A stretch of 47,577 nt of DNA from Planctomycetota bacterium (GTDB taxonomy: Bacteria > Planctomycetota > SZUA-567 > H5-PLA8): NCBI GenBank assembly GCA_045863855.1, contig BTVV01000041.1, forward strand, positions 1 to 47,577. Reading direction: 5' to 3'. Numbering within the stretch: position 1 is the first letter of the stretch; every line of letters starts with the position of its first letter. Of the stretch, positions 1 through 47,577 are shown one piece after another. Below the pieces are notes generated by a model, which saw nothing but the letters and a program-made list of their open reading frames with translations, had not been told where the DNA came from and made no database searches. The position numbers and the translations under genes were made by a program.

Positions 1-67
1 CCAGCGCGCACAGCGAGAGCGCCTTTTTTTTAAGCCGTGCGACTTCCTTGTGGAAATACTGCGCCAT
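1..67 (-). CDS. phoU: PhoU phosphate signalling protein, 5' fragment (runs off the window start)
   Basis: Not in the ORF track. Minus strand from ATG at 67 reads MAQYFHKEVARLKKKALSLCAL..., a typical PhoU N-terminus. An AGGAGA RBS lies upstream, and the gene directly follows pstB. Confidence 0.75.
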   Translation of the reverse strand, partial: MAQYFHKEVARLKKKALSLCAL

Positions 68-109
68 GGCGGTTTCTCCTATACGAGCGCGCGCGTACGG
101 CCGGGCCGG

Positions 110-1003
110 CTAACCGAAACGGCCCGTGATATAGTCTTCGGTGCGCTTGTCGGAAGGGCGCGAGAAGAGCGTGGTGGTGTCGCGGTACTCGATCAGATCG
201 CCCAGCAGCATGAAGGCCGTGTAGTCGGATACGCGCGAGGCCTGCTGCATGTTGTGGGTCACGATGATGATCGTGTAGCGCTCTTTCAGTTCGACGATCA
301 GGTCTTCGACCTTGCCCGTGCTGATGGGGTCCAGCGCCGAGCACGGCTCGTCCATCAGCAGCACTTCGGGCTCGACGGCCACCGCCCGCGCGATGCACAG
401 GCGCTGCTGCTGCCCGCCCGACAACGCCAAAGCGCTCTCGTTTAAGCGGTCCTTGGCTTCTTCCCAGAGCGCGGCGCCCTTGAGGCTGCGTTCGACGATC
501 TCGTCCAGCCGCGCCTTGTCCTTGATGCCCTGCAGCCGAGGACCGTAGGCGATGTTCTCGTAGATCGACTTGGGGAACGGGTTGGGCTTCTGGAAGACCA
601 TGCCCACGTTCTTGCGCAGTTCGGTCACGTCCAGCGCCGGATCGTAAATGTCGCGCCCGTTGATCTTGATCGAGCCCTCGACGCGGCAGCCTTCCACCAG
701 ATCGTTCATGCGGTTGAAGCAGCGCAGCAGCGTGCTCTTGCCGCAGCCGCTCGGACCGATCATCGCCGTGACCCGCTTTTGGGGATAAACCAGGCTGACG
801 TTCTTGAGCGCCTTCTTCTGGCCGTAAAACAGATCGACGTTCTGTACCTCGACCATGGGCACTTCCGGCGCCGCGTCGGCATCCAGCGACTTGTCCTGCA
901 CGGCGATGCGCAACGGCGAATGACCCGTTGCGGTCTTTTCGGTGGAGCGGCCGGGGACCTCGAGATCGGTCCGTTCGGTATCGGTGGATACGGGGCTGCC
1001 CAT
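110..1003 (-). CDS. pstB: Phosphate ABC transporter ATP-binding protein
   Basis: Walker [46 protein letters not shown], Walker B LLMDEP, C-terminal [10 protein letters not shown]. Confidence 0.97.
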
Positions 1004-1031
1004 GTTCGGTCTCCTGGCTCGGATGCGAGCG

Positions 1032-2684
1032 CTAAATGGCTGCGGTCGCCGCCGAGAACTTCTTTCTCAGCCGGTTGCGGATGAAGATCGCTCCGATGTT
1101 CAACAGCACGATGATGCCCAGCAACAACAGGGTGGTCGTAAAGACCATCGGACGCGCCGCGTCCACGTTGGGCGACTGGAAGCCCACGTCGTATATGTGG
1201 AACCCCAGATGCATGAACTTCCGTTCGAGATGCACGTACGGGAAGTAGCCGTCCAGCGGCAGCGACGGCGCGAGCTTGACGACCCCGGTGATCATCAACG
1301 GCGCCACTTCGCCCGCCGCGCGGGCCATCGCCAGGATCAGTCCCGTCAGGATAGACGGCATCACCGCCGGGAGCACCACGCGGACCGTCGTTTCGAACTT
1401 CGTCGCACCGAGAGCCAGCGAGCCCTCGCGCATGCTGGGCGGGATGGCGGCCAAGCCTTCCTCGGTGGCGACGATGACGACCGGCACCGTCAGCAGCGAA
1501 AGCGTCAGCGACGCCCACAGGATGCCGCCGGTGCCGAAGGTGGGGGTGGGAAGCATTTCGGGAAAGAGCGCCTTGTCCGTGCCCGCGCCCATGAAATAGA
1601 TGAAGAAGCCGACGCCGAAGACCCCGAAGACGATCGAAGGCACGCCGGCAAGATTGTTCACCGCGATCCGCACGATGCTCACCATCGTGCCCTGCTTGGC
1701 GTACTCGCGCAGATAAAATGCCGCCAGCACCCCCAGCGGCGTCACCAGCACGCTCATGATCATCACCATCATCACCGTACCGAAGATCGCCGGGAAGACC
1801 CCGCCCTCGGTGTTCGATTCGCGTGGATCGGCCGCCACGAACTCCCAGACCTTGGCCAGGTAGTAGCCGCACTTCTCCAAGACGCTCATGTGATTGGGCT
1901 TGTCGACGCGCAGAATCTCGGCCAGCGCCATCGTCTTCTCGCGCTCGCCGGACGCCAGCGCCCCCGCAGGCGCCGTAAAGATCACGCTGTACGTCTGCTT
2001 CGCCTTCAACTCGGCGATGCGTTTGGTCAAGTCGGTGTATTTCTGCTGCCAGGAGTCCATTTCTTGGGTCAGCGCGTCCACTTCCGGACCCGTGTCCACG
2101 CCGTCCAAGTGCAGCTTCTTGAGCTTCAACCGCACTTGGTTCTGGTAGTAGTTGATCTCGCCGACCGAATCGCGTTCCAGGCTCCGGATCTCTTCGCGGA
2201 TCCGTTCGGCTTCCGGCAGCAGCGCCTGGATTTTCGCGAACGCTTCCGCGCCTGTCGCCACCGGCTTGCCGCCGTCTTTCACTTCCTTCACGTACCCGTA
2301 GAAATGGCCCCACTCCATGCGTTCGACCTGCACCGCGTCCCCGGGCAATTCGCGGCTCTTGATCTGGTCCTCGTCGATCCAAAGGAAGTCCATCCCGTAC
2401 AGGTCGCGGTTACCTTGCTTCACTTTGATCCGATGCCGCACCGCATGCTCGGGGTTGTCCGGGTTGGGAATCTCCTCGCGTTCCATCAACGCGCCCAGCA
2501 CCTGCTTCCCGTCGCCAAGATCGAACTTGGTCAGCGCATGCGGCCAGAAATAGCCCAGACCGCTCACGAAGATCAGCGCGATCATGCCAATCACCAGCAG
2601 CAGACTGGCCGCCAGCGCGCCTCCGGTCAGCCAGATGAACGGATCGCCGCTGCGGAGCAGGATATGTTTCCAGTCGCGCTTCAT
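1032..2684 (-). CDS. pstA: Phosphate ABC transporter permease PstA, long form with a periplasmic coiled-coil insertion
   Basis: [35 protein letters not shown]-like loop [24 protein letters not shown]. Overlaps the pstC stop by 4 nt. Confidence 0.95.
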
Positions 2685-5014
2685 AGGACGCGGTACTTTC
2701 TGCGCAGGCGCAGGCGGATCATTTCCGCCAAGGTGTTCACGGAGAAGGTCATGAAAAAGAGCAACAGGGCGCCCAGGAAGAGCGTGCGGTAATGCGTGCT
2801 GCCTTCGGGCGCTTCGGGCAGTTCGACCGCGATGTTCGCCGAAAGCGCGCGGAAGCCGCTGAACATCGACATATCCATGACCGGCGTGTTACCGGTGGCC
2901 ATCAGCACGATCATCGTCTCGCCCACCGCGCGCCCGAAGCCGATCATGATCGCCGAGAAGATGCCAGGGCTGGCCGTGGGGAGAATCACCAGCACCGCGG
3001 CCTGCCAAGGGGTTGATCCAAGCGCCAGCGCGCCTGCCTTTAGGTGTTGAGGTACGTTGGATATCGAGTCTTCGGCAATGGTGAAGATGATCGGGATGAC
3101 CGCCACCCCCATGGCCAGACCCACGACCAGCGAGTTGCGCTGGTCGTACTTGATCTTCCACTCGTCGCGCAGCCAGTTGCGGTAGTCCCCGCCGAAAAGA
3201 CCGGTGTTCACGAACTCCCCCAGTTGCAGCGAGAGCCAGCCGCCCAACAGCACGATCGGAAGCAGCAGGTACACCTCATGGCCTTTGGGCATGCGGTGCC
3301 GGATTTTGTCGGGCAGGAATTCCCATACGAAGAGCGCGCCCAGGATGGTGGCCGGCGTCACGAGGATGGTCATGAATACGCCCGGCGCGACCGCTTCCAC
3401 CTTGGGCGCCAGCCAAAGACCCGCCAGAAATCCCAGCACCACGCTGGGCAGTGCGGCCATGATCTCCACCGTCGGCTTGACCCAGGTGCGCAGATTCGGG
3501 TGCATGAACTGCGATACGTACAGCGCGCTGAGCAAGGCAAGCGGAATCGCGAACAGCAGCGCGTAGAACGTGCCCTTGATGGTTCCCACGATCAGCGGCG
3601 TGAGCCCGAACTTCGATTCGAATTCGTCGCTGCCGCCCGTCGACTGCCAGACGTGCTCGGGCCGCTCGTACCCTTCGTACCAAACCTGCCCGAACAGGCT
3701 GCCCAGCGTCGATTCCGGATGCTCGTTATGGAGCGACCACGTTTGCACACGTCCGTCTTGGCCCGCGGCCACGATCGCGTCGCCCTTGGGGCTGAGCGCC
3801 ACCGAACTCAGATCGCCGACGTCGGCCTTAAGGTCCAGTTGCGTCGCGCCGGTCGTCGAATAATGCAGCAGCACATGGCCCGTGACATCGGCCGTCAGGA
3901 AGCCTTTGTTGCGGCGTGAACGAGAGAAGGAATTCGGCTTCCCGCCGTGGGGTTTGAAGGAACGGATGAGCGTCAGTTCGCGCGTGTTGTCCGGCTGCCG
4001 AAGATTCTGCCACGCCTGCACCGTTCCGTCCTCGGTGGCCGTGACCAGCGTCGTCCCGCCCAGCAGGATGCCCAGTTCGCGAATCGCCCCGTGTTCCTTG
4101 CCCAGATCCACGCGGCTGGAGATGGCCGCCGCTTCGGGCTTGCGCAGATCGATGGCGATGAACTCGCCGCCCTCCGTCCCCGCGTACAGGTAATCGCCCG
4201 TCTCGCTGAAAACCATCGCGTTGGTCTGCCCGTCCAGCTTCAAGGGCAGGCGCAACTGTTCGAGCGTGGTGTCTTTGGCGTCGTCTTCCGACGCGAACAT
4301 CCCGCCGCCGGTGCTCTCGACCGTCCGCAGCAGGATCAGTTCGCCCGTATCCATCGCCGCGGCATGGAACGCCCGTTCGCCATCGTACAAGTACGCCAAA
4401 GCGCGAATGGTCGAGGTCGCGGGCACATCCTTCAGTTGAACGGCGGCGTGCGGTTCGACCTTCGGAACGATGATGCGCGGTCCATCGGCGCCTTTCGGAA
4501 ACGTGGCCCGGAACGAAAAATCGAGTGGGAGAATGCGGCGGTCCGAAAGCGCCAGCGTCCGGCTCCCATGCATCAGATCCGAATACGCCACCACCCGCGC
4601 TTCGCCCAGCGGCAATGACGGCTGTTCGGCCGCCGGCTTGCCGTCGCTGAGGCGAAAAAGGTACACCCCCTTCGCATGCACAAAATAGCCGGAATCGAGG
4701 TACTCGTCGCAATCCACGCACATCACGCCCTCGACCCCGGCCGTCGCGTACGCGGCCTGAGGCTGCGCCGAAGCGCCCTTAAAGAGCGGAATGGTTTCGT
4801 GCAGGATCACGATCAGAATGGCCAGAATGCAGAAGATGATCGCCGCGCCGCCAAAGCTGACCACGACCCGGGAGAGCACATCGATGTGGCGGCGCCGGGC
4901 GGCGCGCGCTTGATTGGCATGAAGCGGATTCGGAATCTCGCCCGCGGACCGCAGCCCGACCGTTCCCGCGGCGCCCTTCGTCGATGTATCCGGCTTCTGG
5001 GTGGGTACGCTCAT
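2681..5014 (-). CDS. pstC: Phosphate ABC transporter permease PstC with a large periplasmic beta-propeller-like domain
   Basis: KPTVEIMAALPSVVLGF, ALALGSTPWQ, GRAVGETMIVLMATGN. WD40-like segments (VALSPKGDAIVAAGQDGRVQTW). Start reassigned to ATG at 5014 (MSVPTQKP); the ORF-track extension overlaps an intergenic hairpin. Confidence 0.9.
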   Translation of the reverse strand: MSVPTQKPDTSTKGAAGTVGLRSAGEIPNPLHANQARAARRRHIDVLSRVVVSFGGAAIIFCILAILIVILHETIPLFKGASAQPQAAYATAGVEGVMCVDCDEYLDSGYFVHAKGVYLFRLSDGKPAAEQPSLPLGEARVVAYSDLMHGSRTLALSDRRILPLDFSFRATFPKGADGPRIIVPKVEPHAAVQLKDVPATSTIRALAYLYDGERAFHAAAMDTGELILLRTVESTGGGMFASEDDAKDTTLEQLRLPLKLDGQTNAMVFSETGDYLYAGTEGGEFIAIDLRKPEAAAISSRVDLGKEHGAIRELGILLGGTTLVTATEDGTVQAWQNLRQPDNTRELTLIRSFKPHGGKPNSFSRSRRNKGFLTADVTGHVLLHYSTTGATQLDLKADVGDLSSVALSPKGDAIVAAGQDGRVQTWSLHNEHPESTLGSLFGQVWYEGYERPEHVWQSTGGSDEFESKFGLTPLIVGTIKGTFYALLFAIPLALLSALYVSQFMHPNLRTWVKPTVEIMAALPSVVLGFLAGLWLAPKVEAVAPGVFMTILVTPATILGALFVWEFLPDKIRHRMPKGHEVYLLLPIVLLGGWLSLQLGEFVNTGLFGGDYRNWLRDEWKIKYDQRNSLVVGLAMGVAVIPIIFTIAEDSISNVPQHLKAGALALGSTPWQAAVLVILPTASPGIFSAIMIGFGRAVGETMIVLMATGNTPVMDMSMFSGFRALSANIAVELPEAPEGSTHYRTLFLGALLLFFMTFSVNTLAEMIRLRLRRKYRVL

Positions 5015-5083
5015 GGCCGCGATTTTCTCAGGCAAGGGGTGCAATACTGGAGACGTCCAACACCGAGTACGGATGAAAGAGGA

Positions 5084-5136
5084 CAGGGGCTTCCCCCTTC
5101 CCGGCTCGCGGGAGCGGGGTCGGGGGAAGGCCCCTG
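5084..5136. repeat. GC-rich intergenic inverted repeat (REP-like) between pstS and pstC
   Basis: CAGGGGCTTCCCCC (5084-5097) pairs with GGGGGAAGGCCCCTG (5122-5136) with a one-base bulge, around an inner TTCCCG...CGGGAG stem. Confidence 0.7.
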
Positions 5137-5149
5137 GCAAAACGGAAGC

Positions 5150-6127
5150 TTAGTCTTCGAGCTTCTTCAGTTCGGCTTCGGCAATCTTGGCGGGAATGGG
5201 GAAGTAACCGTCCTTCACCACCACCTCCTGGCCTTCCTTGCCGAGGACCAGCTTCAGATATTCCTTCGTCAGCGGATCGAGCGGCTTGCCCGGAGCCTTG
5301 TTGATATAGATGAGCAGGAAGCGCGCCAGCGGGAACTTGCCGGCGTAGCAGTTCTCGGCCGTAGCCTCGACGAACTCTTCGCCATCCTTCTTCGACAGCG
5401 GTACCGCGCGCACGCCGGCCGTCATGTAGCCGATGCCGCTGTAACCGGCGCCGAACTTATCGACCGTCACGCCCTGAACCACCGCGGCCGAACCCGGCTG
5501 TTCCTTCACTTCGTCCTTGAAGTCGCCCTTGAAGAGCGCTTCGTCCTTGAAGAAGCCGTACGTACCGGACGCGCTGTTGCGGCCGTAGAGGCTGATCGGG
5601 CGGTCCTTCCAGTCGCCTTCCAGGCCCACCTGGCCCCATGTGGTGAGGTCCGCGGCCGCGCCGCCCTTGCGGGTCTTGCTGAATATCGCATCCACCTGCG
5701 GCAGGCTCAACCCCTTCACCGGATTGTCTTTATTCACGAATACCGCCAAGGCGTCGACCGCCACGCGAATTTCCGTCGGCTTGTAGCCGAACTTCTTCTC
5801 GAAGTCGTCCTTCTCCTTGCTCTTCATGTGCCGGCTCATCGGGCCAAGCTGAGCCGTACCCTCGATCAGCGCCGGCGGCGCCGTCGAAGAGCCTTTGCCT
5901 TCGATCTGAATGTTCACGTTGGGATAGAAGCTCTTGAACTTCTCCGCCCACAACGTCATCAGGTTGTTCAGCGTGTCCGAACCGATGCTGCTGCAGTTCC
6001 CGCTGACCCCCGACGTCGCCTTGTACTCGGGCAGCGCCGCATCGACTTCCACCGCCGCATCCACACGAGCACCGGTTACCACCACGGCCAACAAAGCCGT
6101 TACTACCAAAGACCCCAAGCGAAGCAT
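5150..6127 (-). CDS. pstS: Phosphate ABC transporter substrate-binding protein
   Basis: Signal peptide, [42 protein letters not shown] at 6127 has an AAGGAG RBS. Confidence 0.95.
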
Positions 6128-6190
6128 GCTGGTTCTCCTTTTTTGATCCCGAGTTTTCACTCTTCGCGGGGTTATGAATACGGGGAGATC

Positions 6191-6219
6191 GTAAAGACAA
6201 TATGAAGGGCAAGTGTTTA
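6191..6219 (-). promoter_or_regulatory. Candidate PHO box upstream of pstS
   Basis: Minus strand TAAACAC-TTGC-CCTTCAT-ATTG-TCTTTAC: three GTCAY-like half sites at an 11-bp period, followed 10 nt later by TATTCA(T). Confidence 0.5.
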
Positions 6220-6392
6220 ACGCAGAAACTTCCCGTACGTGCGCGTTTATACTGCAACCTATTTAGACACTTATGGTTATAGAGTGGGTGTGGCGGCAAA
6301 AAGAGTCTTATCGAGAGCCGGCCGGCCGATCCATTTATAAAGAACAGAACTTGGTTGTGTAAAGCTCGATCACCGCAGAGGCCGGGTGGCCG

Positions 6393-8513
6393 TTATCCCG
6401 GCAGCATGTTGTGCCCGTCGATCCGCAAGGTGCCCCAGGCAATCAGCTTCCAAACCACCGTGGCAATCGCTTCGCCGACCACGATCCCGATGAAGAAGCG
6501 CTTCCCGCTCAAGTATGCCCGGCTGCCGCCGTACTTGAGCATCGCTCCTTTCACACCCCAACCCAGCAGGAAGGAGAACCAGAGACACAAGTTCGGATAC
6601 GGACCCATCCACATCGCCAGTCCGATCGGATGCGGGAACCAGAATACGTAGGTTCTCAGGACCAGGCTGGCGATCATAAAAAACGCGCCGAAGCCCATCC
6701 ACCCCAGCCGGCCGCTATCGACGCGCGCCACCTGAGGGACTTCTTCGCGCGGGATCGGCCGTCCGGAAGCCTCGGCCTCCTTCATTTTCGCTTCGTACGC
6801 GCCTACCTTCGTCACGGTGCCCGCCATCGCGCGGTATTCGTTGACCGGATGACTCGTGAAACGCCACGTCATCTGCTGCGCGCCGCCGGGGTTCGTGTAC
6901 GCGGTATGCAGGAAGGAGAAAAAGCTGACGCCCAACGAGAGCACCACCGCCGCCGCCATACCCACGGTGACGCCGCGGCGCGTGAGACCCGTCCGAGTCG
7001 CCAAGTGCAGCCCGTTCATGATCCCGGGCATGAAGACCACCCGGAACCAGTCGGCGACCATCGTGCGATTCCAGATCTCGAGTTTCACGTAATTGGATGC
7101 GCCAAGGACGTGCGGCGTCACCGCGGCGTTCAGCACGTGCGAGGGAAAAATGCTCATCTGCATGAAGAAGAGCCCGCCCTCGCAAGAAAGCCGCGAGAGC
7201 CCCACCATCGCGATCAGCATCAGCGCCAGCAGCGCCACGGCCCAGATGAAATCGATCCCGCTCAGCGTCATCCAGACCAGCGATCCGGCCGTGCAGAAGA
7301 GCAGCACGCCCCAGAGCGTGCGCGGGTGGAACTCGTGCGGCTCGGTTTGCGCCGGAGCCATACCGATCGCAGCCTTGAACGACGAGCCCAGCTCGCGCCG
7401 CGCCATCCAGAAGGCCGCCAGAGCCAAGGCGTAGCAGGCGCCCGTACCTTGCGCCACAAACGGTCCGTTCCAGTACTCGGCCTGCCCGGCCATCAGCCCT
7501 GCGCGCGTCGCCACGAAGGCGCAAAGCCGCTGCACGAGAAAATAGAACCACAAGCTGAACGACACCTCCAGCGGGAGCAGGTACGTCAAGCCGATCACCG
7601 AAGGGTAAATGTGCGTCCACAGCGGCAGGAAGCCGTTCCACGGCGGTTCGATCAGATACTCGGTGAGTTGTGCGCCCTGCGGAATCTTCGGCACCGCAGG
7701 GAAATAATCGGCCAGATTGTTCCAGGAATGGAAAGCCAGCGTGATCCCGATGCCCCACAGCGCCATGCGGTCCTTCAGAAACGGTTTCTGCTCGCCCCCC
7801 AATGCGCCCTGCAGCATGTCTTCGGGCAGTTGAGCCAGCGGAAAAGCGAGCTGTTCGCGTTCCGACCACTGCTTGCGCAGCAGTCCCGAAAGCGCGAAGA
7901 GGATCCCGAAGATCATCAGCAGCGCCGCGCACCAGATCAGGTACGGCTGCACCCACGGGCCCCAGGGAATCGATGCCTCCGGCGGAAGTCCCGTATAGAA
8001 CCATTCCACCGGCCTCACCGTCTCGGTGTCGTGCGGCGACCAGGCCGGCGGCACATGCGTCAGAACCGTCTGCTTAAACGTATCCGTGGGGCTGTCGTAG
8101 AAAGAGCCCCCGGTCACCTGCCCCACCCAAAACGCCCAGAACCCGTTTCCGGGCAGCGCCGTCACCAGCATGCCCATGCAGAAAACGAGCACCAGATCCT
8201 GAATGGTCAGACCCAATGCCGTACGGAAAGTCGAAAGCGTAAATCCGATCAAGCCCAGCAACAGGACCATGAAGAAGATCGCACTGGCCGGGAACATGTT
8301 GTTCGAGAAGAGCGTTCCGCGCAGCACAAAGTCGAAGTACGGGATACTCAGGCTGATCAGGACGACGGTTGCGAACCCGATGGCCCAACCGCGCCACGTG
8401 GCGCCCACGGTTTGACCGCCCGCGCTCAAATCGGCGGTCTCTAAACCGCCGAACCGCCGCCCCATCCTGAACGCGGAAGCGCCTTCGGAAGTCGATTCCC
8501 CGTCTTGCGCCAT
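6393..8513 (-). CDS. Polytopic membrane protein, DUF6785/DUF6784-like (putative transporter)
   Basis: Many hydrophobic helices and motifs LRKQWSEREQLAFPLAQLP, IGLTYLLPLEVSFSLWF, WFPHPIG, KYGGSRAY..GKRFFIGIVVGE. Start uncertain (8513 or 8465). Confidence 0.65.
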   Translation of the reverse strand: MAQDGESTSEGASAFRMGRRFGGLETADLSAGGQTVGATWRGWAIGFATVVLISLSIPYFDFVLRGTLFSNNMFPASAIFFMVLLLGLIGFTLSTFRTALGLTIQDLVLVFCMGMLVTALPGNGFWAFWVGQVTGGSFYDSPTDTFKQTVLTHVPPAWSPHDTETVRPVEWFYTGLPPEASIPWGPWVQPYLIWCAALLMIFGILFALSGLLRKQWSEREQLAFPLAQLPEDMLQGALGGEQKPFLKDRMALWGIGITLAFHSWNNLADYFPAVPKIPQGAQLTEYLIEPPWNGFLPLWTHIYPSVIGLTYLLPLEVSFSLWFYFLVQRLCAFVATRAGLMAGQAEYWNGPFVAQGTGACYALALAAFWMARRELGSSFKAAIGMAPAQTEPHEFHPRTLWGVLLFCTAGSLVWMTLSGIDFIWAVALLALMLIAMVGLSRLSCEGGLFFMQMSIFPSHVLNAAVTPHVLGASNYVKLEIWNRTMVADWFRVVFMPGIMNGLHLATRTGLTRRGVTVGMAAAVVLSLGVSFFSFLHTAYTNPGGAQQMTWRFTSHPVNEYRAMAGTVTKVGAYEAKMKEAEASGRPIPREEVPQVARVDSGRLGWMGFGAFFMIASLVLRTYVFWFPHPIGLAMWMGPYPNLCLWFSFLLGWGVKGAMLKYGGSRAYLSGKRFFIGIVVGEAIATVVWKLIAWGTLRIDGHNMLPG

Positions 8514-8838
8514 CACAAGGTCCCAAGCAGTTAACGGACGAAAACAGCCAGGAAGTACGCTGCTACCTTTATATGCGTCGGTTGGGGGGGCATTCGAGCA
8601 CCAAAGGATCGCCAAAACGCACTGATCGTACATACAACCTCTTTAGGATCAACGGCCTACGAAAATTAGCCCGACTTGCTTAGATTTTTATCATTTATAC
8701 CGAACAACGGAACAAAGAAGGGGTATTAAACCTCGGTGTTAGTAGGTTACCTGTCGAAAGTTCAGCTTCGGCCGGTTGCACCGTGAACCTGGGCGCAGAA
8801 CGGATTTCCAAGACGACCAGACTTGGGGAGAGCTCGCT

Positions 8839-11601
8839 ATGAATCGCTTAGCTCATTGCTTCTTCGGTGCGATGCTGGCCCTTGCGTCTACCGCCTCGCT
8901 CGCCGGCAGCGAAAGCGGCGAGGGCATGCGGCCGGTGACCGCATTCGCGGGTCCACAGGAAGGAGTCGTCGTCGATGGTGAAACGAAGTTCGTGCCGGAA
9001 GGCCCGAATGGCGAGACCGTCCTGCGCGTGGACGGTGCGTTCAGCGCGCGCATCGACCTCAAGAAGCTAGGCATCGATCCGCTGGAATTCGATCTGGTCA
9101 AGCTGGAAGTAAAATGCGATCCGCACGCCTGGCTGACCCTCTCGCTCGAGAATTACCCCCAAGCGCCGGACATGTCGCATTGGTGGTGCCTCGATTCGTC
9201 GCGCGGCCGGATGGGCTGGCGGACCCTCTGGATCGGTCTTAAGGAGCCCGAAGAGATCAAGCCGCCGAAAGGGAAGCGCGGGATGGCGGAGGTGGCGCCG
9301 GACGCGCGCGGACTTCACCTCGGCGGGCATATCGCCGATCTGAAGCGTGCCACGCAGGACCCCGGACGCACGCTTTGGATCGGCGCGCTGCGCTTCGTCA
9401 AGCAGCCCGTGGAACTGAACTGGGATCAGGCGCAGGCGCCCTATACGTGGGGCGCAGGAGCGGATCTCGTCTACACCTATCCGCTGACGGTGACCAACAA
9501 GCTCGACCGGCCGATCGCGGCGAAAGTGGAGTTACTGCCGTTCCAGATCACCCACGCCAAGGCGGAGCTCTCCGCCGCTCGCGTCGAACTGGGTCCCAAG
9601 GAAACCAAGATCGTCGAAGCCCGGGTGATCCTCCCGGCCTCCGAAGCGGCGAAGCAACCTCCGCTGTACAGCGAACTCTTCGAAGCGCGCGTCGAAGCCG
9701 AAGGCATCGCCGATTCTTCCACCACGATACTGCGCAGCAGCGACCCCATCCATTTGGGTGTGACCGTCCCGTTCCCGGACGAGAAGCTGGCCTTTCCGCT
9801 CTTCGGACCGTGGAAGGATAAACCGCAAACGATCACGGGCATCACGGACAAAACGATCGAACGCTTCAAGGTGCTGGCGGCCGAGGCCAAGCCCCAAGAC
9901 CTGGATTTGCTCCTGACCAGCCCCGCCGGCTTGCAGCCCGCGGATAATGCCAAGGGGCCGGCCGCGGAAGCGCGCACGCGCTGGGAGAGCGGCCTGACGG
10001 CCTGCGCGTGGCTCTACGAGGCGACGGGCGAGAAACAGTACCTGGAAAAAGGCACCGCCATGCTCCTGCGCGCCGCGGACCTGGCGCCGAAACTGATCGC
10101 CGAATGGCGCGCGCAGCCGATCCGCCGTATCTCGCAGGGCATTTTTACCGCCAATACGCTGGGCATGGGTTTCCGCATCGCCGGCACGCAGCGCCCGCCT
10201 TATCTCGAAGAGAATCACGGCGTGATCAACGACTTCGACCTGCTGGCCAAGGATATGGATCCCGAGGCGCGGCTGAAGATCGTCACCGGCTTCCTCTTGC
10301 CCATCGGCGTCCATGTCCGCAATCACTACTTCGGACTCGGCAATCAGCAGTGCACCGTCAACTATCTTGCCATGTATTGCGGCATGGTCGCCCGCAACTG
10401 GCCGCTGGTCGCGTTCACCTACTCGTCCGAACACGGCCTGCTCAACCATTTCAAATGGGGCTACGACGACGACGGACTCTGTACCGAAGGCCATTACCAG
10501 ACCTACACGATCAACCCGATGCTGTGGCAGACCGAACTGCTCCTCGGACGCGGCTACGATCATTACGACCGGCGCTGGTACGAGATCATCCACAGCAAAG
10601 GCGCGCAAGCGATCGACAAGAGCTACCTGTATCCGCGCCTGGTCGCCTGGCTCGACGAAACCCGCTTCGCCGGCAAGCCGTTCCTCAAAGAGCTGCCCAA
10701 GGAAACCGACGGACTGCACTTGGCCTCCGCTACGCTACTGCGCTGGCAGGGCCTCGAAGTCTCGATGAATTGGAAGACTCACGTGATGCGCGGAAACAAC
10801 GACCGCTGCGCGCTCTGGATCAAGAAGAAAGGCTCACCCCTCGATGTCGGCGGCGTCAGCTACACGCACAGTTCGCTGGGGCAGAGCGTGATTGTCATCG
10901 ACGAAGAAGTACAGCACCACGGCTACGCCGAGCCCGTCTCGCACGACATCGACGGGCCCGTACAGCATATCTCCGTCACCGATACGAAGAACTACCCCGG
11001 CACGACGATTCACCGCACCTTCGCACTCCTCGAAAAGCATGTCTTGGTCCTCGACCGCGTCGAGAGTGCCCAGCCGCGCACCGCCGACTGGTGCTTGCTG
11101 AACGCGGGCAAAGAATTGAGCGTCTCGCTCGAAGAGAAAGAGGGTTCGTTCACTCAGAAACCCGATTACACGCCCTCGCAGATCACCTACGGCGCCAAGA
11201 TTCCAGCACACCGCTACGCCAAGCACCCCGAGGCCTTCACCGAAGGTGGCGGGCGGCTCAGCTTCCTCGGCGCGCCGGAGACCGAACTCTTCAGCTTCGG
11301 CTGGCCCGGTTACGGTTCTTCCAAGCTCGACCCGCGCGATCCGAACATATTGATGGTCCGGCGCAAAGGCGTGACAAAGTCCGACTTCACCGCCTTTTTC
11401 TCGACCGAGACCCAGAGCGTCGAACGCGCGGCGGTCACGAAGCCCGATGGCTCGCCCGCCGAAGCCTCCGGCGTGAAAGTCACGCTCAAGGACGGCAAGA
11501 CTTTCCACGCCTTCGTCAGCTACGAACCGGCGGGAACCGAACTCACGCTCGGACCACTCAAGTCCGCCGCGCGCTTCGCGACCGATTACGAAAATCCCTG
11601 A
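8839..11601 (+). CDS. Secreted multidomain protein, alginate lyase/heparinase II-III-like (paralog A)
   Basis: Signal peptide MNRLAHCFFGAMLALASTASLA, Ig-like segment, helical toroid-like core (YLEKGTAMLL; FGLGNQQ; DDDGLCTEGHYQTY), C-terminal beta-rich region (YPGTTIHRTFALLEKHVLVLDRVES). GGGGAG RBS. Confidence 0.55.
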   Translation: MNRLAHCFFGAMLALASTASLAGSESGEGMRPVTAFAGPQEGVVVDGETKFVPEGPNGETVLRVDGAFSARIDLKKLGIDPLEFDLVKLEVKCDPHAWLTLSLENYPQAPDMSHWWCLDSSRGRMGWRTLWIGLKEPEEIKPPKGKRGMAEVAPDARGLHLGGHIADLKRATQDPGRTLWIGALRFVKQPVELNWDQAQAPYTWGAGADLVYTYPLTVTNKLDRPIAAKVELLPFQITHAKAELSAARVELGPKETKIVEARVILPASEAAKQPPLYSELFEARVEAEGIADSSTTILRSSDPIHLGVTVPFPDEKLAFPLFGPWKDKPQTITGITDKTIERFKVLAAEAKPQDLDLLLTSPAGLQPADNAKGPAAEARTRWESGLTACAWLYEATGEKQYLEKGTAMLLRAADLAPKLIAEWRAQPIRRISQGIFTANTLGMGFRIAGTQRPPYLEENHGVINDFDLLAKDMDPEARLKIVTGFLLPIGVHVRNHYFGLGNQQCTVNYLAMYCGMVARNWPLVAFTYSSEHGLLNHFKWGYDDDGLCTEGHYQTYTINPMLWQTELLLGRGYDHYDRRWYEIIHSKGAQAIDKSYLYPRLVAWLDETRFAGKPFLKELPKETDGLHLASATLLRWQGLEVSMNWKTHVMRGNNDRCALWIKKKGSPLDVGGVSYTHSSLGQSVIVIDEEVQHHGYAEPVSHDIDGPVQHISVTDTKNYPGTTIHRTFALLEKHVLVLDRVESAQPRTADWCLLNAGKELSVSLEEKEGSFTQKPDYTPSQITYGAKIPAHRYAKHPEAFTEGGGRLSFLGAPETELFSFGWPGYGSSKLDPRDPNILMVRRKGVTKSDFTAFFSTETQSVERAAVTKPDGSPAEASGVKVTLKDGKTFHAFVSYEPAGTELTLGPLKSAARFATDYENP

Positions 11602-11629
11602 ACGGCCCGAACGGATGGGAGAATCGAAG

Positions 11630-14467
11630 ATGCTTCCGCTGCGCTGGTGTCTCCCGGCGGCTCTGCTTCTGAGCTCGCTGGCCATGCACGCGTCCGACGA
11701 ACGCGTCAAGCCGCTCGCCGCGATGGATAGCCTGGAAGCGTTTGCGCTGGCCGAAGGCTCCGATGCCGAGATCGTCCCCGAAGGCCCCCAAGGCGAAAAG
11801 GTCCTGCGCGGCGCGGAGTTCGCCCTGCGCCTTGACCTGAAAAAGCTCGGCGCGGATGCCCTGCGCTACGATCTGTTGAAGCTCGAAGTCAAGGCCGACG
11901 CGCGTGCCCAGATTCAGGTCTCGCTCGAGAATTTTCCCCGACCCGGCGACCTTTCGCACTGGTATGCGATCGGCGGCGTACACCAGGCCTTCGGTTGGCG
12001 CACGCTCTACATCGATCTGCACCGCCCCGAGGAAATCAAGCCCGCCGGAAGCTACAAAGGCATGGAGAACACCGACCCCGAAGCGAGGGGGCTGACCATA
12101 CGCGGCACCATCGCGCAGCGTATGCGCGAAGCCGACCCGCCCGATGGATTCCTCTGGCTGCGCGCCGCGCGCCTCGTCAAACAAGCCGTGCGCGTGGATT
12201 GGGATATGAGCCAAGCGCCGTACACCTGGGGTTCCGGACAGAATCTCGTCTACAGCTACCCGATCGCCGTGACCAACGCGCTCGACCGCCCGCTTACGGC
12301 ACGCCTCCGGACCGCGCCCTACAAAAACGCGCCCCATGCTAAGGTCGCGCTCGCCTCGGAGCGGGTCGAACTCCAGCCCGGCGAGACGAAGACCGTCCAG
12401 GCCACCGTCACGCTCCCCGCCGAAGTCGCCGCGCGAGAGAAGCCCCTCTACTGCGAGCGCTTCACGCTCCACGCAGACGCCGAAGGGTTGGACGATTCGG
12501 ACGTCACGCTCCTGCGCTCGTCCGACTTGCTCTACCTCACGGCGACCGTGCCCATTCCCGAAGAGCGCCTCGCCTTCCCGCTTCTCCCGCGCCGCAAGGA
12601 CCTCCTCGAGATTACCGGTATGCGCGACCGCGAACGCCAAGCCGCCCTCGCCGTGGCCGAAGAAGTCAAGCCGGAGGACCTCGATGTGGGCGTGGGCAGC
12701 GTCGAGGAGTCCACATGGAGCCACGCCATGCACGGCAAGCGCGGCCTCTATCCGTGGGGCAAGGACGGCGCGCAGATTGCCGCCCAAGGGCGTTACCTCA
12801 ACGGTTCTACCGCCTGCGCCTTCCTCTACGACCTGACCGGCGAGAAGAAGTATCTCGAGAAAGGCACGGCGCTCCTGGCGCACGCCGCCGAATGCTTCCC
12901 GCGGATGCAGCGCGCCTGGGCCGAGCAAGAGTACGCCATGATCAGCGACGGCTGCATCTCGCAGAATACGCTCCGCCTGGGCTGGGCCACCGGCAGCATG
13001 CGCGCGCCGTACGTGTTCGATCGTCACGGCCTCTTCAACGATTTCGACCTGCTTGCCAAAGACATGGACTCCGCGGCCCGCAAGAAAATCGTCGAGGGAT
13101 TCCTCGTTCCCGCCGCGATTCAGATGGCCGGGCACCGCTTCGGACTCAGTAACCAGCAGGATGTCGTCAACTACCCCGTCCTGTACGCGGGACTGGCCGC
13201 GCGCAACTGGGCGCTCGTCTCGCTGGCATACTCCTGCGATTACGGGCTGCTGACGCAGATCGCACAGGGCTTCGACGACGAGGGGCTCTGTACCGAAGCC
13301 CACTACCAGGTCCCGTCGCTGCGCCCTATCCTCTATGCCACCGAACTACTCTACCACCGCGGCCTCGATCTCTACGACCAGCGCCTCTGGACGATCCTGC
13401 ACAGCCGCGCATACGAAGCGATGAGCGGCCCGTACGGCGACGCGATCGCCGCCTACGCCGACGCGAACCGTTTCGCCGGGAAAAAGATCGAGAAGCCGAA
13501 GCAGGAACACGACGGGCTCCATCTGCCTTCCGGACTCACCAATCTGCGCTGGAAGGGCTTCGAAGCGATCATGAACTGGGGCACGCAACTTCACCGCAGC
13601 GCTCCGGACCGTTGCTCGTTGAGCTTCGCCATCCGCGACCGCACGCACCCGCTCGCGGGCCTCGACGGCGTGGGCGGCGGCAATTACACCAAGTGCTCGC
13701 TTGGGCAGAGCATCCTGATCGTGGACGAGGGCCTTCAGCATGCCGTGCCCGCGGAAGTCGTCGCCATGGACCTAGACGGGCCCGTGCAGTTCGTCCAGGC
13801 GGCGAGCGAGAAACACTTTCCCGGCACGCGTATCACCCGCACCTTCGCGCTGCTTGACAAGCACGTCCTCACCGTGGACACCGCGCGCGGCGACGCGCCG
13901 CACACCTACGACTGGTGCCTTCATTACCGTGGCGGAAACTTCACCCACGAGGCGCTCGCCAAGGGCCTCTCGGTCCCGGCCGAACGCAAAACCGGCTCGT
14001 TTACGGATAAGGAAGGCATCGCGAGCAAGGGCGTGGAATTCAGCAAACGGCTCAAGAACGACGAACATTTCGTCGCCACGAGCGACGGCGCGTGGCGCGA
14101 AGCCAAGGCCAAGCTCCTGATGGCTGCCGCGCCCAGGACCGAGCTACACGCCTTCGGCGTTGCCGCCGCCTTTTCCGCCTCGCAAAAGGAGAAGACCTCT
14201 GCCGTCCCGGTGTTGATGGTGCGGCGCAAGGGCGTCCCGCGCGCCGATTTCGTCGCCGCTTTCTCGGACGCCGCCGAAACCCTGGAACGCCTTCCGGTCA
14301 AGAAAGCCGACGGCGCCGATGCCGACGCCATCGGCGTCAAGCTTGTCCTGAAGGACGGTACCGTCTGCCACGCGATCGTGAACTACGAACCGGCCGGCGT
14401 AGAGGTGGTCATGGGCAGTCTGCGCACCGGCGAACGCTTCGCCACCGACTTCAAGCCCGCGCCGTAA
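11630..14467 (+). CDS. Secreted multidomain protein, alginate lyase/heparinase II-III-like (paralog B)
   Basis: Colinear with the previous gene along its length (QAPYTWG, LRSSD, HG.FNDFDLLAKDMD, NQQ, GLCTE.HYQ, SLGQS, RFATD). Signal peptide from ATG 11630. Confidence 0.55.
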   Translation: MLPLRWCLPAALLLSSLAMHASDERVKPLAAMDSLEAFALAEGSDAEIVPEGPQGEKVLRGAEFALRLDLKKLGADALRYDLLKLEVKADARAQIQVSLENFPRPGDLSHWYAIGGVHQAFGWRTLYIDLHRPEEIKPAGSYKGMENTDPEARGLTIRGTIAQRMREADPPDGFLWLRAARLVKQAVRVDWDMSQAPYTWGSGQNLVYSYPIAVTNALDRPLTARLRTAPYKNAPHAKVALASERVELQPGETKTVQATVTLPAEVAAREKPLYCERFTLHADAEGLDDSDVTLLRSSDLLYLTATVPIPEERLAFPLLPRRKDLLEITGMRDRERQAALAVAEEVKPEDLDVGVGSVEESTWSHAMHGKRGLYPWGKDGAQIAAQGRYLNGSTACAFLYDLTGEKKYLEKGTALLAHAAECFPRMQRAWAEQEYAMISDGCISQNTLRLGWATGSMRAPYVFDRHGLFNDFDLLAKDMDSAARKKIVEGFLVPAAIQMAGHRFGLSNQQDVVNYPVLYAGLAARNWALVSLAYSCDYGLLTQIAQGFDDEGLCTEAHYQVPSLRPILYATELLYHRGLDLYDQRLWTILHSRAYEAMSGPYGDAIAAYADANRFAGKKIEKPKQEHDGLHLPSGLTNLRWKGFEAIMNWGTQLHRSAPDRCSLSFAIRDRTHPLAGLDGVGGGNYTKCSLGQSILIVDEGLQHAVPAEVVAMDLDGPVQFVQAASEKHFPGTRITRTFALLDKHVLTVDTARGDAPHTYDWCLHYRGGNFTHEALAKGLSVPAERKTGSFTDKEGIASKGVEFSKRLKNDEHFVATSDGAWREAKAKLLMAAAPRTELHAFGVAAAFSASQKEKTSAVPVLMVRRKGVPRADFVAAFSDAAETLERLPVKKADGADADAIGVKLVLKDGTVCHAIVNYEPAGVEVVMGSLRTGERFATDFKPAP

Positions 14468-14484
14468 ATCGAGAGGAGCGCGCC

Positions 14485-16707
14485 ATGTATAAAACGCTCG
14501 GAACGTTGAGCTTTCTGTTGGGCTTACTCCTGGGCACGGCCTTCGGTGCGGAGACCGAACCGCCGGGCGTACCCTATTTGATCTGGGACGGGCACCGCTT
14601 CGCGCGCACGCCCGAGGATTGCCGCCGCGACGTGCGCTGGTATCGCGATCTGGGCTTCACGCATTCGCTGATTGGCGCGAACCTGCGCTTCGAAAACGGC
14701 AAAAGCAAGAGCGCCGAGATGGACGGCCAGCTTACCGCGCTCTTCGCCGCCTTCGACGAAGCGGGGCTCTACGCCGGGTTACGTTTCCCATGGGACTTCG
14801 ACGCGTTTCCCGGCACCCCCGAAGAACGCATCGCCAGCGGCGTGCAGCTCGCCAAGAATACCGGAGGCACGCATCCTACGTACAATCCGATGCACCCGGA
14901 CGTGATCGCGTACTACACCGAAGCGTTCGAGCGCACGATCGCTCATTACCTCAAGCATGACGAAGGCAAACGGTTGCAGTGGTTTCTCATCGGCACCGAG
15001 CGGACATGGGGATTTCCCAAAAGCGCCGAAGATTGGCATCCGCAAGCGTTCGAAGTGGTCTGCCGCGCGGCGCGCGAAGACGGCGTGCTGAAGGAAGGCG
15101 AAGCGGACTTCGCGAAGCTCTCGGACTGGTGGAACGGCGCGCACGGCCACGGACGCGACTGGCGGCTGCGCAAGAGCGTGGAAGACGCGATCCTGAAGCT
15201 GATCCCGAAGGCCGAATTCTTCGTCGACCCGAATTGGGCCGTCAAAATCGTCCACGGTTTCGGCGGCGACTGGACCTACATCGACGGCGATCCCAAAAAC
15301 ATCGCCTTCGCGGTCCTGCGGCTCGAAGCCCAATGCCGACCCGCGCCCACGATTCACAGCACGCAGTTGATTCGCGGCTCGTACCATGACTGCATCCTCG
15401 AGTCGAACCTCCTCTCGATCTGCATGGGCGCCGACCGGCTCTACCATTGGGGCGTGCACACGCTCGAACCCGGACACGAAGCCAATCCGTACTACCGCCA
15501 GAAGATTGAAAAGACTCCGGAGACCGAAGCCCGGTTGATTGAAGAGCTACGCGCCAAGCGCCGCGAGAAAGAGCCGGCTCTGCGCGCGACCGGACGCTTG
15601 CTGCGCGACCGCGGAACCCTCTTTCGCGACTGGAAGCCCGCCGGTCCTCGCATCGCGCTTCTCACCGGCGTCTACGGCGGCACCGAGACGCTGCACGGGC
15701 TCATGGCCGGGCATCTTCCGTTCGACATCTTGCGCGAACAGTCCGACCGCCGCGCCAACCTGAAAAAGTACAGCTGCATTGCTTCCGCCAAAACCCAAGT
15801 CAGCCCGGCCGATTACGCCGACCTGCTCGAACTGGAGCGCTCCGGCGCGACGATTCTGATCCCGCCCGGCTTCCAGGTTCCCGAAGGACAGCCCGCGCTC
15901 GCCAAAGCTGTCGTATGGGAACCGGAATTCATGCTGCCCAAACCGGTGACCGGAGCCGACGGCAAGCCCAAGACGCCCAAGCCTCCCGTGCTTTCGCCGG
16001 CCGAGAAGCGCACCCAATCGCACCTCTGGGCCAAGACTTTTCGCGAGACGTTCCACGGAGCGAACTTCAAACCGTATCTCGACAGCGAGAACTTCGACGC
16101 CGTGCTCGGCGCCTTCGATTACCGCGGCGTTCAAATCGCGTTCGTGGTCAACGATCTGCGCAAATCGAACGGCGAAGCCGGCGGTCCGGAAAGCCTGGGC
16201 GTGGACAACGATCTGGAACTCCTGATCCGCGACGAGCGCGAAGGCCTGCGCGCCCGGGATATCGAAAGCGGCGAAGAACTTGCCCTTGCAAAAAGTTCCG
16301 ACGGCTGGCGCGTGAAGCTTAACGTCCCCGCCGCGTGGTACCGGCTGATCGCGATTCTGGGCCCGAACGAACAATGGACCGGCCCCAAGCCGCTCGCCCA
16401 GGGCCCGGAACTCCTCGAACCAACCGCCACGCGCGAAGCCACGGGCGTGAAGCTGGCGTGGAAGCTTCCTTTCGCGGATTGGATGGGCTGCGACATCGAA
16501 CGCTACGAAGTGCTTCGCGCCGAAGGCGATGCCGAACCCGTGGCGCTAGCCGTGATACCCGGCCGCATCATGACCGGCCCCGGGGGCGTGGTGACCGAAT
16601 ACCTGGACACCACGGCGCATGCCGGCCAAGCCTACTCCTACCGCCTGCGCACGCTAACGCCGCTGCGCCAAAAAGGTGCGCTAACGAACGTCATCCGAGT
16701 CAAGTAG
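14485..16707 (+). CDS. Secreted protein with a glycoside-hydrolase-like (GH42-type architecture) N-terminus and C-terminal FN3-like domain
   Basis: GAGGAG RBS and signal peptide. YRDLGFTH...NPMHPDVIAYY...FLIGTER resembles a TIM-barrel GH. C-terminal VKLAWK..IERYEVLR..EYLDTT...AYSYRLR is FN3-like. Confidence 0.45.
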   Translation: MYKTLGTLSFLLGLLLGTAFGAETEPPGVPYLIWDGHRFARTPEDCRRDVRWYRDLGFTHSLIGANLRFENGKSKSAEMDGQLTALFAAFDEAGLYAGLRFPWDFDAFPGTPEERIASGVQLAKNTGGTHPTYNPMHPDVIAYYTEAFERTIAHYLKHDEGKRLQWFLIGTERTWGFPKSAEDWHPQAFEVVCRAAREDGVLKEGEADFAKLSDWWNGAHGHGRDWRLRKSVEDAILKLIPKAEFFVDPNWAVKIVHGFGGDWTYIDGDPKNIAFAVLRLEAQCRPAPTIHSTQLIRGSYHDCILESNLLSICMGADRLYHWGVHTLEPGHEANPYYRQKIEKTPETEARLIEELRAKRREKEPALRATGRLLRDRGTLFRDWKPAGPRIALLTGVYGGTETLHGLMAGHLPFDILREQSDRRANLKKYSCIASAKTQVSPADYADLLELERSGATILIPPGFQVPEGQPALAKAVVWEPEFMLPKPVTGADGKPKTPKPPVLSPAEKRTQSHLWAKTFRETFHGANFKPYLDSENFDAVLGAFDYRGVQIAFVVNDLRKSNGEAGGPESLGVDNDLELLIRDEREGLRARDIESGEELALAKSSDGWRVKLNVPAAWYRLIAILGPNEQWTGPKPLAQGPELLEPTATREATGVKLAWKLPFADWMGCDIERYEVLRAEGDAEPVALAVIPGRIMTGPGGVVTEYLDTTAHAGQAYSYRLRTLTPLRQKGALTNVIRVK

Positions 16708-16911
16708 CGCTTCTCGCGAGGGTGCGCGAAGCGCGTGCTCGCGTTTCACCCGTTTCATATTACCTACGCACCGGTATGCACTTGGTTTGGTTTTCCCGGG
16801 CCGTATACTCGGCTTTTTACTCTTAAAAACCTGTTCGAACTCGGTGCAGAGCGGCCAAGGCCTATTGAATGTAGGCGCTCCCGCGAGGTCTATAAGACGG
16901 AGGCTTGCTTG

Positions 16912-18936
16912 ATGGCGTACCTGTCCCGCCGGATTTATGCATGCACTTGGTGGATGCTCACGTTGACGGCCGCCGGAGTTCTCGCGGAAGAACCGCCGGC
17001 GCCCGAGGTCCCGAAAGCAGACCTCAAAAAGGAAGACCTGGAGGATATCACCAAACTCTCGCTTGACGATCTGGGCGCCATCGAAGTCTCCAGCGTCTCT
17101 CGGCGCAGCGGACAGAAACTCTTCGACGCGCCGGCCGCGGTCACGGTCATTACCGAAGAGGACATCCGCCGCACGGGCCATCAGCATATGGCTGAACTGC
17201 TGCGGCTGGTCCCGGGCATGCACGTCGCCCGTATCGACGCCAACAAGTGGGCGGTGGCGGCGCGCGGCTTCAACGACCAATTCAATGCACAGCAATTGGT
17301 CCAAATGGACGGGCGTACGATTTACACCCCGTTCTTCGCCGGCGTCTTCTGGATCGCGCAGGACACGATGCTCGAAGACCTCGAGCGCGTGGAAGCCATC
17401 CGCGGACCCGGCGCGACGCAATGGGGCGCCAACGCGGTAAACGGTATCGTCAGCTACACCTCCAAAGCCGCCAAGGATACCCAAGGGCTCCTGGTCACCG
17501 GACACGGCGGTGTGCCCGAAGGCGGAGCGGGCGCCGTCCGCTACGGCGGCAAAGTCACCGAAGATCTGCATTACCGCGTTTACGCGAAGGTGCAGGAGCA
17601 TCTCGAGTTCGATACCGGCGGCCCGATCGATTACAGCGACGACTGGCTGCGCTGGCAGACCGGCACGCGCTTCGACTGGGATCCCAAGAACGGCAAGGAC
17701 CGCGTGACCTGGCAGGGCGACGTATACGAAGTGGAACGCGCGGGCGCCGCCCGGCGCGTGCCGGACCTCGCCAACGCCACGGTGACCGAAGAAGACAAGA
17801 GCGAACGCTACGGCGGCTGGAACGCGCTCGCGCGCTGGACCCACGATTTCTCACCGGAGAATCAGACCCAATTGCAGGCCTTCTTCGACCACTTCGACGC
17901 GGTGATTCCGCACGGAGAAGCGGTCTCCAACAGCGTGCTTCGGGTCGCCAACGACATCGTCGATATCGACTTCCAGCACAGCATGGCCGTCGGGGAGCGC
18001 CAGCGCATGGTGTACGGCGTCAATTACCGCACCGTGAACTACGAAATCCAGAACGGCTGGAGCCTCACCTTCGACCCCACCGGCAGGCGCACGCACGCCA
18101 TCAGCGGCTTTTTCCAGGATACGATTACCGCCATCGAGGACACCCTGGAATTCACCGTCGGCACCAAGGTGGAGTACAACGCCTTCACCGGATTCGAATT
18201 CCAGCCCAGCTTCAAAGCCTTGTACAAGCCCGTTCCCGATCACGTGCTTTGGTGGAGCGCCTCGCGCGCCGTGCGCGTCCCGGCGTTGTTCGAGAACGAC
18301 CTTTTCTCTTTCGTGCCTGAGTTGGTGGGACAAGGCATTCCGATCACCATTACCGGCAACAGTGGCCTCGATTCCGAAGTCGTGACTTCCTTCGAGATGG
18401 GGTACCGCACTCAGCCGCTCGAATGGTTCACGCTCGATGTGACCGGGTTCGTGAACCATTTCGACAATCTCATCGGCAACCAGGCTCAGGTCGGGTTCCC
18501 GCCGGTCCTGGAGTTCGACAACGTAGGCGTATCGGATGTGATCGGAGCCGAACTCGCGGTTCAATTCCGCCCTCAGGCCAACTGGCGCGTCTCCGCGCAC
18601 TACAGCGTCCTGGATGCGCATAAGGCTCCCAACGACAAGGAAGGGCTTTTTCCTCGCCACCAGTTCCACGCGCGCACCTACTTCGACCTGACCGAAGACC
18701 TCGAGCTGAATGCGGCGTTGTATTATTCGAGCGGATTCGACGCGCGCGACATTCCGGAGGTTCTCCGCGCCGACGTAGGGCTGACGTGGCGTCCGCACCG
18801 CCAACTCGAACTGAGCCTGTGGGGACAGAATTTGCTGGAAAGCGAACAAGTCGAGTTTTACAGCGCGCCGACGCTCTCGCGAACCTACGCCAAGGTGCCG
18901 CGCGGGTTCTTCGGCAAGCTGACGTTCCGGTGGTAA
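16912..18936 (+). CDS. TonB-dependent receptor (YfiR-associated type), copy 1
   Basis: Plug motifs APAAVTVITEEDIRRTG, LLRLVPGM, ERVEAIRGPGATQWGANAVNGI; C-terminal GKLTFRW. GGAGG RBS. Confidence 0.92.
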   Translation: MAYLSRRIYACTWWMLTLTAAGVLAEEPPAPEVPKADLKKEDLEDITKLSLDDLGAIEVSSVSRRSGQKLFDAPAAVTVITEEDIRRTGHQHMAELLRLVPGMHVARIDANKWAVAARGFNDQFNAQQLVQMDGRTIYTPFFAGVFWIAQDTMLEDLERVEAIRGPGATQWGANAVNGIVSYTSKAAKDTQGLLVTGHGGVPEGGAGAVRYGGKVTEDLHYRVYAKVQEHLEFDTGGPIDYSDDWLRWQTGTRFDWDPKNGKDRVTWQGDVYEVERAGAARRVPDLANATVTEEDKSERYGGWNALARWTHDFSPENQTQLQAFFDHFDAVIPHGEAVSNSVLRVANDIVDIDFQHSMAVGERQRMVYGVNYRTVNYEIQNGWSLTFDPTGRRTHAISGFFQDTITAIEDTLEFTVGTKVEYNAFTGFEFQPSFKALYKPVPDHVLWWSASRAVRVPALFENDLFSFVPELVGQGIPITITGNSGLDSEVVTSFEMGYRTQPLEWFTLDVTGFVNHFDNLIGNQAQVGFPPVLEFDNVGVSDVIGAELAVQFRPQANWRVSAHYSVLDAHKAPNDKEGLFPRHQFHARTYFDLTEDLELNAALYYSSGFDARDIPEVLRADVGLTWRPHRQLELSLWGQNLLESEQVEFYSAPTLSRTYAKVPRGFFGKLTFRW

Positions 18937-18961
18937 AGGACTTTCGTCCTGGTTTGGCAAT

Positions 18962-18989
18962 TTGCAGCTCTGTTCGGGCCGGGTAGAAT
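18962..18989 (+). promoter_or_regulatory. Candidate sigma70-type promoter for receptor copy 2
   Basis: TTGCAG-N16-TAGAAT in the intergenic gap, followed by an imperfect inverted repeat at 18991-19025. Confidence 0.4.
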
Positions 18990-19064
18990 TCGGCAAGTCC
19001 CTTGCAGACAACAAGTTCCATGCCGTTGACTTGCTCGTCGAATGGGTGGGTAAGAAGGCAAGAC

Positions 19065-21131
19065 ATGAAGCACGTGGTTGGGTGGGCCGGCTTTGAACGA
19101 GGAACCCTGACGCCCGCTTGGCGCGCGATGATGGGGTTCCTGCTCCTTTGTTCCGTCGGTTCCGCGCGCGGCGTAGAAGTCGAAGCCCCACGACCCGAAC
19201 AGCCCGCCGAGGCCACGGTTCCGGCCGCCGTGAACCTTGAAGACGACCTGACCAAGCTTACCCTCGAAGACCTCGCGGAGATGGAAGTCACTTCCGTCTC
19301 GCGCCGTCCCGGGCAAAAACTGTTTGCCGCCCCGGCCGCCATCACGGTCCTGACCCCCGAAGACATCCGGCGCACCGGCCACCTGCATCTCCCCGAATTG
19401 CTGCGGCTCGTGCCGGGCATGCACATTGGCCGTCATAATGCCCTGCGCTGGGCCGTCACGGCGCGCTGCTTCTCCGATACCTTCAATCCCGCCATGCTGG
19501 CGCAGATCGACGGACGCACGATTTACTCTCCGTTCTTCGCCGGCGTCTTCTGGATCGCCCAGGATACCGTCCTCGAAGACCTCGAACGCGTGGAAGCCAT
19601 CCGCGGTCCAGGCGCGACGCAGTGGGGGGCCAACGCCGTCAACGGAATCATCAGCTACACCACCAAATCGGCCAAGGATACCCAGGGCCTCCTGGTCTCG
19701 GGCGGCGGCGGCAACACCGAAGGCGGGTTCGGCACCGTCCGCTTCGGCGGGAAGGCCGCCGAAGACCTGCACTACCGCGTCTACGCGAAACTCCAGGAAC
19801 ACGCTTCGTTCGACACCGGCGATCCCGATTATTCCGACGATTGGCTGCGCTGGCAGACCGGCGCGCGCTTCGATTGGACGCCCCGCGACGGCGCGGACAC
19901 CGTCACGTGGCAGGGCGATGTCTACGGCGTCGAACGTGCCGGTTCCGCCTTGCGCGCGCCCAACGCCGCGGCCGGAACCGACGGCGAGGACATCGATGAC
20001 GAACACTACGGCGGCTACAACGCGCTTACTCGCTGGACCCACAAGTTCGGCGACGAGAACCAGACCCAAGTTCAGGTCTACTACGATTACTTCCAGGCCA
20101 AAGCGCCCCATAACGAAGAAGGCCGCGGCAGCGTGCTCCGCGCAGCCCACGGCACCATCGACCTCGATTTCCAGCACAGCCTTCGCCTCGATACTCGCCA
20201 GCGGCTGGTGTACGGTCTGAACTACCGCACCGTCGATCTGGAAATTCAGAACGGCTGGATCGTCGATTTCGATCCAAGCGGCAGGCGCACGCACGCCATC
20301 AGCGGGTTCGTCCAGGACACGATTACCGTGATTCCGGACAAGCTCGATTTCACCGTGGGCGCCAAGGTGGAGCACAATTCGATCAGCAACTTCGAGTACC
20401 AGCCCAGTCTCAAGGCCAACCTAGCGCCGCATAAAGATCACTTGCTCTGGGGCAGCGTCTCGCGCGCCGTGCGCGTCCCGTCGCTCTTCGAGAACGATGC
20501 GACGCTTCTGGTGGGCGTTGCCGCGCCCGGCGTACCGGTCCCTGCGTTTCCCAACCGCGCGCTGGAACCTGAAGAACTCTGGGCCTTCGAGGCCGGGTAC
20601 CGCACGTATCCGCTCTCTTGGTTCAGCCTCTATCTCGCGGCATTTCACAATCGCTACGACGATTTGATCGGTTCGCGCCTGATCTCCGCGCTGCCGCCCG
20701 CCTTCAAGCTCGTCAATAAACATCATGCGCATTCCAGCGGCGTCGAATTGACCGCCACGTTTCAACCTTTCGATCCGTGGCGCCTGACGGCCACGTACAG
20801 CCACTTGGATGCGTGGAGCACCGAGCGCGGCACCGACGACAGCGCGCCGCGGCACCAGTTCCATGTCCGCAGCTACCTCGACTTGCCGCACAACCTCGAA
20901 TTGAATGCCGCGCTGTACCACGCCGGATCGGTGCAGCGCTTCAAAATCCCCGAGTACTGGCGCGCCGATCTGGGCGTCGTGTGGCGCCCGGTCAAGGATC
21001 TCGAACTGAGCGTGTGGGGCCAGAACCTGCTGGAAGACGAACACGAAGAATTCCGAGACGACGGGATCGCGACCCGGTCTCGCGGCCGGGTGCCGCGCAG
21101 CGTCTACGCGAAGGTGGTGTGGCGATGGTAG
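19065..21131 (+). CDS. TonB-dependent receptor (YfiR-associated type), copy 2
   Basis: Same plug motifs as copy 1; C-terminal AKVVWRW. Start uncertain (19065 or about 19128). Confidence 0.92.
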   Translation: MKHVVGWAGFERGTLTPAWRAMMGFLLLCSVGSARGVEVEAPRPEQPAEATVPAAVNLEDDLTKLTLEDLAEMEVTSVSRRPGQKLFAAPAAITVLTPEDIRRTGHLHLPELLRLVPGMHIGRHNALRWAVTARCFSDTFNPAMLAQIDGRTIYSPFFAGVFWIAQDTVLEDLERVEAIRGPGATQWGANAVNGIISYTTKSAKDTQGLLVSGGGGNTEGGFGTVRFGGKAAEDLHYRVYAKLQEHASFDTGDPDYSDDWLRWQTGARFDWTPRDGADTVTWQGDVYGVERAGSALRAPNAAAGTDGEDIDDEHYGGYNALTRWTHKFGDENQTQVQVYYDYFQAKAPHNEEGRGSVLRAAHGTIDLDFQHSLRLDTRQRLVYGLNYRTVDLEIQNGWIVDFDPSGRRTHAISGFVQDTITVIPDKLDFTVGAKVEHNSISNFEYQPSLKANLAPHKDHLLWGSVSRAVRVPSLFENDATLLVGVAAPGVPVPAFPNRALEPEELWAFEAGYRTYPLSWFSLYLAAFHNRYDDLIGSRLISALPPAFKLVNKHHAHSSGVELTATFQPFDPWRLTATYSHLDAWSTERGTDDSAPRHQFHVRSYLDLPHNLELNAALYHAGSVQRFKIPEYWRADLGVVWRPVKDLELSVWGQNLLEDEHEEFRDDGIATRSRGRVPRSVYAKVVWRW

Positions 21132-21733
21132 CGAACCTCGTCATCCGCCTGCCGCGCGCGCGGCGCCCGCGCGGCCTCGTCGCCGGCGCGCTGGCCATCG
21201 CCTGCGCATGGAGCGCTCCCGTCCTGTGCAGCGAAATCGACGCCGGCAAAGCCGCTAAAGTCAAAGCCGGCTATCTCTACAACTTCATCAAGTTCGTCCA
21301 GTGGCCGGCGCGGGCCTTCGCCAACGCCAGCGCGCCCGTGCGCATCGCCATCGTCGGAAGCCCCCAGATCGCCGGGCTTTTGAAAGAAGCCGTGGTGGAC
21401 GAATCCGTGCAAGGCCGCGCGCTGGAGGTCGTGCCCCTCGAACGGCTGGAAGAAGACGCAGCCGCGCAGTTGTCGAGATTCCACCTCGTCTTCGTTTCTC
21501 AGGACAGCCGAGTGTCCCAGGATGCCGCGATCCAGAGCCTTAAGGAAAAGCCCGTGCTGACCGTCTCCGACGGCGACCGGTTCGCGCGGCGCGGCGGAAT
21601 GATCGAGTTGTTCCTTAAGGAGACGCGCATCGCCATGCGCGTAAACCCGAAAGCCGCGGAAAACTCCAGCCTGGAGATCAGCTCCAAGCTGCTTCGCTTG
21701 GCGGAAATCGTCGAATCGGAAAAGAAAGATTAG
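21125..21733 (+). CDS. YfiR family (DUF4154) periplasmic protein
   Basis: KVKAGYLYNFIKFVQWP, PVLTVSD..FARRGGMIEL, ISSKLLRLA. Signal peptide; overlaps the receptor 2 stop. Confidence 0.9.
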   Translation: MVANLVIRLPRARRPRGLVAGALAIACAWSAPVLCSEIDAGKAAKVKAGYLYNFIKFVQWPARAFANASAPVRIAIVGSPQIAGLLKEAVVDESVQGRALEVVPLERLEEDAAAQLSRFHLVFVSQDSRVSQDAAIQSLKEKPVLTVSDGDRFARRGGMIELFLKETRIAMRVNPKAAENSSLEISSKLLRLAEIVESEKKD

Positions 21734-21793
21734 CCCGGACGGCCCGGGGCAGCGCCCTGGGCCCCATTCGCACCAGGGGGAGGGGGCTGCCGC

Positions 21794-24667
21794 ATGCGCG
21801 TGCCGGGCTTCGGCGATCTGGCCTTCCGCACCAAGCTGCTCCTGACCAGCCTCCTGGTCAGCGGCATCGCCCTCGCCATGGCCTTCGCCGGACTCTTCTC
21901 GTACGACATCGCCACCTTCAGCGCACAGGAAGTCGATGAAGCGCGCACTCAGGCCGCGATCCTGGCTCGTAACACCACCGCCGCCCTGAGCTTCGATGCG
22001 CGGCAGGACGCCGAGGACGTCCTCGCGGCGCTCGAGGCGAATCCGCATTTCGTCGAGGCACGGCTGTTCGATAAATCCGGCGCCTTCTTCACCGGTTTCG
22101 AGCGCGGCGGAGCCCAGACCGAGGCGGGCGGACTGCAGGTCCATGCTTGGGCCGCGAACAGCGACTTCAGGTTTTCCGACGAGTACATCGAGGTCGTCTG
22201 CCCGGTTCTGCTCGACGGCCAGCGCATCGGTACCGTTTATCTGAAAAACGATCTCACGGAGATGGACGAGCGCAAAGAACGATACGTCGCGATCATGAGC
22301 GGCGTGGCGGTCGCCGCGCTGCTCGTGGCGTTCTTCGTTTCCGCGCTCATGCAGCGCATGTTGACCCGCCCGGTCATGGAACTGGTCCAGACCGCCAACC
22401 GCGTTTCCGCCGATAAGGCCTATTTCGCGCGCGCCAAAAAACTGTCCGGCGACGAACTGGGCACCCTCACCGACGCCTTCAACGAAATGCTCGATCAGAT
22501 TCAGACCCGCGACGCGGCCCTGCAGGAAGCGCGCGACAGCCTGGAACGCCGCGTCGTTGAACGCACCAAGGACTTGACCGAAGCCAACGCGCTGCTGACC
22601 CGCGAGATCGAAGGCCGCCGGCGTTTCGAAGACGCTCTGCGCCGAAGCGAAGAACGCTTCCGCTCGCTGATCGAAACCGCCGCCGTCGTCATCGTCGTGC
22701 TCGACGAACGCTTCGGCATTCTGGAATGGAACCTCGAAGCCGAACGCACGCTCGGCCTGTCCCGCGAATCCGCGCTCGGCGCCGATTTCCTCGCCAGCTT
22801 CGTCCCCGTCCCCGAGCGGCCGCGCTTCGAAGCCGAACTGCGCAAAGTCCTCGGCGGCCAGTCTTCGCGCGGCTACGAGTACGCCGTCGAAACCACCGAA
22901 AACCGCGGCCGAACGCTGCTCTGGAACATCACGCACCTACCCGGATCCAACGACCATCCCGCCGGTCTGCTCGCGTGCGCGCAGGACATCACCGAACGCA
23001 AGAAGTCCGAACTGGAACTTAAAAACGCGCTGCAGCGAGCCGAAGAAGCCAACCAGGCCAAGAGCGAATTCTTGGCCAACATGAGCCACGAAATCCGCAC
23101 GCCGATGAACGGTGTACTCGGCATGCTCAGCCTGCTTCAGGACTCCACGCTCACGCCCGAACAACGCGACTACGCCCACACCGCCGAACAGTCAGGACAG
23201 GCGCTGCTCACCGTCATCAACGACATCCTGGACTTCAGCAAGATCGAGGCCGGCCGGCTCGACATCGAACCCGTCCCGTTCAATCTGCAAGTCGCGATGG
23301 AAGAAGTCCTGGACCTGATGATCCCGAAGGCCCACGAGAAGAAACTGGAACTGATCCTGCGCTTCGCGCCGGGCACGCCGATCGGAACCGTGGGCGACCC
23401 CGGGCGTATCCGCCAGATCGTCCTGAACCTGCTCGGCAACGCGATCAAGTTCACGCATTCCGGATCGATCCTGCTCGACGTCGAAGGCCGTGCCCTGGAT
23501 AACGGGAAAGCCCAAGTTCGCATCGCCGTGCAGGATTCCGGCATCGGCATTCCAGAAGATAAACTCGACACCATCTTCGAGAAGTTCACCCAAGTCGACG
23601 CCTCCACCACACGGCACTACGGAGGCACCGGCCTGGGCTTGACCATCTGCAATCGGCTCGTCGAACTGATGAACGGGCGCATCGGCGTAGAAAGCACCCT
23701 CGGCAAAGGCAGCACCTTTTGGTTCGAACTCACCCTGCCCATGGCCGCCGAAGAAGAACCTCCGGCCATCGATCCTTCCGAACTCCACGGCCTGCGCGTG
23801 CTGATCGTCGACGATCAGCCCACCAACCGCCGCGTCCTCGCCGAACGCCTGCGCTCCTGGCACATGCAGCCTTCGGAGGCCGATTCCGCGGAAGCTGGCC
23901 TGCGTGCCGCGCAACAAGCCCTCGATGCCGGCCAGCCCTTTCAATTGGCGCTGGTGGATTACCAGATGCCCGTCATGGACGGCGAAGGGTTCGCCCGCGC
24001 CGTCCGGTCCCAAGCCCGGTTCGAATCGCTCCTCTTGGTGGCCCTCTCGTCGTCCTCGCTTCGGGGCGACGCCCAGCGCATGAAAAACGCCGGGTTTGCC
24101 GCGTTCTTGCTCAAGCCCGTCCGGCCCAGCCTGCTCCTGGATACGCTCGTCCTGGCCTGGCAGCAGCGCCGCCCCCTACCCTCCGACTCGCTCATCACGA
24201 GCCGTACCGTCCGCGAATCGAAGCCCCACCGCGGCGGAACCGCCATCCTGCCGGCCGCGGCCGCCGCTTCGGCTTCCGGACCCGGATTGCGCGTGCTGGT
24301 CGCCGAGGACAACGCGGTCAACCAGAAAGTAGCGCGGCGCTTCCTCGAAAACATGGGCTGCCGCGTCGATATTGCCGCCAACGGCCGTGAAGCGCTCGAG
24401 ATGCTCTCGAAGTCCAGCTTCGACCTCGTCTTCATGGACTGCCAGATGCCCGAACTGGACGGCTATGCCGCCACCCGGGAAATCCGCGCCCGCGAAGGCG
24501 TGTCCGGCGGCCATCAGGTCATCATCGCCATGACCGCCCACGCCATGCAGGGCGACCGCGAACAGTGCCTCGCCGCGGGCATGGACGATTATTTGGCCAA
24601 GCCCGTTAACCCCAAGACGATGGCCGAGTTGCTGGAACGCTGGCGGCCCGGCCGGCGCAAGACCTAA
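21794..24667 (+). CDS. Hybrid sensor histidine kinase (TM-CHASE8-TM-HAMP-PAS-HisKA-HATPase-REC-REC)
   Basis: [11 protein letters not shown] (CHASE8-like), [14 protein letters not shown] (HAMP), [32 protein letters not shown], and two receivers (VDYQMP, MDCQMP). Confidence 0.93.
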
Positions 24668-24677
24668 CAACGCCGCC

Positions 24678-24718
24678 TTGCGCCGCGAAGGCCTTTAGAG
24701 GTATAGTGGCTTAGCCAC
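24678..24718 (+). promoter_or_regulatory. Candidate promoter with overlapping palindromic operator upstream of gntR
   Basis: TTGCGC-N18-TATAGT (24678-24707) overlapped by the perfect palindrome GTGGCT-T-AGCCAC (24706-24718). Confidence 0.5.
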
Positions 24719-24748
24719 CTGCTGGCTTGGCCGAGGAACGCGAACCCC

Positions 24749-25555
24749 GTGCTCGTCAAAGACCCCATCTACCGGCAACTCCACGACGAACTCTGCGGGC
24801 TCCTCCGCACCGGCGGCTTCCCGCCCGGCGCGCGCTTCCTCACCGAACGCGAAGTCGGCGCGCGCTTCGCCGTTAGCCGCGCCACCGCCAACAAAGCCCT
24901 CGCCGGACTGGTCAGCGAAGGGCTGCTCGAATTTCGCAAAGGCGTCGGAACCTTCGTCGCCGCCGCGCCGCTGGGCTACGATCTGCGCGCGCTGGCCAGC
25001 TTCACCGGCAAGTGCCGTGACGCCGGCCGCACGCCGGCCACCAAAGTGCTGCGCTTCGCCAAGCTCCGCGCTCGGCGCGCGCCGGCCGAAGTCCGCGAGG
25101 CTCTGCGCGCCGAAGCGGACGATCCGCTCTGCTTCGTCGAACGCCTGCGGCTGGCCGACCGCGAACCGGTCATCCTGGAACGCCGCTACATCGCCGCGCG
25201 GCATTGCCTGAACTTGACCCGCGCCGATTGCGCGGGCTCGCTCTACGCGCTCTGGGCCGAACGCTACCGGCTGCAAATCGCCGGCGCCGAACAGTCCATC
25301 CGCGCGGTGGACCTTTCCGCGCACGAGGCCCGCCGTCTCCGCGTGCGGCCCGGGCGCGCGGGCCTGCTCACGATCGCCACCGGATTCCTGGCCGACGGCG
25401 CGCCGCTGTGGTGGGAGTGGACGCTCTACCGCGCCGACGCGTACGAATTCCAGAATCGCCTCGGCGGCTTGCGCGACATGCATCCGGCCGTGGGTCATTT
25501 CATGCCGGTGCGCGGCGCCGCCCTCCCCGCGCCCGCCGGTCAAGGAGGTGCTTGA
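24749..25555 (+). CDS. GntR family regulator, HutC/UTRA subfamily
   Basis: [37 protein letters not shown], then UTRA-like LASFT..ERLRLAD.EP..LE..Y. Confidence 0.93.
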
Positions 25556-26712
25556 TGGAGCGCATCGGTGCAGCCATGGTCGGCACGGGCTTCATGGGCC
25601 GCGTGCATGTCGAAGCGCTGCGCCGAGCGGGCGTGGATGTCCGCGGCATCCTGGGCAGCTCGCCCGATAAATCCCGCGCCGCCGCCAAACAGCTCGGCCT
25701 GCCGCGCGCCTATGTTTCGCTCGACGAACTCCTCGCCGACCGCGAGGTCCACTCCGTCCACATCGGCACGCCCAACAAGCTCCACGCCGCGCAAGTCCGA
25801 GCGGCGCTGGCCGCCGGGAAGCACGTGCTCTGCGAAAAGCCGCTCGCGCTCACCTCGGCCGAATCGGCGGACCTCGTGGCGTTGGCGCGCAAGCATCCGC
25901 GGCAGGCCGCAGGCGTGAACTACAACATGCGCTATTACCCGCTCTGCCTCGAAGCCCGCGCGCGCGTGCGCGGCGGGCAAATCGGGCGCGTCTTCCACAT
26001 CGCGGGCAGCTACGTCCAGGATTGGCTCCTGCGCGAAACCGATTACAACTGGCGCGTCCTCGAAGCCGAGGGCGGCGCGCTTCGCGCCGTGGCCGACATC
26101 GGCACACACTGGCTCGATCTCGTCCACGCCATCACCGGCCTTGAAGTCGAAGCGCTCTGCGCCGACCTCCACACCGTCCACCCCGTGCGCAAGCGGCCCA
26201 AGGGCGAGGTCGAAACCTTCAAGCGCGAACAAGCCGCCGAGACCGAACCAGTGGCCATCGGGACCGAAGACTACGGCGCCGTGCTGCTGCGCTTCGCCGG
26301 CGGCGCGCGCGGCACGCTCTGGGTCAGCCAAGTCACCGCCGGGCGCAAGAACGCCCTGCGCCTCGAAGTCGCCGGCGAACGCCGCGCGTTGAGCTGGGAA
26401 AGCGAACGTCCCAACGAGCTCTGGCTCGGCGCGCGCGACGAACCCAACGCCTTGCTGCTGAAGGATCCTTCGCTGCTCAGTCCCCTCGCCGCGCGCTCGG
26501 CCGAACAGCCCGGCGGGCACAACGAAGGCTACGCCGACACGTTCAAGCAGCTCTTTCGCGACTTCTACGGCTACATCGCGGCGGGCGATTTCAGCGCGCC
26601 GCCGCCGTTCCCCACCTTCGCCGACGGCCACCGCGAGATGCGCCTCTGCGATGCGATCCTCGCCAGCCACCGAAAGGGCGGCTGGGTTTCACTCAATGGA
26701 GGCGAAGCATGA
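25555..26712 (+). CDS. Gfo/Idh/MocA family NAD(P)-dependent oxidoreductase
   Basis: [37 protein letters not shown] coupling to gntR. Confidence 0.93.
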
Positions 26713-27629
26713 AGCTCGGATTCGTCAGCGCCATCCTGCCCGACTTGTCGCTCGAGGAAGTCTTCGCTTTCGCGGCGGCCGAAGGTTTCGCGTGCGTCGA
26801 ATTGATGTGCTGGCCCAAGGGCAAGGCCGAACGCCGCTACGCGGGCGTCACGCATCTCGACGTTGCCGGCTTCACCAAGCAGGACGCCGCGCGCGTGAAC
26901 AAGCTGGCCGCGAAGCACGGCGTCGCCATCAGCGGTTTGGGCTATTACCCCAACCCGCTAGCGCCGGACACGAAGGAAGCCGCCGTCTACGTCGCGCACA
27001 TCCAAAAGGTGATCGAAGCCTCGGCTCTGCTGGGCGTGAATGTGACCAATACGTTTGTCGGCCGCGACTGGACGAAGTCCGTCGACGCCAACTGGCCGCG
27101 CTTTCTCAAGACTTGGAATCCCCTCGTGAAGTTCGCCCGGGACTGCGGCGTGAAAATCGGCATCGAGAACTGCCCGATGCTCTTCACCTCCGACGAATGG
27201 CCCGGCGGCAAGAACCTCGCCACCTCGCCCAAGATCTGGCGGCGCATGTTCGAAGATATTCCCAGCCCGAGTTTCGGGCTCAATTACGATCCCTCGCACC
27301 TCGCCTGGCAGCAGATGGACTACCTGAAGCCCCTGGTCGAATTCCGCGAGCGCCTCGTTCACGTGCACGCCAAGGATGTCCGCATCGACCGCGCGAAGCT
27401 CGACGACGCCGGGATCCTCGCCACGCCGCTGGAGTACCATTGCCCCAAGCTCCCCGGCTTGGGCGAAATCGCCTGGGGACGCTTCTGCTCGGTCCTGGGC
27501 GACGCCGGATACGCCGGTCCCGTCTGCATCGAAGTCGAAGACCGAGCCTACGAGAAATCCGTCGAGACCCGCAAGCAGGCGCTGCGCCAGAGCGGCCGGT
27601 ACCTGCGCAATTTCCTGGCCGATTGTTAA
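26709..27629 (+). CDS. Sugar phosphate isomerase/epimerase (xylose-isomerase-like TIM barrel)
   Basis: [35 protein letters not shown] metal-ligand pattern. Confidence 0.9.
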
Positions 27630-27661
27630 CCGAAAAAAAGCGCACTCAAAGGAGACCTGTC

Positions 27662-28348
27662 ATGCAATTCACCTACGCCGATGTCGCTAAAATGATCGAC
27701 CACTCGCTGCTCAATCCGATTTTTACCGACCGCGAACTGGAAGCCGGCAGCCGGCTTGCGCTGGAATACGACGTCGCGAGCGTCTGCATCCTTCCCTACG
27801 CGCTGCGCCGCTGTGCCGAGATTCTGCGCGGCAGCACGGTGAAGGCTAGCACCACCATCGGCTTCCCGCACGGCGGGCACACCACGGCCGTAAAAGCCGC
27901 CGAAACCGAACGCGCCCTTAAGGATGGCGGCGAAGAGCTGGATATGGTCGTCAACATTTCCAAGGTGCTGAGCGGCGATTGGGCGTACGTCAGCGACGAC
28001 CTGCGCGCGGTCATCGAACCCACCCACGCGGCGGGGCAGAAAGTAAAAGTTATTTTCGAGAACTGCTACCTCCAGGATGATCATAAAATCCGGCTCTGCG
28101 AAATCTGCGCCGAATTGGGCGCCGATTGGGTCAAGACCTCGACGGGCTACGGCAGCGGGGGCGCGACCGACGCCGATCTGGTGCTGATGCGCAAGCACAG
28201 CCCCGCCCGCGTGCAGGTCAAAGCCGCCGGCGGCGTACGGACGCTCGACCGGCTGCTGGAAGTCCGCGCCTTGGGCGTCACGCGGGCAGGCACGAGCAAG
28301 ACCGCCGAGATCCTCGACGAAGCGCGCAAGCGCTTAGGCTTAGTTTGA
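27662..28348 (+). CDS. deoC: Deoxyribose-phosphate aldolase (DERA) family
   Basis: IDHSLL, TIGFPHG, ELDMVVN, KVIFE, WVKTSTGY, VKAAGGVRT. AAGGAG RBS. Confidence 0.92.
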   Translation: MQFTYADVAKMIDHSLLNPIFTDRELEAGSRLALEYDVASVCILPYALRRCAEILRGSTVKASTTIGFPHGGHTTAVKAAETERALKDGGEELDMVVNISKVLSGDWAYVSDDLRAVIEPTHAAGQKVKVIFENCYLQDDHKIRLCEICAELGADWVKTSTGYGSGGATDADLVLMRKHSPARVQVKAAGGVRTLDRLLEVRALGVTRAGTSKTAEILDEARKRLGLV

Positions 28349-28385
28349 TCGATCCGCCAGCGTGTTAATCAATGCCTCGGCAAAC

Positions 28386-29240
28386 CTAGGCATTATATTG
28401 TAATCGCTTAAGACCCTCGCTTGGAGTAGCGCTGTATAGAGATGCACTACACCAGTGGACCAATAGTAGGTCGTATCGAATTAGGAATTTGGTGATGCTA
28501 GCAAGGTCTGTTGCCGTGATTCCAGACGATGGATATCGTGCAATGCAAACCTCCAACAGTTTCTTGTCCTGCTCCCTGCCGTATAAGGCGAGGCCTCCCT
28601 TTGTCTCGTAGGCGTAGGAATCTTGAACCAATAACTGCGTGTCTTGCGCATTAGGATTCTGGAAATAAGCAAGACCATCATACTCCTTAGCATACGGTGA
28701 AAAATCCATCAAATGCGTTCTGTTCAAATCCACCGAAAGCAGTGGATAAGGAAGGTCTACTCGCAGCAGCATTCTTTTCCAGGGTCCCTTAGGCTCAGCC
28801 CTTAGAATTTCCCCCATCATTCTCAAATTCCTATCTACAGTTTTCTCATAGGTACTAGATATGAACTCAAAATCTCGCCACGAATCCTCCATTATCTCCA
28901 ATACATCTTTTCCCTTCGCACATTTGAATTGATCAAGGCTTCCAACTGAATTATTAATCGATGGAATCGAGAAATGAATAAAACCATGTTGTGACATCAC
29001 GCCGTTTACGATTCTGGACTCGTTTTTCGTCAGGAAAAGCTTGAGCGTGCGCGCCTTCTTAATCTCCTCGATCTCTTTGGGTTCTGCGCGCATTACCTTC
29101 CAGCTAAATCCTTCTAAATCCATATCCGTTTCAAGCTCAAAGGTTGCAGGAAGATAGATATGTGGAATCACTTGCCTTGAAATCTCAAAGCCTGTTGTGA
29201 AATCCAGAAATGAAACTTGTATGTCTACTGAGTCACTCAT
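28386..29240 (-). CDS. Hypothetical protein in a low-GC islet
   Basis: 284-codon ORF in an AT-rich stretch (about 28350-29440), where a chance ORF of this length is unlikely. No family recognised. Confidence 0.7.
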   Translation of the reverse strand: MSDSVDIQVSFLDFTTGFEISRQVIPHIYLPATFELETDMDLEGFSWKVMRAEPKEIEEIKKARTLKLFLTKNESRIVNGVMSQHGFIHFSIPSINNSVGSLDQFKCAKGKDVLEIMEDSWRDFEFISSTYEKTVDRNLRMMGEILRAEPKGPWKRMLLRVDLPYPLLSVDLNRTHLMDFSPYAKEYDGLAYFQNPNAQDTQLLVQDSYAYETKGGLALYGREQDKKLLEVCIARYPSSGITATDLASITKFLIRYDLLLVHWCSASLYSATPSEGLKRLQYNA

Positions 29241-29451
29241 TATTTGTATCCTTTCAGGGCTCTTGAGATTGATCTTCTACACTTGTACCAAATTGTATTA
29301 ATCTCAAGGCCAACGGCAGTATCAGCCGAGCGCGATTCCCACACAATTGAACCATTTTATGTGGGGTATATAGGCAAATCTACTTGGCTAAAAGCAGATT
29401 CTTTTGGTAGTTAACTATGCTTTAGCCTTACACGCTTGGGAGACTTCTGCC

Positions 29452-30279
29452 ATGTCCGACCTGCCGCCCCCTGCTCCAACCCATCCTGCGCCCCCCAGAG
29501 CGCCCACACCCGCGCGGCCGCCCGCTTCAAGCGGCGGCGGGAATGTTCTCAAGTGGGTTCTCATCGGCTGCGGCGGCATCACCGTCCTCGGCATCCTCAT
29601 GGTCGTGGGCTTAAGCCTCTTCGTCTGGAACAAAGCCAAGGAAGCCGGTTACGACCATGACTTGATGAAACGCAATCCCGAGCTCGCCGCGGCCAAGATC
29701 GCCGTCGTCTCGAACCCCGACGTAGATCTCGTGAGCATCGACGAGAACAAGCGCACGCTGACCGTGAAAGACAAGAAATCCGGAAAGGTCACTACCCTGA
29801 ATTTGCAGCAGGTGATGGAAGGGAGCTGGAGTTTCGAGACTGTCGATGCGGAAGGCAACGCAGAGCACGTGGAGTTCAAGGCCACGCCCGGCGGAGCGGA
29901 AGATCCGGGCAAACTCCAGGTGACGACCCAGGAAGGCGTGATGACCTACGGCGGCAAGACCGTCGAAACACCCGCTTGGCTCCCGCTCTACCCAGGCGCG
30001 AAAGCGCAGAGCCTGATGTCGAACGCCACCGCCGACCGTGTGCAAGGCATGTTCAGCCAGCAGACGCCCGACAGCGCCGAACAGGTGGCCGCGTTTTACA
30101 AGGAGAAGCTCGAAGCATCCGGCTTTAAGCTGAAGCAGTCGACCTTCCAGCAGGATCAGAAGACCGTCATCAGCCTGCAGACCGAAAAAGACGCGGCCAA
30201 CCGCAGCGTCATCCTCTCGATCATGCAGGAAACCGGCAAGCCGACGACGGCCAGCATTCAGTTCAATGCGCTGAAGTAA
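29452..30279 (+). CDS. Hypothetical single-pass membrane protein
   Basis: Pro-rich N-terminus, TM helix VLKWVLIGCGGITVLGILMVVGLSLFVW, extracytoplasmic domain with PAWLPLYPGA. Confidence 0.8.
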   Translation: MSDLPPPAPTHPAPPRAPTPARPPASSGGGNVLKWVLIGCGGITVLGILMVVGLSLFVWNKAKEAGYDHDLMKRNPELAAAKIAVVSNPDVDLVSIDENKRTLTVKDKKSGKVTTLNLQQVMEGSWSFETVDAEGNAEHVEFKATPGGAEDPGKLQVTTQEGVMTYGGKTVETPAWLPLYPGAKAQSLMSNATADRVQGMFSQQTPDSAEQVAAFYKEKLEASGFKLKQSTFQQDQKTVISLQTEKDAANRSVILSIMQETGKPTTASIQFNALK

Positions 30280-30295
30280 CGCAGCGGGAGAATCT

Positions 30296-31186
30296 ATGTC
30301 CGGACGCGAACGCGCTCGGATGCCGCTTGCATGGAGCGCCCTGCAGCCGTGGGTGCGCTATGCCGAGCGCGAGATCTGGCTGAGCCCGATGCCCGAGCGC
30401 GCGCTCTTCGATCACCAGTGGATTTACGTCATCAAAGGGTGGGTCCGCGCCGAGTTCGACGGGCGCAAGGTCCTGCTCCGGCCGGGCGATTTGTGGGTCA
30501 TCGAGCCCGGAGTCGCGCACGCCGGGGTGCCCGAACCCACCCAGACCGAAATCTTCGGCGTCCATTTCGATTACCGGACCCAGCCCGATTCGCCGCGCTG
30601 GCAGTATCCGCTGCACGAAGGACGCCGCGTGCCGCCGCTGCGCCGTCCCGTGAGCTTGCCGGAAAATCTCGTGCTCTCCGGCGTCTACAAAGCCGAGGCC
30701 TTGCCCGATCTGCGCGCGCCCTTTACCGATCTGGTTGCGGCCTTTCACGAACGCCGGGACGCCGACGTGCTGCGCGTGCGCGCCCGCTGGTTCGATCTGC
30801 TCTACCTGCTCGTTCGAGCGCTCGCCGGAACGGGCCGGCCCGGCGGCAGCTTGATCCGCCACCGCGCCGGCGTCGCGCGCGCCGTGACCTGGCTGGAAGC
30901 GCATTACGCCCAACCGCTCGACCGCGAAGCGCTGGCCCGACGCGTCGGCCTCAGCCCCACGCACCTGACCCACCTCTTCAAGCGCCTGACCGGCCGCTCG
31001 CCGCTGCAGCACCAGCAGCATTTGCGCATGAGCGAAGCCAAACGCCTGCTGCGCGAGACCGAACTCAAGCACCGCGAAATCGCCCGCCGCGTGGGTTATG
31101 CCGATCCGTACCATTTCAGCCGGGCCTTCAAGCAGTACGAAGGCATGGCGCCGCGCTCCTACGCCGAACTTGTCCGCCGGACCTAA
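30296..31186 (+). CDS. AraC family transcriptional regulator (cupin plus double HTH)
   Basis: LRPGDL.VIEPGVAH cupin; LARRVGLSPTHLTHLFK; IARRVGYADPYHFSRAFK. Confidence 0.93.
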   Translation: MSGRERARMPLAWSALQPWVRYAEREIWLSPMPERALFDHQWIYVIKGWVRAEFDGRKVLLRPGDLWVIEPGVAHAGVPEPTQTEIFGVHFDYRTQPDSPRWQYPLHEGRRVPPLRRPVSLPENLVLSGVYKAEALPDLRAPFTDLVAAFHERRDADVLRVRARWFDLLYLLVRALAGTGRPGGSLIRHRAGVARAVTWLEAHYAQPLDREALARRVGLSPTHLTHLFKRLTGRSPLQHQQHLRMSEAKRLLRETELKHREIARRVGYADPYHFSRAFKQYEGMAPRSYAELVRRT

Positions 31187-31223
31187 TCAAGCCTTAAGTC
31201 CTTGGGCTTGGACGGGGCTGGTT

Positions 31224-31254
31224 CCCCTCCTTGCCAAGGAGGGGCAGGGGAGGT
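31224..31254. repeat. REP-like intergenic palindrome
   Basis: Perfect CCCCTCCTTG-C-CAAGGAGGGG followed by CAGGGGAGGT. Confidence 0.7.
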
Positions 31255-31437
31255 GGATCAAACATGCCGCGCGAAGCGCGCTCCGTATCGCAGGAAGACT
31301 ACGCGAAACCCCGTTTCCACTCATTTTGTCATAAACATCCATCTTTTAGTTTCCGCAGGTATTTTGCGCATCTACCGGAAACGTAGAATGCCGGGTGTCG
31401 ATCCGTCACGAACGGTCAACCCGCCAGGAGTTCTGCG

Positions 31438-32688
31438 ATGCCCAGCACCGCCTGCCCCACCCTCGCTCCCGAACGCCGCGCCGCCCTCGATCGCGTACGC
31501 GCTCTGGCTTCCGAACGCCGCCCCCGCTATTCGCTTCCGCAGGCTTTCTATTGCGACGAAGACGTCTTCGCCGTCGACCTCGAACGGGTCTTCAAGCGCC
31601 ATTGGCTCTTCGCCGGGCACGTCTGCCAGATTCCCAAGCGCGGCGATTACTTCACGTGGAAGGTCGGCGCCGATCCGCTGATCGTCGTCCGCGGCGAAGA
31701 CGGCGCCGTGCATGCCCATCACAACGTCTGTACGCATCGCGGTTCGGTCCTGACGGATAAAGCCTGCGGCCGAGCCGGCAAGTTCGTCTGCCCCTACCAC
31801 CAATGGGTCTTCGAACTCGACGGGCGATTGGCCTCCGCGCGCCAAATGCCGGACGACTTTGAATTTCCGGCCTACGGCCTGCGCCCGGTCCACGTTCGAG
31901 TCCTGGCCGGATTGATCTTCGTCTGCCTGCACGACGCTCCGCCGCCCTTCGAGCCATACGCCGCGGCCGTCGAGCCCTTCACCGCGCCGTACGAGATGGA
32001 AAACGTCAAGATCGCCTGCGCGCGCCGCTACGAACTCCATTCTAATTGGAAGCTGATCACCGAGAACTTCCGCGAGTGCTACCACTGCGCGGGCGGGCAT
32101 CCCGAATATTGCCGCGCCGTCCTGGGCTCCGGCACCGATCACCCGGTTTACGTCAAGGACGACCGAGCCGCCGTCTGGACCGACCGCACCGCGCACTGGA
32201 AACGCCTGGGCCTCGCTACCGGCTCCGTCGATTTCACCCGCGAACGCTGGTACCACTGCAACCGCTACCCGTTCCGTCCGGGATTCGTCAGCCAGACGCT
32301 GGACGGGCAGCCCTGCGCGCCGCTGCTGGGCCGGTTGCCCGACCGCGACGTTGGCGTCTTCGCCATCGTCAGCTATCCGCAATTCTGGCACGAATCGTCG
32401 AGCGATTACTTCATCACCATTCGCGTCACGCCCATCTCGGCCACACGCAGCGATGCCGATGTTTGCTGGTACGTGCGGGAAGATGCCGTCGAAGGGCGCG
32501 ACTACGAACCCGAACGTGTGGCCGCGTTCTGGCGCGCCACCGCCGAACAGGATTGGAAGCTCGGCGAAGACAACCAGGCCGGCATCCTCTCCTCCGCCTA
32601 CCGTCCCGGTCCGCTGGGCCCGATCGAAGACGGCATCGAGATCTTTCTGGAGTGGTACCTCGACCAGGTCGCGCGGCCGGAAGACTAA
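31438..32688 (+). CDS. Rieske non-heme iron oxygenase alpha subunit (GbcA/choline monooxygenase-like)
   Basis: Rieske ligands CTHRG and CPYHQW; mononuclear iron site NWK..ENFRECYHC..HPE and EQD. AGGAG RBS. Confidence 0.9.
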   Translation: MPSTACPTLAPERRAALDRVRALASERRPRYSLPQAFYCDEDVFAVDLERVFKRHWLFAGHVCQIPKRGDYFTWKVGADPLIVVRGEDGAVHAHHNVCTHRGSVLTDKACGRAGKFVCPYHQWVFELDGRLASARQMPDDFEFPAYGLRPVHVRVLAGLIFVCLHDAPPPFEPYAAAVEPFTAPYEMENVKIACARRYELHSNWKLITENFRECYHCAGGHPEYCRAVLGSGTDHPVYVKDDRAAVWTDRTAHWKRLGLATGSVDFTRERWYHCNRYPFRPGFVSQTLDGQPCAPLLGRLPDRDVGVFAIVSYPQFWHESSSDYFITIRVTPISATRSDADVCWYVREDAVEGRDYEPERVAAFWRATAEQDWKLGEDNQAGILSSAYRPGPLGPIEDGIEIFLEWYLDQVARPED

Positions 32689-32788
32689 AGCCCCGCGCTT
32701 TTATTTTTTCGAGCAAGGCCATGGGCCCTGCGGCTACGACGGTTCGTATCCAAGCGGACGCTGGGGCGTCTTCTGAACGGGGTACCAT

Positions 32789-32822
32789 AAAAAAAGCCCG
32801 CCTCCTGAGGAGACGGGCTTTC
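32789..32822 (-). terminator. Intrinsic terminator, probably bidirectional
   Basis: AAAAAAAGCCCGCCTCCTGAGGAGACGGGCTTTT: a GC stem with a 7-U tail on the minus strand and a 4-U tail on the plus strand, between convergent genes. Confidence 0.85.
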
Positions 32823-32840
32823 GCGCGTGCGGACTACGCG

Positions 32841-33332
32841 CTACTTCGCCAATGCGGCTTCAATGGCCTGATGCAAGGAATCGTCTTCAAAATGGCCTTT
32901 CCAGGCCACCTTCCCATCCTTGCCCACCAGGAACATGGTCGGATAGCCTTCCACCCCATAGGCCGTGGCCGTGGGGCGGGCATCCGAAAGCAGCGCGTAC
33001 TCCTCGATCTTATGCTTCTCTTTGAACTTTTTGACTCCGGCCTCCGCATCCAGCGAAGGGGCGACCACCACAAGACCCTTCTCGGCGTACTTTGTCGCCA
33101 AGGCTTTGATCTTGGGGACCGCATCGTTGCACGGCCCTCACCTCGCGAACCAAAAATCCACGAGGTGAACCTTGCCGGTCAGGACCGGCGCTTGGCCGTC
33201 CTTGCTGAACCAGGTCTTGCCCTGGAGTGCGGGCGCTGCCGCGCCTACGGCGATCCCGGGCGCTTCCCGGGCCGACGCCGCGGCGCAGAACAGGACGGCG
33301 GGGAGCATGAGCGCCCCGATTCGATGGTGCAT
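32841..33332 (-). CDS. Exported TlpA/ResA-like thioredoxin-fold protein with in-frame UGA (putative selenocysteine, UxxC)
   Basis: ORF-track pieces 33138-33347 and 32841-33101 are in the same frame, separated only by TGA (33140-33138): VHLVDFWFAR-U-GPC-NDAVPKIKAL...YGVEGYPTMFLVGKDGKV. GGAGG RBS before ATG 33332; signal peptide; 163 aa. Confidence 0.85.
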
Positions 33333-33532
33333 GACGACCTCCTTCATGAGGTTCCCGCGACGGGGCCAACCGCCGCTTCATTGGGACGGGCATTCGCCCG
33401 CCCGTGGCTTCGATAGCGTATCCTCACGGCGCATTTCCAGGCTAGGCCGTTCATCCAACGCCCGCTTCTTCTAGCTTGCCAAACGCTTCGCTTTGTCCAG
33501 GCATCCCGCAACGCGCGGCTATAATTCCACGC

Positions 33533-34423
33533 ATGTACACCACTCAGGCCACGCGCCCCATCGAGGTTCGCTTTCCGCCCAGCGGCATCTTCATCTTCGA
33601 AAGCCACCACGGCGCGCGCTTCTACATGGCGCCGACGCGCAAGGATTTCCTGAAGGTCGTCTACGTGCTCAAGGGCAGCGGGCAGGTCGAAAGTCCGCTG
33701 CTGGAACGGAGCCTGCCCGTCCGGCAGGGCGATCTGGTCCTCGTTTCGCCGCAGCAACGCCACGCCTTCCAGGACGATCCGAGTTCCGAAGCGGCTTATA
33801 TCGTGCTTTGCGTGCGCACCGAAGTCCTCAAGCGCTGCGGCGAAGATCTCTGGCGCGCCCCGCGCCCCATCCGCTACCGCAACGACGCGCTCGCCCAGGA
33901 AGCCGACGAACTCTTCCGGCGGCTCTTCTTCGAACAATACCTGCGTCGGCCCGCCCACGCCGAAATGATGCTCGGACTCACCGTCCAATTGCTCGCCGTC
34001 ATGGCCCGCGCCCGGGAACGCCTGAACGCGCCCAAGCCCCCGGCCCCCGCCGCGAGAACGCCCAGGGAAGCCCGGGTTCACGAATACCTTCGCGATCTGG
34101 AAGAACGCTACGATGCGGACGAAAAGCTCGACAACGTCGCCGCGCGCCTGGGCATGAGCCGCCGGTCGTTCACCGCCTTCTTCCGCAGGATCGCCGGTCA
34201 ATCCTGGCACCGCTATCTGCGCGAGGTCCGCATCCGCAAAGCCAAACCGCTGCTCCTCAGCGACGGCCACACCGCTTTGTGGGTGGCGCTCGAATGCGGC
34301 TTTCAGGATCTCTCCACCTTCTATCGCGCTTTTCGAGCGGTCGAAGGCGTCACCCCCACGCAATGGGTGAACGCGCAGAAGAAAGCCCCGCCCTCGCCCG
34401 GAAGTTCGCCCCGCGGCCGGTAG
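33533..34423 (+). CDS. AraC family transcriptional regulator
   Basis: Cupin (ESHHG..VRQGDLVLV..QRH), VAARLGMSRRSFTAFF, VALECGFQDLSTFYRAF. TATAAT lies 7 nt before the ATG. Confidence 0.92.
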   Translation: MYTTQATRPIEVRFPPSGIFIFESHHGARFYMAPTRKDFLKVVYVLKGSGQVESPLLERSLPVRQGDLVLVSPQQRHAFQDDPSSEAAYIVLCVRTEVLKRCGEDLWRAPRPIRYRNDALAQEADELFRRLFFEQYLRRPAHAEMMLGLTVQLLAVMARARERLNAPKPPAPAARTPREARVHEYLRDLEERYDADEKLDNVAARLGMSRRSFTAFFRRIAGQSWHRYLREVRIRKAKPLLLSDGHTALWVALECGFQDLSTFYRAFRAVEGVTPTQWVNAQKKAPPSPGSSPRGR

Positions 34424-34530
34424 CCTTGCGCACGCTTGCCCGAATTGCCTACGCCGCTTGCCCGCCTCGCCAGGAGTTCCCCCGTCCGGAGGGCTAGATT
34501 GAAGGCGTACGTCGTTCCGGGGAACTCGAA

Positions 34531-35598
34531 ATGGCTTTGTCTCAGGCGATCGCCGCGCTCATCCGCCGCGGAACCGTGATTCCCGCCACGCCGCTGGCGC
34601 TCAACGCCCAGCGCCGCTTCGACGAACGACGCCAGCGCGCCCTGATGCGCTACTACGCCGACGCCGGCGCCGGAGGCATCGCCGTCGGCATGCACTTCAC
34701 CCAGTTCGAGATTCGCAAACCCGGCATCGACCTCTTCGAACCGGTCCTGCGCGTCTGCGCCGACGAAATCGACCGCCGCGCCAAGGCGCTCGAGCGCCCC
34801 ATCGCAAAAATCTCAGGCATCGAAGGCACGACGCCCTCCGCCGTGCAGCAAGCGCAGCTTGCGCGGGAACTGGGCTACGACATCGGCATCGTCTCCCTCG
34901 CCGCCTTCAAGGGCGCGATGGAACAGGAACTCATTCATCACGTCCGGACGCTCGGCAAGATCATGCCGCTCTTCGGGTTTTATCTGCTCACCGGCGTGGG
35001 CGGGATCCGCCTCAGCTACGCCTTCTGGCGCGAACTGGCGGAGATCGAACAGGTCATTGGGATCAAGATCGCGCCCTTCGACCGCTACGGCACGATCGAC
35101 GTCGCGCGAGCCGTCGCCGACGCCGGGCGCGAGGCGTCCATCGCGCTCTACACCGGCAACGACGACAGCATCCTCTACGACCTCCTGACGCCGCTGCGCT
35201 TCGGGCCGCCGGACTCCGCGCCAACCGTGCGCATCCGCGGCGGGCTGCTGGGCCAATGGGCCTGCTGGACCCGGCGAGCGGTGGAACTGCACGAACGCGT
35301 GCGCCGTCTGGCCGAGGGCGGCGAGCCCGTCACGCCCGAGTGGCTCACGCTTTCGGCCCAGATCACAGATGCCAACGCCGCGCTCTTCGATCCCGCGCAC
35401 GGCTTCGCCGGAAGCATCCCCGGCGTGAACGAGATCCTGCGCCGCCAAGGCTTGCTGGAAGGCGCGTGGACGCTCAAGCGCGACGAGACGCTCTCGCCCG
35501 GGCAAGCTGCCGAGATCGACCGCGTCTGCGCGGCCTATCCGCACCTGACCGACGACGATTTCGTGCGCGCCAACCTCGAACGCTGGCTCAACGAATAG
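34531..35598 (+). CDS. DHDPS/NAL-family class I aldolase-like protein
   Basis: VIPATPLAL..FDERRQRAL.RYY.DAGAGGIAVG, Schiff-base GIKIAPF, LYTGNDD. Confidence 0.85.
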   Translation: MALSQAIAALIRRGTVIPATPLALNAQRRFDERRQRALMRYYADAGAGGIAVGMHFTQFEIRKPGIDLFEPVLRVCADEIDRRAKALERPIAKISGIEGTTPSAVQQAQLARELGYDIGIVSLAAFKGAMEQELIHHVRTLGKIMPLFGFYLLTGVGGIRLSYAFWRELAEIEQVIGIKIAPFDRYGTIDVARAVADAGREASIALYTGNDDSILYDLLTPLRFGPPDSAPTVRIRGGLLGQWACWTRRAVELHERVRRLAEGGEPVTPEWLTLSAQITDANAALFDPAHGFAGSIPGVNEILRRQGLLEGAWTLKRDETLSPGQAAEIDRVCAAYPHLTDDDFVRANLERWLNE

Positions 35599-35609
35599 AA
35601 AGGCCGACC

Positions 35610-36671
35610 ATGCCCGAACGGGAACTCGCCGGAACGCTCGAAACCGAGGCCATACCCGAGGCCTTTCGCGACGAAGAACACCTCGAAGCATTCCAGTCCA
35701 CGCCGCCCCGCGCACTGGTCGAAGACTTCGCCGGCCTGGACGGCGATATCCTCGTGCTCGGCGTCGCCGGCAAGGTCGGCCCCACGCTGGCCATGATGGC
35801 CAAGCGCGCCGCGCCGGATAAACGCATCGTCGGCGTCGCGCGCTTCTCCGATCCCGCCGTCAAACGCCGCCTCGAAGCCGCAGGCGTGGAGACGCGCGTC
35901 TGCGATCTTCTCGATCCCCAGGCTCTCGCCGCGCTGCCCGATCTGCCCAACGTCGTCTACATGGCCGGAAAAAAGTTCGGCACCGCCGGCACCGAACCTT
36001 ACACCTGGGCCATGAACGCCGTGGCGCCCACGTACGTCGCGCAGCGCTTCCGCCGCACGCGCTTCGTCGCCTTCTCGACGCTTTGCGTCTATCCCTTCGC
36101 GCCCGTGAACGGACCCGGCTCCGCGCCCGAAAACACCCCGCCGACGCCGGTGGGCGAGTACGCGAACTCCTGCGTGGCCCGCGAACGCGTGTTCCAGTAC
36201 TTCTCAGAACGCACCCAAAGCCCCGGCGTCCTCGCGCGCCTGAATTACGCCATCGATTGCCGCTACGGCGTCTTGAACGACATCGGCCGCAGCGTCCTGA
36301 GCGGCGAGCCGATCGATCTGCGCACCGGGGTCGCCAACTGCATCTGGCAAGGCGACGCCATCGCGCATATCTTGCGCGCGCTCACGCAAGGAAGCGTCCC
36401 GGCTCGAGCGATCAACATCGGAGCGCCGCGCACCGCCTCGGTGCGGTACATCGCCCGGCGCTTCGGCGAATGCTTCGGCAAAGCCCCTGTCTTCCAAGGC
36501 GCGGAAGCCGCCCACGCCTGGCACAACGACTGCTCCGAAGCCCAGCGCCTGTGGGGCGATCCGGCCGTGGACCTCGACACGATGATACGCTGGAACGCCG
36601 ATTGGCTGCGCCGCGGCCTGCCGCTTTTTGGAAAACCCACGCATTACGCGGAACGCGACGGAGTCTTTTAA
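35610..36671 (+). CDS. NAD-dependent epimerase/dehydratase-like atypical SDR
   Basis: LGVAGKVG Rossmann motif, YMAGKKFG, EYANSC, RLNYAID.RYGVL. Confidence 0.85.
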   Translation: MPERELAGTLETEAIPEAFRDEEHLEAFQSTPPRALVEDFAGLDGDILVLGVAGKVGPTLAMMAKRAAPDKRIVGVARFSDPAVKRRLEAAGVETRVCDLLDPQALAALPDLPNVVYMAGKKFGTAGTEPYTWAMNAVAPTYVAQRFRRTRFVAFSTLCVYPFAPVNGPGSAPENTPPTPVGEYANSCVARERVFQYFSERTQSPGVLARLNYAIDCRYGVLNDIGRSVLSGEPIDLRTGVANCIWQGDAIAHILRALTQGSVPARAINIGAPRTASVRYIARRFGECFGKAPVFQGAEAAHAWHNDCSEAQRLWGDPAVDLDTMIRWNADWLRRGLPLFGKPTHYAERDGVF

Positions 36672-36674
36672 ACG

Positions 36675-37847
36675 ATGAGATCGCCCACGATCCATCGCTT
36701 CGACGCCCCCGCGTGCGTGCAACATGGCGCCGGCGTGCGCGCGCAGCTTCCCGAACGCGTGCGCGAGTTCGGCGGCTCGCGCGTCCTGCTCGTCACCGAT
36801 CCGGGCCTCGTGAAGATGGGCGTCGCCGGCGAAGCCGTTACGGCGCTCGAACGCGCCGGGCTTGCCGTCGCCGTCTTCGACGGCGTGCAGCCCGATCCCA
36901 CCGACGCCAACGTGGCGCAAGGTTTCGAGGCGCTGCGCGCGCACCGAGCCGACCTCGTCGTCGCGCTGGGCGGAGGTTCGCCCATCGACGTGGCCAAGGT
37001 CGTCGCGATTCGAGCGGCCAATCCAGAGCCGCTGCCCGCGTTCATGGGCCTCCATAAAATCCCGAACGCCGGACTGCCGGTCATCGCCATGCCCACCACC
37101 GCCGGAACCGGCAGCGAAGTCACCAAGGTGGCCGTGATCACCGACACGAGCAACAGCATCAAGATGATGATGCTCAGCGCCCGGCTGCTCCCGCGCGCCG
37201 CGCTGGTCGATTACGAACTCTCGCTCGGCATGCCCAAGCCGCTCACCGCCGCCGTGGGCGTGGACACCTTGACGCACGGGATCGAAGCGTACGTTTCGCG
37301 CAAAGCCAACGCGCTCACCGATCCCCTCGCTTTGCAGTGCATCGAACTGGCCGCGCGGCATCTGCGCCAGGCCTGGGCCGAACCGTCGAACCGCGAAGCG
37401 CGCGAAGGCATGATGCTCGCCGCCACCCTCGGCGGGCTGGCCTTCTCCAACAGCAGCGTGGCGCTGGTCCACGGCATGAGCCGCCCGCTCGGGACGCTGC
37501 TCCATCTGCCGCACGGCCTCTCGAACGCCGTCCTCCTGCCCGCCGTCACCCGCTACTCGATCCCGGCCGCGCCCGAACGCTACGCCGCCGTCGCCCGAAC
37601 CGTCCGCTGCGCCGCTCCGGAAACCTCCGACGCCGCCGCCTGCGCGGCGCTCGTCGAATGGCTCGAAGCCCTCAACCGGACGCTCGAAATCCCCCGCCTC
37701 TCCGAATGCGCCCGCCAACCCTGGTCCCGCGTCGAACCCGAACTTTCCAAGCTGGCCCAAGACGCCCTCGCCTCCGGCAGCCCCGCCCAAAACCCCCGCG
37801 TCCCGACGCCGGAAGAGATCGCCGCCCTGTACCGGCAGGCGTGGTAA
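36675..37847 (+). CDS. Iron-containing alcohol dehydrogenase
   Basis: ALGGGSPIDVAK, PTTAGTGSEVT, DTLTHGIEAY, HGMS, HGLSNA. Confidence 0.95.
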   Translation: MRSPTIHRFDAPACVQHGAGVRAQLPERVREFGGSRVLLVTDPGLVKMGVAGEAVTALERAGLAVAVFDGVQPDPTDANVAQGFEALRAHRADLVVALGGGSPIDVAKVVAIRAANPEPLPAFMGLHKIPNAGLPVIAMPTTAGTGSEVTKVAVITDTSNSIKMMMLSARLLPRAALVDYELSLGMPKPLTAAVGVDTLTHGIEAYVSRKANALTDPLALQCIELAARHLRQAWAEPSNREAREGMMLAATLGGLAFSNSSVALVHGMSRPLGTLLHLPHGLSNAVLLPAVTRYSIPAAPERYAAVARTVRCAAPETSDAAACAALVEWLEALNRTLEIPRLSECARQPWSRVEPELSKLAQDALASGSPAQNPRVPTPEEIAALYRQAW

Positions 37848-37977
37848 GCGCGAAGTTATTAAGCGTTAGGTGGAGCAGCAGGGCGTTTCACCTTCCGAAC
37901 GGCTCCACACACGTGCAATTCCCAGGCGCGAATCTGCTCTTTTCAGGGGGTACTTAACGCAATTTCACGCGTGGTTA

Positions 37978-38006
37978 TTGTCTTCTGTAACAGGTGGTTT
38001 TATGCT
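37978..38006 (+). promoter_or_regulatory. Candidate sigma70-type promoter for the surface-protein gene
   Basis: TTGTCT-N17-TATGCT in an AT-rich intergenic region. Confidence 0.45.
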
Positions 38007-38117
38007 TAAGGTTCATCAAGATGCACTTCCAATGACCTGTTGCTTCAGTTGCAGCTAGCTTCGAGATCATTCAGTCCAAAAACGTTCTAGACTGGGACAG
38101 AGATCGGAGGCACGGGC

Positions 38118-41100
38118 TTGTCACCGCTATTAGGTTTGTACAGAGCTACTCTGATCGTGTTGCTCCTGAGCGTTTCATCCTTTGCAGGTGAGGTAGTTGT
38201 TGACTTGGCATCGCGGAGCATTCCCGGCTTTCACGAAGCGGGTGCCGAGGACAGTTCTCTGACAACAACGCCAGGCCTTAGGCAGGTCAGCGACGATGGG
38301 CGGTATGTCGTATTCGAAAGTAGAGCGAACAATCTCGTACCCAATGACTTTAATGGCGTTTCGGATATCTTTCGATTCGACACGCAAACGCGCGAATTGG
38401 TCCTGGTCAGCGTAAATTTCGCCGGCACGGAGAGTGGTAACTATGTCTCAAGGAGTCCTGTTGTAAGTGCCGATGGCATGCGCGTCGCGTTTTCTAGCGC
38501 CTCGGCGGATCTGCATCCCCTCGATTCGAATTTTACCGAAGATGTTTTTCTTCGGGATTTGAGCACAAATACAACCTACTTGGTAAGCATGAATGAATCC
38601 GCTACTAGTGGCGGTAACGGAAGTTCCGGGAGCCCTGCAATAAGCGCGAACGGTCTGAGAGTAGCGTTTCAGAGCGCAGCCACGAACCTGCACTCGCTGG
38701 ATACCAATAGTACGGTCGATCTATACGTGCGTGATCTGTCGACGGGCACGACGTTCCTGGCCAGCGTCAATGCCGCGGGTACAGCAGGCGCAAATGCGAT
38801 TTGTTTTGGCGCCTCGATAAGCGACGACGGCGCGCGCGTCGCCTTCAATACTGATGCAAGTAACCTAGACCCTAGGGATACCAATGGACTGCTGGACGTT
38901 TACGTGAGGGATCTTGACGCCGAGACGAGCTACTTGGCCAGCACGGACCGGTTTGGTACAGGCATCGCGAACGGAGCCTGCGACAGCCCCGTGCTTTGCG
39001 CGGACGGTTCGCATGTCGCCTATCGAAGCAAAGCAACCAACCTGCACGTCCTCGATACAAGCACAACATACGATATCTACGTCCGAGACCTAGACGCCGA
39101 AACGACCTGGCTGGCCAGCGTGGACCTACTCGGGACGGGAAGCGGCAATAGGGAGTCCTGGCGGCCTGCTTTAAGCGCGGATGGAACCCGGATCGCTTTT
39201 TTGAGCTTGGCAACCAACCTGCATTCCCTCCATACGAGCACTTTCGTCGGGCTTTTCGTGCGTGACTTGCACATGACTGCCACCTACCTGGCCAGTGTCA
39301 ACTCCGATGAAACGAGTGGCGGCAATGGCTCGGCGTCGTTTCACTCGATCAATGCCGAGGGGTCACGCGTCGCTTTCGCAAGCAGTGCTTCCGATTTACA
39401 CGCTCTCGATACGAACGCACAAAGGGACGTATTCGTACGAGATCTGCTTGAAGAGACTACACACTTGGTCAGCGTCAATCGCACCGCCTCGGGAAGCGGA
39501 AACGGGGAATCGATGGTGGCGTCAATCAGCGCAGATGGAAATGTTGTCGCCCTTTCCAGTCGGGCTTCGGATTTGACCAATGAAAGCATGCTCTACCCGG
39601 TTCAGAATGTGTACACACGTGAGTTGACGATTGGAGCGACCTGCCTAGCCTCAAGGTCCGCACTTCCGGAAAACAGGTCCGGCCTCCGTATTAGCAGGCT
39701 TGGGGTGGAGCCGAGAGTACGGCAAATGAGTGACGATGGCCGCTACTTGGTGTTCGAGAGCGCCGCGGACAATCTCGTTTTGAACGACACGAACACCTGT
39801 GACGATGTATTCCGCTACGATACGCATACCAACGAGCGGGTTTTGGTCAGTGTAAACGCAGGGGGAACGGGTTCGGCCAATGACCATGCACGAAATGCGT
39901 CGGTAAGCGCGGACGGTATGCTTGTTGCCTTTGTGAGCCGGGCCAGCAACTTGCATCCGTTGGGCGGAGGAACCTACGATAATGTGTACGTGCGAGACCT
40001 TCTCACCCAAACCACGTACCTGGCTAGCGTTAACTGGTCCGGAACAGGCGTGGCTAACGGTCACTGCGGTAGCCCATGCATCAGTGCCGATGGCACCCAT
40101 GTCGCCTATGTTAGCCATGCCACGAACCTGTCTGAAGTAAGCGTGGAGAACAAGCGCAACATCTACGTGCGAAATCTTGCCACTGGCACTACTTTTCTGG
40201 CATCCATCAACCACAGCGGGACGGGAGGCGGGAACGGCGACTCCCAACAGCCAATATTGAGCGCGAATGGTTCGCGCGTTGTGTACTACGGGAATTCCTC
40301 AAACCTTCATCCGCTCGATGCCGACACGGATCTGGACGTATTCGTGAGGGACATATCTACGGGTAGCACCTATTTAGCCAGCATTAACGAAACGGGCACA
40401 GACAGCGCCAACGGGCATTCTTTTTGGCCCGATATCAGCGCGGACGGTTCCCGAATCGCCTTCACCAGCTACTCAGATAATCTGCACCCGTTGGATTCCA
40501 ATGGCATTGCGGATATGTACGTGAGAGATCTTTCCACTCACACCACGATCCTCGCCAGCATGAACCTCTCGGGTACGAATGGGGGGAACTCTTCCAGTGA
40601 GGGCGGGCGCCTCAGCGCCGATGGCAGGCGAGTGGTTTTTCAGAGCGGCGCAACCGACCGTCATCTCCTAAAGACACACCCTTTTTTAAGCGTGTTTGTG
40701 CGCGACTTGGCCGATGGTGTCACCTATCTGGCCAGCGTCAACCACTCAGGAACGGGCGCCGCCAACAGTACCGCCAGCGGTGCATTTCCCAATTCGGACG
40801 GTTCTCGCGTGGCATTCATAAGTTATGCCACCAATTTGAGCCCGCTCGATTCCGATAGTGATAGGGATGTCTACGTATGGGACCAGGAAACAAACAGGGC
40901 CATGCTGGCCAGTGTGAACTCGGAAGGCACGGGAAGCGCCAATCGGGACACGCACGCACTTTCGATGAGCGCCAACGGTCTACGCGTTGCCTTTAGCACC
41001 ACATCGAACAACCTCCACGCTTGGGACCTCGACCTTTTTTACGATGTATACGTGGCCAAGCTTCCCGAGGTAGGTGTGCTAGGTAACTTTGTTTTTCACG

Positions 41101-43301
41101 ACTCGGACAATGACGGACTCTTGGAGCCCGGTGACGGCGAACTTGGACTGGACGAGGTGGCGGTTTGTCTCTATCGCGACGACGGGACCGATCCCAACCA
41201 GATGGATGAGTCAGATACGTTCCTGTTGTCCACCGTGACCGCAGGTGGCGGATACTATTCGTTCTCGAAGTTGCCCGATGGCGACTACATTATCCAGATC
41301 GCACCTTCCAATTTTCTTCCGGGTCAGGTGCTTTCAGGATATCAATCGAGCGCGCTTGGCGAATTCGTGCCAGATCCCGACAACGATGTAGACGGCGACA
41401 ACAACGGCGTCACGCAGGCCGGTTTGGGCGTGGTTTGCAAGGGGGTAACGATTGCCACGACTCATGAGCCCAGTTTTGCCCTTGATGGTGATGGAGTCAG
41501 TGGAAACCTTACCGTTGATTTCGGGTTCGTGCGGACTGCGGATCTGGTCAATGCGGTCGTCACCGTCGCCGAATCCACCGATCCCGTCACCGCCGGGAGC
41601 GGCGCGGGGAATCTCGTCTATACGATCACGGTGACGAACAATGGCCCGTCCAACGCCAGCGGCGTAACGCTCGACGTCACGCCCACGCTCCCCAGCGGCG
41701 TGACGCTCGACGATGCGGACGCCAGCGCGGGCGGGTACACCGGCGGCACGTGGACCCTCGGAAGCCTGGCCGCGGGCGGCAGCTCAACCCTCACGCTCAC
41801 CCTCACCGCCGGGCCGTCCGCCGCGCACAGCGCGAGCGCCAGTTGCGCGACCTCGAACCTTGCCGCCAACGAACCGCTCATCGAAACCGGCGACGACGCG
41901 GATACCGAAAGCACCGCCGTCCAGCGCCGCATCGATCTGGAACTGACAAAGAGCGCCGGCGAATCCATGCCCGCGGTCGGCTCCGACGTGACGTATACGC
42001 TGACGGTCACCAACCACGGCCCCAGCGACGCCAGCGGAGTGGAAGTCACCGATCTCCTCCCGGCGGGCCTCGCCTACGTCAGCGACGACGGCGGCGGAGA
42101 CTTCAACGACGCCACCGGGATCTGGACGATCGGCACGCTGGCCGACGGCGCGCAGGCGCAACTGGGCCTTACCGCGACGGTGACGGTAAGCGGCGAGATC
42201 GTGAACACGGCTCAAGTCTCGGACGCCAACGAGACCGACACCGATTCGACGCCCAACAACGGGACGGACAACGGCGAGGACGACGAAGCCGAAGCGCCGG
42301 TCGGAGCCGCGTACATCGGCGACGCGGGCTGGAAGATTCTGAGCGCGAGGTACACGCTGAACATCCCCAAGACGCCGGGCTTCGACAGCCTGACGCTGCA
42401 AGCCAAGCTCGAGTTCGCGGCGCTGCAGGCCGCGGGCTTGAATATCGCCCAACTGGGCGCTCAAACCTTCCAACTCGACTTTGGCGGCGCGGAACTTCCC
42501 GCCGCTGCGCTGGCGGCTACGGCGGTGACCGCGAAATCGATCGTCTGGCAGACCGCCAGGGGCGTGACGCCGGCCTTCAAGGCCACGCTCACCCTCAGTA
42601 CGGGTATATTGGTCGTTACGGCCTCGAACGCCGATCTGCTCACCGCGCTCGGCGCGCCCTTCGTGGCCGCACCGCAGGCAAACGCGCCGCAACCCGTGGC
42701 GGTGACACTCAGCCTGGGAACGTTTAACTCCACCGTCGTCCTGCTGACGAACTACACGCGCAAGTCGGCCACCTCCATGGGCTCGGGCTCCTTTAAGTGG
42801 GGCTCGGCGCTCAACGACTGGCCCGACGGCCTGTTCTTCGTCGACAAGGCTACCGTTCAGCAACGCACCTCGAAAGGCGTCGTGCAGCATCGCGCGCTGC
42901 TGACGTTGAATTTCCTGCCGGCGGGCGGCGCCGACTTCGACCCGCGCGCCAGCGGCGCGAGACTGGTCATCGGGGACTTCAACGAGACGGTGGGCAACGA
43001 TCCCCTGCTGGCGCCGTTCGTCGGCAACGCCGCCGGGACGATCTTCAGCTACCGGCGTCCGACGAAGAATACGCTGGGCGCCGTGGTGCCGCTGACGGAC
43101 CTGCAACTCATGCAGTTCCAGAAGCTCAAGTGGCTCGTCACGGCCACCAGCCACTGGCTGCCCGCAGGCGCCTTCGGTACGCCGCAGATCGGCATCGGCG
43201 CCCCCGCTACGATCCTGCTGCCGCTTGAGTTGGAAGTGGACGGCCAGATCAGCGGCACCGAAACCCTGCTGCGGCTGAAAGGCACGGCGTATCAGAAGTA
43301 G
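38118..43301 (+). CDS. Large secreted/surface protein: 16 TolB/PD40-like repeats, SdrD-B-like domain, two DUF11 domains and an unknown C-terminal domain
   Basis: TTG start with GGAGG RBS and signal peptide. Repeats of about 59-60 aa (ISADG.RVAF.S.A.NL...D.N...DVFVRDL). LGNFVFHDSDNDG...YYSFSKLPDGDY. YTITVTNNGPSNASGV and YTLTVTNHGPSDASGV.VTDLLPAGL. Confidence 0.88.
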   Translation: MSPLLGLYRATLIVLLLSVSSFAGEVVVDLASRSIPGFHEAGAEDSSLTTTPGLRQVSDDGRYVVFESRANNLVPNDFNGVSDIFRFDTQTRELVLVSVNFAGTESGNYVSRSPVVSADGMRVAFSSASADLHPLDSNFTEDVFLRDLSTNTTYLVSMNESATSGGNGSSGSPAISANGLRVAFQSAATNLHSLDTNSTVDLYVRDLSTGTTFLASVNAAGTAGANAICFGASISDDGARVAFNTDASNLDPRDTNGLLDVYVRDLDAETSYLASTDRFGTGIANGACDSPVLCADGSHVAYRSKATNLHVLDTSTTYDIYVRDLDAETTWLASVDLLGTGSGNRESWRPALSADGTRIAFLSLATNLHSLHTSTFVGLFVRDLHMTATYLASVNSDETSGGNGSASFHSINAEGSRVAFASSASDLHALDTNAQRDVFVRDLLEETTHLVSVNRTASGSGNGESMVASISADGNVVALSSRASDLTNESMLYPVQNVYTRELTIGATCLASRSALPENRSGLRISRLGVEPRVRQMSDDGRYLVFESAADNLVLNDTNTCDDVFRYDTHTNERVLVSVNAGGTGSANDHARNASVSADGMLVAFVSRASNLHPLGGGTYDNVYVRDLLTQTTYLASVNWSGTGVANGHCGSPCISADGTHVAYVSHATNLSEVSVENKRNIYVRNLATGTTFLASINHSGTGGGNGDSQQPILSANGSRVVYYGNSSNLHPLDADTDLDVFVRDISTGSTYLASINETGTDSANGHSFWPDISADGSRIAFTSYSDNLHPLDSNGIADMYVRDLSTHTTILASMNLSGTNGGNSSSEGGRLSADGRRVVFQSGATDRHLLKTHPFLSVFVRDLADGVTYLASVNHSGTGAANSTASGAFPNSDGSRVAFISYATNLSPLDSDSDRDVYVWDQETNRAMLASVNSEGTGSANRDTHALSMSANGLRVAFSTTSNNLHAWDLDLFYDVYVAKLPEVGVLGNFVFHDSDNDGLLEPGDGELGLDEVAVCLYRDDGTDPNQMDESDTFLLSTVTAGGGYYSFSKLPDGDYIIQIAPSNFLPGQVLSGYQSSALGEFVPDPDNDVDGDNNGVTQAGLGVVCKGVTIATTHEPSFALDGDGVSGNLTVDFGFVRTADLVNAVVTVAESTDPVTAGSGAGNLVYTITVTNNGPSNASGVTLDVTPTLPSGVTLDDADASAGGYTGGTWTLGSLAAGGSSTLTLTLTAGPSAAHSASASCATSNLAANEPLIETGDDADTESTAVQRRIDLELTKSAGESMPAVGSDVTYTLTVTNHGPSDASGVEVTDLLPAGLAYVSDDGGGDFNDATGIWTIGTLADGAQAQLGLTATVTVSGEIVNTAQVSDANETDTDSTPNNGTDNGEDDEAEAPVGAAYIGDAGWKILSARYTLNIPKTPGFDSLTLQAKLEFAALQAAGLNIAQLGAQTFQLDFGGAELPAAALAATAVTAKSIVWQTARGVTPAFKATLTLSTGILVVTASNADLLTALGAPFVAAPQANAPQPVAVTLSLGTFNSTVVLLTNYTRKSATSMGSGSFKWGSALNDWPDGLFFVDKATVQQRTSKGVVQHRALLTLNFLPAGGADFDPRASGARLVIGDFNETVGNDPLLAPFVGNAAGTIFSYRRPTKNTLGAVVPLTDLQLMQFQKLKWLVTATSHWLPAGAFGTPQIGIGAPATILLPLELEVDGQISGTETLLRLKGTAYQK

Positions 43302-43404
43302 CGAAAGCGGGTAACCGCCGCTGGCTTGATCGGCGCAGACTTACGCGCCTTAAGCCCCGGCTCGTCCGGCATTTCACTCAGGCAGGTAATCGAAAAACGG
43401 CGAC

Positions 43405-44424
43405 CTACGCGCGGTCGTCTTCGGCGGGCGCTTTGCCGGTGGAGGGCACGCCGGGGGGCGTTTCGGGCAGGTCGGCGCCGGGCGCGGGAACGGCTTCCAT
43501 CCGCGGTTCGTCGCGCAGGTAGCGCCGCAGCACCGGCTCGGACCAAAGTTCGAAGCGGCCCGGACAGCGCAGCACCACCACCGGAGCGCCGCTGTCGCCG
43601 AGATGCCGCGCGCGCAGCAGCGGCGGAAGCGCCACCGTCCCGCCTTCCACCGTGGCCTTGAAGGACCGCGCCAGCGCCGCTTCGAGTTGCTGGGCGTTCA
43701 GCGCCGGATTCGCGCGCAGCGCTTCGATCTGATCCGGCGTGTACGCGACAAGGCACTCTTCCCGCGCGTCGGCCTTGAGGTGCGGCATCAGCACCAGTTC
43801 GGTCCCGTCGGGCACTTCGACCAGTTCCAGCGTGTCGCCGCGCAGCACGCGGTCCCAACGCGGAGCGTCCTTGCGTTCGACCCAGCGCTTCATCGCCACT
43901 TCGGTCGCCGACGGATGTTCGGGCGCCACCGCCGGGAAGGCCAGGAAGTGCGAAAGCGTCAGCGTCACCAGCACCATCGCCGCGGCCAGCGCGACGTAGC
44001 GCAGCCACGCGAAGGGGCTCCCGGTTTCGCGCCGTTCGGCCAGGCGCACCGACAAACTGCCCGGCCGCGCCGCGCGGGCGCTCTCGCCCACGCCCTGCGC
44101 GTCGATCCGCGAAGCGCTCTCGCGCGCGCCCGGCGAAACCACGCCCGGCAATCGCATCGCCGTGCTGCCCGGGCGCTGCATCCGCCCGCTGCGTTCCTTG
44201 TGCGCCACCGAATCGCGGATGCGCTTCTCGAGCGTCACCCGGAACTCGGCCGAAGGCTCGACCACTCCGATGCGCTGAACCGCGCGCAGCGTCCCGCGAA
44301 TCTGCTCGAGTTCCGCGCGCACCGCGGCATCGCTCTGGGCGAGCGCTTCCAGTTCGGCCTGGCGAGCGGGCTCCAATTCGCCCTTCGCCAGCGCCACCAG
44401 ATCTTCTTGAAGCTGCTCGTCCAT
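43405..44424 (-). CDS. Membrane-anchored anti-sigma factor with a C-terminal MraZ-like domain
   Basis: Starts 3 nt after the sigma stop. ASD-like N-terminus (LVALAKGELEPARQAELEAL), TM helix (WLRYVALAAAMVLVTLTL), C-terminal CLVAYT...TVALPPLLR...VVVL..PGRFELWS. Confidence 0.8.
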   Translation of the reverse strand: MDEQLQEDLVALAKGELEPARQAELEALAQSDAAVRAELEQIRGTLRAVQRIGVVEPSAEFRVTLEKRIRDSVAHKERSGRMQRPGSTAMRLPGVVSPGARESASRIDAQGVGESARAARPGSLSVRLAERRETGSPFAWLRYVALAAAMVLVTLTLSHFLAFPAVAPEHPSATEVAMKRWVERKDAPRWDRVLRGDTLELVEVPDGTELVLMPHLKADAREECLVAYTPDQIEALRANPALNAQQLEAALARSFKATVEGGTVALPPLLRARHLGDSGAPVVVLRCPGRFELWSEPVLRRYLRDEPRMEAVPAPGADLPETPPGVPSTGKAPAEDDRA

Positions 44425-44426
44425 GT

Positions 44427-45038
44427 TCAACTCGATTCGTCCGCCGCTTCCTGCCAGGGGCCCGTGGCCCCTTTCATGCTCCGCCCGAGATGCTCCCGCA
44501 ACCGTTTCACCGCGTGGAACATGCGGCTCTTCACGGTGCCCACGGGAATGTTCAGCGTCTCGGAAATCTCCTGGTACTTCAGGCCCTGCACTTCACTCAA
44601 GATGAAGACCAGCTTGTGTTCCTCGGGCAGCGCGTCGATCGCCTCCACCACCGCCCCGGTCAGTTCGTCCTTGCCCACCGTCGAGCGCGGATCTTCGGCC
44701 CGCGCGGCCACCGCTTCGGCCAGCGAATGCCCGTTCTCGTCCTGCGCGTCCAAGCTCCGAACCTTCCGCTCGCTCTTCGTCCGCCGCAGATAATCGATCC
44801 AGCAGTTGCGGCCGATGCGATACAGATACGTCGTGAACTTGGCCCGCGGCTCGTACTCCTCCCGGTGCATGTACAGCCGCAGGAAAACTTCCTGCGTCAA
44901 GTCTTCCGCCAGCGTCTGATCCCAAACCAAACGGAAGAAAAAGTTCAGCAGCCCCACCTGATGCCGCTTGACGAGCTTGTCGAAGGCGGATTCTTCCCCC
45001 TGCGCAAACTCGGACATCAACTCAGGATCGCTTTTCAT
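44427..45038 (-). CDS. ECF sigma-70 family RNA polymerase sigma factor
   Basis: AEDLTQEVFLRL, KFTTYLYRIGRN..IDYLR, LKYQEISETLNIPVGTVKSRMF. Confidence 0.96.
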   Translation of the reverse strand: MKSDPELMSEFAQGEESAFDKLVKRHQVGLLNFFFRLVWDQTLAEDLTQEVFLRLYMHREEYEPRAKFTTYLYRIGRNCWIDYLRRTKSERKVRSLDAQDENGHSLAEAVAARAEDPRSTVGKDELTGAVVEAIDALPEEHKLVFILSEVQGLKYQEISETLNIPVGTVKSRMFHAVKRLREHLGRSMKGATGPWQEAADESS

Positions 45039-45070
45039 CTTGCCAAGCGTCCCGGTCGCGCTGGGTTAGG

Positions 45071-45096
45071 AACGCTCCTCAGAACGAGGAGGTTCA
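45071..45096 (-). promoter_or_regulatory. ECF-type promoter upstream of the sigma gene (probably autoregulatory)
   Basis: Minus strand TGAACC-N16-CGTT, matching the general ECF AAC/CGT promoter pattern, about 33 nt upstream of the ATG. Confidence 0.65.
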
Positions 45097-45225
45097 AAAA
45101 ATAACGCTCGCAAAACTCCTTACAAGACAGGAGCTTGCAAGAAACACACGAGGTGCGTCCAATAGGCTTAACGCGCATGCTTCAACAATCCGGCAACCAA
45201 AAATGATGCACGTGTGCGCTCGCCC

Positions 45226-45951
45226 TCATCGAACTTCAGCGACGGGGTCGGGTGTGCGGTGTTGAATCGATTCAGGCGTGGCTTGTTCAGCCGCCTTGCG
45301 CGCGCCCGCGAAGAGGTCGTCGGGTCCCGGTTCGGACGGATGGCTGGGATCTTCTTCGTGCCCGCCCAAGCGCAGGCGAACTTCGTACAGCTCGGGGACG
45401 GCTTGAACGGCCTTGCGCAGCCGGTCGATCACCACGTCGCTGCCTCCCTTATTAGTTAGGCTCAGGAGCACCGCGAAGCGGCCGGGGCCGAGCACATAAG
45501 CGCTGTCGCTGGCGCGCGTCGCGGCCCGCAGCGTCCGCGCCAAGGCGCGCCACGCCACATACGACGGCACCGTAAGTCGTTCGCCTTGTTCGAGATCGGC
45601 CAGCACCATGCCGACGTGTTTGCCCAACCGAGCCGAGCGCGACCACTCCACTTCCAGATCTTTGCGCAATCGGTCGGGGCCGAAGAGGCCGGTCAGTTGA
45701 TCCATGCCTTCGGGATTCGCATCGCGGCGGCCCGAGGCGTTGCGAGCGAAGACCCAGCCCGCCACTAGCGAAGGCAGTGCGCTGGCCAGCACGCCCCAGA
45801 GGAATGGCTGCACGCGCAGATCTTCGGGGTCCAACGTAAGCGCCCCCAGCAATCCGCCCATGCCCGCGCAGACCGCCGTGACGCCCACGCCGATCGCCCA
45901 AACGCTCCAGGCGGACGAACGGCTCACCGGTGGGACGGTCGCCTCGCTCAA
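45226..45951 (-). CDS. Membrane protein with a degenerate GGDEF domain
   Basis: Two N-terminal TM helices, DQLTGLF, EWSRSAR.G..VGMVLADLE, RASD-SAYVL-GPGRF-AVLL in place of RxxD-x5-GGDEF. TTG start with GAAGGGG RBS. Confidence 0.8.
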   Translation of the reverse strand: MSEATVPPVSRSSAWSVWAIGVGVTAVCAGMGGLLGALTLDPEDLRVQPFLWGVLASALPSLVAGWVFARNASGRRDANPEGMDQLTGLFGPDRLRKDLEVEWSRSARLGKHVGMVLADLEQGERLTVPSYVAWRALARTLRAATRASDSAYVLGPGRFAVLLSLTNKGGSDVVIDRLRKAVQAVPELYEVRLRLGGHEEDPSHPSEPGPDDLFAGARKAAEQATPESIQHRTPDPVAEVR

Positions 45952-46120
45952 AACCGCTTCCCCTTCAACGCTGCTGGATAAGTGATTTTACGAATCGCCA
46001 GAGCCTACCAGAAGCCTTGTCCGCGTAAAGACTACCGTTTGAACCTTCGACAATCCTCCAGCAGGCTCCTGAATCAGAGGGTATGTTGTCTATATCGCTC
46101 CGGATCGAGGATCAGGTTCC

Positions 46121-47577
46121 ATGCACGTTACTCCTTGGCTGCACAATGCGGCCTTGCCTGACACCAGTTCGATCGCGCGGCTGGTCGCGCACGAACGTTT
46201 CCGCGGCAAGCAAGGCGAGGCGCTCGCGCTGGCGTTGTGGCAGTACACCATCGATCCGCGCGCGGGCTTCTATCACTTCTGGTCGCCCACCGATCGCGAT
46301 GTGGAACGCCCCTACCACAAGGGCGACTACGTGAAGGACCCGCTCAAGCTGATCAACTCCTACGGGTACATGCTGTGCGGCACCGTGGCGAGCATCTACG
46401 CGAATCTGTGCGAGGCCGCGGGGCTGCGCGTCGCCATCGTCGGCGTCACCGGACACACGCTCAACGAAGTGTACTTCGACGGCGGCTGGCGGCTGATCGA
46501 CTGCGACTTGCGTGCCTTCCATCGCAAACCCGACGGATCCATCGCGAGCCTGAAAGAGCTGCTCGCGAATCCCGACCTCGTCGCCAAGCCCACCGCGCCC
46601 AGCGAACCGTACTATGTCGCCGACCGCGCGCCCGCGGACATGGCGAAGGCCTGTTACGCGCCGGGCGTGGGCGGTCAGATGCCGCGCTGGATCGAGAACC
46701 TGCATACGATGGACTTCGCGCTGCGGCCGGGCGAACGCCTGACGCTCTGGCCGGGGCCGCGCGAGAACCGCTGGAGCTTCCCGCCGCATTGGGTGGCCGA
46801 CTCGAAGCAGTACGCCAAAGAGTGGAAAGGCCTGGGCCCGCGCGAGCGTTTCGAACCGCATCGCACGTACGGCAACGGCCGCTTCGAATACGCGCCTGAC
46901 CTGACCTCGCGCAGCCGCGACCTGGAAGCCGGCGCGTGGAAGCTCGAAGGGCTGGCGAGCACGCCCCAAGGGCTGGCCGTGGCCGCTCCGGCGGCGAGCG
47001 GCCGCGCGGAAGTCCTGCTCCTTTCGCCGTGGCCGTTCACCGGGCGCGTCGAAGACGCGCAGGATCCGGAAGCCAAGTCCGACGCGGCAAGCGTCGAGCT
47101 GGTCTTGGCGCTTCCGGACGGCGCGAAAGGCGCGGCGCGCGTAAGCGTCTCGGCGGACGGCGTGATGTTCGAAGACGCCGGGCGCTTCGCCCATGCCGGC
47201 GCGTACCGCGTGGACCTCACGCCCTGGGTCGAACGCCGCCACCGCGCGCGCGTGATCCTGGAGCTGGAAGGCGCCGCGGTGCTGAACGCCGTTACGCTGC
47301 GCGGGCACGTCCAGCACGCGGCGAACGCGTACCCGTTCCTCGACCCGAACGGCACGGCGATGCGCTTCCACGCGCTCGACGAACGCGGCGAGCGGACGCT
47401 TCCGGAACATTGGGCGGCGGGACTGGAAACCGTCGCCGACGGCTTCCCGCCCGAACTGGTCTGCGCCGAGAATCTACGGCGCGGGCCGAAGCCGTACGAC
47501 CGGCTGAGTCCGATCGATCCGGCGCGGCCGTGGTCGGCCGTCTTCCGCGTCGAGCCGCGCGTACTGCACGGGCGGCC
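46121..47577 (+). CDS. Transglutaminase-like (Cys-His-Asp) domain protein, 3'-truncated by the window end
   Basis: Not in the ORF track (no stop in window). ATG 46121: MHVTPWLHN...DPLKLINSYGYMLCGTVASIYANLCEAAGL...GHTLNEVYFDGGWRLID...HTMDFALRPGERL...YGNGRFEYAPDL. Confidence 0.8.
   Translation, partial: MHVTPWLHNAALPDTSSIARLVAHERFRGKQGEALALALWQYTIDPRAGFYHFWSPTDRDVERPYHKGDYVKDPLKLINSYGYMLCGTVASIYANLCEAAGLRVAIVGVTGHTLNEVYFDGGWRLIDCDLRAFHRKPDGSIASLKELLANPDLVAKPTAPSEPYYVADRAPADMAKACYAPGVGGQMPRWIENLHTMDFALRPGERLTLWPGPRENRWSFPPHWVADSKQYAKEWKGLGPRERFEPHRTYGNGRFEYAPDLTSRSRDLEAGAWKLEGLASTPQGLAVAAPAASGRAEVLLLSPWPFTGRVEDAQDPEAKSDAASVELVLALPDGAKGAARVSVSADGVMFEDAGRFAHAGAYRVDLTPWVERRHRARVILELEGAAVLNAVTLRGHVQHAANAYPFLDPNGTAMRFHALDERGERTLPEHWAAGLETVADGFPPELVCAENLRRGPKPYDRLSPIDPARPWSAVFRVEPRVLHGR

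Follow-up and report, generated by a model that had tools for sequence, protein, structure and literature searches.

The closest described systems to the locus reported here are bacterial selenoproteins of the UxxC type, in which selenocysteine (Sec) takes the first position of a CxxC motif. UxxC selenoproteins of the TlpA-like, redoxin and Prx-like types are already included in Table 1 of PMC13188914, and the first such UxxC family was predicted in PMC1088965. The consensus bacterial SECIS has a loop of 3-9 nt with a G at loop position 1-2 and a stem of 4-16 bp, lies 16-37 nt from the UGA and has an energy of <=-7.5 kcal/mol (PMC13188914); a loop 16-37 nt after the UGA is likewise given as the bacterial consensus in PMC10778597. 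In BSepDB, 87.4% of the entries have a canonical SECIS, whereas the remaining 12.6% do not, which is said to suggest uncharacterised features (PMC13326102). In the gene described here it is the recoding signal that is unusual, a predicted atypical distant SECIS of which the original prediction had made no mention, and not the class of UxxC TlpA-like proteins to which the product belongs.

The window, i.e., the whole stretch of DNA that was analysed, comprises 47,577 nt from a Planctomycetota bacterium. On its minus strand, positions 33332-32841 translate as one 163-codon frame with a single interruption, the TGA at 33140-33138 (codon 65), so that the two ORFs which had been proposed to join across this TGA are indeed continuous. 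The translation runs over 64 residues to the TGA and then over 98 residues up to a TAG, and reads DFWFAR-U-GPC around the interruption. With TGA as U, the 163 aa product carries U65 as the predicted N-terminal residue of the UxxC motif, Cys68 (33131-33129, -) as predicted resolving cysteine, which is invariant across 30/30 rows of the protein alignment A4, and a downstream GYPT motif, whose Pro131 (32942-32940, -) is located at the thioredoxin cis-proline position by sequence. The Shine-Dalgarno sequence AAGGAGG (33344-33338, -) lies 5 nt ahead of the ATG, and similar GGAGG motifs precede the starts of the homologs. Residues 1-21 (33332-33270, -) likely form a Sec-pathway signal peptide, judging by a basic, hydrophobic and A-S-A sequence pattern and by hydrophobicity, with the strongest hydrophobic 11-mer of the N-terminus at residues 7-17. 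Downstream of the stop codon there is a terminator-like hairpin of 14 pairs with a U-run (32822-32792, -). The gene had been suggested to have its own terminator, and hairpin and U-run are present; however, such hairpins are no commoner here than in shuffled sequences (1 found vs 1.2 expected), so that only the place after the stop carries information.

The protein search yielded 23 matches, among them Cys forms of full length with 66% identity and a homolog with 33% identity that is labelled Planctomycetota. Several of the database matches are C-terminal halves of ~93 aa which begin after the active site, and thus annotation does split such genes, as had been anticipated. That gene callers list these halves as separate proteins could also speak for a TGA that arose by nonsense mutation or assembly error, leaving a pseudogene or two small genes. 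This explanation is extremely unlikely, since 14 other distinct genes with 43-80% identity carry a TGA at exactly the same codon in independent assemblies, with conserved sequence on both flanks, intact RBS and intact putative signal peptides. Furthermore, there is no conserved in-frame start past the TGA, ORFs in the -1 frame range from 2 to 84 codons, and the RNA constraint described below is specific to the TGA forms. The 14 TGA homologs originate from related genomes and one metagenome scan; L076, which duplicates L074, was left out. Cys forms at the same codon were available with DNA sequence for five genes, one of which (L029) scored below the bit threshold and was added by hand. Among 40 related genomes, TGA-interrupted matches were found in 11 of the 23 relatives positive for selA/selB and in none of the 17 negative ones, with matches as such present in 15 of the latter, but all TGA cases fall within one taxonomic family and the comparison is therefore not an independent test. 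One match of the relatives' search is not part of this comparison, and the three Sec-negative genomes within the TGA-bearing family are 79-91% complete. No close members were found outside this family (f1) among 62 genomes of the class and 401 sampled genomes of the phylum, and a search of genome contigs for related loci gave only 4 distant matches. In the phylogenetic tree, Sec and Cys forms fall together into a group of 24 rows (94/88) whose interior is unresolved, and hence the tree gives no direction of change between Sec and Cys.

The genome, which is 94% complete, encodes SelA, SelB, SelD and a tRNA-Sec with the anticodon UCA. The genes for SelA, SelD and tRNA-Sec are clustered on contig C231 and selB is located on C192, all of them above the curated cut-offs, and selD itself contains an in-frame TGA. 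Neither a lack of Sec machinery nor a set of close homologs with TGC or TGT throughout was thus found. A second UCA call by ARAGORN (C125) is absent from the Rfam hits. The 4248 model-selected ORFs of the genome end in TGA (1688), TAA (1322) or TAG (1114), or at contig ends (124). As TGA is the commonest stop and also ends the gntR-like and deoC-like frames of the window that had been pointed out before, a general reassignment of TGA is not indicated. It might be that the UGA is read as Cys by a tRNA of the ReC type, or leaks as Trp, with no selenium being inserted. SECIS-dependent UGA-to-Cys tRNAs exist (PMC13582414), and the SECIS of this gene is atypical. However, the only credible UCA tRNA in the 94% complete genome matches tRNA-Sec with 70.7 bits and lies beside selA and selD, TGA forms occur only in selA/selB genomes, and Trp would remove the nucleophile, which makes this explanation very unlikely. 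On the sequence data, the TGA gene very likely decodes selenocysteine and presents a real selenoprotein gene of a known class.

The assignment to a TlpA/ResA-like fold and family, which the original prediction had put forward, agrees with profile matches, an AF2 model and structure comparison. Pfam AhpC-TSA and Redoxin both match with equal scores. The AF2 model, with U modelled as C, has a pLDDT of 95.9, and the best folds are those of ResA/DsbE (TM ~0.75). The features of TlpA-like proteins (cd02966) are present, namely a thioredoxin fold with the TlpA insertion, the UxxC at a helix start and the downstream Pro. The NCBIfam cut-offs are not reached by the window protein for ResA (NF002854, 58/170 bits), DsbE (TIGR00385, 30/123 bits), TlpA (NF047696, 29/230 bits) and WAxxUGC_long (NF041054, 21/300 bits), and no member of alignment A4 was shown above an NCBIfam cut-off. 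With the ResA/DsbE(CcmG)/TlpA envelope reductases (PDB 3gl3, 2l5o, 1st9, 1kng) the protein has in common the fold (TM ~0.67-0.80), a likely N-terminal export signal, the xxC site and the motif at the cis-Pro position, but Sec would replace Cys and the identity amounts to only 22-37%. Since UxxC TlpA-like selenoproteins have already been catalogued, the protein joins a known class as a new member; it shares with this class the TlpA-like fold, predicted Sec as the first residue of CxxC, Cys homologs, the in-frame UGA and the SelABCD machinery. It differs from the catalogued members in that the subfamily reads FWFx(G/R)UxxC, lacks the Trp that usually precedes the nucleophile and has no near SECIS. 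The protein adds an uncatalogued subfamily to the class and mends a split annotation.

By analogy to these reductases, the product is likely an exported TlpA-like envelope reductase, with Sec65 as nucleophile, Cys68 as resolving residue and DsbD as putative electron donor; a fused DsbD is encoded on contig C40. After export and cleavage of the signal peptide behind Ala21, the Sec65 selenolate would attack a substrate disulfide in the envelope, Cys68 would resolve it and DsbD would re-reduce the enzyme. The periplasmic location and the selenoenzyme character that the original prediction had assigned to the protein are putative. The Sec enzyme could instead act as an oxidase, isomerase or peroxidase that is not fed by DsbD. 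In this context, the inner dipeptide of UxxC varies widely within the gene family (GP, GG, PW, PE, PG, GA) and paralogs occur in tandem (L073 and L078), so that the redox potential may vary, and the equal scores of AhpC-TSA and Redoxin also speak for such a role. However, ResA/DsbE/TlpA reductases come closest both in sequence and in fold, the UxxC is a dithiol-type site and not a TxxU site as in peroxiredoxins, and DsbD is present; a non-reductase role is therefore rather unlikely. Regarding the pathway in which the predicted reductase acts, the gene is neighboured by genes for a Rieske oxygenase subunit and an AraC regulator. Genes of the ccm/ccs type or dsbD do not adjoin it in the window, nor do they adjoin its homologs in the loci examined; both cytochrome c assembly genes are located on other contigs, and no shared neighbour was apparent when the homolog loci were read by eye. 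As the gene is monocistronic and has no conserved neighbours, general envelope redox repair is likelier than a dedicated role in cytochrome c maturation. The AraC-like ORF (window 30296-31186, -) has 297 aa with the stop counted; the blank Pfam result of this stop-bearing query is unreliable.

A simple detector for canonical GU-loop hairpins 16-37 nt after the UGA found no such hairpin in any of the 15 Sec genes of the gene family, i.e., the window gene and its 14 TGA homologs. With the same detector, near hairpins were identified in 4/4 other TGA genes of the genome and in 15/21 distant Sec paralogs (2.4 expected), as compared to 1/39 distant Cys genes (1.8 expected). The best constrained near candidate of the window gene has -6.9 kcal/mol and is no better than recodings (17/40), and Rfam yielded no match near any gathering score. 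Several other candidates were rejected. A near loop at +18 showed no covariation (57.8% paired, 241/500 shuffles as high), the +1..+22 hairpin of the window gene was not significant (z -1.5 to -1.9), a hairpin at +37..+56 also forms in a Cys gene and was kept only as inner part of the spacer described below, and a weak hairpin enclosing the UGA consists mostly of G-U pairs. An energy-based test of a near-SECIS model gave no support, whereby its power was low and even SelD failed. Pairing of the variable loop of tRNA-Sec with the sequence around the UGA was discarded as well, as this loop is present in only 1/16 of the relatives' tRNA-Sec.

A sliding consensus fold along the gene revealed one dominant signal at +79..+97 after the UGA, with a z of ~-10 vs synonymous recoding. 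It corresponds to the 7-bp hairpin CCUUCGC-UGGAU-GCGGAGG (33059-33041, -), which we consider the candidate distant SECIS. The hairpin is near-invariant and present in 15/15 Sec genes, with a GGA loop (33051-33049 in the window gene) that is UGA in L025; in one Sec gene it lies 6 nt nearer to the UGA. The loop starts 85-86 nt after the UGA, which is more than twice the textbook bacterial limit. In 10 of the 15 genes the hairpin falls on the peptide PS(L/Q)DA(E/K), whose codons are the same or nearly the same throughout, among them the rare CCT (8% usage), and the other five encode P(T/A)PE(A/V)E instead, with the upper stem and the GGA loop kept (again UGA in L025). The peptide PSLDAE also occurs in two Cys homologs (P0002, P0003). 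Codon identity of same-residue pairs at the hairpin is 0.98, compared to 0.43 expected and a gene average of 0.57, and constitutes the synonymous-conservation peak of the gene; at four-fold sites the median is 0.46, close to saturation. The possibility that an overlapping antisense gene causes this conservation was rejected, as the antisense frame is broken in 4/15 genes and only a local stretch is conserved. Pairing of the helix amounts to 86.7% in the Sec genes vs 25% in the Cys genes. Compensatory changes that alter amino acids were observed, namely from G-C to A-U and, in the closing pair, between C-G, A-U and U-U. The covariation is modest (2/8 pairs change both sides, 37/500 shuffles as high), because most pairs never vary and are thus uninformative in this respect. 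Folded as single sequences, the hairpin regions mostly have energies not beyond those of recodings (145/300 for the window gene). In shape and energy the hairpin resembles a canonical bacterial SECIS, with 7 bp, a 5-nt loop, a G at position 2 and ~-11.5 kcal/mol (identical hairpin in L074), and like such elements it lies in the coding region. It differs from them in the position of the loop, in having GGA instead of GG/GU-U and in a predicted looped-out spacer through which it would come close to the UGA. The other four Sec genes of the genome have GGU loops, unlike the GGA loop of the window gene.

The segment from +12 to +102, the part expected outside the ribosome, was folded, which yielded a long helix from ~+16 to +77 (33122-33061, -) that directly abuts the distant hairpin and would loop out ~60 nt. 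For the window gene, pairing is predicted with probabilities of 0.82-0.95 in the bottom helix and 0.95-1.0 in the hairpin. Spacer helix and hairpin occur together in the MFE structures of 15/15 Sec genes, with 0.3 expected from same-amino-acid recodings, vs 0/5 Cys genes; the positions for this comparison were selected post hoc, the genes are related to one another, and the five Cys controls are few and more divergent. The share of paired cells amounts to 79.8% in the Sec genes compared to 42.2% in the Cys genes, and in L027 the layout is kept despite a 6-nt deletion. The spacer in its fixed register is 76.8% paired (2/500 shuffles as high), compared to 33-53% when slid, and 6/19 of its pairs change both sides (34/500 shuffles as high). 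The register differs from gene to gene, and with RNAalifold the outer helices did not emerge as a fixed-register consensus. The same layout is found in the six distant Sec paralogs without near SECIS (L085, L091, L088, L099, L060, L067), where the spacer leads into a hairpin with a loop of the GGUC or GU type ~60-80 nt after the UGA. If the spacer is collapsed, the loop of the distant hairpin comes to lie ~22-23 nt from the UGA and thus inside the canonical window of 16-37 nt.

Taken together, it is quite probable that the UGA, very likely Sec65 of an exported TlpA-like U-G-P-C reductase, is recoded by the hairpin 86 nt downstream, folded back by the spacer. A ribosome positioned at the UGA would leave the mRNA free from ~+12 onward; pairing of +16..+30 with +61..+77 would then place the start of the hairpin ~16 unpaired or adjacent nt from the UGA, and SelB-GTP-Sec-tRNA would bind the G of the hairpin loop and deliver Sec. 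It could also be that the UGA is decoded as Sec by means of a proximal or non-canonical signal, such as the spacer helix, the +1..+22 hairpin or the GG-UGA context, and that the distant hairpin serves, e.g., pausing or mRNA stability. The spacer helix starts at +16 and thus at the usual place of a SECIS, the window gene can form the above-mentioned +1..+22 hairpin, and the loop of the distant hairpin is not GGU. However, the apical spacer varies in sequence and register, whereas the distant hairpin is almost invariant and has its loop G at position 2 in accordance with the consensus. Moreover, the near candidate helices lack covariation, and six distant paralogs do have a loop of the GGUC or GU type in the distal hairpin. 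A proximal signal is therefore quite unlikely.

The codon context of the UGA bears on the same question. The codon directly 5' of the UGA is a rare AGG in the window gene (33143-33141, -) and ends with GG in 14/15 Sec genes of the family (~3 expected). Where the distant Sec paralogs have Gly or Arg ahead of the UGA, its codon ends with GG as well (5/5), but this does not hold for the selD of the genome. Before real stops, NGG was counted in 45/1831 cases for TGA, 116/1207 for TAG and 99/1421 for TAA, so that real TGA stops avoid the context which might act as proximal signal. However, for each of the seven amino acids tested, codons ending in G are underrepresented ahead of real TGA stops, and thus the avoidance is not specific to GG. 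The GG-UGA context may add to the recoding efficiency; it might go back to an ancestral TGG (Trp) or reflect a context of weak termination. Re-initiation driven by an SD-like GRGG-UGA was rejected due to the variable -1-frame ORFs and the lack of a conserved in-frame start mentioned above. The match of GRGG-UGA to the anti-SD presumes a 16S 3' end that we took as given, as the 16S 3' end is not recognisable in the assembly.

For the preferred reading, recoding by the distant hairpin, there is an artificial precedent. Su, Li and Gladyshev reportedly found in 2005 that an engineered distant SECIS worked in E. coli when base-pairing brought it near the UGA. That element is said to have been located in the 3' UTR and to have been inefficient, whereas the one described here would be natural, in-frame and conserved. 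In the open-access papers searched we found neither a natural distant bacterial SECIS nor a description of this TlpA subfamily; BSepDB entries and supplements may list the gene. The recoding signal is probably a new architectural variant. It is also fairly likely that the lineage has a second natural SECIS architecture, in which a spacer helix loops out 40-60 coding nt and thereby lets a SECIS with a GGA, GGUC or GU loop function from 65-90 nt downstream. If this holds true, a looped-out SECIS would free the active-site helix from encoding a hairpin and might account for some of the 12.6% of bacterial selenoprotein genes in the catalogue that have no canonical SECIS. It would also extend SECIS-based gene finders and provide a design for recombinant selenoproteins in which the residues next to Sec are unconstrained.

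Besides the distant hairpin, a second, weaker consensus hairpin (z -4.4) was observed at ~+196 to +215 (~32942-32923, -) over the codons for PTMFLVG, where the peptide is conserved. As a hairpin is found at the matching place in one Cys gene, it is probably peptide-driven. Family searches, which present an incomplete selenoprotein census, led to the identification of three more TGA-interrupted genes in the genome. These are an exported TlpA paralog on C92 (G000:C92:13558; L058:419-1429, -) with FWGTR-U-GPC, a long helical tail and a canonical near SECIS (GGU loop, +25), a membrane-anchored SelL-like redoxin on C19 (G000:C19:11568; L123:1222-1950, +) with FW-U-PSC and a GGUC-loop SECIS (38 bits vs a cut-off of 120), and an HMA-domain protein on C3 (G000:C3:15006; L136:1384-1725, +) with a signal peptide, a single HMA/MerP-like domain, MT-U-GGC and a GGUC-loop SECIS, which is below every NCBIfam cut-off. 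A genome-wide census of TGA read-through by codon usage was too noisy for use, and a refined version gave 76 TGA, 81 TAA and 55 TAG candidates, i.e., no excess of TGA, missed SelD and does not represent the full selenoproteome. Two further loci contain tandem arrays of three (L073:5-1883) and two (L078:90-1353) Sec paralogs that belong to the gene family studied here, with differing UxxC dipeptides (GG, PW, PE). BCP-type peroxiredoxins with TPG-U-T are encoded by L059, L062 and L068 in the relatives G015, G003 and G010, respectively. The relative G003 carries two tRNA-Sec genes (C135 and C73; L161, L171), and in the source genome 26 tRNA genes are arrayed on one strand (G000:C1:23667-28178).
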